Shown: positions 1 to 64,000 of the stretch, piece after piece | How positions within the stretch are numbered: position 1 is the stretch's first letter | Layout: each line of letters begins with the position of its first letter | IMG/VR virus record: IMGVR_UViG_2974731583_000001 | Span: 1 to 64,000 of that record | DNA from: a virus | Taxonomy: Duplodnaviria > Caudoviricetes | Length of the DNA stretch: 64,000 nucleotides | Direction: 5' to 3' (one strand) | Made by a program: the position numbers and the translations under genes | The notes under the pieces: model-generated | What the model was told of the DNA's origin: nothing | The model's database searches: none | Seen by the model: only the letters and a program-made list of their open reading frames with translations

Positions 1-1
1 G

Positions 2-75
2 TGGACCAGCTAGGGCTTGAACCTAGGACCTCCAGATTATGAGTCTGTTGCTCTAACCAACTGAGCTACAAGTCC
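2..75 (-). tRNA. tRNA with CAU anticodon, probably tRNA-Ile2 (lysidine type) rather than Met
   Basis: Minus strand GGACTTGTAGCTCAGTTGGTTAGAGC...GACTCATAATC...GGTTCAAGCC...GGTCCA folds as a cloverleaf. The GACTCATAATC anticodon arm resembles bacterial Ile2 tRNAs. Confidence 0.9.
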
Positions 76-188
76 TTATTAGATGATTGCCACATTAAAA
101 ACACTAACCGCGTTTCACAACGAAGTTAGTGGTCGTAGCAAATAACAGAAGATTTTAATAAATGGGGTTTGGCTTAATAAAAGTTTTG

Positions 189-257
189 TGCGTCTTATGA
201 GGCTCAAACTCATATCTACACACAAGTGTGTTGTGTTATCAGTTACACTAAAGACGC
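189..257 (-). ncRNA. tRNA-like element with a 4-nt anticodon loop (non-decoding tRNA or processing signal)
   Basis: Acceptor GCGTCTT/AAGACGC+A, D stem GTGT/ACAC, T stem ATGAG/CTCAT. The anticodon arm is ACACA-CTTG-TGTGT, a 4-nt loop instead of 7. Confidence 0.75.
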
Positions 258-520
258 TGGCACTTAGGTAGCCTTCACCGACTTTACGCTGCCTCCTGGA
301 GGCCCGTATAGTCTACAACGTTAATGTTGCCAGTTATATATAGTCAATACGCTTAATGTATTTACTTCCACCAACAATCAAACCCAAATCGCGCCCGTTT
401 TCGGTTCGGTTGTTTTTACATCTCGCGGTAGAACCGAAAATGTCATGGATGGTTCCTCGTGCACTGCGAACGTGGACGTGGAGGGATTCGAACCCTCGTC
501 TTGCTGGTATAACTCATACG
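258..520 (-). ncRNA. ssrA: Circularly permuted (two-piece) tmRNA: acceptor piece ~520-473, intervening segment 472-397, coding piece 396-~258
   Basis: The 3' module GACGAGGGTTCGAATCCCTCCACGTCCA precedes the 5' module GGGCGCGATTTGGGTTTGA. Together they form an acceptor stem with G3.U70 and A73. Helix TTGTTGGT/ACCAGCAA joins the two pieces. The tag frame 331-284 follows ATATAACT and reads GNINVVDYTGLQEAA-TAA. Confidence 0.88.
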
Positions 521-573
521 CGTAATTGAATTCTTGTAGGTATAATGTTGATCGGACAAAATACCTTAAATAA

Positions 574-669
574 GGCCATTTAAAGCCTCTCTGACGCATT
601 TCTTATGGTGTTGTGGGTAGCTAATCCACTTCATCACTTGAAACGCATTAGAGAGGCTTATTTTTAGCC
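574..669. repeat. ~95-nt imperfect palindrome, similar to 42481-42574
   Basis: Arms AAGCCTCTCTGACGCATTT and AAACGCATTAGAGAGGCTT surround an inner GTGG...CCAC hairpin. Confidence 0.6.
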
Positions 670-980
670 TTTAAATACATACTTTACTCGCGTGACTCTG
701 AGGCTCTTGCGAAGCATGCTACGTTTTTGATATATCGTGTGGATTATAAATAATCCGACTCAATGGTTCAGCACGACAAAATTGATCTAACGGTGTATAG
801 TTTTACTTCCGTACACACAGAAGGTTTGTTCCACGTGGCTCTAAGGCTCTTGCGTTAACGTTAATTCGTTAATGTTTACACGGTAATACTCTGTCGCCCC
901 TGCGAGTTCTTCTTACCCAAGTGTAAACCTCACATATGGTTCTAAGACTCGATGTGGTGAACATAGAATTGTACCTGGGT

Positions 981-1436
981 TTAATAATCCCATTCACAAC
1001 GATACTGCCACTGGCCAGTGTATGAGCGACGTAACTCGTTCATATTCTTAGTCAATTCATCATCAGCCTTCGACATAGCGTCGGCTTTCTCTTTTGCGGC
1101 GTCTTTGCGCAGGTTTTTGTACTCCGATGGAGTGATCTTTCCACCGAGCAACTGGTCTAAGAGATCCTTACTCTTAGCGAGTGCTGCTTTGGTGATCTTC
1201 TCCTCGGCACGACGTGCACGTAAGTTGATCAGCTCTTTGGTGTTGATGTACTTAGCACACATGATGGCGTCTTTAGCCTCTCTTTTGCGTGCTTCGTCCT
1301 GCTCCTTCTCAATTTCGTCCAGAGCGGCCGATACATTCTTGTCCTTGAGCAGGTTACCAGCTTTAACCTGTTCAACTACGTTTTCTTCGTTAACTACTAC
1401 TTCCTGTGTCTTGTTGTTTTTTGTTTTTTCTGCCAT
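981..1436 (-). CDS. Hypothetical coiled-coil protein
   Basis: 151-aa K/E/A-rich helical ORF with a TTATCAAAATG start context and TAA stop. Confidence 0.85.
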   Translation of the reverse strand: MAEKTKNNKTQEVVVNEENVVEQVKAGNLLKDKNVSAALDEIEKEQDEARKREAKDAIMCAKYINTKELINLRARRAEEKITKAALAKSKDLLDQLLGGKITPSEYKNLRKDAAKEKADAMSKADDELTKNMNELRRSYTGQWQYRCEWDY

Positions 1437-1466
1437 TTTGATAACGGTTTTAAATTGTTTAACATA

Positions 1467-1604
1467 TTATTTAACTCTGCTATAATAGCCAAGTTCTTCT
1501 TCGTACATTGCGTTTTTGTGTTTAACGTTACGCACGTACGGTCTTGCGTTTGCGTGTCTTAATTTTTCAGGATTACACGCATACTTTTTAACACCCGAAT
1601 ACAT
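1467..1604 (-). CDS. Small basic hypothetical protein (45 aa, not in ORF track)
   Basis: MYSGVKKYACNPEKLRHANARPYVRNVKHKNAMYEEELGYYSRVK fills the gap between co-oriented genes. Confidence 0.5.
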   Translation of the reverse strand: MYSGVKKYACNPEKLRHANARPYVRNVKHKNAMYEEELGYYSRVK

Positions 1605-2109
1605 AATCTAGCGGATTTATTTCAGTGTTGCGGACCTGATTGATTGCTGCGATGATTGTTGGTGTAATGCCGTATTTTACACATAACGTCGAGTCTGTGT
1701 TTATGACATTATTGCACAGTATTTCTACCGCAGTAATCAGTTCTTTATCGCACTGATTTTGTCTTGCGTTAGCTACTGCTGTTATCAACGCTAGGGTGAA
1801 ACTAACAATGTTTCTGTCAGGTCCCACAAGTGTATCCGCAAAGCGCATACCTATATAGGTAAGTGCTTTATCTACTGGGCTTTCGGCGATTTTTGCCGGT
1901 ACTTTTACGTTCAGACTGGCTTTCTTTACAGCCAATCCGCTTATCAACAGTTCTTCAGCTTCTTTCGCTGTTATCAACGAAATAGCTGCTTTTTTGTTAC
2001 CAGATATTACTCCAGATTTTTCAATTACTGACATAATATCAGCAACGTCCTTATCAGAGATTGGTTTTCCGAAGTATGCAATGACAATTCTTTGTCCGTC
2101 CATAGTCAT
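1588..2109 (-). CDS. Hypothetical protein
   Basis: 173-aa ORF coupled to the upstream gene by an ATGA overlap. Confidence 0.8.
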   Translation of the reverse strand: MTMDGQRIVIAYFGKPISDKDVADIMSVIEKSGVISGNKKAAISLITAKEAEELLISGLAVKKASLNVKVPAKIAESPVDKALTYIGMRFADTLVGPDRNIVSFTLALITAVANARQNQCDKELITAVEILCNNVINTDSTLCVKYGITPTIIAAINQVRNTEINPLDYVFGC

Positions 2110-2585
2110 TTAGTTTTTTTAGGATAGAGAATTGTGTCATGTACAATTGCGGAATCGCATCGCGCAGATACAGGTGGGTAATCTTCTATTTTATTTCCAT
2201 TACTATCTTCTGCTTGATGTGCTACATCTGGTATGTTGTCATAGATTTCAGGATGCGTGAAATATTCTCTTGTGAATGTTTCAAGAGTACAACATCCGTC
2301 TCTGTCTATAACAGTTTTTGCAATGGTACGAACTACATTCTCGTTCAATTCCATGAGTGTGTACTCATAGTTAGCCTTGTCCATTGCGTGAAGTTTATAC
2401 TTCACAATTTCAGGCACAGTATTAAATACTGGGGTAGCAGCGCTATCTACAGCATCCAATACTTCTTGTTTTGTGAGCATTCCCTTTGGGTTAATTACTC
2501 CTGTGCGCATTCCGCCCACAATAACACACGTTGCTAACAATGTAGATGCTACGAGTGTTACAACAAAAGTTGCTAATTTTTCCAT
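2106..2585 (-). CDS. Hypothetical protein with N-terminal membrane anchor
   Basis: Hydrophobic N-terminus (LATFVVTLVASTLLATCVIVGG) and ATTATCAAAATG start context. Confidence 0.85.
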   Translation of the reverse strand: MEKLATFVVTLVASTLLATCVIVGGMRTGVINPKGMLTKQEVLDAVDSAATPVFNTVPEIVKYKLHAMDKANYEYTLMELNENVVRTIAKTVIDRDGCCTLETFTREYFTHPEIYDNIPDVAHQAEDSNGNKIEDYPPVSARCDSAIVHDTILYPKKTK

Positions 2586-2977
2586 TTTGATAATGTTTTT
2601 AATTTAAAAATTTGTTAATTATCCGTTTTAGGTACGGAAACCTTATATAGATAGAGAGTGTGTATCAGCATACACATTAACAGCTCCTCCTTTCCCCGTG
2701 TTAGGTTATCTGTTAGAGTTGTACTTGTCCACACTCTCAATTATTTCTTACAAAAACAACGGCGTGTTTCGCAACAGACCGTTGTTCGACATAACGCTTT
2801 ACGTCTTTTTTGCTTATGGTCAAACATCTAAATCATAACTAAAATACATAAAAGAAGCATTATACCTTCTCATCATTCGTACTTACGTACTTGCGGGCTT
2901 GAAGTTTCCGCTTTAGCTGATTTCTATATAATGTTTATACACCCCGACTAGTTCAGGGCTAGTCGAGGTGTGCTAAG

Positions 2978-3163
2978 TTATGCTCGTTTAAGCAATATGG
3001 ATGTTTCATAACAGGACAATCGTGATTTACCTGTTTTTTGATTAATGGTGCCAGGACATGCAAAATCGTTTTCGAATGCGCATCCTTTGCAGCCATTCGT
3101 TCTTTTATGTGCTCTGTAGAGTATATTGTTTATTCTACAGATTTGTCCGGGTTTCAGTTTCAT
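2978..3163 (-). CDS. Small Cys-rich hypothetical protein
   Basis: 61 aa with GCKGCAF and further Cys residues. Confidence 0.65.
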   Translation of the reverse strand: MKLKPGQICRINNILYRAHKRTNGCKGCAFENDFACPGTINQKTGKSRLSCYETSILLKRA

Positions 3164-3626
3164 CGTATACAGATGCTATGTGTTGGTTTAATTCCAATTT
3201 TATTAGCAATTCTTTAGATGGGAATCTATTAACTTTTGCGTGTGCAAAGTGATTGTCTTTTATACGTACTATTCGCATCACTCTTTCGTATGTAAAGTAA
3301 TGTTTTTCTCTAGTGCGGAAGTTTTGTATACATACCAGGTCATATACACTTTCTGGTAGTTTATCCCACATAGAGTCTACTTTATGTACAATGAATTGTG
3401 CGTTGTTGTTAACTGCTTTGTTAATTGCTTCAACACTAGCACAAACATGACATACTTTACACAGATATACTCGTTTTTTCGATATTATTTCGAGTTCCTG
3501 AGTAACATCTGCAAGATCTCTTGCATACACACAATGTTTTGTAGTTGCTAATACTACATAATACGCTCCAAGAATAATTCCTGTTGGAGTCTTTTTGCGA
3601 ATAACGCATCCTTTCTCTAAAATCAT
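3135..3626 (-). CDS. Hypothetical protein; ends in TAG, and readthrough would add ~10 aa
   Basis: 163-aa ORF in a packed leftward run. Confidence 0.7.
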   Translation of the reverse strand: MILEKGCVIRKKTPTGIILGAYYVVLATTKHCVYARDLADVTQELEIISKKRVYLCKVCHVCASVEAINKAVNNNAQFIVHKVDSMWDKLPESVYDLVCIQNFRTREKHYFTYERVMRIVRIKDNHFAHAKVNRFPSKELLIKLELNQHIASVYDETETRTNL

Positions 3627-4003
3627 TTTATTATGTACTTTGGTTTAACTTTTATTATAGATTGTATTTGTCCATTCCGTAATTTGATTCCAAGAGAAGG
3701 TGACAGATTGTGTTTTTTACACAATTGTAGATAAGCGTATACGCTTTCAGACACAGGAATAATATCTGAGATATCCTGTTTTTTGCTATTGTAAACCGCA
3801 TATGTTCTTGGTTTTCCAGAAGGACTTTTCTGAGATATCAAGGATTCAATGCAATTTGAATAGCATACGATGGTGTCAATTTTTGCAATACGTTTTTGTG
3901 CTGATATTCTTCCTAAGAACATACCAAAAAACATAAATGCAATAATTAATGCAAGCCATATCCAGGCCATTACATTAACTTTCTTTTCTTCTTCTTCGTT
4001 CAT
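3623..4003 (-). CDS. Hypothetical membrane-anchored protein
   Basis: N-terminal TM segment (VMAWIWLALIIAFMFFGMFLG) and ATTATCAAAATG start context. Confidence 0.8.
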   Translation of the reverse strand: MNEEEEKKVNVMAWIWLALIIAFMFFGMFLGRISAQKRIAKIDTIVCYSNCIESLISQKSPSGKPRTYAVYNSKKQDISDIIPVSESVYAYLQLCKKHNLSPSLGIKLRNGQIQSIIKVKPKYIIK

Positions 4004-4058
4004 TTTGATAATGCATTATTTTTCTTCAAGACATTAATCCTGCTTGAAGTTCAGGATA

Positions 4059-4277
4059 TTATTGAGTCACTAAGAAGTGACCGTTGAGTTCCAGCCCCAA
4101 TTTAGACATATTGTCTTTAATCGACGCTATCAATACTTTTGCACTATTTGTAGTTGCATTTTTACAAAACAACATGGTTGAAGTGCCCTCTTTGTACCAA
4201 ATCCGTTTTCGTTGATTTGGATCACCAGACCCAGGATTCTTTTTCCTGGGCTGGTGTACGTGGTTAGCGGTTTGCAT
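4059..4277 (-). CDS. Hypothetical protein
   Basis: 72-aa ORF overlapping the upstream stop. Confidence 0.65.
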   Translation of the reverse strand: MQTANHVHQPRKKNPGSGDPNQRKRIWYKEGTSTMLFCKNATTNSAKVLIASIKDNMSKLGLELNGHFLVTQ

Positions 4278-4680
4278 TGCGGAATTTCTTCATGACGTCC
4301 ATACTTTCCTGTTTCATGTATGACCAGGTAGCAAGAACGAGAGTTATTCTGTCTGCAACATACTCACACGATTCAGCAAACTTTACAATTGCTTCTACAC
4401 TGGTATTTGTAACAGGCATTGTAAATGTTGCTTGTATGGCATACGGCCATTCTTTCTTAGAGTGTATGTTTCTGTTTTCTGCCAGACACACGCTATCCAA
4501 GAATGGACATAACTTTTTGGCATCTGCAAGAGTTCTATCCGTAAAATATGGATAGGCTACAGGCCAATTTACTTTTGTGAGATTGTGAGTTGTAAGTTGT
4601 ACCTTACAATCAACGATTGCCACATTAGTGAGGTTTTTTACTACATGATGTACCATGTTTACACCGGATTGTTCTTCCAT
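4264..4680 (-). CDS. Hypothetical protein
   Basis: 138-aa ORF with ATTATCAAAATG start context. Confidence 0.8.
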   Translation of the reverse strand: MEEQSGVNMVHHVVKNLTNVAIVDCKVQLTTHNLTKVNWPVAYPYFTDRTLADAKKLCPFLDSVCLAENRNIHSKKEWPYAIQATFTMPVTNTSVEAIVKFAESCEYVADRITLVLATWSYMKQESMDVMKKFRNANR

Positions 4681-4850
4681 TTTGATAATGTTTTTTAATT
4701 TAAACCGTAGACCATTTAACTCTGCTACGGTATCAGAGCTTTAGAGATAGGAATCACCACACAAAGAGCCATGTTAAGGTTACAACGGTGATACATACAA
4801 CGACTATTTTAATGGCTGCGTTTTCTATACACGCTGACCATTTTTCTACA

Positions 4851-5108
4851 TCAAAGTCCATTTTCAAGTTCGTTGATTCTGTACTTTGACGTTTTGATGT
4901 CGCTCCAAATCTGGGAATCATCTGGTGAGATACCATATTCTTTTATGATATACTCATAGTTTCCTACTAGAATTGGGTATTCCTCTGACAACTCCTGCAA
5001 TGTTTCTTTACGAATTTCATCACACTTGATTTTGTTGTCCATGAAGCCTATTATTATGGCTTCAACCATTACTGCTACAAATAGCACCGATACACCGATC
5101 TTTTTCAT
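4851..5108 (-). CDS. Small membrane-anchored hypothetical protein
   Basis: N-terminal hydrophobic helix; ATGA overlap with the upstream gene. Confidence 0.7.
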   Translation of the reverse strand: MKKIGVSVLFVAVMVEAIIIGFMDNKIKCDEIRKETLQELSEEYPILVGNYEYIIKEYGISPDDSQIWSDIKTSKYRINELENGL

Positions 5109-5290
5109 TTGTGATAAACGATGGTTAAAATTATGAAACTAATTGTTAGAACCCATGTTAATGCTGCATAAGTATATGCTAATGCTGCACACATATGATT
5201 TCTTTTTGGGTATTTTTCAACCCATTTCGTGAGTACGCATGCGTATATCACGAACATTAAATCAACTACTATGAGAATTACGCTATTCAT
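5105..5290 (-). CDS. Small two-TM membrane protein
   Basis: 61 aa with two hydrophobic segments. Confidence 0.7.
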   Translation of the reverse strand: MNSVILIVVDLMFVIYACVLTKWVEKYPKRNHMCAALAYTYAALTWVLTISFIILTIVYHK

Positions 5291-5501
5291 ATATAATATA
5301 TATTTAGATATTGATTATCGAATATTATCTAACAAAAAACAGACCTATTCTCACGAACCAGTCTGCTAAATCGTAACGTTGGGAATTGCTTGTATGTAAA
5401 ACCAAATAAAAGTACTAATTAAAAACAAGCCTACCCTCACGGGCAAGCCTGTTTAGAGTCATGAGCATTTATTAAATAAATTTATTTTTAGGATTACGCT
5501 T

Positions 5502-5554
5502 AATCCCGACACGTACGTGTTTCGTCTTAATTTTCAAAGACTCATCAGGGGATT
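5502..5554 (-). ncRNA. Hammerhead ribozyme, type I
   Basis: AATCCC-CTGATGA-GTCTT(TGAAAATT)AAGAC-GAAA-CACGTACGTG-TC-GGGATT. The core is complete, all three stems form, and the GUC cleavage triplet is at 5510-5508. Confidence 0.92.
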
Positions 5555-5626
5555 TTTAAAAATGCTTGTCTAATTCCAAGCTGCCAATCACTCTTTATAG
5601 CTGTGATTATTCTATTTTCGTCTATA

Positions 5627-5908
5627 CTATTCATCATCTTTTACTTTATGAAATCCATCAAAAGCATCGATTTTGAAAAGTATTTCAAAGTTCGGGCTAA
5701 GTCTCTTTCCATCAATAGCAGAATAAACTTCTTTTTGTTGCTCTATAACAACTGTAAGAAGTTCTTCTTTTGCATATTTTTTGTAAAGTTTCTTAGCTTC
5801 AGAAATCGCTTGAGATTTAGACAAATAAATGCCATAATTCTCATACATGAAAGGTGGATAATCCCACCTTTCAAGTGCGTATCTTACGATAAATATTGGT
5901 ACTTTCAT
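5627..5908 (-). CDS. Hypothetical protein
   Basis: 93-aa ORF co-oriented with its neighbours. Confidence 0.7.
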   Translation of the reverse strand: MKVPIFIVRYALERWDYPPFMYENYGIYLSKSQAISEAKKLYKKYAKEELLTVVIEQQKEVYSAIDGKRLSPNFEILFKIDAFDGFHKVKDDE

Positions 5909-5914
5909 AACTAT

Positions 5915-6112
5915 TTATTTAGGTAGCCAACATTGTCCGTAAATACTCCAGACGTAATTATCTTCCATATTTGAAGATAAATCTAATGATTCGCCGAACA
6001 AATCATCATCATTGTCACGAGTTCTAGCCTTGCTAAATTCCTCGTACTGTTCTTTTGTCATTCCCATTGCTGTATTTATTTTAGGAATTGATGTGGATTT
6101 TACAGATTCCAC
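5915..6112 (-). CDS. Small acidic hypothetical protein
   Basis: 65-aa ORF; start codon uncertain. Confidence 0.55.
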   Translation of the reverse strand: MESVKSTSIPKINTAMGMTKEQYEEFSKARTRDNDDDLFGESLDLSSNMEDNYVWSIYGQCWLPK

Positions 6113-6471
6113 TTACTGCGTTTTTATACTAGTTTCTTCTCTAGGTTTTGTGTTTTACACCTAAAACTCACATTGGACTATAAAATAAGAAATTGCCGAT
6201 AACTAGTGGCATGATATTACTTGTGAGTTATCTCGAGTTAGCGTGTGTTACTGTCTCGAGTTCTCTACAAAACCCTTAATAAGGGGAATTTCTTATAATA
6301 TACATAAAGTAAGAAAAACTACGGCGTCCTCAACATCTTGGAAATACTGAAACTAAGGAAGGTTTGATTACTTTTAAGTGTTATACATAACACTCATCCT
6401 GCTGTTGTTACAAACAGCGACCTGATTAATGCTCTTAGCCAATATCTTTTATATTGAGTTTTTTTAAATTT

Positions 6472-6843
6472 GCTCGTCTTTCCAAGCTGCCAACACTTAG
6501 ACACTCCTAGTGATTAACCAAGTTTAGTTTTAACTCCTATGTCATAGAGCCTCTCTTTGTTTAATAGCCTGTGAGAGTCAGACCTCTGTCTTTCCAGAGT
6601 GTCAATTTTACGATACCAATGTCAAATACTTTGATAAGACTATTAGTTTCAGCATAAGCTTACTTATCTCCTAAACCACGTAACGGTTGTCTTTATCTTA
6701 GGAGTTACCTGTCTATTCCAGGTTGTCAACACGTTTGACTTATTTTAAATCACGTTGTGTGTTGTGATTGGCTCTAAGATTCGGCTACACTCTCACTTAT
6801 TTATACACGAGAGAGTCGTGTACCTGTCTTTTCAGGCTGCCAA
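6472..6843 (-). repeat. Array of four TTGRCA + 5-bp stem + (G/A)AA(n)AGA-loop hairpins; a fifth copy lies at 5564-5587
   Basis: Copies at 6472-6493, 6584-6605, 6707-6729 and 6822-6843 have covarying stems. Confidence 0.85.
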
Positions 6844-6852
6844 TCTTCTGTA

Positions 6853-6901
6853 TCACAGACACAGGTGTTATCCTGTGTTTCGTCCAGTCTCATCAGTGTG
6901 A
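6853..6901 (-). ncRNA. Hammerhead ribozyme, type I, minimal stem II
   Basis: TCACA-CTGATGA-GACTGGAC-GAAA-CACAGG(ATAACA)CCTGTG-TC-TGTGA, with GUC at 6860-6858. Confidence 0.85.
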
Positions 6902-7542
6902 ATTTTAACGTCTCCTGGATGACGTCCCTTAAAAAGAGAAACCCTGTAGTCTAGATGCAAGTGATGAGCTCACCTACAGGGCTTTTTCTGCATTCAACTG
7001 TTATCAACAGTCTCATTTTTAGTTATGTTTGGATCATAACTCCTATATTTCCAAAACACCATGGGCCTGACGGTGAATATAGGTTCGTTACAGATGCAGA
7101 TCTATAACTACCACTGCCTCCTTTACTCTGTGGTCTGCGGTTAGACTTTTTATTCACTTATAATTGCTTTACGTAATTGATAAGTAAATTTATTACACAT
7201 GTTGTTTGATTACAACATTGTGCCGGTTCTATCCTTTCCTTTAGAAGTCTAACTTAACTAGATACTTTTGAACCGTATATTTGTAGTCAATAGCTATCCG
7301 CCGCATTTTATATGTGGTGTTGGAACCGCCATTAGCTACAAAAATTTCTATTTAACATAACGACGCTATTTTACTATGTTGCTATAGTCTGCCCCAGCCA
7401 GTCGCGCGTCGGCGTTAGCCGACCGCGTCTTGGCGATAGTTTGAAGATAGTTTGAAGATAGGCTGAAGCGTTTATCTCGCATATATCCTGCCCCTGCATG
7501 TGGAACCTCGGAAGCGTTTATCTCGCATTCTTAAAAAACAAA

Positions 7543-7576
7543 AAATACTCAGGCGCGTTAGCGCTTGAGTATTTTG
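7543..7576 (-). terminator. Intrinsic terminator after the 7581-8426 gene (A/T tracts on both sides)
   Basis: AAAATACTCAGGCGC-GTTA-GCGCTTGAGTATTTT hairpin directly after the stop codon. Confidence 0.75.
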
Positions 7577-7580
7577 TTGT

Positions 7581-8426
7581 TTAGAACGGAGCGTTTTCTC
7601 CTTCAGCCACTGGTGCTGGAGCAACTGGTGCTGCTGTAGGTGCTGCTGTAGGTGCACTTACGGTAGCAACTGGTGCTGGAGCATTGGCAGGTTTCGCCCA
7701 ATAGGTCTCCTCGATACGTCGACCTTGCTTCTCTACATCGAAGCCGTCGATGTACTGAGGCACAGGCAAGCCTGTTTCTTCGTCAGCGATGAAGCGAGCG
7801 AGGATGGTGAATACGCGGCAGCAATCGCGGATAACTGTCTGTTGTCCACGGTGCTTGGTGTTGAACTTGCGAATCTCGTCAGGGTTTGCAGGGTTGGTTG
7901 CGTAGCAATCCCCCTTCTTGAACTTGTAAGTCCGAATCGCAGCGTGTTCTGGGCATAGAATCGGTGCGACTGTCGAAGCGTACTGTGGGTCTGCTTGCAG
8001 ACTAGCAAGGTCTACCTTGCACTCTTCGGTGGAGAAGTCAAGTTTGCCTTGTGGGTCCTTGGCACCATACTTCATAATGATGTCAAGGACACCCGCCATA
8101 GACGTGTTGTCTTCGAACCACGTTGCCTGCGCCGTTTCGCCTGGTACGGCGACATTACGTTCTACAACGTTCACTCTAATCTTTTTGGCACCGTTGTTGG
8201 AATTCACATCGTCTACCTGAGATAGGGTGATTGCTTGTGGAACGAACTTGTCGTACTCGCGCATCTTGTTGCGGACCATTGCGTCGTAAGTCGCAGGGTC
8301 TACGTAAGACTGGTTGGCACTTGGCTGATTCATCATCTGCTGATTCATCATCTGCTGAAGCATTGCTTGCATCATCATTGGATTCATCATACCGTTGTTC
8401 ATCATGTTCATTGCATCGTTTGTCAT
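7581..8426 (-). CDS. Hypothetical protein with SSB-like C-terminal tail; first gene of the leftward arm
   Basis: 281 aa with distinct GC-rich codon usage, an M/N/Q-rich N-terminus and a P/A-rich linker ending ...AEGENAPF. Confidence 0.85.
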   Translation of the reverse strand: MTNDAMNMMNNGMMNPMMMQAMLQQMMNQQMMNQPSANQSYVDPATYDAMVRNKMREYDKFVPQAITLSQVDDVNSNNGAKKIRVNVVERNVAVPGETAQATWFEDNTSMAGVLDIIMKYGAKDPQGKLDFSTEECKVDLASLQADPQYASTVAPILCPEHAAIRTYKFKKGDCYATNPANPDEIRKFNTKHRGQQTVIRDCCRVFTILARFIADEETGLPVPQYIDGFDVEKQGRRIEETYWAKPANAPAPVATVSAPTAAPTAAPVAPAPVAEGENAPF

Positions 8427-8598
8427 AGTTGTGTGATATTAAATTGTGAATAATGTGGATTGTCAATATCAACTCGATGAGATTTATAGTCTCACCGTGA
8501 CGGTAAACAAGCGCTATATATTAAATACACAGCATGTGCTTGCTTACACCTAAACTCGAGGTTAATCGGGTAAAGGTCCTTCTTTGCTTGTTAATTAA

Positions 8599-8820
8599 GC
8601 CGAAGGCGTCGGTCCGCAGGACCGGGTGTGTATGAAAGCGTTAAAAGTCAAAGCGCAGCCCAAAGAAGGAGCCGGTAGGCGACTGAGATGTGTATGAAGC
8701 GATGAGAAATAAGGCGCAGCCAGGGAGGGCGTAGCCGAGGCGCCGGTAGGCGCCGAAGAGAAGGAAGTAACAAACATTACATAAGCAAATTAAGTTTTGC
8801 GTAGCATGGAGGGCGTAGCC
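8599..8820 (+). promoter_or_regulatory. Cluster of GNA/GGTA-loop DNA mini-hairpins (candidate early promoters or origin)
   Basis: At least 8 GC-stem mini-hairpins in ~220 nt of a GC-rich island within an AT-rich genome. Confidence 0.5.
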
Positions 8821-9175
8821 CAAAGTTTATACTTCGAACAACACAAAAGACTAATACACATGGGACAGACATAGAGACAGAAATGTCTAAGGTAGTAGGC
8901 AACAATACACAACAGATAGACTCACATCATAACAACACATGACACATAGATTAGACATAACAAAAACAAATACACAACATCTCGACTACTGTCTTTCAGA
9001 GGCACAAGACTTCAGACTTAACGGTTACTTGTTAGGCGTAGCCAAAAAAGATATTCACAATATAACACCACGGGGGGTGTTTTTCGAGGCTATCTACGGT
9101 GGGGTCATAGTATCAGGAGTTTCACGTTTCCACACACTTTTCACACATTTAAAAAAAATAAAAAAAAAATAAAAA

Positions 9176-9206
9176 AAGCTGAACAATCTTTCGATCATCC
9201 AGCTTT
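9176..9206 (-). terminator. Intrinsic terminator after the 9220-9639 gene
   Basis: Minus strand AAGCTGGATGATC-GAAA-GATTGTTCAGCT followed by a long T run. Confidence 0.7.
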
Positions 9207-9219
9207 CTTCAAAAATCTA

Positions 9220-9639
9220 TTATTTTATTTCTTCATATGGAACATATTCGTCCATTATGGTTTCCTTAGGGGGCTCTTGTGATTCAATAGAATCTTTGAG
9301 CTTTTCTACTTCTTTATTTATCTCATCTAAAGTCTGTTTGTCTTTCTCTGACACGTCTGTATTTGCTTTATCTATAGCATCTGTTAGAACTGTCATACGT
9401 TTGATGAGATCTTCTTTAGATATGTTGTTGTACAAGTAGTATAGGTAACTCTGAGCATTGTTTAAGTATACTTTGTATACTTCATTATGCGGGTTATCTG
9501 CTACATCTTTAGTTAATTTATCTACCAATGCTTCAACCTCATCAATGGTCTTTTTTGGTAGATTACCTTTATCGTCGACCTTATTGATTAAGTTGCCGTC
9601 GATATCGTATATATTTGCGTGTTTATTTATCTGTGCCAT
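9220..9639 (-). CDS. Hypothetical protein
   Basis: 139-aa ORF with TAA stop. Confidence 0.8.
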   Translation of the reverse strand: MAQINKHANIYDIDGNLINKVDDKGNLPKKTIDEVEALVDKLTKDVADNPHNEVYKVYLNNAQSYLYYLYNNISKEDLIKRMTVLTDAIDKANTDVSEKDKQTLDEINKEVEKLKDSIESQEPPKETIMDEYVPYEEIK

Positions 9640-9692
9640 TATATTCGTTATCTTTTCTTAATTTAGCATATGTATCCCAGCTTTTTTCACAT

Positions 9693-10196
9693 TTAGCTGT
9701 TAGATCTAATGCCTTTATATAATCCGGATCTTTTAAGAAACTTTTCAGCGTGGTAGACGTACCTTGTACATTCTCTTTGGTATTCGTCTCCTCTTTCATC
9801 TAATATAGTGTGTGTATATGTTTGATTATTAAGCCAATTTTCGTAGTGTTTAAAGGCCTGTTTCCTCTCTCTTTTGGGGCTATATTGGTGTATACACTAT
9901 AACATTTTATAGGCATCTACAGAACCACAGGCTCGTAACATGGATATATCGTCTATAAAGCTTTGTGCTCCAGCTTCCCCATCAGATTTTTTTAATAACT
10001 CATATTCTTGTACAGATTGTATAAAGTATGGGTTATTTTGATCATATACTGGTTCACACCCTACAATGTATGCTGCGTTTTTTGGGGCCCCGTGTATAAA
10101 GAAATACTTGCAATTGTCAGTTACGGGGGTATCTGTACACTTTAGGCTTAAGAAATCAGCGTAATATAGTATATAATTCAGTTCAATATTATTCAT
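9693..10196 (-). CDS. Hypothetical protein (167 aa, one internal TAG)
   Basis: The frame stays open 67 codons past the TAG at 9899-9897 to a TAA at 9695-9693. Confidence 0.75.
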
Positions 10197-10597
10197 TTCT
10201 TACACATGGTATTAAAGATACACTTAGTTACATACCCACAAAGGTAGGCGAAAGGCTCTTGTAGAGTATATTTCACCGGGATATCTGATTCAATATACTG
10301 ATATGTGTCACAACACACATGTATTGCTTCATGTGCAGCAACATCTACCAATAAAGACAAACTTGTAGACTTATCTTTTGTTATATTACACTTTACTAGT
10401 ATACAATATTTCTTAGTCTTTTTATTAAAACAAGCGGTTGTTGTAGCATCTCCCTTAAGTATACTGTCATCTAGTTCTGTTTTATCAGAGTATTGTAATA
10501 ACTTTTGTAAGTCTACTAATTTTATAGAGTTACTAGCTACTATAAAATTTATAGGGTATATTGTATTATATGTATCTATACTTCCTTTACTCTTCAT
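10193..10597 (-). CDS. HExxH zincin-like metalloprotein
   Basis: AAHEAIH motif with a downstream QEPFAYL third-ligand segment. Confidence 0.7.
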   Translation of the reverse strand: MKSKGSIDTYNTIYPINFIVASNSIKLVDLQKLLQYSDKTELDDSILKGDATTTACFNKKTKKYCILVKCNITKDKSTSLSLLVDVAAHEAIHVCCDTYQYIESDIPVKYTLQEPFAYLCGYVTKCIFNTMCKK

Positions 10598-10664
10598 ATG
10601 CTGTATAATATTATTATATCTATATATATCTATATTTCTTTGTTACTTTCTTTATACAACATAC

Positions 10665-10744
10665 TAACGTTGTATAAGCTTTATTTGGTTGCATTTGGAA
10701 AAATTATATAATTGCTGCAACCAATTGAGTATATACTTGCGTTA
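10665..10744. promoter_or_regulatory. Back-to-back divergent promoter candidates, TGCAACCAA-N15-CGTTA
   Basis: A minus copy at 10693-10665 and a plus copy at 10716-10744 sit exactly at the strand switch. Confidence 0.7.
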
Positions 10745-10770
10745 TATGTGTGATTTTAAACGAAATTACA

Positions 10771-11157
10771 ATGAATGCAAAAGTATTAAACGTTATTGAA
10801 CCGATGTTCTCGTTGTTACCTGGCGATACTTTAGAGTTAACTGACGATGGAACATCTTATGTGGCAGAAATATCAGATTCTGATTTTAATGAGCGTGAAG
10901 TTGTGTCAGCAACATTAAAGATTTCGGCAAACTACGCGCAAGAGTTGGTTAAAGCTGGTTATTTGCAAGTACCAACCGATGAAAATAAGGGATTCATCAA
11001 CGTATTTGACGAAATTGATTCGCTACTTACTAAGTACAACGAAGATTTGTCTAACGTTGGTTCTGAGGATATGCCAGAGTGCATGCGAGTTGAGAAAACA
11101 ACCGTACTCAAGAATATGATTAAACTTTTGGAACATCTTAAATCAGTAAAGAAATAA
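10771..11157 (+). CDS. Hypothetical protein
   Basis: ATG at 10771 lies inside the 10750-11157 ORF, just downstream of the promoter motif. Confidence 0.8.
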   Translation: MNAKVLNVIEPMFSLLPGDTLELTDDGTSYVAEISDSDFNEREVVSATLKISANYAQELVKAGYLQVPTDENKGFINVFDEIDSLLTKYNEDLSNVGSEDMPECMRVEKTTVLKNMIKLLEHLKSVKK

Positions 11158-11570
11158 TGGACGAAGAGAAAATTATAGACCAGTCTCAGTTGGCGGAGTC
11201 TATTTCTGAGAAGATAAAGATGGAATTTTCAGATTTGTTTCTGGTAAAACCCCTGGCTCCAATTAAAGTCGTAAAAGAATTTAGTAAGTTGCCAAACACA
11301 GCACCAACTAAAGATAAGGAAGGTGTAGAAGCAATAGATGTAGACAAGGTAGAGACAGAAACAAAGGAAGTCGATTCAGATTATAGAAAGGGCATTATAA
11401 TTAAGATACCCTTCTGTTATAAAGCAAACAAAGAAGAGTGGAAAGGAGTTACTCAAGATCTAAAACCAGGCGATACAGTACTGTTTAGAGAGACATCCGG
11501 TTTACGATTCGACTTACTTAAAGATAGCAGACTTCTTAGAGTATACGATATTTTAGCAGTTTGTAAGTGA
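11157..11570 (+). CDS. GroES/cpn10-like co-chaperonin
   Basis: DLFLVKP...KGIIIKIP...LKPGDTVLF...LLRVYDILAV follows the cpn10 strand pattern, with a long mobile-loop insertion. Confidence 0.6.
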   Translation: MDEEKIIDQSQLAESISEKIKMEFSDLFLVKPLAPIKVVKEFSKLPNTAPTKDKEGVEAIDVDKVETETKEVDSDYRKGIIIKIPFCYKANKEEWKGVTQDLKPGDTVLFRETSGLRFDLLKDSRLLRVYDILAVCK

Positions 11571-11785
11571 TAGACATTTACGAAATAGCAAAAGAAGTAG
11601 CTAAACAGTTAAACATAGATTACGATATAGCATTACAAGTGTGCCAACATCCATTTATGTTTACTGTACAGAAGATGAAAGATAATTCAGATTCTAAAAG
11701 CATATTATTCAACGAACTATTTAAATTTAAAATAAAATCTAGATTTAAAAATGACAAATCAAGAGACTACAGCCCGTTCAAATAA
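11567..11785 (+). CDS. Short HU/IHF-like DNA-binding protein
   Basis: Pattern EIAKEVAKQLNI...SILFNELFKFKIK. Confidence 0.55.
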   Translation: MIDIYEIAKEVAKQLNIDYDIALQVCQHPFMFTVQKMKDNSDSKSILFNELFKFKIKSRFKNDKSRDYSPFK

Positions 11786-12134
11786 AACAATTTTCATAAA
11801 CTCTGGTGAAAAGGCAGTTATATTCGACTATGACAAGAATGAAGCTCACCAACTAAGAACTTGTATGACTTCTATAGATTGGATGTATGTTGCGCCAGAC
11901 GACTGTGAAGTGCGTGTAAAGGACAAGAAGACAAATAAAACAATTGTATATAAGGCAAATAAAGATGATATTATTATACAGTTCTACAACGAGAGCACAA
12001 CAAAAAACCTTTGCGCGGTTATAAAGAACAAAGAGTGGCGCGAGAATGTAATAGAAAACAGAATCGCTGCAGAAATAAAAAAGCTTAATGACTGTGAACG
12101 CTGTAATGACTGTGAACAGGCATGTATAAGATAA
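11751..12134 (+). CDS. Hypothetical protein
   Basis: 127-aa ORF with a C-terminal CxxCxxC. Confidence 0.7.
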   Translation: MTNQETTARSNKTIFINSGEKAVIFDYDKNEAHQLRTCMTSIDWMYVAPDDCEVRVKDKKTNKTIVYKANKDDIIIQFYNESTTKNLCAVIKNKEWRENVIENRIAAEIKKLNDCERCNDCEQACIR

Positions 12135-12168
12135 AGTTTTTAAAAATTAACGTTAATTAGATTATAAA

Positions 12169-12525
12169 ATGACAAAGAAAAGTTCGGCTAGCAAGACAGC
12201 CAAGAAATCAACAAAGAAAGTTAATCCTGTATATACAGTGGATTTGACAAACGTAAAGAGCGCAAATGACATTTATTTTGCTTTTGTAACAGCAAAAGTT
12301 CGTGCTGGTGAACCAATCACCACTAAAGAACTTAACGGATATACCGCATCATATCGTGCAAATGTTCTTGAACCAACCAAGCAACAGGCAGAAGCATTTA
12401 TTATCCTTGGTTGTTCAATATTGTCCAAGATGCTTAATGACATGTACGAAGAGTGCGAGACAAAAAATACTCCATGGTACAAGAAGGCTTGGAATAAGGT
12501 AAAGTCTTTCTTTCATGGAAAATGA
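12169..12525 (+). CDS. Hypothetical protein
   Basis: 118 aa with a basic N-terminus and amphipathic C-terminus (PWYKKAWNKVKSFF). Confidence 0.8.
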   Translation: MTKKSSASKTAKKSTKKVNPVYTVDLTNVKSANDIYFAFVTAKVRAGEPITTKELNGYTASYRANVLEPTKQQAEAFIILGCSILSKMLNDMYEECETKNTPWYKKAWNKVKSFFHGK

Positions 12526-12605
12526 AATAAGCGCAATCGCATACAGAAGATGTGATTGAACTTACTTACCATAAAACCTTAACCGGGGGCTTTTGCCCCC
12601 AACAT

Positions 12606-12678
12606 TCCCCCGTGGCGTAACGATAGCGCGAAGAGCTCTAACCTCTTGTCAGTCTCGGTTTGAATCCGGGCGGGGGCA
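12606..12678 (+). tRNA. Amber suppressor tRNA (anticodon CUA), probably charged with Gln
   Basis: Acceptor TCCCCCG/CGGGGGC+A with an unpaired 1:72. Anticodon arm AAGAG-CTCTAAC-CTCTT places CTA at 12638-12640. T arm CTCGG-TTTGAAT-CCGGG. Confidence 0.92.
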
Positions 12679-12713
12679 CTATTTTCATAATACATTCATA
12701 ATATAAATTAAAC

Positions 12714-13283
12714 ATGATTATTAAATTTAAAAGATTGTCAGAAAAGGCTGTACAGCCTTCACGAGCAACAAGCGGTAGTGCTGGTTACGATTTGACTTGT
12801 TCTAGAATAACAACAGAACTCAATGAGTGCGGACAGGTTGTTTTAGTATATCATACAGACCTTGCTTTAGAAATCCCTGAGGGTTATGAGGCACAACTTC
12901 GTACTAGAAGTTCTATCAGCAAGAAAAGTCTACGTTTATGTACAGGCATGTCTACAATCGATAGTGATTATCGTGGTGAAATTTCCGCTAAGTTTATTGT
13001 TACAACAGACGTTGTTCCTTCAATATATAAAGAAGGTGAGCGTTTTGCACAACTGGTAATTGCGAAGGTAGAATCACCGGAGTTCCAGGAGGCAGATGAA
13101 CTTAGTGAAACAGATAGAGGTACTGGTGGTTTTGGTTCTACTGGTACTGGAGTAATGGATAGCGCGGCTACAGGACTTGATCAGAACGCTCATGATAAAG
13201 ATACAGAAGAGCAACCTGCAGGAGATGATCAGGCTGCACCAGAGCAAGCGGCTGGGGACACTAGCGCCCCTGAGCAAGCATAA
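12714..13283 (+). CDS. dut: Trimeric dUTPase with acidic C-terminal extension
   Basis: Motifs AGYDL, RSS, IDSDYRGEI, GERFAQL and RGTGGFGSTG. Confidence 0.95.
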   Translation: MIIKFKRLSEKAVQPSRATSGSAGYDLTCSRITTELNECGQVVLVYHTDLALEIPEGYEAQLRTRSSISKKSLRLCTGMSTIDSDYRGEISAKFIVTTDVVPSIYKEGERFAQLVIAKVESPEFQEADELSETDRGTGGFGSTGTGVMDSAATGLDQNAHDKDTEEQPAGDDQAAPEQAAGDTSAPEQA

Positions 13284-13411
13284 TAATAACGTTATAAAAG
13301 CTTGGACGATCGGCGTCCGTGGCGGGCAATGATTGTGGGTTTATGGGGATTCCGTTAGCGGGGTTCCCATAAACTGTTTATATATGGTTGTATAATTTAA
13401 AACTATATACA

Positions 13412-14188
13412 ATGGTGATAAAAAATAAGTACTTATATTATAAAACATTAGGTGGATTTACTTCTGCTTTATAGAATGGGTACATATCTAGCGACAGTAT
13501 TGCGTTTATAGAAGACGTATAGCTGATATGGACACACGGCATTTTATATGGGGGAGGTAGTGGGTAGATAGATGACGATTTATCTACCACATCGGAGAAC
13601 GCAGTACAAAATAAAGTAGTTACTGCAGCTATATCTGCTAAAGCAGATTCTGATGAACTAAAGTACTATTCTACAAAGAATGAGTTTAAATAGTTTGCGG
13701 ACAGTATTGATGCAAAAGTAAATAAATCAAAAGGTTATTTTAGTTCACAAGCAGCTCTTTTAGAAGCTTTCCCAAGTCCTACTGTGGGCGAATGGGCAAT
13801 TGTACAGAAAGGGGGACGTGTAGTAGTCTTTGAATGTTTAGAAGACGGTATATGGACTGATACAAATAAAAACTACGACACAACTATAGATCTTTCTGAG
13901 TATGTAAAAGCTAAATATCTAGAAGACTATATAAAAAAGAAAGACGCGCAAGAGAAACTTGTTAGCGGAGTAAATATAAAGACAATAAACGGAAGGTCTA
14001 TTCTTGGTTCTGGAGACATGCTAGTAGCAAACGGATCTAGTAAAGATGGCACCAAACACGTGTTTGTTACACAAGGCGAATATGATTCAATGCCAGAGCA
14101 CGACATAAATACAATATATTTTGTATACGACGGAACTACTGTCGAAGGCTGGGGTTTTGGCGATAAATTACCAATTATATTAAAATAA
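13412..14188 (+). CDS. Tail-fibre-associated structural protein (258 aa, 4 TAG)
   Basis: TAGs at 13472, 13520, 13565 and 13691 are in frame with the 13784 ORF. It carries IDDDLSTTSENAVQNKVV and LVSGVNIKTING segments seen in gut-phage fibre proteins. Confidence 0.65.
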
Positions 14189-14192
14189 AGAT

Positions 14193-15986
14193 ATGAACAA
14201 ATTATCTATTAATCAATACATCAATAAAAAGACCGGAGATAGTATTTCAGCAACAGAGTGGAATGCAGTTTTTTCACAGATCCAAGATAAAATAAACGAG
14301 ATCATAGACCATTCCGGAACTACCGATAAAAATACTGAACTGTACATTAACGGCGAACTTCATACAGAGAATAAGATTGTATTAGAGAGTGCAAAACAGT
14401 ATGTTATAAAAGGTGTACTGTATGGTGAGCTTGTTATAAATGCAGAGCTTCTTACAGCCCCAACAGATAACACATATATAACATTTGATGGTGTTACTAT
14501 TGTCAGTGATACTGATTGTGCTATAATGTACAAAACTCCAGAACAAAATAAGGGCTACAAAGACTTAGTAATAACTCTTACAAAAGACAGCCAGAACTTC
14601 ATTGTTGCTAATAAGAGTGCAGATAGAGTTGATAATCAGCCAGGAGCGATATATTCTATGAACAATATGGTTGTTCAAGGAGAAGGTTATCTTGCTCTAC
14701 ATAATAAAGGTGGCCACGGTTTACGTGCTACAGAGCTGAAGGTTGCTGGCCCACATATATATGCAGATGTAATTCATGATGCAGTGCACGCTGGAAAATA
14801 CCTCGAGATTGACAACTGTATTATTTACTGTGAAAATACACACGACGTATTTGGTACAGGAACATCTGGTAAGTTATACGCATTAGATGCAGACATACAT
14901 GTAGTAAATATAGACGGTATAATGCTTAATTGTGGTACGAATGGTTTCTATACAAATACTGTAAAAGCCAACAATGAACTTACTGTACGGAATGTTACGT
15001 TATTGTCGGCAATAGACGAATCTAATTTTGAACAGATCTTTGGCGTAGCTCCAACTCCTACAGTAACTGTATTTGCTACAGAAGAAGACTATAATGCAAA
15101 TAACGGGCAAGCTGTAGATGTGTCCGCAGACACAATCTCAATTACTTCTCCATATGTAAAAGTATCTGGTTTTTTACAAAAGCCTATTTCGTATAATCCA
15201 GCAGTAGCAGTTGACTTAAATGTATACCTTAATGGTGCATATATAAAAACAACTGGCAATGTGCCTAGCATTAATTATATTCCTGCTAATGGTAAAGTAA
15301 AGGTTACTGCATCTAAAGACACCGTTAATGCGATATACAATACATTTGCGGAAGAAACAACTCCAGAATTGACTGAAAGTGACGGTATAAAGAGCGAGAA
15401 CAACATTCGTATTGAAGCAAAGAATGGATCTATATTGTATGTTACATCGGCTATAGGTGATGGTATAGATGGTGGTGAAGTAAAGATTACAGATACAAAG
15501 GGAAGTGTAGTAGTTACAAACTGTGGTCTTCGCGGTATAAAAGGAAATGCTATTGTTGTTGGTCCAAATGCAAACATAGTAAAAAGTGTTATAACACCGA
15601 TAGCAGATGTAACCGACGAAGAGGGTTATTACGTAAACCCAGAGGATCTTGAAAACTATTCAGACATGTTGGGAATCGCCGTATGTAAACACAACTGTAA
15701 AAAGGGAGAGAGCGTAGTATCTGCAGGCAATGCAAAAAATACAGGTATTGCTGATATATACTGTAGAAATGGTAAAGCTACTAAGGGCGTATTTGGTACA
15801 ACAAACACTGAACTGAAAGGCGTGCTTGTTTGTGGTAGTGTTGCCGCAGTTATTGGTATTAACTTTAATAATGCACAGCATATATATTATAATAGAGCGC
15901 TTACTGATAATATTACAAAAGACTGTGGTATAACAGAAGCAGAATACATTGCTGTACCATACGAAAAAACTCCTATAACAGCATGA
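14193..15986 (+). CDS. Beta-helix carbohydrate-binding protein (Cthe_2159/DUF4353-like); candidate receptor-binding protein
   Basis: GAIYS...V.GEG.L......HGL.A..L.....I......DAVHA pattern occurs about twice. 597 aa, no TAG. Confidence 0.55.
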   Translation: MNKLSINQYINKKTGDSISATEWNAVFSQIQDKINEIIDHSGTTDKNTELYINGELHTENKIVLESAKQYVIKGVLYGELVINAELLTAPTDNTYITFDGVTIVSDTDCAIMYKTPEQNKGYKDLVITLTKDSQNFIVANKSADRVDNQPGAIYSMNNMVVQGEGYLALHNKGGHGLRATELKVAGPHIYADVIHDAVHAGKYLEIDNCIIYCENTHDVFGTGTSGKLYALDADIHVVNIDGIMLNCGTNGFYTNTVKANNELTVRNVTLLSAIDESNFEQIFGVAPTPTVTVFATEEDYNANNGQAVDVSADTISITSPYVKVSGFLQKPISYNPAVAVDLNVYLNGAYIKTTGNVPSINYIPANGKVKVTASKDTVNAIYNTFAEETTPELTESDGIKSENNIRIEAKNGSILYVTSAIGDGIDGGEVKITDTKGSVVVTNCGLRGIKGNAIVVGPNANIVKSVITPIADVTDEEGYYVNPEDLENYSDMLGIAVCKHNCKKGESVVSAGNAKNTGIADIYCRNGKATKGVFGTTNTELKGVLVCGSVAAVIGINFNNAQHIYYNRALTDNITKDCGITEAEYIAVPYEKTPITA

Positions 15987-16174
15987 TTTACGTACAAAGC
16001 AAACCAGTCTTGGCCATATATGCTGGAGATTATGTAATAACCAGAGTGTATGCAAAAGACCAGTTGTTTTGGCCAAGCACATTAGAGATATTTTCTTGTT
16101 ATTCTAACGGATATTGGATGGACGAATACGGTTGGACAGATGAAACAATGTGGGCAGACAATATCAAAAAATAA
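15983..16174 (+). CDS. Small structural-module protein
   Basis: 63 aa with an ATGA overlap, between fibre-like genes. Confidence 0.7.
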   Translation: MIYVQSKPVLAIYAGDYVITRVYAKDQLFWPSTLEIFSCYSNGYWMDEYGWTDETMWADNIKK

Positions 16175-16179
16175 TAAAC

Positions 16180-19100
16180 ATGGAATTATACGATAAAAAA
16201 ATAAGCGAGTTTGTAGATTGGGTGACAGGAGAAGACACTTCTGATAAAGCCGTTGATAAACAACTTGGTGCCTTTTCTACAAACGGAATTCCTTCATCAG
16301 GAAAAGCTATAAGGGAATTATTACAAAGGAAATTAAAAACGCCGTTTGTTGTATACGAAGATAAATCTGCTGGATTGTACAGACTGTTTAGTAGTGAAGA
16401 ATCAAAGTCAAAGTGGCTTGTATTGATGGATTAGTCTAATAAAGAATACAATCCAGATAAAGCTTCAAAATACGAACTGTTCAACTTCGAGCGTCCTAGT
16501 GACACTGCACTTGTTATTGGTAATATTACAAGTGACGCACGTTATATAATTAACGGAGATGCTAATTCAGATGATACAAAACTACAGTTCAGTGTAACTC
16601 TTAAGCGTGAAAAAGCAGGTGGTGTAGAAATAGACGTTGACGGATTTACTGTAACATATACTATCAAAGATGCATCTGGTGTAGAAACCGTAATATCAGA
16701 AGAGTTTAATGCATCTGATTGTTCTACTGAAGGTAACGAAAATATTATCACAAGAGACATGTATCGTTATTTGAAAGAAGGTACAAACCAGATTACTCTT
16801 GCAGTGAAGGCTCGTAATACAGCAGCCAGTAACAAGATGAACATACCGTTCTATTTAGTAAACTTTGAACTTTCTAGTGCATTTGCTTTTGCAGAAGGTA
16901 AAGATCCAAACAAAGCAATCTCTGTTCCATTTAGAGTAAAGCGAAGTGTTGCTAAAGGTTTGACACTTACTGTAGAGGCTACAATAGATGGTAATCCGGC
17001 ATACAAAGTAGATGGAGTATCAAAGGCAGAACACGTAACAAGCTCTACAGAATTAGATTTTACTGGTACGCTAGATATAGCAAACACATATGCAGCAAAC
17101 GTAACAAGTCAAACTCATATAAAACACTTGTTGAAGTTGCAAGCCACTATGGTTGGTAACAATTAGAAAACGTTTGTGAGCAATGCAATATTCTTTGAGT
17201 TTGAGGTAGCATCAAGTACGATCGGTATTGTAAACAAATTTGTAAACATTAAATATTCTGTAGCGCCAAATAAGATAGAATTGTAGAACTCAGGGTTAGT
17301 ATTAAGAGGTACACAATACGAACCATTCTCACTTGACTGGGGATATTATACAGACCAGACTACAGAACGTTCTATACCAGTAACATGGGCAATCAGAAAG
17401 CCGCTCGCCAATGGAGGATATACATACGATACGTTGTCTATAGTAATTGGTAATAAAGGCTCTTAGAGTGAAACATTACGATTCATACCATCTTACCCGA
17501 TTACTGCAGAAGATAAAAGCTGTCTTGTTGCTAGATATAATGGAGTAGATATTGATTCTTACAATATTATTATAGACCCAAGTACATTGAATGTAGTTGA
17601 AACAAGTGACTACAACTTAAAGCTTAGTGCTTACGGTAAATCTAATAACTCCAGCGACAAAGCCAACTGGGTAGATATTGCAAACAACAAACGCGCCACG
17701 TTTAGCGAAGGAGTTGTGTTTGATAGCAATAATGGTTGGAAAGATAATAGTCTTGTGTTGTGTGGAGAAGATGCATATGCTACTATAAACTATTGTCCGT
17801 TCCCAACAGGATACAATCTTGCAGGAAAAGGAAAGACTTTGGAAATAGAGTTTAAGTCAGAAAAAGTATATGACAACTCAGACATCATTATTAGAATTGG
17901 CGGAGCAAACGGTGCTCACATCGATATTACGCCAAACTCTGCTGCATTGTATGTTGGAACAGAGCGTGTAGTATATACCAATTATAAAGCAAATGAGAAA
18001 ATAAAACTTGCGTTTATATTTAATGTGAGTGGTCTTAATTTGCCAGAAGACGGAATGGTATATATCGTGAACAACGGTATTTTAGAACGTGCCGCATTAA
18101 TTAAAAATGCAAACAGTTGTATTGACAACAACGGAAATATAAAACTCGGAGGATCTAAGAGTGGTGTTCGTGTATACAGCATGCGAGCTTACGACAAAGC
18201 AATCAGTTATAATCAAGAGTTAAATAACTTTATTTACGATAGCGAAAATAAAGCGATCTTGTTAAGTAACAATGATATTTTAGTAGACGGCAAGATTTCA
18301 TATGAACGTTGTAAAAACAAGATTGATACTATTCTTATAGAAGGAGATTTGTCTAAGATTCTAGACAAAGGTACTGATAAACTTGGGTCAGAAAGTACTG
18401 CAGACTTTGAGCGTATTTGTATTAGCGATGCTACAAAATCCTTTAAAGTTAAAAACGGAAAGATTAGAAAGCACGGACAATCTACACTTAACTATCCTAT
18501 TACGTCATACAAAATATGGACAAATAAATCAAATAGTGCAGATATTAGTCCAGTATTGACTTTATCAGACAACCAAAAGGCTTTGGGGTTAAACAAGAAC
18601 CGTTATATAATGAAGACTGGAGCGATCCCAGCAAACAAGTTTGTACTACAAGCCAACTACGCGGATTCATCTGGTGTACACAATGGTGGTATAGAACGTC
18701 TTATTCAAGATTGTTGGTATAATGCAGAAATAGACGGACAGTTTAGATTAAGAACAGCGCCACAGTTGTTTACAAGTAATAAAACAATTGCTCATAACGA
18801 CGAAAACATAAATGAAACCGGCTGGGTAGAAGGACAAGGCAAAGACTTTAATGGTAATATAGGAACGTGGAGTACATTCTCAAAAGGCAAAGACTTTCCA
18901 TATACAATACGTACAGCACCGGATTCATTCCCTTGCGCAGTATTCTATAAAAATACAGCAAACCCAGCAGAAGCAGATACATATACATATCTTGGTCAGT
19001 TTGTATTTATGGACGATAAAAAGTCTGATTTCCTCTACGGTGAACGAAGCATATATGCTTTCGGAAACTATGACGATCCATTTGTAATGAAAACAGAGAA

Positions 19101-22100
19101 CACAAAAAATGGACCAAACGGAAAACAAGATACTAAAGAAAATCGCGTGTGGGATAATTCTAATGTTCTAAGAATAGAGGTTGTATTGCTTAATAATGAA
19201 CTTACTTCGTTCATGGACTATAATGTTCCAGCAACAGGAGTTGTTGAAGAAGACGGTTCTGTGTCTCAAGCAGATGGCAATAAGGTACCTTGTGATACTA
19301 TAAAATACGATGAAAAAGGTAATCCTGATAAGTTCTATTGGGAAGATTATTTTGAACTTATTTATCCAGATCCAGATGACGTTGAAGAAGATCCTGGTAT
19401 GACTAAGTTTAGCGAAGGTTCTAAGTTTAGAAAGAAAACACAGCCGTTTTTGGACTTCTTAAAATGGATTACTGATATTGCTAAATTAAACTCTGTTGGT
19501 AATAAAATAGGGGATGGATATGTTACGCAAGCCGCGTTAGATGAGTTTAAGAGAACCGCACACGAACACCTTGATTTATATAAGGTAGCTGCATATTATA
19601 TATTCTGTATGCGTCTTGGTATGGTCGACTCTATTGAGCGTAACAACCAGTTTAAAACATATGACGGACAACACTGGCATTGTGAACCTTGGGACATAGA
19701 TATCGCTATTGGTAATAAGAACACCGGAGGTAATGCATTCGATCCCCCAATGACACGTGATACCCGTTTACCAGGAGACAGTACTACATGGGCATTCTCT
19801 GGTAGAAGTGCTACGACATCTAACGTACTATGGGACTGCTTAGAAGCGTGGGATTATTGGTCTAACACACTTGTTCCGAAGGTAGCTCAAGCTTTATACG
19901 AAGCAGGATTCTCATATGACAACATTACAAAGATGTTTGACCAACAGTATGCAGAGAAGTGGTCAGAGTTAATGTATAATGAATCTGGTTACTTTAAATA
20001 TGTTAAGTCTGGAGGTAAAGACTGGCTTGAGTGGTTACAGGGTGCTCGTACATCACATCGCCACTGGTGGGTATCTTCATCTATGAACTATTATGATGCA
20101 AAGTGGTCATGTGGTAGTTTTAATGCACACCGCGTATACTTAGGTGTTGATAAAATTAAACATCCTGCTGGAACAGATCTTGTCACCATTAAACCTTCTG
20201 CAGATACCTTCTTCAAGTTTACAAGAGGAGACGGTACCGTATCACTTGGTATAAAAGAAGCGTCTAGAGAAAAACCAGCAGTATTTGATGTATCACAAGA
20301 AACGTTCTCTGTAAAAGACCCAACACACATATATGGAGCAACATTTATTGAAGAGCTTGACGTAAGTTGCTTTGCGGATAAAATATCAGCATTAGATGTT
20401 ACAGCAGCATATGATGAAACGTTGGGAGCACCAATCAAAGTATTAGATGTTGGTACTAAGTTTATTGAAGAATCTGAAACAGTACGTAAAGGTACAGTAT
20501 CTGGCACACAATTACGTCTTACTGATGTAAACGCCAATACTGGAAATGCAGCGTTAGAGAACCTTAAAGAACTTAATGTTCGTGGACAGTATGCAATGCT
20601 TACGGCAGATGCTATACTTAGTGCTTCAGATAGAAAGAACGTATCTATATTGAAAGCAATGGGTACTGGTATTACAGCGTTTGAAAGTGCAGCATCAGGT
20701 AATAAATTCGACTTACTTGAGCTTCCTGGTATTACTACCACCAATAAGACAAATAAAGCAATGAATAGCTTTAAGGCTACTAATACAAGCTGGACTAATC
20801 TACAATTTTGGGATGCAAATATAAACTTTGGACAGTCCGAAGATGCTACCAATAGTGCAACGTTTACATTATCTACTGTGCCAAGTACAATATCTACAGT
20901 AGAGTTCTATGGAAGTACTGCACAGAATGATTGTTCTAAGCAGTTTGTCTTGGATTGGATAAGCTCAATAGAAGCGACATTACCTGCAGAGCATACAGAA
21001 CAAGATCTATATAACGCTTTATCAAGTAAACAATTTATAGCTGAGAATATAAATTGGTCTGGCCAAATATTCTATAACGATCTTGCCAGAATTGCACATA
21101 TGAACTATGGAAACAACCAGGCAGGAGATAACAATAGAAGCTATTTGCGTGGTTACGTATTGTTAGCAGATCCAACGCCATTATCAGCCGCACAGCTTGC
21201 AAACCTAAGAAACTGGTTTGGAGATTCTGTATTTGATAAATCTGCAATAACCAGCGGACTTGTAGTTGACCAAAATACTAACTACGTACAGATAATGGTA
21301 GGTGGTGTAGAAGTTGCAGACAACGGTGACCTTATATTAAATGAACCAAACGCTGTTCCAAATGCAACGGGTGTTGCTACATTGGTAGCTACCAAGTTTA
21401 TCCTTGGAGACGATACTACAGAGTACGAGTGGAGTTTAGAGTCTAATGCCCCATATAATAATAACTTTGTAGAATTAAAGACCGATTCTGAAGATGGCGT
21501 TGTACGTCTTATTGCAAAACAAGGTACTTTTGGAGATTATTTTGTCAATGTTAAAGCGCAGTACACAACACCAGCTGGAAAGCTTATGTCCAATACAGTT
21601 CGAATTAATATTCATGGTGTAACATACCCAGAGTCATTCTCTATGAACATGGCAGGAAATGCTACTTATATTAGACAGTTTGTTGCATCAGAAGATGTAC
21701 TTGCTTCTGTATTCGGTGCAGATAATATTAAATATAACAACGAACTTATTCCTGCGTATGTGATTACTACTAAAACACCAGCAGAATTCTATATTGAGCC
21801 AAGCAGTACCGATTATACGGCAACTATAAACAAAATAGAGTATAGCTATTACAACTATAGCGACAAGACTGTTTCTAGTGGATTTTTAACTAGAGAAGAA
21901 CTTGGCGCAGGAGATAGTCAAATCAATACGATAGGTCCTTCTGGTGATGATCCGTTGGCATATACAAAAGACGCTTCCCACGGAGGAATGAATCTACAGG
22001 CTATTACTATTACACCAAATCCTACTACATATAGATTTATCGCTAGAACTTCTATTGGAGGTAAAGATTTAATATTCAATTATGTAAACCTTATTGTATG

Positions 22101-22716
22101 GGATGATGCAACACCCATCTTGTCAAAGAATGCCGCTAATCAGTTATTTAATGCTATAAGTAATAAGTACGCCACAGACTTTAATTTGGAATCAGCTTAC
22201 TTTGATTTCTACAAAACGCACCTGATCTCATTGGCTGGCGAATTAAGTTTTGTTGGATATGAAGACATGAGTAGCCTTGGTACGAACAAAGGAGATAGTA
22301 TATTTAAGTATACACCAAACTTAACTTCTGTTATACTTGATGGATGTATAATGAACTTTATGCACGACGATGGTGTAAGTGTTGGAGAAGCTCTTGACTT
22401 TTCGGTAATGACTAAACTGAACACACTTTCTATGAATGGTTGTATAAATACAGTGGGAACATTATCTATTACAAACACAAACATTTCTAATATAGACTTA
22501 AGAGGTACTAATATAGGAATAGATTTACCAGAACGTAGTAAAATAGCTAATCTACAACTCGGAAGTCCTGTTGCTATAAAATTAAATAATCCACTTAAAC
22601 TTGATACAGTTACAATAGAAAGTTCTGAAAACATTGATGAGTTAAGTCTTACACAAGTAGACATTACAAGCAATCATGGATTTAACTTATTTGATACATT
22701 AATAACAACGGTATGA
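16180..22716 (+). CDS. Giant (2178 aa) virion/fibre protein with LamG-like, CotH-kinase-like and LRR-like regions
   Basis: ORF-track pieces 16150, 16759 and 17587 share one frame, joined by TAGs at 16432, 17164, 17284 and 17464. CotH-like segments include LQANYADSS and MVDSIERNN...WDIDIAIG. Confidence 0.75.
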
Positions 22717-24278
22717 AAAAACTAAAAATAGTACAAAACAACGTACAAGAAAAGACAAAAGATTCTGTAGTAGAAAAACTTTACGCTTTGACAAAGAGTG
22801 ACGATACGACTCCGGCTATTGCAGAATCTGCCGAGTTGGAGGGTAATGTTAGAGTTAATGCTGCGTATGAAGATTCTGTTACTTATCTGAGAAATAAATT
22901 TCCAAATCTTACCATCGATGTTACAGATAATAACTATTATATTCGTTTTGCTGATAAAGAGGTAGAACGAGTGTTATTAGAAAACGGTGTAGGAAATGGA
23001 GTAGGTATTACAAAAACAGACGCTAGAAGGACAAATGTAAACCAATGGTTTCGCGAAAACAAGACAATAACTTCATTTGACGAGTTTGAATGGTTTGATA
23101 ATGAAACTATAAGCAATGACGCGTTTCGTGGCTGTGAACATCTAAGAAGTATATATCTTACAAACACCAAAATAATAGGACATAGAGCGTTTTGGTGGTG
23201 TCCTAATTTGTCTGGCACACTATCTTTACCAAACCTTACATCTAACTTAGGTGAGGCTGCGTTTCGTGAAACCGGTATATAGAAAATAGAAAACCTAAAC
23301 GGAACAAACTTAACAAACTGGGGAACATTTTTCAAATGTCATAACCTTACGGAGGCTAACCTTGGAGATACAATATCTATAATAGGATCCAATACATTTT
23401 TTGAATGCAGTAGCTTAGTTACTGTAAACCTTCCAGAAACAATCATAAAAATTGGAGATTACGCATTTAAATCGACTAAAATAAATAATGATATAAATTT
23501 ACCAAATTTAGTTAGTTTAGGAGCTGGTGCATTTGAAAACACCCTCGTTAAAAACGTTGTAAATATTGGCACAATAACAGAGTACAACAATTGTTTTGGA
23601 AATACTCCAATTACAAAGCTAACTCTCCCAGAAACAGTTACTAGAATAGAAAGAATAGATAATTCGCAGTTAACGCAACTTAATTTCGTACCAGAGAACA
23701 TTACATATTTGGGCCACGTTGCAATAAAAGCCCCTGCAGCAAAATTAGACGTATTAAATTTTTGCAACGTTACTACAGCTGTACAAAAACTGTTTAATAT
23801 TACAGTAAACCAATGTTATATGCCGAAAATAACAAAAGGCGTAGAAAGCGGTTATTATAGTAACAATGCATATCACACTCCGTTTTTTTCGCTAGACAGA
23901 ATTAAAAATTCATTTACGTGTGGATTATTATATTTAAAAGACATGTAGATATTATATCCTGCTACATTTACAAACAGTAAAATTACAAACTTAGTAATAA
24001 ATAACGAAACTCCACCAGAGTGGAGGAATACGAATAATATATCAGATGATCAGGCGAACGATGGACAAAAGAAAAGTCTGGTATTTATTTGGAGTGATGT
24101 ATCAAACATATATGTTCCGGACGCTGCGGTAATTACATATCAACAAGATGAAAATTGGTAGTCTGTTGCAGATAAGATCAAACCGTTGAGCGAATTACCA
24201 AGCGTAAATACCAAAACAGAGTATGATCAACTGAGTGATGTTAATAAGCTGAATACAATTATTAAAGAATACATGTAA
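22713..24278 (+). CDS. BspA-type leucine-rich repeat protein (521 aa, 3 TAG)
   Basis: Repeats such as AFRGCEHLRSIYL, TFFECSSLVTVNLPETIIKIGDYAF and IYVPDAAVITY. TAGs at 23280, 23946 and 24159; TAA at 24276. Confidence 0.85.
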
Positions 24279-24390
24279 TGAAAACGTTAAAAATTACACA
24301 ATCCGCGACGGTTAGAAGATAAAATTTACGCCGGTTCAGATGGAATTTTTAACATTTTTAAATAAAACGTATAAAAAATACGGCATCTTG

Positions 24391-24418
24391 TGCAACCAAG
24401 GTGTCGTATTTTTCGTTA
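24391..24418 (+). promoter_or_regulatory. Promoter candidate TGCAACCAA-N14-CGTTA, embedded in a long hairpin
   Basis: Third copy of the 10.7-kb motif, upstream of the 24495 gene run. Confidence 0.65.
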
Positions 24419-24494
24419 TTTTGGTGAGGCGCGTTTAATGCGCCAATGGCTAAATTAGCCAAAAATACGTTAAACTAAAACTAAATTAATCATT

Positions 24495-25394
24495 ATGGAA
24501 AGTTCAAAAATTATGATGTTCCCTGAAATGGGAAATGCGAATTCTATCGATCCAAACCTCTTATTGGCTATGAACAATAACGGTGGATTTGGTAACGGTG
24601 GATGGATATGGATATTGTTCTTATGGCTTATTTGGGGCTATAACGGTAATGGTTGGGGTAACAACAACGGTACCGAATATCTGTCTAATCAGATAAACAA
24701 TAACTCTGGTAGAGAGCTTCTTATGAATGCAATCCAAGGAAACAAAGATGCTATAGGAAGTCTTTCTAATATGCTTAACGCAAGTATATCTTCTGTACAA
24801 AATAGTGTCAATGCAATCAATACAGCGATAAACCAGGTAGGTTCTCAGATTGGTATGAGTGGATTGCAAATTCAAAACGCCATTCAAAGTGGCAATGCAT
24901 CTCTGTCTAGTCAGATTTGTCAGTGCTGTTGCGAAAATCGTTTAGCGATTGCCAATCAGACGAATACGCTTCAATCACAAATGGCGGCTATTCAGTCAGC
25001 AAACCAGCTGTCAACCTGTCAGCAAACAAATGCTCTATCAACTCAGTCGGAGCGAAACACTCGTGATATCACGGAAGCAATTGCAGCGCAAAGCGTTATG
25101 ATAAATCAGCATTTCTGCGATCTTGAAAAACGTGAAATGCAGAATAAGATTGATTCTCTTGCTGCAGATAATGCTCTGCTTCGTTCTAACCAGAACAACA
25201 TTGAGCAGACTGTATATCTTAACGAGAAATTCACAGACATATAGAATCAGTTAACATCAATTAAAGCTTCTCAGCCAAATACAATTCCTGTACAGTGGCC
25301 AAACATTCAGGCAGTAAATACTACTCCATCTTTGTATGGTTACAACGCTGTATACGGATATAATAATGTAGCTGGAAACAGCTTTTGGAATTAA
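24495..25394 (+). CDS. Gut-phage coiled-coil protein with N-terminal TM and CCC motif (299 aa, 1 TAG)
   Basis: WIWILFLWLIWG, QCCCENR and N/Q-rich heptads; reads through the TAG at 25242. Confidence 0.8.
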
Positions 25395-25411
25395 TAAGAA
25401 AGGAGGTACTT

Positions 25412-25753
25412 ATGTATGGAAGTACTATTTACCCTTTCAATTTCTGTAATAGAAATGGAATTCCTATGATAGAAACTTCTCAAGTAACCGTAACTGCACA
25501 AGATGTAGTATATACTATACCTAATAAAGCGTTTAGATCTTTAAACGATAAGGGTTTAGTACTGCTTAGAATAAAGCAGGCCGTACCTTCTGGTACAACT
25601 GCTACACTTCCAGTAGCGTTATCTTCTAACTCGGTGTTACAACCAGTTACTAGAATAGGCGGTGCAGATGCAACAGTAGAACAGGTTTCTCCAGTAGGTA
25701 TATATTTAGCCTACTACGATAAATCTGGTAGTACAATGCAGGTTATTGAGTAA
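25412..25753 (+). CDS. Hypothetical beta-rich protein
   Basis: ATG at 25412 follows AGGAGG. Confidence 0.75.
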   Translation: MYGSTIYPFNFCNRNGIPMIETSQVTVTAQDVVYTIPNKAFRSLNDKGLVLLRIKQAVPSGTTATLPVALSSNSVLQPVTRIGGADATVEQVSPVGIYLAYYDKSGSTMQVIE

Positions 25754-25769
25754 TATAAGTATTATAATT

Positions 25770-26120
25770 ATGATGGTGATTTATATGAAAAACATTGCTT
25801 ATGAAAAAGCCTTTGATCTCATAGACGAGCTCAAAGAAATGTGTCACGAAAAGAAACGCGTTATCTACGACTTAGAGAAAACTATACGCCAATGCCTGGA
25901 ATACGGTAAAGAAGACGAGTATAGTGATCTTGAAGATTATGATAACGATTTAGACGACGATTTATATGATGACGATGATAATGTAAACTCTTCTGAACGA
26001 ATAAATGAAGGCGGAAGACGACATTCTCAGAAACGAGATATGAGATACTATGAGGAGAATGAAGAACCTCGTAGACGATCTAATATGCCTCGTAAACGTA
26101 GAGTAGGTAGATTTGTTTAA
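25770..26120 (+). CDS. Hypothetical acidic/Arg-rich protein
   Basis: ORF with a D/E tract and Arg-rich C-terminus. Confidence 0.7.
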   Translation: MMVIYMKNIAYEKAFDLIDELKEMCHEKKRVIYDLEKTIRQCLEYGKEDEYSDLEDYDNDLDDDLYDDDDNVNSSERINEGGRRHSQKRDMRYYEENEEPRRRSNMPRKRRVGRFV

Positions 26121-26182
26121 CTAAGGTGTTTGGAGCGTGAGGGAATTACCCTCACGTTTCTACACTGATAAAACATTAAATT

Positions 26183-26704
26183 ATGTTTTCAGGGCTAAGA
26201 CAGGGCGCAGTCATATATGTGCTTGATAAAAGCGAAAAGATAAAAGTAAATTAGGGGTTTGTAGAGAGTGTCTCTGCACCGCATCAAATGTATAAAACAT
26301 TTAACCCCGCTGTAAGTTTTGGTACAAACATGCAGACTGTTGTAGATATCTCTGTAAAAATTGGAGATGAAAAACAAGAGTTCGTGGGTGTACCAAGCAA
26401 CAGCACAGTACATTCTTATGGAGATTATGTCATAACAGAGTCTAAAGAAGGAATGATACAAGAAGTAGATGCTATATTGTAGAATAGTACAAATATAGTA
26501 AATAGTATAGATAAACACAAAGAAATAATAAACTCTTGCGAACGTATACTAAAAGATTTAAATCCTGTGTACGCTCGAGAACAAGAAAGAGATGAAGTTA
26601 TAGGCAGTCTTACTAAGAAAGTAAATAGTATAGAAGGCGTGCTTACTAGACTTGAATCCATGCTAACAAAACAAGGTATAAATGACAACAACAAGGAGCT
26701 TTAA
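26183..26704 (+). CDS. Hypothetical protein (173 aa, 2 TAG)
   Basis: TAGs at 26252 and 26480 are in frame; TAA at 26702. Confidence 0.75.
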
Positions 26705-27062
26705 AAAATACTATAGCTTGTATGGTCCACATTTTACCAAAAGTCTTTGTGATTATGCGGTAAATATGATGGAGAATGAAAGCGGAAAAATAACCCCGTT
26801 TACTAAACAAGAAATAGAATAGATGCTCAAGAATACAAATATAAAACTTGAGTATAATAAGTTATGTGATTACATTTATGTGGCGAATATGTGTAAAGCT
26901 GATTTCTTAGGTACAGCAGTACCAAACGATGAGCAACACTTATGTATGTATATTAAGAATGTAATAGACGATCCAGATGGATATGACGGACAAGTTTTTT
27001 ATCGCTGGTTGTCTGATATGGAACATACTGATACGCCAATAGATTGGTCAGAATTTATTTAA
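26682..27062 (+). CDS. Hypothetical protein (126 aa, 1 TAG)
   Basis: YGPHFTKSLCDYAV...YVANMCKADF, with a TAG at 26820. Confidence 0.75.
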
Positions 27063-27066
27063 TATT

Positions 27067-27576
27067 ATGTTTGACATACAAGGAGATAAAATAAAGTTGA
27101 GTACAGAAGACTTGGCTATACCTCCTTTCAAAGATCATATAAATGCTGCAAAGGATACTTCTACAGCATTAAAAGAAATAGAATACGTGATTTGGCTACA
27201 TAAGTGGAATACCCCGTATGAAGCTTACCCCATCGAAGAACGGCCACGAGTTGTAGCCAAGGACGTATTTAATGACGAACATTATATCCCCTCGGAAGCC
27301 GTTAAAAACTTAGAAAAGCGGTTTGTAGAGTTTTAGGAAACTCCTGGCACAAGATTGTTGTCTGCATCACAAACTGCAGCAGAGGGTCTTATAGCAGCAT
27401 TAAATGATTATTCTGCGGGTAACATGGATATAGATACTGCTATAAAGGTTACTAGGATATTGAAAGACGTAGGAAATATAGTAAAGTCTCTTGATATAGC
27501 CATGAAACAAGCTAAAGCAGAACAGCTTGAATCTGGACGTATTAAAGGTGGAGGAATTATTGGTTTATATGAATAA
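27067..27576 (+). CDS. Helical protein upstream of the terminase, possibly the small subunit (169 aa, 1 TAG)
   Basis: ORFs 27067 and 27355 share a frame across the TAG at 27334. The functional call rests on position only. Confidence 0.6.
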
Positions 27577-28154
27577 TGGCTACAGTAGATAATTTTATAC
27601 CAATTTTGTTTAGGTGGGAAGCTAGTACTACCGTAAAAAAAGGAGAGCCGTTAGAAAATGCTTATCTGCGAGCAAAGAAGATAGGCTTTTCAAACGATCC
27701 ACATGATTCTGGAGGAGCTACAATGGTTGGAGTGACTATTGGCACCTACAGAACTTATTGTAAATATAAAGGCAGACGAACTCCGTCTGTTACAGATTTA
27801 AAAAACCTACCATATAAAGAATGGCGAGATATTGTTCATACTATGTATTGGTCTAAATGGAAAGCAGATTTAATACAAGATTAGCATGTAGCTAACATGT
27901 TGGTTGATTGGGTATGGACATCTGGTCAAGGAATAGGTATTAAAAGAGTACAAAAACTACTCGGTCTTACTGCAGATGGTATTGTTGGACCAAAAACAAT
28001 ACAAGCAGTAAATAAACAAGAACCTAAACAGTTATTAGATAAAGTATATTAGGCTAGAAAAACACACTTTGAATCTATAGTGAAGGCTAAGCCAACACAA
28101 AAGAAATGGCTCAATGGGTGGATGAATAGAATAAACTATATATATAATATGTAA
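27576..28154 (+). CDS. Endolysin, glycoside hydrolase family 108 with peptidoglycan-binding domain (192 aa, 2 TAG)
   Basis: DPHDSGGATMVGVT, ADGIVGPKT and KWLNGWMNRI; TAGs at 27882 and 28050. Confidence 0.88.
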
Positions 28155-28155
28155 T

Positions 28156-30213
28156 ATGGTAGACTTTAATAAAAAGATTTATAACACCGACAAATTTAGA
28201 CAAAGTGCAATATTCTTTCAAGAGCACGGGTGTTATACATTAGCTCCCAGAGGTACTACTGATTATATTAAATTTTGGGAGCAAGAAACAAATAGATGTT
28301 TAAACGGCTATGTTGCTCCAGATGGAGATACTATAACCGGTTATCACTATTTTTATTTAAATTATAGTCCTATCATGAAATTGGACCAGGTTGAATATAC
28401 AGACAAGTTTGGTAATAAACGAACTAGGAGAGAGCGTATATTAGGCTTTCCTAGATTTTGGGACTATGATTACTATTATTTTAACGCCATAGAAGAAGCA
28501 GAGTTGCAAGGAAAACACATGGCCACACTTAAGTGTAGACAGCGTGGATATAGTTTTAAAGGTGCATCTATGCTTGTAAGGAACTACGAACTTATAAAAG
28601 GTTCTAAAAACTTTGCAGTGGCGTCAGAACAAAAGTTTTTAGTTGGAGATGGTCTTTTGACAAAGGCGTGGTAGATCATGGATTTCGTTGATAAACATAC
28701 AGCATGGTCTAAACAAAGATTAACAAGTACTCGTATGGAACGAGTATCTGGTTATAAAGTTACTGATGAATTTGGTAAACAGACTGAGCAAGGATATCAA
28801 TCTAGCATAACAGGAATAACGTTGAAAAACGACCCAGAACGTTTACGTGGTACTCGTGGAAAGCTAGTGTTGTTCGAGGAGGGTGGTAAATTCCCAAACC
28901 TAGAAACAGCATGGCGAGTAGAACAACCAGCCGTAGAAACAGACGATGGAGAGGCTTTCGGTCTTATGTGTCTTTTTGGTACTGGTGGTACAGAAGGCGG
29001 TTCGTTCGATGGATTGAAAAACATATTTTATAATCCAGAAGCATTCAACGTCCTTTCGTTTGATAACATTTGGGATGACGGAAGAGACAATACTAAATGT
29101 GGATTCTTTGTACCTTCGTGGAGCAACATGGAAGGAAACGATGAGAACGGAAATCCAAAGTACATGGATAAAGACGGAAATAGTCTAAAAGAACTGGCTA
29201 TGGAAGAACTCATCAAACAACGAAACATAGTAAAAGATGGAGGAGCTTCACAATCATCTATAGATAGATTTATATCAGAACGTCCGTTAAAACCACAAGA
29301 GGCCGTACTTGAATTAGGAAAAAACATATTTCCAAGAAAACTTTTGATGGACCAACTTACTAAAATAAGAACCAACAAAAAGATTTAGAGTATGAAACAT
29401 ATTGTAGATCTTAGTTGGGATGGAAATGGTGGAGTAAAAGCAACAGAGAAAAAGTCTGGGGATATAACAACATATCACCTAAAGAAAGATGATAAACCAG
29501 AAGGATCTATTGTTATATGGGAATACCCAATAAACGATCCTCCTTTTGGATTATATATAGGTGGGTGTGACCCTTACGACCACGACGAGTCTTTTACAAA
29601 CTCGTTAGGGTCAACGTTTATATTTAAACGTGTTCGAGCAGGAGAAGCTTGGAACGACGTTATAGTAGCAGAATATACAGGACGTCCTGCTACAGCAGAA
29701 GAGTATTATGAGAATGTTAGAAAACTATTGATATTCTATAATGCTCGATTGTTGTTTGAGAATGAACGTAAAGGTATATACCCATACTTTACAAATAAAC
29801 ATTGCGATTATTTACTTGCTGATTAGCCGGATAAGGTTATATCAGAAATATTTAAAGACAGTAAGGTCCAACGAAGAAAAGGTTGCCATATGACAAACTC
29901 GATACGTGCATATGGAGAAGGCCTTATATTAGAGTGGTTAATGGACGAATATGAAGAAGGCCACCCAAATATAGAGAGAATATACAGCGAGGCTTTACTA
30001 GAAGAGCTTATCGAAAACGATGGTGTGCGAAACGTAGACCGTGTAATTGCTCTATGTATGGTAATGCTTTATAGAGAAGAGCTTTACCAAGTTAAAGTCC
30101 GAGCTGCAAAAGAAGAGAACAAATAGGTTGAATTATTTTCTATGCCGTTGTTTGGGAAGCAATGGTTTGCTACAGACGCTACAGAAAATGATCAGCCTTT
30201 ATTTAGCTTTTAA
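28156..30213 (+). CDS. terL: Terminase large subunit (685 aa, 4 TAG)
   Basis: Walker A region KCRQRGYS, Walker B LVLFEEGGK and nuclease segments YIGGCDPYD and NVDRVIA. Four ORF-track pieces share one frame, joined at TAGs 28672, 29386, 29824 and 30124. Confidence 0.92.
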
Positions 30214-30215
30214 TA

Positions 30216-32702
30216 ATGGTTAGAGTAGAAGATAATTTATATAATGCAACATTTCCGCAATAGAAACTCCCACTATCAAAGAAAGACGAACAATGGCAAC
30301 AGGCCTGTGTAAACTACATCATTGGCGAAGGAAACGTTGTGTCTGGCGGAATGCAAAAAACAGATAATGGAGAACTACAAACATACTATAATTTATACAA
30401 CAGTATATTTGATGAAAAGGACTTTAAACGCATTACGAATCCGTTTAAGGTAGAAGACGGTTTTCCAGCAACCCCTTAGGATTTTAATATAATAAGACCT
30501 AAGGTCGACCTCCTCATTGGAGAAGAAACAAAACGTCCAATGAACTTCAGAGTAGTTCGTACATCACAAGAAGCTACTTCTGAACTTATGGATCAAGAAA
30601 AGGAAATGCTCATGCAGTATATGATGGCTTCTATTACTGCCAGATTGGGAGAAGAAGAAAGAGCAGAATTCTAGCAAAAACTAGAAAACGGTGAAATAAT
30701 GCCACCCGAACAAATTGCAAAATATATGCAACGTGATTATAAGGATGTCATTGAAAACACCGCATATCATACAATAGCATATCTAAGAGAAAAACTGATG
30801 CTCGATAATGAATTCATTAAAGGGTGGAAAGACGGACTTATTGCCGGAGTTGAAGTATATTATGTTGGTGTTTAGAACAATGAACCATATATGGAACGTG
30901 TAAACCCATTATACTTCTCTTACGACAGAAGCCCGGATTTGGAGTTTATAGAGGATGGGTCTTGGTGCTGCAGAAAAATGCGTCTACCTGTTTCGGAGAT
31001 ATACGATAGATATTACGATAAGCTTGAAGAGAAAGACTTAAATAAGTTAAACGAAATGCTTACCGGTGTTCCTGTTGGTGATATGGCACAACACGGACCG
31101 GTTGATGATTTTAATAAGATAACCATGCACATATACGATAATCCAGTGCTCGAACAAAAGAGTAGATACTGTGTAAACGTATGGCATGTTTGTTGGAAGT
31201 CTTTTAAGAAAATACAATATGTGACAACCCAAGATGAAAACGGACAACCACAAGTTACTATATGTGACGAATTCTATAAAAAAGTTGGAACAGAGTTATC
31301 TATAGAAACCGATTGGATTGTTGAAGTGTGGGAAGGATATCGAGCAGGCTCTGATTTATACTTTGGTATACAACCAATAGAATATCAATCTGTAAGTATA
31401 GATAATCCAAACAGCCAAAAGCTTCCATATTGTGGTTGTGTATACAGTAACACTAATAGTAAACCGCGTTCTCTTGTAAGCATCCTTAAACCGTTGCAGT
31501 ATATGTATATTGTATTGTGGTACAGACTTGAATTGGCCATTGCTAGAGATAAAGGTAAAGTGATAAATATGGATATTACACAGATTCCAAAGTCTATGAA
31601 TATCTCTCCAGACAGATGGATGCACTACCTTTCTAGTGTGGGCGTAAACTTTATAAATCCATACGACGATGGATGGAATGTACCAGGTAGAGAAGGTGGT
31701 AAACCAGCACAATTTAATCAAATTACAGCATTAGACCTTACCATGAGTAATGTAATATCTGAATATATTCAACTCATGGATAAGATAGAACAGCTTGCTG
31801 GAACAATCAGCGGTATTACAGAACAACGTATGGGAGCAGTAAGCTCTAATGAGCTTGTTGGTAACGTTGAGCGTTCTGTCGTACAATCTTCACATATTAC
31901 AGAACCGTTGTTCTGGGTGCACAATCAATGTAAGCGTCACGTATTAAACATGTTGTTAAACACAGCAAAAGGTGCGTGGCAGCAAACAGGTAAGAAAAAA
32001 CTGCAATACATATTCGATAATGGAGAACGTTCTTATATAGATATACAAGATAAGTTCTACTATGAAGATATGGATGTATTTGTAACAGATACGTCTAAAG
32101 ATATTGAGAATGTAGAAAAGCTTAGGCAGCTTATTCAGCCAGCTATGCAGAACGGAGCAAGCTTATTGGAGGCAGCAGAAATACTTACCAACGACAACTT
32201 CAACATCATTAAGCAGAAACTTAAAGAGATGCAACAGCGTCAAGAACAGTTGCAACAGCAACAGCAACAAACAGAGCAAGAACAGGCTGTACAGCTTCAG
32301 CAAATGCAAAACGAACAGAAACAGCAAGAGCTTATGCTTGAAGAAGCTAGAATGGATCTTGATAGATATAAGATTGATCAAGATAATGCAACTAAGATTG
32401 CTGTAGCAGAGATTTCTACTTATCGTGGTACTGAAGAAAAAGACATCAACGAAAATGGTGTTCCAGATCCACAAGAGATGTATGAAGCTGCTATAAAACA
32501 GAGAGAGATAGATTCTAATGAATTCACAAAGAGAGTTGAAGCTAAGTATAAGAAAGAGATTGAAGACAGAAAGATCGACTTAGAAAAGCAACGTATGAAC
32601 CATGAGCTGCAGCTCCAAAAGCAGAAAGACGATGCTGCTATGGAGAGAGAAAAGCTTAAGTCTCGTACAGCTCTCAGAAATAAAGTATCTGGAGAAAGAT
32701 GA
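30216..32702 (+). CDS. Portal protein (828 aa, 4 TAG)
   Basis: Follows terL. FNIIRPKVDLLIGEE and ISGITEQRMG segments and a Q-rich C-terminal coil. TAGs at 30261, 30477, 30672 and 30873. Confidence 0.88.
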
Positions 32703-33676
32703 CATTTGATGAATATTTTTCAAGGGGCGTTCCAAAGGTGAACGCTCCTAATGTATTTAGAACATCTGATGGGCAATATGTAAACGATAAAGATCAACCA
32801 CTGCGTGTTATAAACAACTCCTTAAGTGATGATCCTACGGTGTGGACATATCAGGATGAACTCGGTAATATTTATACCCCAAAATTGCAGATCCAACAGC
32901 CAACTATTCAAAAAATGACAGAAGATGAAGTACAGCGCGCTAGTGATAGAAAGGCTTATAAAGATCAAATGAATGCTTGGGCTGATAGATTTAATACTGC
33001 TGGTAATGTATTGATGGATGTTGCTGGTTTTATTCCTGCTGGAGGCGTTACTACAACCCCTATGGAGTTAGCCGGTGGGCTAAAATAGTTTGCAAAATAT
33101 GCTGTAGAAAAGGCGCCTTCTATTAGAGTTGGCAATTGGTTCTATCGTATACCAAAAGACAAAACCAAGGCGTACAGAACATTGGATCGAATTGAAGTAG
33201 ATGATATTTTATCTGGAATGCCGTTGCGGTCTAGTAGTGAAAATGAAGCAGCACAATTATATGCTGAAAAAATGAGAAAAAAGAAGTTTACATCACAACG
33301 TGGTCGTCGGTTTGGTATTTTTAAGAGCGGTGCAGAACACGGCGGCAGAAAACAATTTTCAAAAGGTCAACCTTGGACAGGAACTACAGTTACTCATGAA
33401 AAAAAGGTAGATCGAAGATATTTAAGCTTACCTGGTGATGGATTAAATTGGATTCCTGGAAGACACTATCGTGGTACAATAAAAAACAGCCTTGACTTTA
33501 ACGACGTTGGATTTGGTGAGCATATTGATTTACCGATGAAGAATGGATATACTAACGTAATTCCTGCAGAAATGCCTGGTTCGTATATATATCAGCCATA
33601 TAAGTTATTTAATCATCCTTTTGGATATAAACGTATTGATATTCCAAAATATTATAAATCTAATATTATAAAATAA
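32699..33676 (+). CDS. Hypothetical protein with a pre-toxin-TG-like segment and distinct C-terminal domain (325 aa, 1 TAG)
   Basis: Pieces 32699 and 33182 share a frame across the TAG at 33086; LMDVAGFIPAGG motif. Confidence 0.65.
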
Positions 33677-33694
33677 AAAAGTATCTGTAGAAAG

Positions 33695-34279
33695 ATGACA
33701 ACTAGTGGATTTAATGAACGGTATTAGCGATGGAAAAACGGCGAACAGGTTTATTAGGCTGGAAGAATTAAACCGTTGAATGTATTAAAATATGCACCGT
33801 GGAGTTTAGAGCAGTGGAAAGACGATATACAGCAGTATAAAGGAATTAACACTGATGATAAATCGTATGACTACGACAGATTCTTTAAAGAAAACCCGAA
33901 GGCAGCTTGGGGAATATTAAACGATAGACCAGATGCTCATTTTACAGATGGATATAAAGGTTCATTTCATCCAAGTGCTAGCAATGGATCTGTTTATAGT
34001 GGGAAATATGATCCTGTATTTAATCCCAAGGCAAAACAATTTGGAACGTGGTATGGAGATCATCTATATCGCGCTCCAAAAAATCCAGACGCTTCTTGGG
34101 ATGATATTATAAACAATGCTGTATATAATGAACCAGGTGGTTTAACAGTAGTAGATTATAATTATAACCTTCCATATCTACGCGATGGATCATTTTTCGG
34201 TGGATCGTTGCCGGAAATAACAGTGACTAGAAATAAAAAACTTAGTGTTCCAAAACCACAATGGCGAAATGAAAATTGA
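33695..34279 (+). CDS. Hypothetical protein (194 aa, 2 TAG)
   Basis: ATG 33695 is in frame with the 33776 ORF through TAGs at 33725 and 33755. Confidence 0.7.
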
Positions 34280-34429
34280 TATATTAGACCTAGATATATA
34301 TAAAGACGATGAACAGAAAGTATATTCTGGGCATTCCCACAAAAAGCTAAAGAAGTTTAAAAAATACGCAGATAAAACTGCGAAATAAATAATAAATAGT
34401 ATTTATACAAATATAGCATAATTATAATT

Positions 34430-35596
34430 ATGGCAAAGAAAAAAGAACAGAATCCAACTGGGTTTGATGAGTTGTATAGTGTATATGGTAACCCCGATGA
34501 AACAGAAGAGGTTACTGATATCGACGAACAACTCGAACAGAACATGCCCACGATTGAGGACAAAGTGAACGAAGAAGCGCCAGCTACCAACGAAGGTACT
34601 GAGGACAGCAAAAAAAATGATGATGACACCACCGTAGGTTCTACAGACGATAGTGACATCCCAGAGGACGTATTAAATAGAATGAACAATACGTCAACCA
34701 ACACAGAAGACACTACCGATACAGAGGAACACGAAGATGTTTCAGAAGAAGAGATAACTGAAGCTAATCAGGTTAGTACTCTGTTTGACGCAATCGGCGA
34801 GTCTATGGGTTGGAATATGGCGGAAATTGACGACAACGAAAAGCCAGTTACTGTAGACGAACTTACTTATTATCTACAAGAAGTAGTAAAACAAAACTCA
34901 ATTCCTGACTATGGCGACGATCGAGTTCGTCAGCTTGATGAATACGTTAAGAATGGTGGTAAGTTCGAAGACTTTTATCAAAAATAGCAACAGGCTATTT
35001 CTATCGACAACCTCGACATGGATGACGAAGCTAATCAAAAGGCAGTAGTTCGCGAGCTTCTACAGCGTAGCGGCTATACTGAAGATCAGATTAACAATAA
35101 AATTAATCGTTATCTTGATGCTGATATGCTTGTAGAGGAGTCTGAAGACGCATTAGAACGCCTTAAACACATTCGTGAAAACGAAATAGAGCAGCAACGT
35201 TTACAACAAGAACAGATTGCTAAACAGCAAGAAGAGAACTCTCGTAAGTTCTTTGATGACGTTACGTCAACAATAAACCAGCTTACTAATATTCGTGGTA
35301 TTCCGATTCCAAAGGAGGATCGTAAATCTCTATTGGACTATATATTCAAAGTAGACCAGAATGGAGAAACACAATATCAGAAAGACTTTAATGAAAATCT
35401 TGCTAAAAATCTAATTGAGTCGGCTTACTTTACAATGAAGGCTGATCAATTTGTTTCTAATGCAAAAAAGACTGGTGAAACATCCGCTGCAGAAAAACTT
35501 AGAAAAATGTTAAGACATACGACTAAAAATCACAGTTCGTATAATGTCAATGAAAAACAAAAGTCAGTTATAGACCTTGCGTCAGGACTATTTTGA
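34430..35596 (+). CDS. Acidic scaffolding-like capsid assembly protein (388 aa, 1 TAG)
   Basis: Very acidic N-terminus plus coiled coil, directly upstream of the MCP. The TAG at 34985 sits inside a QK*QQ run. Confidence 0.7.
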
Positions 35597-35621
35597 CATT
35601 CAAAATTAATCAAAATTATAT

Positions 35622-37145
35622 ATGAATAACAGTTTACTTAATAATCTCCAGCTTTATCGCGGAAAACGTTTTAGCGACCTGGTAGATGAAAACATGATTT
35701 CTAACGCATTGCTTACAAAGCCCCACGAAGTAGCAGGTCTTCTGTCTCTCGTATTTGGTACAAAGGACGACGGTGTTTCTACCGCAATCGATCTTATCAC
35801 TGGTGGTCTTGGTAAAACAATGATTATTGATAACCGCGAGTATGAATGGTCAGTACAGATTGATGGTGATCACGCTGTAAATATTCGTTGGGCAAAGTGT
35901 GATGGCGCTGAAATCACTAGCGCAAACTACTCTACAGTAACTCCAGGTATGAATGGCACACCTATTTATATCGGTTTGGAAGAGCGTTGGTTTGGTCCTG
36001 GTGCAATCCTCTCATTCGACGATATTAACTTCCAGGTTCGCATCAATGGTATGCCTTACCAAGATGGTTCTACTTGGGTATATGAGTGCTATGTAGCAGA
36101 TGGTTTCTCTGGTTCTTATATTCCTGGTGAGTTCCTTCTCCCTGGTCGTCAGGTAAGCCGTATCGGTTCTGCATATGAGGAGTACAGTGATGAGGCAGAT
36201 ATCATCAACTATCAGACTCCATTTAAGATGCGCAATAACCTCATGACAATGCGTCTTACTTACGATATCACTGGTGATGCTTATTCTACAGTACTTGCTA
36301 TTGCTCTTACTGATCCCGAAACAGGTAAGAAGAGCTACTTGTGGTCAGACTACCAGTATTGGAAGGCTCTCCGTGAGTGGAAAAAGCGTGAAGAGTATCA
36401 GCTGCTCTTTGCTAAGTCAAACCGTAACGCTGATGGTACATACAACTTGAAGGGTACTAACGGTCGTCCCGTTGCAATCTCTGCAGGTCTGTTTGAGCAG
36501 ATTAGCCCAGCAAACGTTCGTTATTACACAACTCTTACAGCTGAGTTGCTCGAGGATTATCTCTTCGACCTGTGTTATAACATTCTTGGTACAAACGAGC
36601 GTAAGTTCATGGCACTGACTGGTGAAATGGGTATCCGTGAGTTTGACCGTATCCTGAAGGAGAAAGTTGCTAGCTTCAACCTTATCGATACTACATTTGT
36701 TACTGGTTCTGGTCAGAACCTTACACTTGGTGGTCAGTTCACAACCTATAAGATGACAAACGGCATTGAGCTTACACTTAAGCGCTGTGCACTGTTTGAC
36801 AACATGGAAATGTTCCGTCAGCTTCATCCTCTGACAGGTAAACCACTTATGTCTTATACATTCCTCTTCGTAGACCTCGGTTCACGTGATGGTCAGGCTA
36901 ACGTTGTAAAGGTTTGTCGTAAGGGTCGTGAGTTTGTTCAGTGGTGCACTGGTGGTTCTGTTTTGCCTACTGGTTATGCAAACAACGTTAACACCATGCG
37001 TTCTAACAGCCGTGACGGTTACCAGGTACACTTCCTCGGTGAGGAGGGTATTATGTTGCGCAACCCATTGTCTTGTGGTGTTCTGTATTGTGATGCAGAA
37101 GATACCGAGATGAAGAACGACGGTTCAGCAATGATTGGTGCGTAA
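35622..37145 (+). CDS. Major capsid protein (crAss-like)
   Basis: 507 aa with strongly biased codon usage, no TAG, the canonical position after portal and scaffold, and a downstream hairpin. Confidence 0.88.
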   Translation: MNNSLLNNLQLYRGKRFSDLVDENMISNALLTKPHEVAGLLSLVFGTKDDGVSTAIDLITGGLGKTMIIDNREYEWSVQIDGDHAVNIRWAKCDGAEITSANYSTVTPGMNGTPIYIGLEERWFGPGAILSFDDINFQVRINGMPYQDGSTWVYECYVADGFSGSYIPGEFLLPGRQVSRIGSAYEEYSDEADIINYQTPFKMRNNLMTMRLTYDITGDAYSTVLAIALTDPETGKKSYLWSDYQYWKALREWKKREEYQLLFAKSNRNADGTYNLKGTNGRPVAISAGLFEQISPANVRYYTTLTAELLEDYLFDLCYNILGTNERKFMALTGEMGIREFDRILKEKVASFNLIDTTFVTGSGQNLTLGGQFTTYKMTNGIELTLKRCALFDNMEMFRQLHPLTGKPLMSYTFLFVDLGSRDGQANVVKVCRKGREFVQWCTGGSVLPTGYANNVNTMRSNSRDGYQVHFLGEEGIMLRNPLSCGVLYCDAEDTEMKNDGSAMIGA

Positions 37146-37171
37146 TCTCAATATAAACAATAATGTTCGAG

Positions 37172-37191
37172 CTGGGGCATTTTGCCCCAGT
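37172..37191 (+). terminator. Stem-loop after the MCP gene (terminator or mRNA-stabilising)
   Basis: CTGGGGCA-TTT-TGCCCCAG, with no clear U tract. Confidence 0.5.
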
Positions 37192-37223
37192 GTACGACAT
37201 TACAACATACTAATTAAATAATT

Positions 37224-37976
37224 ATGGTAGTTGAATTAAAAATTAAAAAGAAAAATCCCTGGGCGGGTTTGATTAAATATAAGAGTTGTTTTGATTATAT
37301 CGCTCCTTATTTTACTCGTTCTGGTTCGATTTATACGGGACTCACCCCAGAAGATGAGAAATATTTTGAAAAAGCTTTGGGTTATGAGGAAGGTCATCTT
37401 TCTAAAACAAGCGACTTTTGGACAACATTCTGTGTAAAGATTGGTGCAAAGACTCTTCTTTTAGATGATTCTATTCCTCGTCAAGCAATGATTATTAAAT
37501 TCCTTAGCGGTCACAAGCGCGTATCAACATCTTTAGATAAGCTTGATGCAGGTAAGGATTATCTGTTGATTAATCGTGAAGCAGAGGCTATTGAAGCTAA
37601 CAAGCTCAACAAGCTTCGTCGTGATGCAATTAAAGAGTTTGATAAGATGTCTATTGATCAGATGCGCAAGTGTCTTAGAATCTATGGTGTTAAGAGTGAT
37701 ACAATGTCTAATGAACTTGTAGAGTCTACTTTGTTTGGATTCGTAGACAAGAATCCTAAAAAGTTCTTTACTAAGTGGGTCAACAATAAGACCAAAGATA
37801 CAGAGTATATTCTTGAAGCAGCTATTGCAAAAGGTGTTATTCGTAAAGATAAGACTCATTATTTCTACGGCAGCGACATGTTTGCAGATTCGTTAGAAGA
37901 TGCTATTGCATATTTGGACTCAAAGAAGAATCAAGACCTTAAGCTTTCAATAATTAACGAAACAAACAATAAGTGA
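37224..37976 (+). CDS. Structural-module protein downstream of the MCP
   Basis: 250 aa, biased codons, no TAG. Confidence 0.8.
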   Translation: MVVELKIKKKNPWAGLIKYKSCFDYIAPYFTRSGSIYTGLTPEDEKYFEKALGYEEGHLSKTSDFWTTFCVKIGAKTLLLDDSIPRQAMIIKFLSGHKRVSTSLDKLDAGKDYLLINREAEAIEANKLNKLRRDAIKEFDKMSIDQMRKCLRIYGVKSDTMSNELVESTLFGFVDKNPKKFFTKWVNNKTKDTEYILEAAIAKGVIRKDKTHYFYGSDMFADSLEDAIAYLDSKKNQDLKLSIINETNNK

Positions 37977-37999
37977 TTTAATCACAAAACATATGAGAT

Positions 38000-38884
38000 A
38001 TGACGCATAAAGACATATATACTAAATTCATGATAGAATATGACAAGGCTAATCTTACTTCGTCATATCCATCGTTAACAGAATATGAGGTTGCTACCGT
38101 TCTTGATAAAGCGTATAATGCACTAATTGCACAAAAGATTACAGGAAACAATTATCGTAGATCTACTCTCGAATCTGACATAAAATCTACTGCTGATTTA
38201 GAGCCGCTTATTCGTAGAAAGAAGATGACTGCTAAAACGCTGAGAGATTTGAACGTAATGTACGCCGATCAGCCAGAAAACATGCTGTATTATATTGAAG
38301 CGTTGCTCTATACTAATGGGATTACTCTAAATAAAGATACTAAGGATGCAAATCAGTCTTACGATCCATATGACGGAATTACACTAAGAACAATGCCAAC
38401 GCAGCTTGTTACGCACAAAGCGGCTGAAAAGTTTATAGTAAGTTCTTCTAATCTACCATGGGTAAAGAATCCAGTATGCTATTTGGAAAACAACAAAATA
38501 TTCTTTGTGTATGACCCAATAAATAAACCAGCGTTACGTAATTCAGAAACAGGTTTAAATGAAAACAATCAATCTACTCCTGTTGTAACAGCTTCGCTAC
38601 AAAACGACGAAGATAATCCATACGTAGATGGCGGTCAATATGGAGACTTTGAGATTGTATATATAAAAACTCCAAATAAGTTTGTAAAAGACCTACAAAA
38701 TCCACAAACAGGTTGGGTTAGTTATTTTGATTGGTCTACTGCTGAAACTCCCGATGCGTATAAATTTGAGTGCAATGAAACAATGGCAGAAGAGCTTATA
38801 AGTCTTGCAGTAATGTTTGCGTTGGAGAATGTAGAGTCTCAAAGACTTGGTACTAAACTTAATATGAGAGGACTTGAAGCATGA
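38000..38884 (+). CDS. Putative tail ring/connector protein
   Basis: 294 aa. Shares an N-terminal F..E...helix and C-terminal ExxEEI-like pattern with the next two genes. Confidence 0.65.
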   Translation: MTHKDIYTKFMIEYDKANLTSSYPSLTEYEVATVLDKAYNALIAQKITGNNYRRSTLESDIKSTADLEPLIRRKKMTAKTLRDLNVMYADQPENMLYYIEALLYTNGITLNKDTKDANQSYDPYDGITLRTMPTQLVTHKAAEKFIVSSSNLPWVKNPVCYLENNKIFFVYDPINKPALRNSETGLNENNQSTPVVTASLQNDEDNPYVDGGQYGDFEIVYIKTPNKFVKDLQNPQTGWVSYFDWSTAETPDAYKFECNETMAEELISLAVMFALENVESQRLGTKLNMRGLEA

Positions 38885-39702
38885 CACTAGAACAAACACG
38901 ATTATTAGGTATTGAATTCGAAAGACGAATACAAACCATGATACCAGATAGAGAGCTTGAAAAACTTGATACAGAAACAATATATTCGTTTCTAAATCAG
39001 TATCAAGATAAGTATGTCCACGATATATACAGAAATCTTGACAAAATTCCATCTGGTACTAAGCTGTCTGCACATGTTGAGTCTGTACTACAAGCGATGA
39101 TTAAAACTGAAGATATTTCGATCGATGCTTCTGGTGTAGTAAACAATACAAGTAGTATTACTGATCCAAATGGGGTTACTATATCAAATACAGGTCGTTC
39201 TGTAACATATCCTCTTAGCGAGCAGTTCTATATGTATATTAGAAGTGTATCTAAGGTATCAAGTTCCTTTAGCTTTAGATCTGCAAAAACTGGTAATGCT
39301 ACATCAATTCGCGTATTGCCAAATCAACTTGTATCACAAACAGACGTATGGAAGCTTATTGAAACTCCACATGATAGTTTACGTATAATGAGATATCCTG
39401 CTGCAGTATTAAATAAGTACGCTGGAACTAAACCTACTATTACAGTACTTTACGACCAGTATACAAAGCCAGAAGGTATTTCAATAGTATACTATTCAGA
39501 GCCAGCACATTTTGATCTTATGTCATCTACTCCATGCGAATTACCAATGGATGTGTTTGAAGATATTGTATCTGGTGCAGTTGATTTGTATGTACAGTAT
39601 GCAGCTGGTGCAGAAGCAAATAAACGCAGACAAGACGAAGCTGTACGTAAACAGCAGCAACAAGAACAAGCCAACAGAAGAAATAATAACGACGAAGATT
39701 AA
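38881..39702 (+). CDS. Putative tail ring/connector protein
   Basis: 273 aa; C-terminal YYSEP...CELPMDVFEDIVSGAV. Confidence 0.65.
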   Translation: MTLEQTRLLGIEFERRIQTMIPDRELEKLDTETIYSFLNQYQDKYVHDIYRNLDKIPSGTKLSAHVESVLQAMIKTEDISIDASGVVNNTSSITDPNGVTISNTGRSVTYPLSEQFYMYIRSVSKVSSSFSFRSAKTGNATSIRVLPNQLVSQTDVWKLIETPHDSLRIMRYPAAVLNKYAGTKPTITVLYDQYTKPEGISIVYYSEPAHFDLMSSTPCELPMDVFEDIVSGAVDLYVQYAAGAEANKRRQDEAVRKQQQQEQANRRNNNDED

Positions 39703-39704
39703 TT

Positions 39705-40391
39705 ATGAGGTGTGTTGATTTAATTGCAGCTTTTGAATTGGAGATAAACAAGATTGATGATACAATTCAAAAACCTGTAACAGACGATTCACTGTATTGG
39801 ATTAATCAAGCTGTTATGAAGTTTGTAAAAGATAGATTTAACGGAAATGCTCCAAAACGTACATCATACGAGCAAAACGAAAAACGTACTAGAGATCTAA
39901 TTAAACTCCTTAAGGAAGAAAAGAAAGAGACTCCGGAAGTTATTCCGCATGTAAACTATGATGAATACGAATATGATTATCCAACAGATATGATGTTTGT
40001 ATTAAACGAAGATGTTGTAATATCCGATATGAACGGCGAACACCAAATGGACACATGTATTTTTGAGTGTACTGCCGATAGTTTTATGTACAGAATTAAC
40101 AATTCTCTTACAGACTTTCATTATAGATATCATAGAGCTCGTCCGTTAAGAATCAGGACAAACGATGGTTTTCGTCTGTTGACAGATAAAAAGTATAAAA
40201 TTGATTCTTACACGGTAGGATATTTAAAGGTTCCTACTGAAATAACAAATGAAAATCCTTTAACTGAGTACAACGATTTTGAAGATCATATATGGTTTGA
40301 AATCACTAAGATTGCAGCGCAGATGTATATAGAGAATCAATCCGACCCGCGCTATAAAACCATCACAAACGAAGTACTCACACAAGAATAA
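39705..40391 (+). CDS. Putative tail ring/connector protein
   Basis: 228 aa; YLKVP...HIWFEITKIAA. Confidence 0.65.
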   Translation: MRCVDLIAAFELEINKIDDTIQKPVTDDSLYWINQAVMKFVKDRFNGNAPKRTSYEQNEKRTRDLIKLLKEEKKETPEVIPHVNYDEYEYDYPTDMMFVLNEDVVISDMNGEHQMDTCIFECTADSFMYRINNSLTDFHYRYHRARPLRIRTNDGFRLLTDKKYKIDSYTVGYLKVPTEITNENPLTEYNDFEDHIWFEITKIAAQMYIENQSDPRYKTITNEVLTQE

Positions 40392-40469
40392 GTTTAATTT
40401 TAACGTGGAAACCCCAGCCAGTTAGGTCTGGCATTTAAGTATAGGGGGAGTAGAAAAAATTATTTAAAT

Positions 40470-41486
40470 ATGGTTACATTTGTAAGCAAGGTGTTTGTTA
40501 GTAATGGAAATAACAGCGCCCTGGCAACAGCCCCTGCCAGCATTAAAAAGGGCCAGTTCATCGTATACGATGTAGATGCAGCTAAGTACACAATCGACGC
40601 AGATACAAAGCGTTTCAAGATTGGTATGGGTAGCGGCAAGTCAGTAAAAGATCACAAAGGTGTTTCACATCCTGAGATTAAGTGGTCTAACATTATCCAG
40701 GCTGACGATATTCGTAGTATTAACGTTCTTGCATATAAGGCAGACACAGAGGAAGCTGTAAAGATCGACTTCACAAAGATCAATGCAGCTGTACTTAAGC
40801 TTCTCGCTGTAGGTGGAAAGCGTATAATTGTTCGTCTTACTTTCAAAGATCTGCCCACACGCTTCCGCAAGTGGACTGAGAGCTATGAGTATGTAACACT
40901 TCCTGGTGATACTGCTGCTACTATTTCAAAGAACATTGCTGATCTTATTAACAAGCAGTGGAAGCGTGCTCGTGTAGTTGCTACAGATGCTGCTGGTGTT
41001 ATTACTCTTACAGCAATGCCTTATGATGATGACGATTCAGTAGATACACTGAACGTTGCTAATAAGGTTCGTTTCAACGCTAACGTTTATTATACCGATC
41101 CCGCTGCTGAAGGTTGGGAATCACTCAATAAGCATTATCCTACTGGCGTAACTATCGAGAAGACTCCTGGTACACAGTATGCAGCTTCTGCTAAGCTTGT
41201 ACGTGACCGTGAGGCTTGGAGCATGGGTTACGATGGTATCCTGAACCGCGGTGAAGGTACTTGGCCAATCATCAAGCCTGCTATGGAAACTAAGCTCGAT
41301 GGTCAGTATAATGCAATCAACATTGAGTTCGAAAATGCTTATCGTGCTGCTGACGATATCGTTCGTAAGACCAAGCAGAATGTTGAGATTTACACTACTG
41401 GAGCTACAAACATTATTACAGATCTTATCGCTAAGATTGGTACTCCAGAAGCTGCTAGTGTTACTACACACAATAACGGCGATTGA
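40470..41486 (+). CDS. Abundant virion protein, probably an auxiliary capsid protein
   Basis: 338 aa with MCP-like codon bias, no TAG and a structured leader. Confidence 0.6.
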   Translation: MVTFVSKVFVSNGNNSALATAPASIKKGQFIVYDVDAAKYTIDADTKRFKIGMGSGKSVKDHKGVSHPEIKWSNIIQADDIRSINVLAYKADTEEAVKIDFTKINAAVLKLLAVGGKRIIVRLTFKDLPTRFRKWTESYEYVTLPGDTAATISKNIADLINKQWKRARVVATDAAGVITLTAMPYDDDDSVDTLNVANKVRFNANVYYTDPAAEGWESLNKHYPTGVTIEKTPGTQYAASAKLVRDREAWSMGYDGILNRGEGTWPIIKPAMETKLDGQYNAINIEFENAYRAADDIVRKTKQNVEIYTTGATNIITDLIAKIGTPEAASVTTHNNGD

Positions 41487-41488
41487 TT

Positions 41489-42202
41489 ATGAAAATCAGA
41501 ATAGGAAACGATATATGTGCCCGTGTAACTATTTAGTTACAGGGATATGATGTTGTAAATATACAATCTATCAAAGCTTGTATAATCAACAAAACGAAGA
41601 AGGCTGAAATCGAAAACGATTGGAAAAATAAGTCTCGCTTTATTGGTCGATTTCCTATTGAACCTTTTACAGATGAATATCTACCTACGGCATACGATAT
41701 AAATTCAAGTGGGTATCCTTAGTATTTTGCTACCGTACCACATCGGTATAACGGATTTGGTGTGTATCCAGACTGGACACACCTTTTCCCAAAAGCCGAA
41801 TTGAATGTTACCGAATACATGGCGCAGGTTCGTCGTACAAACGATCCTAATATAATAGATGTACTATTTCCAGCTAGTGCGTAGCTGTATACCGGAGAAT
41901 ACAAAATAATACTTGTACTTGGTGTATATTCTCCTGGTTATAACCAAAACAACATACGCACTATTTCTGTAGACTATGACAACGCTTTTGAGTTGGTGTC
42001 TTCTACCGAGGATGCTGATGCAGGAAGCTCAGCCATAATAACCATAGACGGTATAAACGACCCAAGTTTTTGGGATAGTCCGGAAGATATTTATACAAAT
42101 TCTGGAGAATACAAGAGTGGGTATCTTAATCTTAATCTTACTAACGGCAATAAGGTCAATGTTGACATGAGCAGTATAGATAAATGGTACGAGGGGGATT
42201 GA
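41489..42202 (+). CDS. Putative tail/fibre adaptor protein (237 aa, 2 TAG)
   Basis: MKIRIGNDI start; TAGs at 41720 and 41882 are in frame with the 41993 ORF. Confidence 0.65.
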
Positions 42203-42204
42203 CT

Positions 42205-42480
42205 ATGGAAAAATGGAAAGATATTGTACAATATGGTACCGCTGTAGCATCAATGGCCAGCGGAATCGTGTTAGCTAATTTCAACTATTTTAATTCTGGA
42301 GATATTGCTAGCGGAGTGCTTGGATATGTTGCACAAACATTAATATATGCTGGCAGTATATTCGGAGTTACTATGTATTGGAATAGTAAATACGGAGAGT
42401 TAAAATCAGTAATATAGCACAATAGGAAAGATGATAATACCAACATACCCGTTGGTAACGAAGATAAAACGGCTAATTAA
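42205..42480 (+). CDS. Holin (two TM segments, 91 aa, 1 TAG)
   Basis: Two hydrophobic helices and a charged tail after the TAG at 42415. Confidence 0.7.
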
Positions 42481-43090
42481 GGCATTTTTAGGCCTTTCTG
42501 TCGTATTTTTAGTGGGTTGGGGTATAACACTCCATAAACAGAATAAAAAGCTGTCAGAGAGCCTAGAAATGGCTTAGAACAACATTGAGGCCTATTAGGG
42601 TTCCATCGCGGGATCTTAGTAGGCCAATAATGTTTTAAGACTAGACATAGCTTCGTTACAACAACAAAACGATAAACTGCTGCATGATATAGACAGCGTA
42701 AGTAAAAAACTTAAAATAAAATCAAAACAAATTAATACAGCCGCAACTCAAACGCAATCCATAAACGTTAATAAGAGTAAGGGGGTAAGGGGGGATATAT
42801 AGACTATATTATATAAAGATAGTATATATAAAGATAGTATATCATATAATGATCTTACTACTGTATACTATACTATAGGAAAAGATACCGTGAATGTTGC
42901 GTTAGATATACAAAACACACAGTATCTTTTTGTATATAGCACTAAAGAGTATAAAAACAAGAAAAGCTTCCTTAAACGTCTATTTACATTGGATTTTAAA
43001 AAAGTGCATAGAGATACGTATCGTATAGAGAACACAAACGAATTATTGCGTACATCTGACGTTAGGGTAGTAAAAACAACAAGTAAATGA
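42431..43090 (+). CDS. Membrane-anchored coiled-coil protein, spanin/Rz-like (219 aa, 5 TAG)
   Basis: N-terminal TM (AFLGLSVVFLVGWGITL) and heptads; overlaps the holin. TAGs at 42575, 42596, 42617, 42620 and 42800. Confidence 0.65.
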
Positions 43091-43091
43091 T

Positions 43092-43820
43092 ATGAAGAAG
43101 ATTTCACTAAAAGAAATAACAGACGATATTCTTCTAATTGTACGCAACAATAATATTAGTGAAAGTGAAGACCTATCAAGGGCTCAAATACACGCCTGGG
43201 TACATCATTATGCGCATTAGTTGTGGAAAGCTGAGAAAGATCGTAGAAAAGCGTTAGCTAGACAAGGCAATTTAACATGGGAAGACTTAGTCGACGATGA
43301 GTTTATAAAAAAGATTGAGTCTGGACCACTAGAGTTGGAAGATATAGAATCTCATAGCAACATGCCAGTGTTTACAAAACGTATAAAAGAACCTCTTAAG
43401 GATGTACTCGATAACGATGAGAAGAGTATACTTGCGGTACATGATCAGCAAGGTGAAGTAATACAGTATATGAATCATATTCGTAGACACTACCACAACT
43501 GGCGTAGATACACTTATGGTGATCTTACGGCATACTATGATGATGGATATGTGTATGTACAAGGTATTGTTGACGGTAACGATCTACGCTATATATACGT
43601 ATTGTGGTTACAAGAAGAAGATGTAGACAAAGATCCTGATGATGGAAATGAAGATCCAGATGAGGACGATGTTAAATATCCAGCGTGGCTTGTACCAGAC
43701 ATAAAAGCATTGATAATGAAGAATGAACTTTCATTTATGTTAGGACGTCCAAGTGACGATAGCAACAATGCTACACTGGCAAGCGTTAAACCACACGGTC
43801 CACAAGACGAAGAAGAATAA
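43092..43820 (+). CDS. Putative tail ring protein (242 aa, 1 TAG)
   Basis: ATG 43092 is in frame with the 43221 ORF across the TAG at 43218. Confidence 0.65.
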
Positions 43821-44257
43821 TGAATAAATCGTATACGTTTAGGGATATGTATAAAACAATTGGCGCAGAGGTACCATACAAGCTCTATACGGCAATTCTA
43901 CACGCAATGTGTTAGATTATACTAGAACACGTATTAGAGCGCTCAGAAGGCTTTAAAATGCCTTATGGGCTTGGTTTTATACAAGTGGGTAAGTATCTAC
44001 CTAAACAATTAACTCCAAAATCACTATCAATAGACTACAAAGCCACTCGAGAATATGGTAAAAAAATATACCATTTAAACGAACATTCTGATGGGTATAA
44101 ATACAGACTATACTGGTCTAAGATACCACAGACATTCCCAGATAGATACAAATATCAATTATCGTTCGTAAGACAAAATAAAAGGAGATTGGCAAAGTTA
44201 ATATTTGATAAAAAAGACTACTTAGATATAAATGATATACAAATATACAAAATGTGA
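43820..44257 (+). CDS. IHF/HU-like protein (145 aa, 1 TAG)
   Basis: GFKMPYGLGFIQVGK; TAG at 43913; position within the crAss-like tail module. Confidence 0.6.
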
Positions 44258-45155
44258 ATCCGTAATAGCAAAGATTATGGCAGATATGGATTCAACGGAG
44301 GTGCGGTAGCGTGTAACTGACATTAAAGAGTGGATTTTTGAAGCTGTTGAACGTATTGGTGCTCCTATGCAGTATGCGACAAAAGAGTCTGGTGTAGATT
44401 CTCCAATACTAAAAATACAAGATTATCAAGTACCACTACCTGCAGATTTACATTCGCTTGAAGGCGTGGCATATTCATCAAACGAAAACGGCCCGTGGAG
44501 ACCAATGGACAAGTCTACTTCAATGATACATCAACACAAAGACATAAAGAAGAGACCTCCATTCCCACATAATCCACAGATACCTCATGATGAGAACAAT
44601 AAGGCTATAGACGTACATGTAGTCGATGTACACGAACATCAACCAGAAGCAAAGAAAGCGATTACGTCATAGTCACAATTTTACACTCAGAACTTCATGA
44701 AATACGTAGATAAAGTAAACCCATATGAAGTTCCAGAGTATTTTATAAAACCAGGCTGGATAGTAACAAATGTGAATAAAGGTTACATCAAGCTTATATA
44801 CAAAACAATTCTCACAGACGAAAGAGGTTATCCTTTAATTCCGGACTTAGTATCGTACCAAGAAGCATTATACTGGTATGTACTAATGAAATTAAGTTTT
44901 GCAAAGTGGATGAAAGGAACTCTTGGAGGAAAAGGAGTAAATGCTGGTCAAAATATGTATACGTTTATACATCAGCAATGGAACTTTTACCGCAATTAGG
45001 CTTATGCAGAAGCAATGATGCCTACTACAGACGATATGCGTAACATAAAGAACCAGTGGAATAAATTAATACCCGATTGGGAAGAAGATAAACATTTCTT
45101 CTCTACTATCGGAAAAGAAGAAATAACCTATAACGACTATTACCATGGATATTAA
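44232..45155 (+). CDS. Tail tubular/ring protein (307 aa, 3 TAG)
   Basis: Pieces joined at TAGs 44307, 44670 and 44997; DERGYPLIPD and WNFYRN*AYAEAMMP segments. Confidence 0.75.
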
Positions 45156-48100
45156 ATCAAATACACAATAGATAAATACATTCGCTGGCGGTATGAATAC
45201 TGACTTGTCAGACATGCTTTTAAAGTCGTCTCAGTATAGATTGGCTAAAAACGTACGTTATGTCACAAATGACGAGGAGAACGGCGGAGAATTACGAATG
45301 GTCGATGGTTGTGTGTTTGGTGGAGATGTATCTGATGGTTTCATTATAGATGATGAATATAAAAACCGGTTAAAAGTACTTTATACAGGGGCTATTAGAA
45401 ACTACGCAATAGCTATAGTTAAAATAGAAGTTAATGACGGAGAAAGAATTAATGTTATAGACCCACACAACACAAGTAAAGAACTTACAAACTCTCATTG
45501 GTGGGTATTGGTTTCAAAAAATCCGTTTGAAAACGTAGACAACGACACCTATATACAAATGGATAAATTTAAGGTTGCGTTTGGCCCTTGTGGAGCAACT
45601 CTTGGAAATAAATTAAGTGTTGTATGTAGATACGAGAACTATAATAACGTTCACGTTTATATTGCGGACGGAATAAATCCAGTACTATCTATAAACATAG
45701 GACATGCGTTCGACGATGGATTTGTGCCAAGCAGTGATTATAACGCAATAACATCGAACCCGCAAGTAACATTTAAACGTATACAATTTGTTGATCTTGT
45801 AGACGGTGCTTTACCAGCAGGAATGGTTGAATACAGTTATCAGTACTTTAATAAGTACGGAAACGAATCTAAGATTTCAGTACCAACAAAGCTGATACCA
45901 ATTGTAAAAGGATCTGGTAATTATGCAGAAGGATATAGATCTGGAGAAACATCTAATCGTGGTGTAGAACTCCGGTTTCCAGGAAAACACGAATCGTTTG
46001 ATTCTATGCGTATATATCGTATACAGTACATAGAAAACGGGCAAGCTCCTACGGTTGATGTTATATACGAATCAAATGTCAACACAACAGATTTCTGGAC
46101 ATATATAGATGGTGGACAACCACCTCTGTATAATGTAACTTTAGAAGAGTATAACGCCAACAGCGGAATACACATTATACCAAAAGTAATAGAATCCAAA
46201 GAAGATCGCTTATTTGCAGCAAATATTAAGAAAGACTTAAACTCATTCGTTTCTCAAGATATTTTAAACTGGGATGCTAGAGCATATAGATTTCCAAAAG
46301 ACAGTACAACAACCACACTGTATACTTATGGTACAACAAGTAATCCTATTACTGTAGACAACACGTATTAGGTGCCAAAGAAACACGACTGTTGGCAATC
46401 TACAAACAACATAAATAAAGACCTTACTGAAGACGACCCGCAATATCAATATAACAGTAGTGTTGTTGGAGGAAGCGGAAAGAATATATCATGGTCTTTT
46501 AATGACATTAAAACATCTGCTGACGCAAATATTAGTGATAGTGATTATTATAGTATTCCTGGCACAAATGGAAAACCATTATCTTTACAGGATGATAGAA
46601 GTTTGTATGTGTTAAATTACACAAAATTTGACGATGGAAATCATCTTATGGGAACTGATATTAAAGCTTCCTTAGCCAACTCAAAAACATCATACACATA
46701 TCCATCGTTAAAAGCTGATGAATTATATAGATATGGTATTGTACTTTATGATAAATACGGAAACGCAAGCCCCGTAAAATGGATTGCCGATATAAGAACT
46801 CCAATAGAGTTACCAATATATACGAACGAATTTTCTGATTTAACAACGTCACAGCGTGGATTATTTTTTGATGTTAATGAACAATCTTTAATAAATGTCG
46901 GTGTAACGTCTTACGAGATAGTTAGATGTATAAGATCAGAAAAAGACATAAAGAATTTGTCTATTGGAGTATTGTCTAGACCAATAAAAAAACTTACTAA
47001 CAAATATAATTTGCGCAATTCATAGGCAACAGCATCTTATCCATATACACCAAGCGGATGGCTTACTACAGCAGATTATTGGGCAGGATCTAATAGACAA
47101 TTTGACTTTAAAGATTATACTGATGAATATGAAGGGCATTGGTGGGCAGAATCAAACTGTGCAATACGTCACGTTGATCATGACGATAATACAACGCATA
47201 CTACATATAGCGAACCTAACAAATCTATATTTTAGTTTGTATCCCCAGAGGTTTGTTATTCACAAGATTCTTTTAAGCAACTTTTACAAGGACAATCTAT
47301 AAAAATTAAGCCGCTTACATATTTATATGGATATAAGTAGAGAAAAAACGATTAGGATTTTGACCATAATTCTTCATTTTTAATATTTTATCCAGCTGAA
47401 AACAGTACGTCTAGTGGAGTATTTTTAGACTAGGTGTTATATCCAGGAAACGATTACACCAGAATGTACGTAGAAAATACAGCTGTTGTATACAGTGAAT
47501 TTCCTGGTGAGTATATTGACTTGTCTATAAATTCCGCAGAAAATTTAGATTAGCGAGATATTATAACAAATGCATCATCTGTAGCAACGCTGTTTTATTA
47601 TGGAAATAAGAAATTATCAGACTGTATTACTGGTGAAGGAGATAAAAATTATGTTGTAAACGGAAAAACGTATAAAATGTGCTATACTCCGTCTGGATAT
47701 GAAAACAACGGAGTTGGTTTTAATCAGCTTGATACAGACAAAAGATATTCGTATATAAAGTTATATATAGCATCTGACAATATTATTGTTTCTCAATTTA
47801 CTAAAGGTAATAGAAAAATAATTGAAAATAAATCAGTATCTTCTATAGGTTCTTCTGAAGTTGATGATTTTGCGTTTGCAGACACGCTCTAGTGGGATGA
47901 TTTTGCGGAGATAAAAAAATCCGGAGAAACATATTCTTTAAAATATACAAATACATCTACTGCTATAGGAAACAATTCGTTTGTAAACTGGGTGTCTAAT
48001 GGAGCATACAATGTACCAGCTACTGGAGATTGGTCAACGCTTAAACTAGACCAGGCAAATTTACAAGACGACATGCTTCTGCAAACAAATGTTGTCATGG

Positions 48101-49890
48101 GCCCAGGTGGTGCTTGTATGTTATTAAACATAAAAGATGCAGATGTTGCATTATGGAATTCTGCTGCTGTTCCAAACAATTAGTTTAAGGATACTACAAG
48201 TTATATGTATTCTTGTAGTGTTCTTAATGGAGCTATAGTCGGTGGTGGTAGAAAAATATATGTTGTACCAGAAAGCAGACTTGGTACATTTTTGTGTAGT
48301 ATACAACATACAATAACACCGTATAGCGGATTCTCATACGAAAACAGAAAACAGGATATATATTATAGCTTTGGAGATTTATTTGTTCCTACAGAAGTTG
48401 GAACTTCACAAACACACCTTAATCTCCCAGAAGGATGGTATAGACGTCCTGTATTCAACGGCGACTGTTACAGACAAGCAATGGAATATGTATCACAGCA
48501 CAAATATTATTTTGCACCAAATAAGTATACAAAGAATGCTTGTGTTGTATATTCGTTCCCAACAGAATCGTCTATAAACCTTGCATTTACTGATGGATTT
48601 GAATTCCATAAAAACAACGCTCCAACAGAGATACAAGAAAAACCAGCAGATGTATACAAGAAGTTTGTTTAGACAAAGTCTTTATATAGATACAACCCAG
48701 TATATAGCGCACACAGTACAGCTCATCCAAAAGCAATGCAGCTTGATAGAAGCGATTACGATATAGAATTTGATACAAGATGTTTCTACTCTAACGTAAA
48801 GAGTAATAACGAAAATACTGATAATTGGTTGCATTTTATGCCAGCAAACTTTATCGACGTTGATAGTAGAAAAGGCCCAATAACGAACCTAAGAACATTT
48901 AATAACCAGCTGTTCTTTTGGCAAACAGACGGTACCGGAATATTATCCGTAAACGAGAGAGCTGCTGTTTCCGATCAATCTGGACTTCCATTGATGCTTG
49001 GTACAGGCGGAGTATTAGAGAGATTTGATTACCTTAATACTGCTTGTGGCATGAAAGAAAACGAATTTGCAGATGCTCAATCTGATTCTGTACTATATTG
49101 GTGGGATCATACAAGAAAAGAACTTTGTGCACATGCTGCAGGAAATGGTCTTGGCGTAAATTCTCTATCAAAAGAAAAAGGAGTACAGAATTTGATAAAC
49201 GTTAAGGCTAAACAAAACCTATTGGCATCAGATCCAACTCTGATATACGATAAGAAGTATAATGAGCTTATTGCCTATATAGCAACAACAGCAGAAGATG
49301 ATACTACTAAAGATGGCACACCATCTGAAAAAATTACAGCTACAGACGACGGTTCTATGATATATAGTGAACTTACTGGACAGTTTGTTTCTTTAGTAGA
49401 TGTATATCCAAAACACGCAATATAGTTTGGAGATAAAATATATATGATGTCTGACAAGGATGCAAACGACAAATACTTGTGGTTATGGAACTATCAAGAG
49501 TGCAAGAAAAACCCTGATGTTTCGTATGTAAGAGGATTTTCTAATATGCTTTATCCGTACGTAAAGTACGTCATAAACGACAATAATACATTCCCAAAAG
49601 TATTTGATAATATTACATTCGGCGGAAGATTTTATGGTGGTGACAAAGAAGATATTACTCCGTTACGTTTCAAGTTTAAGACACCGCTAAAACAACAAGG
49701 TGATGCTGATGGAACTTCTGTAGAGAATAGAGAATACGACTTTAGAATGGCTATTCCTCGTCATAAAAATTCGCAGTATGGAGATAGATTAAGAGGAAAA
49801 ACAATGCAGTGTGAGATGTGGTCTTTAAAATCTGACGTAGACTTTTCATTGCAATATATAACAACTAAATATAGAATATCTTGGGTATGA
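45145..49890 (+). CDS. Tail muzzle/stabilisation protein (1581 aa, 12 TAG)
   Basis: NTFAGGMNTD start, YRYGIVLYDKYG and DRLRGK end. Seven ORF-track fragments share one frame interrupted only by TAG. Confidence 0.82.
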
Positions 49891-50696
49891 GTGAAAATAA
49901 AAAATTTAATCTTGGTGAAACAGTATAGAAAGCCATGCCAGGAGCAATATCTTTTGTAGGTAGTGCTATAAATGCGTTTTCACCAACTAAAAATACACAA
50001 CAGTTGCTTTCAGATGCAGGAACGTCTACAGGATATATAAACGGTATAGCATATCAACAATAGAATGCCGTTGATCAGTCTAGAGAGATGTCAGAGCTAT
50101 CTAAAGAAAATACATCAAATACGCTTGGTATGGCTGCTGCTGGAGCATCATTGGGATCTTCATTAGGCCCAATTGGTTCTGTTGTAGGAGGAGCTATTGG
50201 AGCTATAGGTGGCTTGTTTGGAGCGTCTCGTAGAAAACGACAACTTAGAAGAAAAATATTTAATGCACAACAACTTACATATAGAACAAACAATAGTGCA
50301 CAAGCTTCTGCAAACAGTGATTTCTTAGAACAAAACGAAGCTTTAAAATACGGACCGTCTGATGGTGGGCAGCAAATGTTTATAAACGCATACCATGGTA
50401 AAGATTCTGGTACACCGATAATATAGTCTTCTGTAGGTAGATTGCTGGGTAGACCAAACGCAAGAGTTGCTGGTCAAGAAAGTATTGTAGATAACATACA
50501 CGACCCTTACAACACAACAGGACATATTGTTCGTTAGGGACAACGTGGTGTAGATGGCCCATTAGCACACGTAAACGACGGAACTGTTATATTTGGCAAT
50601 GACGTAGATCTTGCAACAGGAATTAAATTTATGGACGAAGCTGCTCCATATACTGCAGCTATTGAAATGATAAATAAGAAATATGGTAAACAATAA
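49887..50696 (+). CDS. Putative cargo (ejected) protein, N-terminal part
   Basis: Gly/Ala-rich hydrophobic segment, 4 TAGs, ends at TAA 50694. Confidence 0.65.
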
Positions 50697-51753
50697 AATA
50701 AAAGAGCTTAGAGGTAGGCTTGGTGAAGAAACAAATAAGCTGCAATAGCAAGAAGTTGCAAAACTAAAAGCACCATATGTACAAGCGCTGCAAGACATAG
50801 CCTATAGACAACAGTAGCAACACGAAGCGATGCAACAACCAGCAGACTATAAAGGTATTCCAGGATATGCTGACGGTAAAGATATAACGGGCATTGTGGC
50901 ATATGGACAAAATAAGATACCAAGATATACTTTATTTGGTAATCCGCTGGCTAATCCCATTATACCAAACATTCCAAAAATAAAAATTGGTGCTCAACCA
51001 GACATGTTGTCTACGTAGCCAGCACCACAAGGCATACCTACACCAACTCCAGAAGTGTCGATTCCTGGGGCAGATGAACACGGCAACACTTGGAATGATG
51101 AAGATAAAAATCCAAACATAAACGGAATATATAAGATAAACAACAGGGATAATCTTATAGCATCTATTGCTGGAATGGGCATGTCTCTTGGTCAATACCT
51201 TGATGCAAAAGGACAAGATATAAGGACTCCAGATATATATGCTGCAAATCCATATGAAAGACAAGCTTTGTCTACAATGGCAAATATAAGAATAAGTCCA
51301 TATGCAGCAATGAACAAGGTTAGAGATATGAACCGTGTTGCAGCTAGACTTATAAATACTTCTGGTGGGTTATCCGGTGGACAAAAATACAGTGCTCTTG
51401 TTGGTTCTATGCTCGGTACACAGAGAAATATGGCAGATGTACTTACAAGCACACAAGCACAAAATAACCAGTATAGACAACAATACGCACAGCTTGCTGG
51501 AGAACTTGGAGCTAAAGATGCTGCTAATAGAATGGCTGCAAACCAATACAACACCGAATACGCAGCTAAAGCACATGCCGCAAGACAGCAAGGAATGCAA
51601 CAAGGTATGACTAACTTCTTAGGCCAATTACAGCAGTATATAGCAAATAAAAATTCTGCAGATATGTACAACGGAATGCGCGCTATATATCAGTAGGATG
51701 TCGATCTAAGAAAATAGGCGATAAAGCCAAGAACAAAAAATAAAAAACGATAA
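50683..51753 (+). CDS. Putative cargo protein, C-terminal part (+1 frame)
   Basis: Q/A/N-rich helical ORF with 5 TAGs, overlapping the previous ORF in an A-rich stretch. Confidence 0.65.
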
Positions 51754-51756
51754 TTT

Positions 51757-53232
51757 ATGGTATACGCATACGATTAGTGGGCGCCACTACCCACAAAAGA
51801 TTTATATAATACTCAGCTGATGTTAGCCTCTATAAATGCTGCTAAGGATATGTATGATAAAGCAGAATCAGCACTAAAAGAGTATTATACAAAGTACGGC
51901 GACTTTTATAGCCCAATAAAAAAAGACGTAGATTGGTATCAACGAAACGTAATAGATCCAGTACAAACTACTATATCTAATATGTACGATTCTGGCGTAG
52001 ATCCATTACGATCTGCTGAAGGAAGATCACAGCTCATGCGATTGGCTACAAGTGCTCCTGTTGGAGAAATAAACAAAAGAAAAGTTGCGGCAAAGATGGC
52101 GGAGGAATATTTAAAAAACGTTGGTCAATTACAAGCATAGAACAAATACGATCCGGAGTTTGAAAAATTTGTTTTAGCACAGCAAGGAATTCCAATGTTA
52201 GATTCTTGGGATACTGGCGTAAACGGAATATGGACAAGAACCGCTCCCGCTGAATTTTAGACCCTTAACCAAGCAACAGCCCATTGGTTTGATAATATGG
52301 AAGGTAGCGATAAAGGTACCAAAGGAGGATATAATTATTTTGGAATAGACGATTCTGATTTGGAAGATGTTGCAAATCCACATATACAAGGATTTACAGA
52401 CAGTCTTCTTGGAAAATATTACTTAAGTAAAATCAGAGATAGAGTTTCTTCAGAGAATCCATACAGGTCACCGAAAGAAATTGAGAATATATCGAGAGGT
52501 CAATTGCTGAAAGAAGTTGCACAATCTCAAAAGGAGCGTAAGTTTATGAAGCGAGATGCAGACAAGTTTGCATTGATGGCAAAACAAAACGAATACGATG
52601 TTGCAAGGGAAGACCGGAGACATAAACACGCAATGTAGGAAGCTGCTGCTTCAAGAGGTTATGATAATGGAAATATGATGCTTAGTGTGTTTGATCAATT
52701 AAACGCATATGCAGCAAATGGTATAATACATCCGCAAGCTAGAAACACTACACAATTTGCACACATTTCACCCACAACAAACCCAAGGAATCAGTGGATT
52801 GCACCGGTTGCTGCAGGAATTAAACAGAAACTAAACACCAAATCCAAAGAATATTATTACGAAGTTCCGGTGTCACAGTTATCTACTCTTGTTAGAATGT
52901 GGAATAAACGAAACGCAGCACAAGATATACAAACACTTGACAAAAACATGATTGGCAAAACTGTAGTGTTTAATCCTACTGGAGAATATACATTACAGAT
53001 AGATGCTCACGGTAATCCACATTACTATTCTCTTGGTACTATTAGTACACGACATAAGAAAAATCAGGAAATTACTCTTGATCCACTCACCACTAGCCGC
53101 AAGAAAGATCCTAACTTTTTATATAAAATGGAAGTTAAAAAAGAACAACTTAATTTCGAATAGAATTTACAAGGTAAAAAATTAGTATCTTCTGGCATAC
53201 CAGAAACGAATCCAGTTTATAATCATCGTTAA
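51757..53232 (+). CDS. Putative cargo/internal virion protein (491 aa, 5 TAG)
   Basis: Pieces 51820, 52297 and 52675 share one frame; TAA at 53230. Confidence 0.72.
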
Positions 53233-53235
53233 CAT

Positions 53236-56200
53236 ATGAGTAATATACAAACACCATTAAGGCCTGTGAGTAAGATAAACTTTGCAGGCCTTGATAAACC
53301 TTCGTATACAGAACAAACCTATTTTGGACAGCGTGCATTATCTGCAAAAAGACAATATGACGAGCGTAAGAAGGCTAAGGAAAAAGAAAAGGCAGAAAGA
53401 ATTGCTGCCGATAATGCGCGTATAAAAAGAAATAGGGAAATACAGCGTCGTAGATACGAACGGGAAAAACAAGAAAGCTTACAGCGTAGACGTAAGTGGG
53501 AGTTAGAAAACGAACAGGAAAAAAGAAACGCCGATGACCTATATAATAAACAAGTTACCAGTTGGATTGACAACCAGTTTAAGAAGGTAAATATCGATCC
53601 AAATGGTGTTATAGGTAACATTGCAAAATTCGTAGGAATTAGAAACAAGCTAGCCCTCGTAGCTGAACTTAAAAACGCTATTGGATCTCTTGCAGAAAGT
53701 AGTATAGAAGTAAACGGAGAGACAATATTTGGTAAGAAAACAGAGGCAGAGTTGAAAATAAAAGCTGCACAAGCGCACGATAAACTTGTAAACACTCGCA
53801 AGCAGTATAAAGATATTACAGACCAAATTCAAAATTTTGAGGCACAATATCTAAAACACCAAGATTATATAAACAATCACAAAGACGACCCTTCTGTAAA
53901 AAGTATTCTAGAACAGAGAAATTTGTTACATCAGACTCAGCAGGAATTGAAACAGCAATTAAACGATCCTACACTTGTTGGATTAGACGATTCATACAAA
54001 GAGTTTTATGTAAAAAATAAGCGTGGCATTGTGGGTAATTTGTGGGAACTTGCAAAGCAGGCGACAGATCCAATATTAAAGGGGTGGAATCCACAGAGAC
54101 TTAGACAGTATTATAAAAACAAAGTCGATGAAGAATACAACAACTACCTTGGAGAGGATATGTCTAAAAATCCAAAAGATCACCAAGAAGTAGAGCGCAG
54201 TAATACAAAAAGCATGATCAAACAAGCAAACGCAGAAATAGCCGTTTTGCAAAAAGATTATGAAGATAATAGAAATCATTTACGAGAAAGCAAACGCTTC
54301 TGGGATGTGATGAACGGATACAAAAAGGAAACAGAAGCACATCAAAATGACCCTTTGTATAATCCATTATATTGGCGATATGAAATGGCTCCAATGATTG
54401 GTAGCTCAATGTCGTCACCATCTCAAGCAGCAGGAACTATACTTAAAACAGCAGCTACGGTAGGAGGAACATTACTTGCTCCGTATACTGGTGGTACTAG
54501 TTTAGCTGCATTGCCTGTATCTGAAATAGCAGCTACCCCATTAGAAATAGCTGGCGGATTTGATGAAAACTATGCTGAAATTGCAACAAGACGTGCTGAA
54601 AACGTACAAGCATTACTTAAAGATGATCTGACAAAAACAGCAACAGCTGCTCAAAAAGGATATGACAGTACAATTAGCGAATTAAAAAAGAGAGACGCCG
54701 AATATTGGAAATCACAAGGATGGTCAGATAAAGAAATAAAAGATTATCTTGAAGGAGATGAAGGAGATAAAAACGCAATACGCGATCATTTAATGGGATT
54801 TACTTCGTCTGGTAAATTTAAGCCATACAACAACCCACAATTCCAAGATGCGGTTTTAAACTCTATGCAAGGCCTGCAGGCACAATTCCAAGGAGATAAT
54901 GCTCGTACTATGTATGACATTGCATTCCAAAAGATATTACTTGCAGCAGCCCCGCTAAAGTGGTTAAAGTCTTACGGCATTACTAAAAAAGCAGGTAGTA
55001 CTGTTAAAGCTGCTATTTCTAATACAAAGAATGCAATATCAAAGGCAAAAGGTGCATACCTTGAAAAATACGGAACAAAAGAACAGAAGGTTGCATCAAT
55101 GCTCGGCAAGAATATAGACGACTATGAAACTTCTTCTATTGCAAAAGCTGCCGCTAAACCATATAATGCTCCGACAGAAGCTGCAGCAGAAACTACAGTT
55201 TCTAAATATAGAAATGGTTTTAGAAAACCACAATATACAACTAAAGACGCTGTAAAAAAAGGATGGAACATTGGTTCTGAAGTTGGAGAAATGACCGGAA
55301 CTGGTGTTGTAGGACACATGGCAGGAGGAGCTCTTGGTGTTGCTGTCGGTACTGCAGGAAGAGGTGCTGTACAATTAGCAAAAAAGATGTTGCCTGCAAG
55401 AACTGCTGCCGCTCTCGAATCTATTGCAGACAAAGCTGTAATGAAATATCATACAGTACTAAATGCAATATATGGTAATGCGCCTCTTCGAAGAACACTT
55501 ACTAAATATGGTCTAAAGACACTTGGATCTCAATCTGCTGTTGCATTAAATGAATCATACGAAGAAGCTGTTCAGTCTTTAAATAGTAAAAAAGACTTTG
55601 GTTCTGAATATGGATTTGCTGGTGGAGATTTAGGTTCTCTTTTAATAAACGACGCTGCACAAGGAGGTAGAGTGTTTGACGCATATATGGCAATGCTTGG
55701 TATTGGCGAATCACCTTTAGCGAACGACATGGACTTTTTAGCAGAGGCTCGTGGTGGTGCAGCTCTTGGTTTCTTTGGATTAGGAAACGTTACGTCTGTG
55801 GTAAATGTTGGAACATCTATCAACGACGTATATAAAGAATATCAAACAAATAAGTTGTTATATACTCCGGCGATATTAAACCGCGAATATAGTAAAAAGA
55901 GTAGAGCAGCAAACGCTATATTTGCAAAAATGGCAATGCGCGGAAATTCACAACACGTTATGGAGGCTATCGAGGACATGGAGAATAGGGATCGTTATAG
56001 TGAAGATCCTACATATTCTCAAGAAGATTACGACGAGCGCAAACAAGAAATACGCCGCGTAATGAGCATGACCAATGATACAAACATTAGAAAACTAATG
56101 GAGCAAAACGGTATTAAATATAATACTGATGAATATGCCACTGCAATTGCTGATTTAGCAAACATTGATGAAGCCAGACGCGATAACAACAAGCAAAGAA

Positions 56201-59200
56201 AGGATGTAGATTCACGTATATAGAATATACTTGCTAGTGATGTATTTAAGAATGCTATCGATCAATACATAGATAAAAACGTATACAATGCTCCAGAATT
56301 AGAAAGACAGCGTATTGAAGCTTCTGCACAGAAAGAGCTCCACGATCGTTTTATAAATCGAATAGAACAGGCAGAAGAGTAGGTTATGCGAAAACTTCTA
56401 AAGGTAGAAGATGGTCAACCATTAGATAAAAACAGCAGTGAGTATCGCAAAATGCGTAGATCATCTACATTTACTAGAAGGATGTATGAGCACTCTAGAG
56501 AGATTAAGCAGTCTTGGGAAGATGAAAAGGCTAACATAAATAAAACACTAGATACAAACTTCCGCAGATATACTGTAGATAAAATAGCACTTGCTTCTGA
56601 ATTGCGCGCACTGTTACGTTTAAAAAACAGGCATAATAAGATAGATTCTTTCTTTAATATGCTGCAAGACAGATTTAATTTAAAGGCACAGCGCCCAGAT
56701 GCAGCTACTATTAGACAGAGCATAAACGAAAGAATTGATTTACTTAAGCACAAATTATCTGATGTTGTTAGTCAAACAGTAGATGAATTTGACACGGGAC
56801 TTTCTGATACCGATATGCTAAAGCATATAGAATCTATGGATATAGCTTATGAAAACAGCGAACTCGATGATCTGTTTGCCCATAGAGCGATGTTAGACGC
56901 GGATAAAAAAGTCACAGATAAATACTATAACACGTTTACAGACGGAATTGTATATCATGAAGGAAAACCTGTATACAATCCAACGCAACGAAAAAAAGAA
57001 GATGAGCTGGATAAAAAAATAAAGACGGCAACAAATTCTGGAAACCTAGAACAGGCTCTTAATTTAATTAAACAAAGAAACGAATTAGAGTATGATTCTG
57101 AAGGAGAGGTAAAAGAAAGACAATCATCAAAAGCTTTACGTAGAGTGCGTGCTATAATGCAGGCAGAACAGGATAACAACGCTATCGACCACGCAATAAA
57201 CGATATTGCCAGCGGAGACTTTGTTACAAAGCTATATGAAACTTTCGAAGAGGAAGAGATTGCTGCAAACGCTAAAGCAAATTCAAACGATCTTGTATCT
57301 GATGATGACATTACACGTGTTGAAACTGCTACTCCTTCTACACAAGAAACGAGTACTTCTCAAACAAATGATCGTACATATAGATTGACAGAAGACGAGA
57401 AAAAACAGGCAAAGTCTAGAGCATTTAAGATGAAGCGTAGTAGACTTTTGAACAATATGCAAAACTCTATTAAAGACCTGTATAAAAAGTTTGGGGGTAA
57501 CGCGTACATTGGATTATCTCCAGAACAACTTGCTTCGTTTGTTGCTGTTACTGCTAAAAATGCATTACTTTCTTCTGAATATATACTTTCTTATGCTACA
57601 CAAGGATTAGATAAGATAGATGAGGTTCTAGACAAAAACACATTTGTAAAAAATGCTCTAGAGTATATTAAAACAAAAGCTTCTAGTAGAGATCAAGCTA
57701 TATTAAACAAACTGTTTGGTACAGACGATAACAAAAAGCAAGAAGTTCTTACTAAAATATTAGAAGAAATGCATCCAACTTACGCAGAACAAGTAAAAGA
57801 TGTACTGTTGGAAAGTATGGATGATACTACAGGAAGTACCGATGTTATAGTAAACGATACAGATAAAAACAACAATAAGTTTAATTATGACGATCTTCGT
57901 ACAAACCTAGAAAAAGATTAGGAGAACGTTGATGAAGATGTATCTGGTTACTTTGATGTAGTGACAAAAGGAGATGGCAACATATATCCAAATAGATTTG
58001 CGCTAAATAACCATACAAAAGAAGTTAGTGGTATAAGAGATGCATTTATTGAAGCCCGTAAACAAAGTGATAAATTTAATGACACAGCATCTGCATCAAA
58101 TGCGTTTATAAACTATCTGTTAAATGATAAAAGTATTACTGCAATATCTAGATCCGAACGCAACAATATAACAGATCAATAGTTTAAATAGTTTGTCGGT
58201 TCATATTTTAAATATAAAGATATACAGGGTATAGAAGACGTTTTTACAAGAGCTTTACTGTCGCTTGCTGAAACTACTACGAAGAACGATAATAATAGAA
58301 ACACGCTAAAAGTTGCGGATGATGTTAAAAACGCGATATGTTCGGCACTGTCTTTAAAATCTCCAAACGATGCTTTAAAATACAGTCTCGACCAGGTATT
58401 TAAATATGAGCATAGTGATTAGTACATTTCTGAAATTGCCACACAAGTTAAAAATGTTGAAAAATGGATTGAGCAGCAAGGATATTCTTTAATAGATGTT
58501 TATAAAAACAACATTTATGGTTTTGTTGATGGTATCGCAACTTCTTGTATGTTAGATATACTTGCTGTAAATGAAGACGGCGATGCTATATTGATAGACG
58601 TTTATGTAACAAAAGGAGATTTAACTTTAAACAAGCTCCCGTTGGTCAGAACTGAAGAAATGCTTTCTGAGTGTGAGAAAATATTACAACAGAATTATGG
58701 CATTCGTAACGTAACTAAATATATATTACCTTTACACAGAACTTCAGTAGATATTTCTTTTTCTGGTAATACAGCAAAAGACAATATAATACCTGTTTCT
58801 GAAAATGCACAGCAGAACGAAGATCTGAGTTCGTATAAAGTAACTGCGAAAAATTTAGTAAATGCGATAAATGAAACAATTGATAAAATCAATAGTTCAT
58901 TGACCGATAAATCTAAAACCATTGCTTATGAAATGCTCGATGAGCAACCGGGCAAAAAAGAGTATAAAAATTATATAGACACTCTACAAAAGAGACTGAC
59001 TCAAGTACAAAACGACCTATCTAATAAGATTGGAAAAGAAGAAGAGGTTCGTCTTGCACAAGAAGAGGTTCTTCATGAAACAGTAGATCGGGCTGATGCA
59101 ACAGAATTTTATTCTATATTGCCGTATTTATTGGAGTACGGTGACGATTTAGACTCTCACGGAAAAGAATATCAGTTGGTTGCAAACGCGTGTGCACAGT

Positions 59201-62200
59201 TAGATTATATGGTCGATCGCGTTAAAAACTATAAGATTTCTTCAAACGCAAGTGGAGAAAAGCTATAGGAATACCACAAACTAATTGAAGATTTTGTATC
59301 TAGACTGCATTATGCACAGAAGTTAGTAAACAGATATATATATCACACTCTTCCTGCTAGCAATCAACAGGACATGACTTAGGAGTTGCGATTGATTTAT
59401 AACGCAATCATAATACTAAAAGACCTTCAGCATAAAAAAAATACTGGCCTTAGTAATAAAGTTCCATATTTCTTGATGGATACAACTTTTATTAATCTTG
59501 GAAACATACTTGGTAGTTATGTAAGAGATTCTAAAAGTGGACAACATATGTATTCAATACCAAACTCAATAAACATAATGAATGCATATACAGTATAGCT
59601 GGAAATATATATCGAACAGTTTGAAGATATGACTGAAGAAGATTTCTCTGAAAACTTCGGTGAGTCTAGAGAAATGTTTGAGTTTTATGGGTCTGTTATG
59701 AACCATAACGTAAAACAGTGTTTGGACAATGCTACGCTTTGCCTTACAGAAGCAAGTAAAATGAATTTAGATAGAGATTCAGTATTTGCATCGTCTTATC
59801 GAGATTTACAACGCACTTTACCAATATTACAGAATATATATGAAAGATTTACCGGAGAAAGAGGAATGTTTCATAATGTAGACGATCCGTGGTATTAGGA
59901 AGCGCAAGCCGATATAAATGAGATAAATGCACTTGTTCCAGATGGTTATAACTTAAAACAATATACAGATCCTAGATCTCCATATGGAGCGTTCTATCCA
60001 GATATTTTTGCAATGCAGAAAGGTTCGTGGCAACATATGTCTAAATATCCAGACTTATTAGACGATGTAGAAATTGTTGGAGAACGTTATGTTAGAGATC
60101 CAAAAGCTAAGCCTACAACAAATAAAACTATAATACAGCTGTTCCGTAAAAAAGACGGAACTTTATGCTTATATATAGAATATAATAAGGCTAAAGATAA
60201 AACTACAGGAGAGCCACAAAAGCAGTTTGCGTATTTACCATTTACAGAATCTTTAGTAACGCCAGACGGTGTAAAAAGAAGTGGTATATCAGAAAAGGGA
60301 ATGGAAAACCTTGAGATACATGACGAAGCTATAAGAAGATTGGTTCAGTATATAAAAATTCCGTTGGATTATGTAATAAAAAATCCGGCATACGTTCTTT
60401 CATTTTCTGTAGATTTGGATAGAGGAACTATTACGTATGATGGAGATAATTTTCACCCTATAACAGAATTTGCATTTGCTGACAAAGAAAATGATCACAA
60501 CTTGTTTGATATACAAGTTGGAACAGAACATAGAATTGGTTTTGTATCTCAATTCAAATAGGGCGAATTTAGTAAAAAATATACTATTACTGGTACAGAT
60601 TTAAAATCGTCTATTGGTTTTAGTATAAACAACACGGAGGCAGACAATCGAGGAATAATGAACGGTAACTTGGTGTATTTCTATGCATATGATAAGAACC
60701 CAAAACACCACATTCCATTGAAGATAGAAAACGCAAAAGCTGCACCGTTTGCAGAATTTATTGCAACCCTTGTAGGAAATATGGCTTCTGGCGATGAACG
60801 GACAAAAGAAGGATTCAAAATAGCCGATTTGTTGGATATGTTGATATATACCAAAGAACACACTCTCGACGTTGGATATGGAGACGGTGTTGTTCAGTTG
60901 AATGGTGAACGTTTTGAAAACATAAACAACGATATGGTACAAAGAAAGGCGTTCATAGAAGCTGTTTCTAAATTATATACTACCGTTACTGCAGAAATTG
61001 CAAACAGACGTCTTGGAGATCTTGCAAAAGAATCTGGTAAAATATACAGCAAAATTTATTAGCTTTTAAAGAGAAGCGGTAAAAACGAAATACAACTTCC
61101 AAACGGTCTTACTTTTACAGTAGATGACTTTGAACACGATGGACATGGTTCTACAGTTTTGGGATATATGTTCAGAAACAACCTGCTTGGTACAAGTGCT
61201 GTAGGAAGTGGTTATAGACAGTTGTATATAAAAGATATCAAGTTAGTTAAAGCTGCTGATATCAATAAGCCTGTAATAAAACCAAACGTTCAAGAAGAAA
61301 TATCTGATGTTGCTAGTGGAAGCGATTTGGACTTTTTGTTTATGACAACCAAGTCCGCAGAAGGAAAGATTGTAAATCGAACAAAAGAAGAAGTATCTGA
61401 GTACGAAAAACTTGCAAAACAATATTTTAAACAAGTGTTTGGAGACGATGCTGGTGTAATGGTGTCTAGAGAAAATACAATATTTTTACGTACTGCTACA
61501 GAAACTCTTAGTGTTCTTGGATATTGTACATCTAAGCTTGCAGTATTATCACAACACGCTCCAGAAGAAGCAATTTGGCACGAGGCTTTCCACAGATTGA
61601 TGGAGCTTGTATTGCCAGCAAACGTGCGAGACGAGTTTTATGAAAGATATAAAGCCAAATTTGGTAACAATCTTACGGATGTAGAAGTAGCAGAAGGCCT
61701 TACTGACCTTTTTGTAAACTATAGACACAAGTTAACTACACAAGGATCTACCAAATGGTATACAAAACTATTAAAGTGGTTTAAAGTAATTAGCGCTCAG
61801 ATAGATTTAACAAAGCAAGTAGGTTTTAGAAATGCATTAAAGCTTGGAACACTGTACTATAAGTTTGAACGTGGAAAATATAAGGGTGCCAACATAGCAA
61901 AAGAAAATATAGAAAGATTTGTTAAAAAGTTTGGTGACGAGTTGCACTATGAATACAACGGAGTAAAGCTCAATAATTTCTCTACTTCAGACGATATGCA
62001 TCAAATGGCGAAAGCGCTTTCATATTATATTGTAAGTAGTATTTAGCGAAACGATCCATATGTAAACTTTAGCGTTACTGTAGATGATATGGTACTCAAT
62101 CATATACCAGAAAAGACAAGACGTCAACTTATGGAATACGGTAATAACTCTTCAACACCAGAAAAGTTTGCTGATGTAAGAGCCGCATATAAAGAGATTT

Positions 62201-64000
62201 TTGAGTCTGCAGAACGTGTAAAAAAGGGTAAGGATGGAAAAGAGATAACCGAAACATATTATCCTAAGTTTGTTGCTATACAGCGAGAAGTTGCAAACAA
62301 TATAGCAGCCCTTACTGGAGATTATGAAGAAAAATTTGACATAGAGAATACAGTAAGTGATGGCTATGAGGAAGATGAACAAGGAAAGCATATCGATAAG
62401 TTTGATTCTAGTGCATACGAGTTTAACCGTTTGTCAAAAGCTGGAAAAAAAGTAAAGATGTTTTTGGCTACTATTCCTTATATGCAGAAAACAGACGGAC
62501 CCAGCGGTATAGGATTTGTATTTACAAAAAATAAATACCTTTCTCCACAATATATTCCAATGCAACAGGTGTTCAACGATCTTGTTGAAAATCTTAATTA
62601 CTGTACTAGTGTAGAAGAATTTGAAGATGGTCTTAAACGATTAGCAGAAATAAAACCAGAGTATAAGTATATCTTAGGAAAATACTCTAAACTGCTTGAT
62701 GAAGCTTACGGTAAAAACAGAAATAGAAAAGCTATACGATATTCAGCAGAAGCATTGGCTATTTAGATACTGTTAACTGTCCGTAGTCAAAAGATAGATT
62801 TCATATATACGTTAGGATAGGATGATACAAGACCTGGTGAAAAGCGCAATAAAAGAGCTAAGCTAATGATAAAGCATTCAAACTCTGATAGAGACAGAAC
62901 AAGATATGCATCTTCGTGGCAGAACTTTTTAAAGACTGGTCAGTCTGGTATGATAAGTCCTATACAAACAGGAGGAATTCTTAGATTTAGCGACGCTTTT
63001 GTACGTATTGCAGCAAATAAAAACCCATTCTAGGCAATTGCTGATGAATTACAGCAAATATCTAAATTTGTTAACATTGGAGAAAACGAAGTTTCATATA
63101 CTACGTTCGATGGACAACAAGTTAGATATAATAGAAATAGTGCAGTTTCTATGAGAGCTCTAAAAAACAGAGCTATACTTCTGATGAACTACCTTGGTAT
63201 TCAAATAAATATTGATTCTTTAAATGACTATATTAACAGTAGACTCACAAACAATTTAAGATTAGATGTAGAAGTAGACGAAGCTGGTGTGATTGGAAAA
63301 TGGTTAAGTGATGCGAACGCATAGGTATTTTATACAAACATTGCAAAGTTTGCAAAACAAAGCGACGATGGCAGTTGGAAAATATCTGTAAATGGGATTA
63401 ACGCAGAAGAAAACCTATATTCAAAAAGCAGTTTTGTTCAAAACACAGCAAACTGGCATTCAGATTGGTATAGAAAATGTCATTCGCAAATGTCTTATGG
63501 ATTCAATAGTAAAAAATTATATGAAATATCTCAAAACAGTGGAATATCTCATATATTAAAGCAAGTAAATTCTTGTGACGAAACAAACGAATATTTAAAT
63601 ACTCAATGTGGATTTAATTACAACTTGTCAAAAGACGAAAACGGAAGAGAAATTGGATCTTTAATTTTTAAGAACCGTAAGCATAATAAAATACACGCAA
63701 TGACATATATTGGCTCAAAGGGTAATATGCGCGGAGATAAAGGAACAGAGTATTCTAAACAAACCTTTGTTGATGACTATTATACTAAACTTGAAGCTTT
63801 GTCAGAAGGATATTTTGTATTTCCAACTCTTTCCGATAAGAGTACTTATTTAATGTTGAGCGGAATAGATTTTCCAGGACTACATTGGACAAATAAATAT
63901 GGTGCTCCATTACAAGAAATGATGCTTCCTAGTAAAGAATTCGGAGGACTTTCTTATGACTTTATTATGTTAGATGAACAGTCTGGAGATAAGTATCGTG
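53236..64000 (+). CDS. Giant virion cargo polyprotein (>3,580 aa, runs off the window), probably containing or leading into the virion RNA polymerase
   Basis: All long plus-strand pieces from 53236 to 62089 share one frame interrupted only by TAG. It has a zincin WHEAFH near 61576, a degenerate PD-(D/E)xK-like segment near 58550 and FPTLSDKST near 63820. Confidence 0.75.

What the first reader, a model, noticed from the sequence alone, without database searches (positions are those of the whole stretch)
189..257. tRNA mimic with a 4-nt anticodon loop abutting the tmRNA coding piece
Seen: all four stems pair perfectly, but the anticodon loop is only CTTG, so it cannot decode normally. Its 5' end (257) lies ~26 nt after the tmRNA tag stop. 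Intact stems argue against simple decay. Inference: it may be an RNase P/RNase Z signal that generates the 3' end of the tmRNA coding piece, or a decoy for anticodon nucleases or synthetases.
Basis: partly seen in the sequence, partly recalled or inferred. Interest (0 to 1): 0.72.

Follow-up and report, generated by a model that had tools for sequence, protein, structure and literature searches.

The report
tRNA mimic capping phage tmRNA
A gut crAss-like phage ends the message-carrying half of its two-piece ribosome-rescue RNA (tmRNA) with a tRNA look-alike that cannot decode, and related phages keep only its upper half, so it most likely tells the host's tRNA-trimming enzymes where to cut.

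Summary
Confirmed. Window 257→189 (minus strand) is a 69-nt cloverleaf with four perfect stems, an intact tRNA core and a 4-nt CUUG "anticodon" loop. Rfam's tRNA model scores it 53.6 bits (cut-off 29).

The short loop is real. It recurs in RefSeq cr273_1 and in contigs from three independent RNA libraries (two carry CAUG).

The element starts 1 nt after pseudoknot 2 of a crAss-like phage two-piece tmRNA, where coding pieces normally end. In about 130 related phage loci (59 distinct elements) this slot always holds an acceptor stem plus a canonical T arm. The lower half ranges from a genuine tRNA-Met, through cloverleaves with 6-, 4- or 3-nt loops, to a bare minihelix. The stems covary, and G53-C61 is invariant. 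Only the tRNA top half, the part read by RNase P, RNase Z and CCA-adding enzyme, is under selection.

Best reading (about 0.6): an end-forming tRNA mimic that lets host tRNA-processing enzymes cut the coding piece out of a longer transcript. An anticodon-nuclease decoy is disfavoured. Cleavage is not shown, because only contigs, not reads, were available.

I found no paper describing it.

The parts
189..257 (-). tRNA-shaped element (69 nt): 7-bp acceptor, 4-bp D arm, 5-bp anticodon stem with 4-nt CUUG loop (226-223), 5-bp T arm, discriminator A189; no encoded CCA
   Evidence: Sequence; Rfam tRNA 53.6 bits; not called by ARAGORN; identical in cr273_1; loop length kept in contigs of 3 RNA-library studies
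258..258 (-). Single A between pseudoknot 2 and the mimic; predicted 3' end of the coding piece if RNase P cuts 258|257
   Evidence: Inference from tRNA geometry (7-bp acceptor + 5-bp T stem) and from 1-8 nt spacing in relatives
259..279 (-). Small H-type pseudoknot (PK2): S1 279-276 with 270-267, S2 273-271 with 261-259
   Evidence: Pairs 100% kept in 47 sequences, with compensatory changes in 3 of 7 pairs; the window itself supplies the S2 changes
284..331 (-). Tag reading frame GNINVVDYTGLQEAA plus stop
   Evidence: ARAGORN
258..396 (-). Predicted tmRNA coding piece (5' acceptor strand from G396, helix 2, tag, PK2)
   Evidence: ARAGORN 5' tRNA domain; Rfam tmRNA_permuted alignment; 3' limit inferred
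397..472 (-). Intervening segment removed during maturation
   Evidence: hypervariable hairpin modules of 50-180 nt in relatives
473..531 (-). tmRNA acceptor piece core: helix-2 3' strand, T arm 497-481, 3' acceptor strand 480-474, discriminator A473; no encoded CCA
97..188 (-). 3' trailer with interrupted GNRA-capped hairpin 131-102 and U run 101-97 (terminator-like); poorly conserved
   Evidence: Fold, z = -2.35; 10 differences in 107 nt in strain X5
1..75 (-). Genuine tRNA-Met(CAU), next gene downstream
   Evidence: ARAGORN and Rfam 65.7 bits

Best explanation
The element is a non-decoding tRNA mimic that marks the 3' end of the coding piece of a phage two-piece tmRNA. The tmRNA lies inside a longer phage transcript. 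Host tRNA-processing enzymes recognise the mimic's acceptor stem stacked on its T arm. RNase P cuts between A258 and G257, which leaves the coding piece ending 1 nt after pseudoknot 2. An RNase Z-type activity cuts after A189 and removes the trailer (in relatives, the next gene's mRNA). Together with the known RNase P and 3'-end steps at the tmRNA's own tRNA-like domain, three of the four ends of the two pieces would then be made by the tRNA pathway. The lower half of the mimic is not needed. The window's lineage carries a captured tRNA whose anticodon loop has shrunk to a stable CUUG tetraloop. Shown: the structure, the reality of the short loop, its position, and selection on the top half only. 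Inferred: which enzymes act, the exact cut sites, and the fate of the released 69-nt RNA.
For: (1) The cloverleaf is real and scores as a tRNA (53.6 bits). The tertiary core is kept (U8, A14, A15:U48, G18, U54:A58, U55, G53:C61, and 19:56 as A:U), read directly. (2) It starts 1 nt after PK2. Known two-piece tmRNA coding pieces typically end after PK2, and their maturation is ascribed to RNase P and tRNase Z (PMC3985003). (3) In 117 loci sharing the tmRNA core plus 10 loci with near-identical tags (one cut too short was excluded) and cr131_1 and cr124_1, the same slot, 1-8 nt after PK2, always holds an acceptor stem plus T arm. The lower half is 2-45 nt long. Examples: genuine tRNA-Met in L173 (67.7 bits); cloverleaf with a 6-nt loop in L172 (48 bits); 3-nt loop in L176; UUCG hairpin in L179; a 9-bp stem with a tetraloop in the L112 type; bare minihelix in the L080 type. 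(4) Covariation: 4 of 5 T-stem pairs change on both sides and 99.6% of cells are paired, with 0 of 500 shuffles reaching the observed score. In 59 distinct elements G53:C61 is 59/59, the T loop is TTCRAnn in 58/59, and acceptor pairs are 88-100% paired across about 20 different helices. (5) In strain X5 the element has 1 change in 69 nt (in the loop), against 10 in 107 nt in the trailer. (6) Neither the phage tRNA-Met nor the tmRNA acceptor piece encodes CCA, so endonucleolytic 3' trimming plus CCA addition must already act on this transcript. (7) In most relatives the next ORF starts about 10 nt after the element with no terminator between, so a cut is needed there.
Against: No RNA end was mapped, because only assembled contigs were available. 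Contigs of three RNA libraries run across 257/258, though they also cross the obligatory RNase P site 396/397. The window's version keeps a full, well-paired lower half that processing does not require. Position -1 is A, not the U preferred by bacterial RNase P. The window's phage has a terminator-like hairpin 60-90 nt downstream that could make a 3' end without the mimic. No comparable signal is seen at the 5' end of the acceptor piece. The acceptor-stem covariation control was weak because many stems are purine-rich repeats.
Confidence: 0.6

Rival explanations
1. The mimic is not cut off. It stays as the 3'-terminal domain of the mature coding piece, trimmed at A189 and perhaps CCA-tailed. 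There it protects the RNA from 3' exonucleases or offers a second tRNA-like handle for a tRNA-binding factor.
For: Selection on the acceptor/T arm is equally expected. RNA-library contigs reach into the element from the tmRNA side.
Against: A free-standing acceptor/T-arm helix with a single-stranded 5' junction is a standard RNase P substrate (own knowledge of minihelix model substrates), so escaping cleavage would need special protection. In L173 the slot holds a genuine tRNA-Met, which must be released to function. There is no G3:U70 or other conserved identity set.
Confidence: 0.2
2. It is a decaying tRNA gene of the adjacent tRNA cluster, with no function of its own.
For: It lies next to tRNA-Met and tRNA-Leu. 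The loop deletion kills decoding. No parental tRNA was found.
Against: All 21 stem pairs are intact. The only change in a 3% divergent strain is in the loop, while the trailer has 10 changes in 107 nt. Relatives keep the top half with compensatory changes even after losing the whole lower half.
Confidence: 0.07
3. It is a decoy that soaks up a host factor: an anticodon nuclease, a synthetase, or SmpB. The model for the last is the TLD-only tmRNA of mycobacteriophage DS6A.
For: tRNA-shaped decoys and a TLD-only phage RNA that inhibits tmRNA are described (PMC4131195).
Against: Anticodon arms are absent or unrelated in relatives. There is no G3:U70 and no tmRNA-type D-loop analogue. The phage's own tmRNA needs SmpB.
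Confidence: 0.05
4. It is an assembly or sequencing deletion in a normal tRNA gene.
For: None beyond the oddity of a 4-nt loop.
Against: The same loop length occurs in cr273_1 and in contigs of three further studies, two of them with a substitution inside the loop. Relatives show other short loops.
Confidence: 0.01

Closest known systems
mascRNA at the 3' end of MALAT1 (and the MEN-beta tRNA-like element)
   Same: A non-decoding tRNA-shaped fold directly abuts the end of a functional RNA. RNase P makes the upstream RNA's 3' end and RNase Z trims the mimic (own knowledge).
   Different: Vertebrate nuclear lncRNA; no common descent. Here the host is a bacterium, the upstream RNA is a tmRNA coding piece, and cleavage is only inferred.
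t-elements of plant mitochondria and the mitochondrial tRNA punctuation model
   Same: tRNAs or degenerate tRNA-like folds mark transcript ends for RNase P and RNase Z. The series from real tRNA to degenerate mimic is the same idea (own knowledge).
   Different: Organellar mRNAs, not a phage stable RNA. Here one fixed slot has been refilled by unrelated tRNA-derived modules.
Maturation of circularly permuted two-piece tmRNA (Alpha- and Betaproteobacteria, cyanobacteria)
   Same: Permuted gene. The coding piece carries PK1 and PK2 around the tag, and processing is ascribed to RNase P and tRNase Z at the tmRNA's own tRNA-like domain (PMC3985003; PMC11915505).
   Different: I found no description of a separate, self-contained tRNA-like module at the coding-piece 3' end. 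Rfam RF04321 stops at the tag stop codon.
Acceptor/T-arm minihelix model substrates of RNase P and CCA-adding enzyme
   Same: The L080-type relatives are natural minihelices: a 6-8-bp acceptor helix on a 5-bp T stem with a TTCGAYT loop.
   Different: Those are laboratory constructs (own knowledge); these are natural and conserved.
TLD-only tmRNA of mycobacteriophage DS6A
   Same: A phage-encoded tRNA top-half RNA linked to trans-translation (PMC4131195).
   Different: DS6A's RNA is a tmRNA tRNA-like domain thought to titrate SmpB. This element lacks G3:U70 and sits beside a complete tmRNA.

Membership tests
tRNA (Rfam RF00005), as a fold | Cloverleaf with 7/4/5/5-bp stems, scoring above the curated cut-off | tested here: met
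   53.6 bits against a gathering score of 29; no non-canonical pairs
tRNA, as a functional decoder | 7-nt anticodon loop with U33 and a 3-nt anticodon | tested here: not met
   The loop is 4 nt (CUUG; CAUG in two strains). ARAGORN gives no tRNA call
tRNA, as a functional decoder | Canonical T loop UUCRANY and G19:C56 elbow pair | tested here: inconclusive
   The T loop is UUUGAGC and the D loop has G18 A19, so 19:56 would be A:U, a possible compensated elbow
tRNA, as a functional decoder | CCA end and aminoacylation | not testable with these tools
   CCA is not encoded, but it is also absent from the phage tRNA-Met and the tmRNA acceptor piece
tRNA-like end-forming elements (mascRNA / t-element type; a functional class, not a homology family) | tRNA-shaped fold directly abutting the end of a functional RNA | tested here: met
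   1 nt after PK2 in the window; 1-8 nt in relatives
tRNA-like end-forming elements | Selection on the acceptor/T-arm domain only; the decoding parts are free to decay | tested here: met
   Lower half 2-45 nt long, T stem and acceptor covary, G53:C61 in 59/59
tRNA-like end-forming elements | Cleavage by RNase P at the 5' side and RNase Z at the 3' side | not testable with these tools
   Only contigs were available; they cannot show RNA ends
Two-piece (permuted) tmRNA, the neighbour | T arm and 3' acceptor strand upstream of the 5' acceptor strand; G3:U70; resume codon and tag ORF | tested here: met
   ARAGORN tmRNA*. In the window position 6:67 is C·A; cr273_1 has U:A
Two-piece (permuted) tmRNA, the neighbour | Rfam RF04321 gathering score (47 bits) | tested here: not met
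   40 bits in the window. Most relatives score 48.6-71 bits, a few score 32-43
Viral 3' tRNA-like structures (TYMV/BMV type) | Genomic 3' terminus with a pseudoknotted acceptor arm and CCA; aminoacylatable | tested here: not met
   The element is internal to a DNA phage transcript, has an ordinary acceptor stem and encodes no CCA
TLD-only tmRNA decoy (DS6A type) | tmRNA-type acceptor with G3:U70 | tested here: not met
   3:70 is G:C in the window; no G:U is conserved in 59 elements

The most novel reading that the evidence does not exclude
The mimic is more than a cut mark. After trimming and CCA addition it acts as a second tRNA-like domain, either attached to the coding piece or released. 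It would engage a tRNA-binding factor (EF-Tu, SmpB, CCA-adding enzyme or a synthetase) and so tune phage versus host trans-translation. That would make this a tmRNA system with two tRNA-like modules.
Probability: 0.1. Interest if true: 0.8.

Novelty: new variant of a known kind. Interest (0 to 1): 0.58.

Why it matters
How the 3' end of a two-piece tmRNA coding piece is made is poorly defined. Here a phage lineage appears to solve it by borrowing the tRNA pathway a second time. Nature has supplied a graded series (real tRNA, loop-truncated cloverleaves, minihelix) that shows which part of a tRNA is needed. This would be a prokaryotic counterpart of mascRNA and t-elements. It also corrects public annotation. 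The tmRNA feature in RefSeq crAss-like genomes follows ARAGORN, which simply adds 91 nt after the stop codon and so swallows this element. Finally, it warns that odd 'tRNA-???' or 'tRNA-Cys(ACA)' calls next to phage tmRNAs are not decoders.

Tried and rejected
**RNA evidence.**
- The single read-laying run returned only Logan contigs.
- Contigs of X10, X9 and X2 stop at 205, 216 and 238, and none covers 81-200, while X5 runs through. The stops are not at one place and no DNA run was laid beside them. I treat this as no evidence for an RNA end; at most it is compatible with a 3' end near 189.
- Contigs bridging 257/258 are equally uninformative, since they also bridge 396/397.

**Search for a parental tRNA.**
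- BLAST of the element against 50,697 phage records found only cr273_1.

**tRNA-like folds in the intervening segment.**
- A cloverleaf I thought I saw in the cr130_1 intervening segment is not supported by Rfam.
- ARAGORN at a relaxed threshold found nothing in 68 of 69 intervening segments.

**Acceptor-stem controls and alignments.**
- Chimera and shuffle controls were not discriminating, because many stems are GAA/CTT repeats.
- MAFFT alignment A3 did not keep the 5' ends flush. Acceptor counts therefore come from my own fixed-frame script, in which the 5' strand was chosen for best pairing and the counts lean towards pairing.

**Other checks.**
- A general tRNA-mimic punctuation system was looked for in the window. 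None was found beyond this element and the suppressor tRNA.
- RNase Z family search: the phage has none. The control list includes Bacteroides thetaiotaomicron but does not say whether it passes the cut-off.
- The whole-genome first-look tRNA search missed the element, as did the whole-window gathering scan. It appears only in the smaller search.

**Sources not available.**
- Papers PMC516066 and PMC16621 are not held.
- NC_055903.1 is not in the collection.

Full report
**What is there.** The window is a crAss-like phage genome (98,667 bp with terminal repeats). It is 99.4% identical over the tested 1.2 kb to RefSeq NC_055904, cr273_1 (Suoliviridae, Buhlduvirus, pig faeces). On the minus strand, 257→189 folds into a 69-nt cloverleaf:
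- a 7-bp acceptor stem, 4-bp D stem, 5-bp anticodon stem and 5-bp T stem, all Watson-Crick;
- a 4-nt loop CUUG (226-223) where a 7-nt anticodon loop should be;
- discriminator A189 and no encoded CCA.

Rfam's tRNA model scores it 53.6 bits (cut-off 29; E 1.9e-10) and aligns it end to end with three loop positions deleted. ARAGORN does not call it. The usual tertiary-core nucleotides are present: U8, A14, A15 with U48, G18, U54 with A58, U55 and G53:C61. The elbow pair 19:56 is A:U instead of G:C. I read this from the sequence, so it is inference. The cloverleaf is iso-energetic with the MFE fold (-19.0 against -19.6 kcal/mol).

**Not chance, not an artefact.** A strict scan of all 64 kb for an acceptor helix plus T arm found only this element and the suppressor tRNA at 12,606. 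Shuffles gave about 0.1 hits. The 4-nt loop is identical in cr273_1. Contigs from RNA-library runs of three further studies (X5, X9, X10) cover it without any indel. X5 and X9 carry one substitution, loop CAUG. In the X5 strain, all 31 differences and 7 gaps are listed. The element has 1 change in 69 nt, the tmRNA 2 in about 300, and the 107-nt trailer downstream 10 (Fisher p = 0.05 and 3e-5).

**Context.** Upstream lies a circularly permuted tmRNA:
- T arm 497-481, 3' acceptor strand 480-474 and A473;
- a 76-nt intervening segment;
- the 5' acceptor strand from G396 (G3·U70), then helix 2;
- the tag GNINVVDYTGLQEAA, with its stop at 286-284.

After the stop comes a small H-type pseudoknot at 279-259. 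Its seven pairs are kept in all 47 aligned relatives, with compensatory changes in three. Then comes A258, then the mimic. [quoted passage not shown] The mimic therefore sits exactly at the expected 3' end. The annotated tmRNA end (193 here, and the RefSeq feature in cr273_1) is an ARAGORN convention. In every locus it equals the stop codon plus 91 nt.

**Relatives.** Three pattern scans of IMG/VR and one of metagenome contigs, plus RefSeq cr130_1, cr131_1 and cr124_1, gave about 130 loci of this phage tmRNA family, with 59 distinct post-PK2 elements. In all of them an acceptor helix and a T arm begin 1-8 nt after PK2. What lies between the two varies from 2 to 45 nt:
- L173: a genuine tRNA-Met(CAU), 67.7 bits, homologous to the window's tRNA-Met. 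In L173 it abuts PK2 directly and no mimic is present.
- L172: a perfect cloverleaf with a 6-nt loop (Rfam 48 bits; ARAGORN "tRNA-???").
- The window: a 4-nt loop.
- L176: a 3-nt loop.
- L112 type: a 9-bp stem with a tetraloop and a stub D arm.
- L179: a UUCG-capped hairpin.
- L005 type: no D arm (ARAGORN "tRNA-Cys(ACA)").
- L080 type: a bare minihelix.

The modules are not alignable with one another outside the top half, so the slot seems to have been refilled several times.

**Covariation.** On MAFFT alignment A2, four of the five T-stem pairs change on both sides and 99.6% of cells are paired. No shuffle out of 500 reaches the observed score, and slid controls fall to 46-62% paired. In a fixed frame over the 59 elements:
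- G53:C61 is 59/59.
- The T loop is TTCRAnn in 58/59; the window has TTTGAGC.
- T-stem pairs are 95-100% paired.
- Acceptor pairs are 88-100% paired across about 20 different helices.

The acceptor counts lean towards pairing, because the 5' strand was picked for best fit, and my chimera control was weak.

**Mechanism.** Selection acts on the tRNA top half only. That is the part read by RNase P, RNase Z and CCA-adding enzyme (established knowledge). The phage tRNA-Met and the tmRNA acceptor piece both lack encoded CCA, so endonucleolytic 3' trimming and CCA addition must already act on this transcript. In most relatives the next ORF starts about 10 nt after the element, with no terminator between. 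I therefore infer that RNase P cuts at 258|257 and gives a coding piece of about 139 nt capped by PK2. An RNase Z-type cut after A189 then frees the trailer. L173 is close to a natural swap experiment: where the mimic is missing, a real tRNA abuts PK2. Which enzymes act, the exact cut sites and the fate of the 69-nt product are all inferred.

**RNA data.** Only contigs were served, and they cannot show ends. They cross 257/258, but they also cross the obligatory RNase P site 396/397. Neither bridging nor the lack of cover at 81-200 is used as evidence.

**Rivals.**
- A retained 3' domain (0.2) fits the same conservation. It requires escape from RNase P and does not fit L173.
- Neutral decay (0.07) is contradicted by the covariation and by the low substitution rate.
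- Decoy readings (0.05) lack any conserved anticodon arm or identity set.
- An assembly error (0.01) is excluded by independent assemblies.

**Known or new.** The tmRNA itself is annotated in RefSeq, and permuted phage tmRNAs are catalogued (PMC11915505). I found no paper on a tRNA-like module ending the coding piece. Another note (e1-5914883) gave the tag that led me to the closest relatives. Functionally the nearest things are mascRNA/MALAT1 and plant mitochondrial t-elements. There is no homology to either.

Noticed in passing
L174:5150-6250 (IMGVR_UViG_3300028591_000014): In a close relative, the T loop of the permuted tmRNA acceptor piece appears split after GGCGGTT by about 830 nt. The insert holds a group I intron (Rfam 83.6 bits, 5264-5519) and an ORF-sized stretch. 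The sequence resumes with CGATTCCGCC plus the 3' acceptor strand. A gene that is both permuted and intron-bearing is not among the three forms listed in PMC11915505.
   Followed up: partly
window 391 (minus strand, tmRNA position 6): The window's tmRNA acceptor stem has a C6·A67 mismatch where cr273_1 has U6:A67. The X2 contig 238-644 matches the window exactly, so the mismatch is not private to this assembly.
   Followed up: partly
window 397-472 and the intervening segments of L003-L164: The excised segment between the two tmRNA pieces is hypervariable (50-180 nt, 69 distinct versions). It is built from hairpin modules. One hairpin is always kept just upstream of the coding-piece 5' end and is sometimes duplicated.
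   Followed up: partly
window 539-565, minus strand: A conserved hairpin lies just upstream of the tmRNA acceptor piece, with covarying stems and a conserved CTGATCA-containing loop, in all three tmRNA subgroups. It may mark the still undefined 5' end of the acceptor piece.
   Followed up: no
window 12606-12679, plus strand: tRNA with anticodon CUA (ARAGORN 'tRNA-Pyl', Rfam 41.9 bits). This is an amber suppressor, in keeping with TAG recoding in this phage group.
   Followed up: no
window 6853-6925, minus strand: RAGATH-1 hammerhead ribozyme, 73.2 bits. The same leftward arm thus also uses self-cleaving RNA for transcript processing.
   Followed up: no
L001:3639-4008, L002:2023-2413 and other RefSeq crAss-like records: Public tmRNA features end at the stop codon plus 91 nt (an ARAGORN convention). 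They therefore include most of the downstream tRNA-like module and cut it 4-7 nt short.
   Followed up: yes
59 post-PK2 elements: In 55 of 59 elements the base after the 7-bp acceptor frame is C. In many it can pair with a G at -1, giving an 8-bp acceptor helix of the tRNA-His type. The window (A73, A-1) and L173 do not share this.
   Followed up: no

Follow-up and report, generated by a model that had tools for sequence, protein, structure and literature searches.

Two-piece tmRNAs are on record from the Alphaproteobacteria, from a betaproteobacterial lineage and from cyanobacteria (Keiler 2000; Sharkady and Williams 2004, both as cited in PMC9004378). Their genes have a common order, in which the 3' tRNA-like half is followed by an intervening segment, the 5' half and the tag. 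The acceptor stem and helix 2 join the two pieces, and a G3:U70 pair is present. Among phages, the marine myophage Melnitz carries a two-piece tmRNA of alphaproteobacterial type together with a glutamine riboswitch (PMC9004378); this gene was copied from a bacterial form that was already permuted and does not represent a separate permutation. By contrast with all of these, the tmRNA gene of Bacteroidota (RF00023) is colinear, measures about 390 nt, contains four pseudoknots, encodes CCA wherever the call reaches the 3' end and specifies a tag ending in -YALAA or -FALAA.

The gene analyzed here lies in a window of 64,000 nucleotides from a crAss-like phage, for which a complete record of 98,667 bp with terminal repeats exists. 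The tmRNA region of the window is 99.4% identical to that of the RefSeq crAssphage cr273_1 (Buhlduvirus, Oafivirinae, Suoliviridae), where a tmRNA feature is annotated at NC_055904.1 35492-35861; tmRNA is likewise annotated in the Oafivirinae RefSeq genomes cr130_1, cr131_1, cr7_1 and cr124_1. The window copy and that of cr273_1 have identical tags, differ by three base changes, one of which creates a C6:A67 mismatch in the acceptor stem, and represent the same gene. In Table S1 of Buchholz et al. 2022 (PMC9004378), the tmRNA topology of cr272_1 and cr273_1 is given as "Permuted," as is that of cr131_1, cr130_1, cr125_1, cr124_1, cr115_1, cr114_1, cr10_1 and cr50_1. The text of that paper discusses marine phages only and assigns 50 of 53 two-piece phage tmRNAs to marine or aquatic samples, whereas in its Table S1 at least ten crAss-like phages of the human gut are entered as permuted. 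The RefSeq and Table S1 entries consist of a feature line or a table row, without structure, origin or function. Yutin et al. 2021 do not mention tmRNA, and a literature search returned no paper analyzing a crAss-like tmRNA apart from the PMC9004378 table. The gene and its permuted layout are therefore already on public record and are not new, contrary to an earlier note on this DNA, which knew of no prior description in crAss-like phages. As far as searched, the structure, origin and role of the crAss-like tmRNA are unpublished and, given that gene and layout are public, what is of value here is analysis and experiment, not the discovery as such.

ARAGORN, which the earlier note had named as a check, independently called a permuted tmRNA at 193-562 on the minus strand, with the same tag as had been read from the sequence. 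A full-length match (531-284, minus strand; 40.0 bits, E 2.9e-6) was also obtained to RF04321 (tmRNA_permuted), Rfam's merged permuted-tmRNA model. The gathering cut-off of this model is 47 bits; cr273_1 falls short of it as well (46.2 bits), and 11 of 13 relatives pass with scores of 49.5-63.4 bits. Thus, the family qualifies for RF04321 while the window copy is just short, losing about 6 bits relative to cr273_1 through its C:A mismatch. With the lineage-specific permuted models (RF01849, RF01850 and RF01851) the outcome was different: the betaproteobacterial model gave 31 bits against a cut-off of 84, for the tRNA-like domain only, and there was no alphaproteobacterial or cyanobacterial lineage match among the Rfam matches listed for the window. 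The Rfam comparison suggested in the earlier note accordingly yielded the full-length permuted match, but at a score below the cut-off and with the lineage models failing.

The coordinates of the gene and its surroundings are collected in Table 1. On the minus strand the 3' module precedes the 5' module, the two are separated by a segment with a hairpin of its own, an equivalent of helix 2 joins the pieces, and a resume context followed by GGC opens a short tag frame with its own stop codon, all as the earlier note had read them. That note had also proposed that the two ends pair and carry the G3:U70 determinant of alanine identity. The determinant is present (G394:U476), but pair 6:67 is a C:A mismatch in the window copy, which thus has 6 of 7 acceptor pairs. 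The acceptor stem and P2a-c together amount to 24 bp joining both pieces. Of the CCA end, only C74 (C472) is encoded after the discriminator, so the remaining two nucleotides must be added once the trailer has been trimmed. RNAalifold and the minimum-energy fold of the precursor both recovered the T arm, the tag hairpins and P2a-c, but the acceptor stem did not form in the minimum-energy fold.

Table 1. Features of the permuted tmRNA gene and neighboring RNA elements in the 64,000-nucleotide window
Feature	Position	Strand	Basis or remark
tmRNA acceptor-piece core	473..524	-	ARAGORN, Rfam RF04321, RF01850 tRNA-like-domain part, covariation counts
3' strands of P2 in acceptor piece	P2c 524-520; P2b 519-516; P2a 508-501	-	
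T arm; 3' acceptor strand; discriminator	497-481; 480-474; A473	-	
Intervening segment between tmRNA halves, 76 nt	472-397	-	Direct sequence reading
10-bp hairpin inside intervening segment	440-431 with 407-398	-	Ends 1 nt before G1
tmRNA coding piece	258..396	-	ARAGORN tag, tested helices, RNAalifold and minimum-energy fold
5' acceptor strand, followed by D-loop analogue	396-390	-	G3 = 394
5' strands of P2 in coding piece	P2a 377-370; P2b 361-358; P2c 352-348	-	
A/U-rich leader between P2c and resume codon, 16 nt	347-332	-	
Tag frame, 15 codons	331-287; resume codon GGC 331-329; stop TAA 286-284	-	ARAGORN
Hairpin at end of tag	about 307-286	-	
Small H-type pseudoknot	S1 279-276 with 270-267; S2 273-271 with 261-259	-	After the stop
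tRNA-like element	189..257	-	Rfam tRNA model, 53.6 bits
Hairpin upstream of acceptor piece	539..565	-	9-bp stem, 9-nt loop with GATC
tRNA-Met downstream of tmRNA	1..75	-	Same strand as tmRNA
Suppressor tRNA, anticodon CUA	12606-12679	+	

The RNA is reduced in comparison with its bacterial counterparts. Pseudoknot 1 is absent, as the 16 unpaired nt between P2c and the resume codon leave too little room for it, and the resume codon stands at position 66 from G1, compared with about 94-99 in Bacteroidota tmRNAs. After the stop codon there is a single compact pseudoknot, both stems of which covary, and the tRNA-like element, with an "anticodon loop" of 4 nt, starts 1 nt past it. The alphaproteobacterial, betaproteobacterial and cyanobacterial two-piece tmRNAs share with the phage RNA the joining helices and G3:U70, but the phage gene differs from them in its Bacteroidota-type signatures, in the lack of pseudoknot 1, in its single small pseudoknot, in the tRNA-like marker at its 3' end and in being phage-encoded; this last property, and the permuted layout, it shares with the Melnitz tmRNA.

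Upstream of the acceptor piece, the hairpin at 565-539 forms an independent fold (z -3.5); compensatory changes were observed at 5 of its 9 pairs and 97-100% of the cells were paired across 29 sequences. It may be a transcription signal; alternatively, it may form the 5' portion of the acceptor piece, standing at the place of a PK4 remnant. A pairing of its loop with the post-tag stretch was considered and dropped, as the changes in L017 and L089, read by eye, do not compensate. Inspection by eye likewise found no pairing between the 3' end of the coding piece and the 5' leader of the acceptor piece of the kind seen in alphaproteobacteria. A scan of positions 1-1100 for sigma-70 promoters and terminators, whose consensus differs from that of Bacteroides and phage promoters, gave nothing on the minus strand. 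Directly upstream of the tmRNA region, at 574-669 on the minus strand, an inverted repeat, long and imperfect, encloses an inner hairpin, and relatives have a comparable inner hairpin upstream. On the other side of the gene, in cr273_1, a tRNA-Leu comes after the tRNA that corresponds to the tRNA-Met of the window.

The earlier note had called for homologues and covariation, and both were found. Pattern scans of IMG/VR gave 77 loci with the 3' tRNA-like motif and 43 with the coding-piece motif, two of the latter being chance matches within coding sequence, and the tmRNA gene is present in about 40 viral contigs. When 39 module sets were compared, including the window and two RefSeq copies, the acceptor stem was paired at 7 of 7 positions in every set but that of the window (6/7). 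The T stem was paired in all 39, with seven different T-stem sequences, and helix 2 occurred in many variants. The intervening segment, by contrast, varies from 16 to 176 nt among relatives and its sequence is unconserved.

The structure drawn on the window was then tested against a MAFFT alignment of 29 distinct sequences. Standard pairs occupied 95.4% of cells, compared with 85.6% in shuffles, and two-sided changes were observed at 28 of 52 pairs against 12.4 in shuffles; none of 500 shuffles reached 28. In a slid control, in which the 3' partners were moved by 1-3 columns, the count of two-sided changes was at most 11. Covarying pairs were distributed over P2a (8/8), the T stem (4/5), the acceptor stem (3/7) and P2c (3/5), P2b was invariant, and G3:U70, on whose presence in homologues the earlier note had laid weight, was kept in 29 of 29 sequences. 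The outer tag-end hairpin drawn on the window misaligns with the relatives owing to an insertion; read by eye, the relatives have a hairpin of their own at the end of the tag. A recurring architecture with compensatory changes of this extent is far beyond chance.

Several relatives show peculiarities of their own. L005 (3695-4227, minus strand) has an odd T loop and was missed by ARAGORN; its intervening segment, at 176 nt, appears to hold a small reading frame. L090 (7490-7911, plus strand) has a non-canonical T loop and was also missed by ARAGORN, yet scores above the Rfam permuted-tmRNA cut-off. In L086 (5215-5587, plus strand) the halves are 16 nt apart, and no other copy seen encodes the CCA end in full. 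Upstream of 8330 in L093, the 5' half of the acceptor module is swapped for unrelated sequence, which reflects either a broken gene or a chimeric assembly.

The tag of the window, (A)GNINVVDYTGLQEAA followed by a stop, belongs to a set of about ten related tags reported by ARAGORN across the family, so that the tag frame, too, recurs in homologues as the earlier note had required of a working gene. Gly or Asp comes first, followed by Asn; the core reads Val/Ile-Val/Ile-Asp-Tyr-Thr, and the end is -VA or -IA, with tags in the clade of the window ending in -EAA. In the 29-sequence alignment, read by eye, the codons of the Asn, Asp, Tyr and Thr residues of the core have undergone synonymous changes only, and the stop is TAA or TGA, never TAG. 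The tag frame is thus under coding constraint. The greater length of the window tag stems from the insertion that extends the tag-end hairpin, and L005 has the same insertion. Given that host tags of Bacteroidota end in -ALAA, the end of the phage tag is unlike the host degron, and a role as degradation signal is not assured.

Taken together, the ARAGORN call, the RF04321 match and the recurrence with compensatory changes bear out the central claim of the earlier note, that of a phage-encoded, circularly permuted tmRNA with its own tag. We hold with good confidence that the locus is a genuine circularly permuted tmRNA gene (ssrA) of a Suoliviridae/Oafivirinae crAss-like phage, which probably arose from a one-piece tmRNA of Bacteroidota and has since been reduced to about 200 nt. 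Permuted tmRNAs are over-called by ARAGORN, and the Rfam score of the window is under the gathering cut-off, so that a chance tRNA-like match might be suspected; but the strong covariation in every helix, the relatives that exceed the Rfam cut-off and the conserved tag speak against it, and with covariation and the relatives' scores this reading is refuted, its probability being practically nil. It might also be supposed that the family is functional while the window copy is impaired or decaying through its C6:A67 mismatch. The window is alone among the 39 module sets in having 6 of 7 acceptor pairs, the mismatch accounts for the loss of score relative to cr273_1, and the acceptor stem is missing from the minimum-energy fold. 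However, the tag and the remaining helices are intact and match those of cr273_1 exactly, a single C:A at 6:67 leaves the G3:U70 identity element untouched, and the mismatch could be an assembly or read error; impairment of this copy is considered highly unlikely.

Only a little more credence can be given to the proposal that the RNA is a decoy, whose tRNA-like domain would soak up host SmpB, EF-Tu or AlaRS and so block trans-translation, the tag being vestigial. This would resemble the frame-less tmRNA of mycobacteriophage DS6A, which is reported to inhibit endogenous tmRNA in E. coli (PMC11915505), and would agree with a phage that has no SmpB, with the absence of pseudoknot 1 and with a tag C terminus unlike that of the host. 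A decoy would need neither a tag frame nor post-tag structures, and yet the frame, the resume context and the stop are conserved throughout the family, the core codons change only synonymously, and the post-tag pseudoknot and hairpin covary. Their conservation counts against a decoy, which we therefore consider highly unlikely, and a tag-encoding permuted tmRNA is preferred.

The origin of this permuted tmRNA was approached through the 5' end of the main phage clade, which carries a motif of GGG, six bases and a 12-base D-loop/helix-2 motif. Scanning one genome per species in 185,579 species gave at least 120 loci with this motif. Among the matches listed, nearly all of 80 motif loci were from Bacteroidota, and ARAGORN called 59 of these 80 as one-piece tmRNA starting at the motif and none as permuted, which agrees with the statement of the earlier note that Bacteroidota tmRNAs are one-piece. 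Tags at the motif loci were of the host type, starting Gly-Glu/Asn-Asn and ending in -ALAA or -AFAA. Two contigs, L123 and L127, labelled as belonging to an Alphaproteobacteria MAG and a Bifidobacterium breve MAG, contain a one-piece tmRNA of Bacteroidota type whose tag is of the host type; mis-binning of these contigs is probable.

An nhmmer profile was built from 54 Bacteroidota tmRNAs. Its last 40 positions matched phage acceptor modules with E values down to 8e-7, and positions 367-395 matched 500-472 of the window (E 9e-4). Its first 21 positions matched weakly (E 0.7) downstream of the acceptor module, which is the permuted order. tRNA-like domains are alike across all bacteria. Several features are shared with the Bacteroidota one-piece tmRNA. 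One is the motif that runs from the 5' end across the D-loop analogue into the beginning of helix 2; others are the motif preceding the T arm and the inner segment of helix 2. The resume context is A/U-rich in both and leads into GGC, and the tag opens with Gly-x-Asn. The phage gene differs in being permuted, in its length of about 200 mature nt and in the core and end of its tag. The Bacteroidota-type signatures, together with the failure of the lineage Rfam models, favor a separate permutation. On these sequence comparisons, the phage gene is likely to be a separate permutation of a Bacteroidota-type tmRNA in which pseudoknot 1 and most of the pseudoknot ring were lost, in line with the independent permutation that the earlier note had suggested from the sequence.

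The elements flanking the coding piece appear to bear on its maturation. In relatives, only an acceptor stem and T arm remain of the tRNA-like element, in some cases with one further hairpin, and its T stem covaries; in L005, a true tRNA-Met takes its place, 5 nt past the pseudoknot. The element is likely to be an RNase P signal that sets the 3' end of the coding piece. The hairpin directly before G1 also covaries in relatives at the corresponding position, and both elements may serve as processing signals. The precursor is presumably cut into two RNAs, since charging requires a free 3' acceptor end, and the intervening segment would be removed in the process.

A mechanism can be proposed on this basis. 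A single precursor would be transcribed leftward, host RNase P would cleave it at two sites, ahead of G1 (396) and ahead of the tRNA-like element (257), the trailer past A473 would be trimmed, and the host CCA-adding enzyme would finish the end. The resulting acceptor piece of about 52-93 nt and coding piece of 139 nt would be held by the 24 bp of shared helices and charged by host AlaRS via G3:U70. Host SmpB and EF-Tu would then bring the tmRNA to stalled ribosomes with an empty A site, translation would resume at GGC (331), and a tag of 15 residues would be added, ending at TAA. The phage would gain in that ribosomes are kept free during infection. What the sequences themselves show is the anatomy, its conservation and covariation, and the coding constraint, whereas processing, charging, tagging and phage benefit are inferred.

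SmpB (PF01668) is absent from the complete 98,667-bp phage genome, and host SmpB would therefore have to serve; SmpB, AlaRS, EF-Tu, RNase P and the CCA-adding enzyme of the host would all be needed. The genome context further includes the suppressor tRNA of Table 1. In-frame TAG codons occur in plus-strand genes, with 12 within a frame of 1,587 codons, for example, and 4-12 in long plus-strand frames such as 45127-49890 and 16144-22716. The CUA tRNA and the in-frame codons indicate that TAG is read as sense in probable late genes. A combined Rfam tRNA search and ARAGORN analysis found a CUA-anticodon tRNA in 4 of 5 other tmRNA-bearing genomes, and the fifth has an odd tRNA; a BLAST comparison of the window suppressor tRNA with the same five genomes gave no match. 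Rescue by tmRNA at unassigned UAG codons is among the findings in recoded E. coli (PMC6207430). Given that amber suppression should drive ribosomes past UAG toward the ends of mRNAs, a link with tmRNA is reasonable, and non-stop complexes should become more numerous through the amber suppressor of the phage and through mRNA decay. The role that suggests itself is ribosome rescue in a TAG-recoding phage by way of host SmpB. Rescue at recoded UAG and replacement of a cleaved host tmRNA, the roles put forward in the earlier note, may be considered, the observation that bears on them being the co-occurrence with an amber suppressor tRNA. Shared ancestry alone may, however, account for the association of tmRNA with TAG recoding.

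A more far-reaching account is doubtful as a whole. According to it, the Oafivirinae tmRNA would be a fourth independent two-piece origin and a minimal one, without pseudoknot 1 and with the 3' end of its coding piece set by an RNase P signal from a degenerate tRNA; it would work with the amber suppressor, clear ribosomes that have run past host UAG stops, and add a phage-specific tag (core Val-Asp-Tyr-Thr) whose reader, if any, would be an adaptor or protease other than the one that recognizes the host tag. If the RNA works by the mechanism set out above, it would be among the smallest tag-encoding tmRNAs and would provide a natural test of what trans-translation needs, having no pseudoknot 1 and one small pseudoknot in place of four. 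Two-piece tmRNA would then have arisen separately once more, in a virus of a phylum with one-piece tmRNA, and abundant code-switching gut phages would seem to manage host translation in part by controlling ribosome rescue.

Elsewhere in the window, a RAGATH-1 hammerhead ribozyme was detected at 6853-6925 on the minus strand, with 73 bits and over the Rfam cut-off. It is kept in at least two related phages, at 3605-3681 of L003 and 211-292 of L010.

What the first reader, a model, noticed from the sequence alone, without database searches (positions are those of the whole stretch)
5564..6843. Five covarying TTGRCA-hairpin repeats, four of them spaced ~115 nt apart in an ORF-free region
Seen (minus strand): TTGGCA-GCCTG-AAAAGA-CAGGT, TTGACA-ACCTG-GAATAGA-CAGGT, TTGACA-CTCTG-GAAAGA-CAGAG, TTGGCA-GCTTG-GAAAGA-CGAGC and TTGGCA-GCTTG-GAATTAGA-CAAGC. 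The stems change in a compensatory way while the 6-nt leader and purine loop are kept. Copies start at 6472, 6584, 6707 and 6822 (spacings 112, 123 and 115) with unique, structured spacers. Inference: a protein-recognised RNA element. It could be a nut/boxB-like antitermination site, or processing sites that release a set of small RNAs from a repeat-spacer precursor, bounded by hammerheads. This is a candidate undescribed non-coding RNA system.
Basis: partly seen in the sequence, partly recalled or inferred. Interest (0 to 1): 0.82.

Follow-up and report, generated by a model that had tools for sequence, protein, structure and literature searches.

The report
Widespread RNA boundary hairpin, five copies
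The five repeats are real copies of a 22-base RNA hairpin that is missing from Rfam and from the papers I could search, yet occurs in very diverse phages just ahead of tRNAs and other folded RNAs, and also behind the 16S rRNA gene of some ultra-small bacteria. Here it divides a heavily transcribed, gene-poor stretch of a gut crAss-like phage into separate RNA modules, and what reads it is still unknown.

Summary
Observation confirmed. The window holds five minus-strand copies of UUGRCA + 5-bp covarying stem + GAA(N0-2)AGA loop + A (6843-6822, 6729-6707, 6605-6584, 6493-6472, 5587-5564). They are the only copies in this 98.7-kb crAss-like genome (model scores 33-39 bits; next best 13.7).

They are bracketed by a RAGATH-1 hammerhead (6925-6853, 73 bits) and a second type-I hammerhead that scores below Rfam's threshold (5553-5503).

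The motif is not specific to Crassvirales. One strict pattern found more than 119 viral loci, and 120 of 124 matches had perfect stems. G.U pairs outnumber A.C mismatches 22 to 2, so the sense strand folds, most simply as RNA. The motif lies 3-6 nt before tRNAs, before odd tRNA-like genes, sRNAs, a hammerhead and some ORFs, and never inside long ORFs.

In at least 14 CPR/Saccharibacteria-type genomes the single copy lies 90-135 nt after the 16S rRNA end; in the three loci examined it abuts the strand that pairs with the 16S leader.

Best reading (about 0.42): an RNA boundary or maturation mark in precursors of folded RNAs. A nut site, a promoter, a CRISPR-like array and an HDV-like ribozyme each fail a defining feature or are contradicted.

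No Rfam family matches. This scan had already met the same hairpin in another phage (e1-5319112, e1-5319099).

The parts
6931..6982 (-). Terminator-like hairpin (9-bp stem GCCCUGUAG/CUACAGGGU, large loop) plus a U-tract, directly upstream of hammerhead 1. It leaves no room for a promoter before the ribozyme.
   Evidence: Read from the sequence. The segment 7112-6931 is 99% identical in cr273_1. RNA contigs cover 6872-7112.
6853..6925 (-). RAGATH-1 hammerhead ribozyme (type I). The predicted cut is after GUC, between 6858 and 6857, which is 14 nt before hairpin copy 1.
   Evidence: RF03152 at 73.2 bits against a gathering score of 56.3. The core CUGAUGAG...CGAAAC...GUC is visible in the sequence.
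6822..6843 (-). Hairpin copy 1: UUGGCA GCCUG AAAAGA CAGGU
   Evidence: model score 32.9 bits.
6730..6821 (-). Unit 1, a folded non-coding interval. Its fold has z = -3.15. UGUGAU at the ribozyme-cut 5' end can pair with AUCACA further along.
   Evidence: no ORF.
6707..6729 (-). Hairpin copy 2: UUGACA ACCUG GAAUAGA CAGGU
   Evidence: 39 bits. Identical in cr273_1.
6606..6706 (-). Unit 2, a folded non-coding interval. An 8-bp helix CUCCUAAG/UUUAGGAG starts 2 nt after the hairpin.
   Evidence: z = -2.1.
6584..6605 (-). Hairpin copy 3: UUGACA CUCUG GAAAGA CAGAG
   Evidence: 39 bits.
6494..6583 (-). Unit 3, a non-coding interval. Its 3' part (6549-6494) is conserved together with copy 4 in other crAss-like contigs (L020, L100).
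6472..6493 (-). Hairpin copy 4: UUGGCA GCUUG GAAAGA CGAGC
   Evidence: 38.5 bits. RNA contigs of four studies run across it.
6268..6471 (-). Unit 4, the RNA stretch with the deepest cover in four RNA libraries. It has an A-rich linker, a closing helix CUCAAUA/UGUUGAG around a variable insert (about 6436-6355), the conserved tail GGACGCCGUAGUUUUUCUUA, and a terminator-like hairpin at 6285-6273.
5915..6112 (-). Small ORF (65 aa from GTG; an internal ATG gives about 50 aa), with no known family. It is part of the cassette between copies 4 and 5, which cr273_1 has replaced.
5627..5908 (-). Small ORF (93 aa), with no known family. It belongs to the same cassette.
5564..5587 (-). Hairpin copy 5: UUGGCA GCUUG GAAUUAGA CAAGC, 10 nt before hammerhead 2.
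   Evidence: 36.9 bits. cr273_1 has GCUCG/CGAGC here, a change on both sides.
5503..5553 (-). Hammerhead 2 (type I): AUCCC CUGAUGAG [GUCUU-UGAAAAUU-AAGAC] CGAAAC [stem III] GUC, with the cut between 5508 and 5507.
   Evidence: RF00163 at 20.9 bits and RF03152 at 25.7 bits, both below the gathering score. Contigs sharing 5519-5566 and then diverging are summed to depth 1777 in run X2.
5337..5483 (-). sRNA-like tail after hammerhead 2, with two CGUGAG-loop terminator hairpins.
   Evidence: Weak match to BTnc231 (27.5 bits against a gathering score of 80.4; E 0.0066). Conserved in cr273_1.

Best explanation
The five repeats are members of a widespread, uncatalogued cis-acting RNA hairpin: (U)UGRCA, a 5-bp stem closed by G-C, a GAA(N0-2)AGA loop, then A. 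The hairpin is written into precursors of folded RNAs immediately 5' of the strand that starts the next folded module.

In this phage, read-through transcription from the upstream operon yields a long non-coding precursor.
1. Hammerhead 1 cuts 14 nt before copy 1.
2. Copies 1-4 head four differently folded units of 90-200 nt. The fourth unit ends at a small terminator and has the deepest RNA cover.
3. Copy 5 and hammerhead 2 close a swappable two-ORF cassette.

I infer that the hairpin is a boundary or maturation mark. It would be read by a component common to all bacteria. The mark would let neighbouring modules fold independently and be separated by an endonucleolytic cut a few nucleotides 3' of the hairpin.

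Shown: the motif, its covariation, its strand, its transcription, its positions and its distribution. As a by-product, the conserved 22-mer serves as a joint at which modules are exchanged between related phages.
For: **Structure on the sense strand**
- 99% of stem cells pair, with 44 double-sided changes; 0 of 500 shuffles reach this.
- The unconstrained first stem pair is paired in 103 of 103 non-redundant viral instances.
- G.U/U.G outnumbers A.C/C.A 22 to 2.

**Transcription**
- RNA-library contigs from four studies cover the array and run across copy 4.
- Summed contig depth at 6296-6538 is 10-100 times that of the flanking ORFs. Depth is one figure per contig, so this is a weak measure.

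**Position**
- Of 104 non-redundant viral instances, none lies inside a long ORF.
- 20 of 22 ARAGORN-called tRNAs downstream of the hairpin begin 3-6 nt after it.
- U stands at -1 in 17 of 22 and A directly after the stem in 16 of 22, which is an ordinary RNase P leader.
- The same 4-6 nt gap precedes about 19 tRNA-Leu-like genes that ARAGORN misses.
- In Acinetobacter phage Alexa and at window copy 5, the hairpin lies 7-10 nt before stem I of a type-I hammerhead.

**Cellular context**
- In at least 14 CPR genomes the only copy lies 90-135 nt after the 16S 3' end.
- In the three loci folded or read (L231, L129, L173) it lies about 0-7 nt before the trailer strand that pairs with the 16S leader.
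- It therefore sits inside a stable-RNA precursor, next to the classical processing helix.

- No protein family is shared by more than 6 of 73 locus groups.
- Genomes carry only 1-7 copies each.
- Hosts span several phyla.

**Modules are swapped at the hairpins**
- The window and cr273_1 differ by the whole cassette between copies 4 and 5.
- RNA contigs of relatives join or diverge inside the hairpins (tables 5c and 7).
Against: - No RNA end was mapped. Only assembled contigs were available, and these break at variable sites anyway.
- No binding partner is known. Neither the leader nor the loop has a conserved complementary partner nearby.
- A 5-bp hairpin starting at -4 to -7 would sit in the part of the leader that the RNase P protein normally contacts (from memory), so it could hinder cleavage as easily as help it.
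- About 15% of instances precede ORFs, where RNase P has no obvious substrate.
- In the CPR operons the hairpin is on the 3' side of the mature RNA, whereas in phages it is on the 5' side of the tRNA. 'Boundary mark' is the common denominator, not a demonstrated common mechanism.
- The invariant loop could reflect an intrinsic fold (tandem sheared G.A pairs) and not a reader.
Confidence: 0.42

Rival explanations
1. A nut-like or put-like element. The nascent hairpin, alone or with a small phage protein, modifies host RNA polymerase so that it reads through terminators or resists Rho in long untranslated RNA.
For: - The architecture recalls lambda boxB as I recall it: a 5-bp stem and a purine-rich GAAAGA loop preceded by a short single-stranded box.
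- It lies ahead of untranslated genes such as tRNAs and sRNAs.
- RNA polymerase and the Nus factors are universal, which would explain conservation across phyla.
- Small N-like proteins would escape my protein clustering.
- Two earlier reports of this scan also named boxB as the closest known.
Against: - There is no boxA. NusB-NusE read boxA nucleotides 1-8 (PMC3177189), and positions 5' of UUGRCA carry no information.
- The loop is invariant across phyla, whereas boxB sequences differ between lambdoid phages to match each phage's own N protein (from memory).
- Four copies at about 115-nt intervals, and a fixed 3-6 nt gap to tRNAs, are not needed for antitermination.
- In the five CPR loci that show the layout, the single copy sits a few tens of nt before the 16S operon's own terminator.
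Confidence: 0.14
2. A self-sufficient structural cap with no specific reader. It would be a compact hairpin (stem extended by tandem sheared G.A/A.G pairs) that insulates neighbouring folds. After RNase P, RNase III or hammerhead cleavage it would leave the upstream fragment with a 3' tail too short for exonucleases to load.
For: - The conserved GA...GA flanks a variable loop centre (AA, AUA, AUUA) in the window copies, which fits tandem G.A pairs.
- The 3-6 nt gap to the RNase P site would leave a very short tail.
- A universal fold needs no co-evolving partner, which matches the absence of a shared protein.
- The last, degenerate copy of the L008 array is followed directly by a terminator.
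Against: - The single-stranded UGRCA and the A after the stem are as conserved as the loop, which a bare cap does not explain.
- Five base pairs are weak for blocking PNPase, RNase II or RNase R (general knowledge).
- Copy 1 lies only 14 nt from a ribozyme-made 5' end, so it would cap nothing.
Confidence: 0.15
3. Primarily a recombination joint. The conserved 22-mer would flank mobile cassettes (tRNA, sRNA or accessory ORF) and mediate their shuffling, as PeSL elements do in T4-type phages.
For: - The cassette between copies 4 and 5 is replaced in cr273_1.
- RNA contigs of relatives skip from one hairpin to another (6464 to 6727, with a hybrid hairpin between) or diverge within hairpins.
- The same hairpin-plus-tRNA-Leu-like module occurs in many unrelated phages.
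Against: - Homology-driven shuffling needs identity, not pairing. The stems covary and tolerate G.U on one strand only.
- The single, fixed copy in CPR 16S operons is not a cassette boundary.
- PeSLs are a stem-loop followed by TTGACA-N17-TATAAT (PMC4122927). No -10 element follows here.
Confidence: 0.1
4. A promoter. Either TTGACA acts as a -35 box, or a DNA hairpin is recognised by a phage RNA polymerase as in phage N4. Transcription would then start 3-6 nt after the stem.
For: - TTGACA equals the sigma-70 -35 consensus.
- The fixed 3-6 nt distance to tRNA +1 and the 20-40 nt distance to ATGs resemble promoter-to-start geometry.
Against: - No -10 element lies 16-18 nt downstream. With normal spacing the start would fall inside the tRNA.
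- The wobble bias places the hairpin on the sense strand, not the template strand.
- Only 1-7 copies occur per genome.
- The phages are far too diverse to share one polymerase.
- In CPR operons the motif lies inside the pre-16S transcript, before the strand that must pair with the leader.
- RNA contigs run through copy 4.
- The mapped phi14:2 middle promoters are of a different type, and phi14:2 lacks the motif.
Confidence: 0.05
5. A decoy: a mimic of a CRISPR repeat (RNA anti-CRISPR) or of another host RNA, that titrates a host nuclease or defence protein.
For: It is a repeated hairpin with unique intervals in a phage accessory region. The loop octamer GGAAAGAC equals, as I recall, the 23S rRNA segment 2056-2063; I did not test this.
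Against: - The stems differ between copies and the intervals are 90-101 nt.
- The same sequence is kept in phages of hosts from different phyla, whereas CRISPR repeats are lineage-specific.
- A decoy does not explain the adjacency to tRNAs or the single copy in CPR rRNA operons.
Confidence: 0.03

Closest known systems
Lambda-type nut site (boxA + boxB) and the RNA-only put elements of HK022
   Same: A short cis-acting RNA element made of a single-stranded box followed by a 5-bp hairpin with a purine-rich loop. It is carried by phages and presumably read on the nascent transcript.
   Different: There is no boxA (the GCUCUU part that NusB-NusE read is absent). The loop has 6-8 nt and is invariant across phyla. 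It occurs in several copies per locus at a fixed 3-6 nt from tRNAs. It also occurs just before the terminator of CPR 16S operons. No N-like protein has been identified.
Pre-tRNA 5' leaders and the leader-trailer processing helices of rRNA operons (RNase P and RNase III sites)
   Same: It sits in precursors of stable RNAs, directly 5' of the helix at which RNase P (tRNA) or, by analogy with E. coli, RNase III (the 16S leader-trailer stem) cuts. The linker ends in U at -1, as in ordinary RNase P substrates.
   Different: To my knowledge, known leaders and trailers carry no element with conserved sequence shared between phyla. Here 14-15 nucleotides are nearly invariant. No cleavage has been shown.
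RAGATH-1 hammerhead (RF03152) with its extra 5' hairpin
   Same: In the window and in phage Alexa, the hairpin lies 7-10 nt before stem I of a type-I hammerhead. That is where RAGATH-1 carries its own accessory hairpin. Copy 5 aligns to that part of the model.
   Different: The RAGATH-1 hairpin loop is complementary to the stem-II loop (UCCAG/CUGGA here). The UUGRCA hairpin shows at most an AAUU/AAUU match at copy 5. None of 158 further instances has a hammerhead core within 60 nt.
PeSL promoter/stem-loop cassettes of T4-type phages (PMC4122927)
   Same: A short conserved intergenic element containing TTGACA and a stem-loop. It lies at the start of accessory genes and at indel breakpoints between close relatives.
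   Different: A PeSL is a stem-loop followed by a complete sigma-70 promoter. Here the stem-loop follows TTGACA, no -10 box exists, and the stem is kept by RNA-type covariation.
The same hairpin reported earlier by this scan in a 322-kb freshwater phage (e1-5319112, e1-5319099)
   Same: Identical motif: TTGACA GCTTG GAAAGA CAAGC in a tandem array (my locus L008).
   Different: There the units are 78-nt identical duplicates. Here the four units are unique and 112-124 nt long, they lie in a crAss-like phage, and the array is bracketed by hammerheads. The CPR 16S context does not appear in the summaries of those reports that I was shown.

Membership tests
UUGRCA-GAAAGA boundary hairpin (uncatalogued; defined here by model R1) | Single-stranded (U)UGRCA directly 5' of the stem | tested here: met
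   All five copies have TTGGCA or TTGACA. In 103 viral instances this part was fixed by the search pattern. Variants found by the model show that only the first U is free.
UUGRCA-GAAAGA boundary hairpin (uncatalogued; defined here by model R1) | 5-bp stem closed by G-C and kept by covariation | tested here: met
   All five copies pair at 5 of 5 positions. Family-wide, 99% of cells pair and 4 of 5 pairs show changes on both sides.
UUGRCA-GAAAGA boundary hairpin (uncatalogued; defined here by model R1) | Loop RAA(N0-2)AGA, followed by A after the stem | tested here: met
   Loops are AAAAGA, GAAUAGA, GAAAGA, GAAAGA and GAAUUAGA. The base after the stem is A in four of five copies and G in copy 3. 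It is A in 88 of 103 instances family-wide.
UUGRCA-GAAAGA boundary hairpin (uncatalogued; defined here by model R1) | Intergenic, in the sense orientation, directly ahead of a folded RNA or gene start | tested here: met
   All five copies are on the coding strand of this arm and outside ORFs. Each is followed within 1-15 nt by the 5' strand of a predicted helix.
Lambda-type nut site | boxA (GCUCUU-type, 8 nt read by NusB-NusE) | tested here: not met
   No position 5' of UUGRCA carries more than 0.35 bit of information. The boxA definition comes from PMC3177189.
Lambda-type nut site | boxB: 5-bp stem with a GNRA-like purine pentaloop bound by an N-type arginine-rich peptide | tested here: inconclusive
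   The stem length and purine loop are similar, but the loop has 6-8 nt. No N-like protein was sought beyond neighbour clustering.
Lambda-type nut site | One site per operon, between promoter and terminators | tested here: not met
   Four copies lie within 372 nt. The CPR copy lies just before the operon's terminator.
RAGATH-1 hammerhead (RF03152) | Score at or above Rfam's gathering threshold, with an intact CUGAUGA/GAAA/GUC core | tested here: met
   6853-6925 scores 73.2 bits against 56.3. The second ribozyme at 5503-5576 scores 25.7 bits, below threshold, and is therefore a generic type-I hammerhead candidate.
CRISPR array or solitary CRISPR-repeat mimic | Near-identical repeats of 23-47 nt separated by spacers of about 26-72 nt | tested here: not met
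   The stems differ between copies and the intervals are 90-101 nt. Likeness to host CRISPR repeats was not tested.
Sigma-70 promoter / PeSL | -35 TTGACA, a 16-18 nt spacer, and a -10 TATAAT-like hexamer | tested here: not met
   No promoter-like site is called at any copy. Positions 24-29 are not conserved.
N4-type DNA-hairpin promoter | The hairpin forms on the template strand | tested here: not met
   There are 22 G.U against 2 A.C on the sense strand. These would be A.C mismatches on the template strand.
HDV-like (theta) ribozyme next to tRNAs | Nested double pseudoknot with the catalytic C at the first position of J4/2, cutting at the 3' end of a tRNA | tested here: not met
   The base after the hairpin is A and not C. 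The element lies 5' of tRNAs. There is no Rfam ribozyme hit other than hammerheads. The motif definition comes from PMC10879173.
Any Rfam 15 family | A match to a curated covariance model at the hairpins | tested here: not met
   No hit overlaps a hairpin at the gathering threshold. At E up to 5, the only overlap is the sub-threshold RAGATH-1 match (5503-5576), whose 5' part aligns over copy 5.

The most novel reading that the evidence does not exclude
The hairpin is a universal 'cut here' or 'fold here' signal of bacterial RNA metabolism that has gone unnoticed. It would be a portable leader element recruiting a conserved maturation enzyme (RNase P, or another universal factor) to any folded RNA placed behind it. 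Phages of many phyla would use it to carve tRNAs, ribozyme-flanked sRNAs and accessory messages out of polycistronic transcripts, and some CPR bacteria would use it for their own 16S rRNA.
Probability: 0.25. Interest if true: 0.88.

Novelty: categorically new. Interest (0 to 1): 0.72.

Why it matters
A 22-base RNA element with about 15 near-invariant bases is shared by phages of unrelated hosts and by the rRNA operons of ultra-small bacteria, yet it is absent from Rfam and from the papers I could search. That pattern points to an unrecognised, very conserved reader in bacterial RNA maturation or transcription. It would give a handle on three things:
- how phages express tRNA islands and non-coding RNA arrays, including the long, abundant non-coding RNAs already reported but unexplained in the crAss-like phage phi14:2;
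- why hammerheads cluster with other small RNAs in phage genomes;
- how CPR bacteria process 16S rRNA.

It is also a compact candidate part for building multi-RNA expression cassettes. The claim is directly testable in two cultured systems that carry one or two copies: Bacteroides phage BS-TP2 and Acinetobacter phage Alexa.

Tried and rejected
**Literature**
- Searches for RAGATH, crAss non-coding regions, crAss promoters, conserved hairpins upstream of phage tRNAs, the motif letters, PeSL, theta ribozymes and boxA found no description of this hairpin.
- The main text of the RAGATH paper (PMC5737381) does not discuss the motifs.

**phi14:2 middle promoter**
- Its promoters are A-tract + TTGAC + TAnnTTTG, which is a different element. 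phi14:2 has no copy of the hairpin.

**A pairing partner**
- I looked for a partner of the UUGRCA leader and of the loop within 150-160 nt on either side. Neither showed meaningful enrichment.

**A shared neighbouring protein**
- Clustering 2032 ORFs from 119 loci gave no family present in more than 6 of 73 groups.
- The nine ORFs flanking the window array match no PHROG family.

**Hammerhead adjacency as a general rule**
- None of 158 other instances has a hammerhead core within 60 nt.

**Hairpin as the start of tRNA arrays**
- 9 of 21 hairpin-led tRNAs have another tRNA within 150 nt upstream, against 141 of 261 for other tRNAs. There is no clear difference.

**RNA ends from public runs**
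- Only assembled contigs were served, so ends, strands and levels cannot be read. Contig breaks at 6472, 6549, 6707, 6724-6727 and 6831-6833 reflect divergence between strains.
- The 'goes back' joints (6320 to 5616, 6549 to 5518) are read as rearranged relatives, not as circular RNA.

**Distribution in Patescibacteria**
- The phylum-wide sample gave 2 hits in 151 genomes. One of them (G147) lies inside an ORF and is chance. Many of these assemblies may lack rRNA genes, so this is no measure of prevalence.

**Untested leads from memory**
- GGAAAGAC equals 23S rRNA 2056-2063 and resembles RNase P CR-I (GGAAAGUC).
- UURRCA resembles the 3' half of boxA. NusB-NusE do not read that half.
Full report
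**1. The observation**

On the minus strand the window carries five hairpins:
- TTGGCA-GCCTG-AAAAGA-CAGGT (6843-6822)
- TTGACA-ACCTG-GAATAGA-CAGGT (6729-6707)
- TTGACA-CTCTG-GAAAGA-CAGAG (6605-6584)
- TTGGCA-GCTTG-GAAAGA-CGAGC (6493-6472)
- TTGGCA-GCTTG-GAATTAGA-CAAGC (5587-5564)

All stems pair. Positions 1-3 change on both sides between copies.

A covariance model built from these five and 37 other copies scores them 32.9-39 bits. The next best site in the window scores 13.7 bits (E 0.67). A pattern search and a model search of the whole 98,667-bp genome find no sixth copy.

The interval 6113-6930 has no credible ORF under table 11 or with TAG read as Gln. The genome carries a CUA suppressor tRNA at 12606. 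The fifth copy is separated from the other four by two small ORFs with no known family.

**2. The ribozymes**

Rfam places a RAGATH-1 hammerhead at 6925-6853, at 73.2 bits against a gathering score of 56.3. Its GUC cleavage site lies between 6858 and 6857, which is 14 nt before copy 1. It is preceded directly by a terminator-like hairpin and U-tract (6982-6931), so it must be made by read-through from upstream.

Ten nucleotides after copy 5 lies a second type-I hammerhead (5553-5503). It scores below Rfam's threshold (20.9 and 25.7 bits). Its sequence nevertheless shows CUGAUGAG, a 5-bp stem II, CGAAAC, a 4-bp stem III and GUC.

After it comes an sRNA-like tail with two CGUGAG-loop terminators, which matches BTnc231 weakly (E 0.0066).

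**3. The host genome and a close relative**

The nearest named record is crAss-like phage cr273_1 (Suoliviridae, Buhlduvirus). Compared with the window, cr273_1 shows the following:
- It keeps copies 2-5.
- Copy 4 changes a U.G pair to C-G, and copy 5 changes U-A to C-G, a change on both sides.
- It has lost hammerhead 1, copy 1 and the start of unit 1.
- It carries CUGAAUGAG in hammerhead 2.
- It has a different, shorter cassette between copies 4 and 5.

The hairpins are therefore better conserved than the ribozymes, and the modules between hairpins are exchangeable.

**4. The motif is a large family, not a crAss peculiarity**

Of 124 matches, 120 have perfect stems, where I estimate about 16% by chance.

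In 103 non-redundant instances:
- The first stem pair, which the pattern leaves free, is paired in all 103 (G-C 69, A-U 13, C-G 9, U-A 6, G.U 6).
- Wobble pairs outnumber A.C/C.A mismatches 22 to 2. The sense strand is therefore the folded one.
- The base after the stem is A in 88.

On 41 distinct sequences, 99% of cells pair. The covariation score is 0.69 against 0.30 when shuffled, with 0 of 500 shuffles as high, and it collapses when the partners are slid.

Copies found by the model show that the first leader base is free (CTGACA, GTGACA, ATGACA).

The 119 loci fall into 73 groups with no shared protein family. Whole genomes hold 1-7 copies:
- Bacteroides phage BS-TP2 has one.
- Acinetobacter phage Alexa has two.
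- cr273_1 has four.
- The 322-kb phage behind L008 has seven.
- phi14:2 has none.

The same pattern in 596 Gb of bacterial genomes gives only 95 hits, near my rough chance estimate of about 70. Of these, 45 have perfect stems.

**5. Where it sits**

Of 104 non-redundant viral instances, none lies inside a long ORF. Nineteen have an ARAGORN tRNA just downstream, about fifteen have an ORF start within 60 nt, and the rest precede tRNA-like genes with long inserts or other non-coding sequence.

For 22 hairpin-tRNA pairs the gap is 3-6 nt in 20. The base at -1 is U in 17, and the first base after the stem is A in 16. This is an ordinary RNase P leader. About 19 tRNA-Leu-like genes that ARAGORN misses show the same 4-6 nt gap.

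In phage Alexa the first copy is followed after 7 nt by a type-I hammerhead, the same arrangement as window copy 5. None of 158 other instances has a hammerhead core nearby.

**6. A cellular context**

Several bacterial hits looked alike, and Rfam showed why: they lie just behind 16S rRNA genes of CPR (Saccharibacteria-type) genomes.
- Whole-genome model searches find exactly one copy in each of five such genomes.
- All five hits among 41 genomes of one family lie 89-107 nt after the 16S 3' end.
- In total, at least 14 genomes show the motif 90-135 nt after the 16S end.

In the complete locus L231 the layout runs as follows:
1. a TTGACA-N17-TATACT promoter;
2. a leader containing CGUUUUAUUUUGUUCCGUUUAUAUUC;
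3. the 16S gene;
4. about 100 nt of trailer;
5. the hairpin;
6. six or seven nt;
7. GAAUAUUAAACGGAACAAAAUAUAGCG, the complement of the leader segment;
8. a terminator.

In L173 the leader-trailer helix begins at the last bases of the hairpin.

The motif is thus part of a stable-RNA precursor and abuts the classical processing helix. This argues against a promoter and, because the terminator follows at once, against an antiterminator.

**7. Transcription**

Four RNA libraries from four studies hold parts of the stretch. Only assembled contigs were available, so ends, strand and true levels cannot be read.

Contigs cover 6872-7112 and the units, and they run across copy 4 (6440-6549). Summed depth at 6296-6538 is 10-100 times that of the neighbouring ORFs in all four runs, for example X7 at 2380-11761 against 20-90. 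It falls between 6295 and 6134, where a small terminator-like hairpin lies (6285-6273).

Many contigs come from relatives that share a module and then diverge or jump at a hairpin (tables 5c and 7). This agrees with the cassette swap seen in cr273_1.

Unit 4 has a conserved frame in other crAss-like contigs: an A-rich linker, the helix CUCAAUA/(A/G)UUGAG around a variable insert, and GGNCNCCNGUUUYUUA.

A published parallel exists. In phi14:2, long intergenic regions are transcribed above most genes and their function is unknown (bioRxiv 10.1101/2020.03.07.982082).

**8. Interpretation**

The shared denominator of all contexts is a sense-strand hairpin, most simply RNA, placed a few nucleotides 5' of the strand that opens the next folded module. 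That module may be a tRNA acceptor stem, hammerhead stem I, the closing helix of an sRNA, or the 16S trailer strand. In two of these cases a known endonuclease cuts there (RNase P; RNase III by analogy with E. coli).

I therefore read it as a boundary or maturation mark in precursors. In this phage, the hairpins together with two hammerheads would divide one read-through transcript into separate RNAs. The spread over phyla and the lack of any shared phage protein point to a universal host component or to an intrinsic fold. Confidence is about 0.42.

Alternatives:
- **nut/put-like (0.14).** There is no boxA, since NusB-NusE read nucleotides 1-8 only (PMC3177189). The loop is invariant. In CPR operons it sits before a terminator.
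- **A reader-less cap or insulator (0.15).**
- **A recombination joint as the main function (0.10).** This would explain the swaps but not the RNA-type covariation.
- **A promoter (0.05).** There is no -10 box, the strand is wrong for an N4-type hairpin, the motif lies inside pre-16S, and RNA contigs run across it.
- **A decoy (0.03).**

It is not an HDV-like theta ribozyme: A and not C follows the hairpin, and it lies 5' of tRNAs.

**9. Novelty**

No Rfam 15 family matches the hairpins, and eight literature searches found nothing. This scan had already met the same hairpin in the 322-kb phage behind my locus L008 (e1-5319112, e1-5319099). The family is therefore not new to the scan.

New here are:
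- the crAss-like array of unique units;
- the hammerhead brackets;
- the evidence of transcription;
- the RNase P-type leader statistics;
- the fixed place in CPR 16S operons.

Noticed in passing
window 6853-6925 (-): In the RAGATH-1 hammerhead, the loop of the extra 5' hairpin (AUCCAGGA) is complementary to the stem-II loop (ACUGGAC): UCCAG pairs with CUGGA. The Rfam consensus has CCAAG and CUUGG at the same places, and this copy lacks one base in each loop. This looks like a conserved loop-loop pseudoknot.
   Followed up: partly
window 6852-6857 and about 6765-6770 (-): The 5' end left by hammerhead 1 (UGUGAU) can re-pair with a downstream AUCACA in unit 1. That AUCACA repeats the 5' strand of hammerhead stem I. 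This could be a post-cleavage switch that prevents re-ligation (fold).
   Followed up: no
window about 6150-6170 (-); also L020, L065, L069, L007: A conserved box AGUUUUAGGUGUAAAAYGC lies about 35-90 nt before the first small ORF after the non-coding array in several crAss-like contigs. It is a candidate promoter or leader element of unknown type.
   Followed up: no
L231 (G003:C1:134300-137200), L129, L173 and 11 further CPR loci: The 16S rRNA operons of CPR/Saccharibacteria-type genomes carry the phage hairpin once. It lies 90-135 nt after the 16S end and, in the three loci examined, abuts the trailer strand of the leader-trailer helix. Several of these 16S genes also have large insertions, for example L152.
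   Followed up: yes
L224 2527-2635, L021, L029, L055, L079, L114 and others: About a fifth of the hairpins precede tRNA-Leu-like genes. These have an AGUCAGGUGGCGGAAUGGUAGACGC start and a GGUUCGAAUCCUGUCCUGACUA end with 30-60 nt of extra sequence in the middle. ARAGORN mostly misses or mislabels them.
   Followed up: no
L223 1296-1380 (Acinetobacter phage Alexa, MT375042 about 34921-35005): An unannotated type-I hammerhead (CUGACGAG...CGAAAC...GUC) follows the hairpin, just downstream of the integrase gene of a temperate Acinetobacter phage. After it come an ncRNA of about 130 nt and a second, imperfect hairpin.
   Followed up: partly
window 5337-5483 (-): An sRNA-like stretch with two hairpins that have CGUGAG loops and U-tracts matches the Bacteroides sRNA BTnc231 weakly (27.5 bits; E 0.0066). 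Similar YGUGAR-loop hairpins occur upstream in cr273_1.
   Followed up: no
window 5519-5566 (-): In RNA run X2, many different contigs share the 5' part of hammerhead 2 (stem I, the core, and the conserved stem II GUCUU-UGAAAAUU-AAGAC) and then diverge at stem III. Their summed depth is 1777. This suggests a large, expressed family of this hammerhead subtype in that sample.
   Followed up: no
window 1-75, 193-562, 12606-12679: The window carries tRNA-Met, a permuted tmRNA-like gene and a CUA suppressor tRNA. None of them has the hairpin in front.
   Followed up: partly
L018, L049, L080, L109: In one group of phage tRNA arrays, the spacer before the hairpin has its own conserved frame: CCAAUAAUCGURAGGA, a variable insert, then AAUCCGAU, followed directly by UUGACA. 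A second module therefore travels with the hairpin in that lineage.
   Followed up: no
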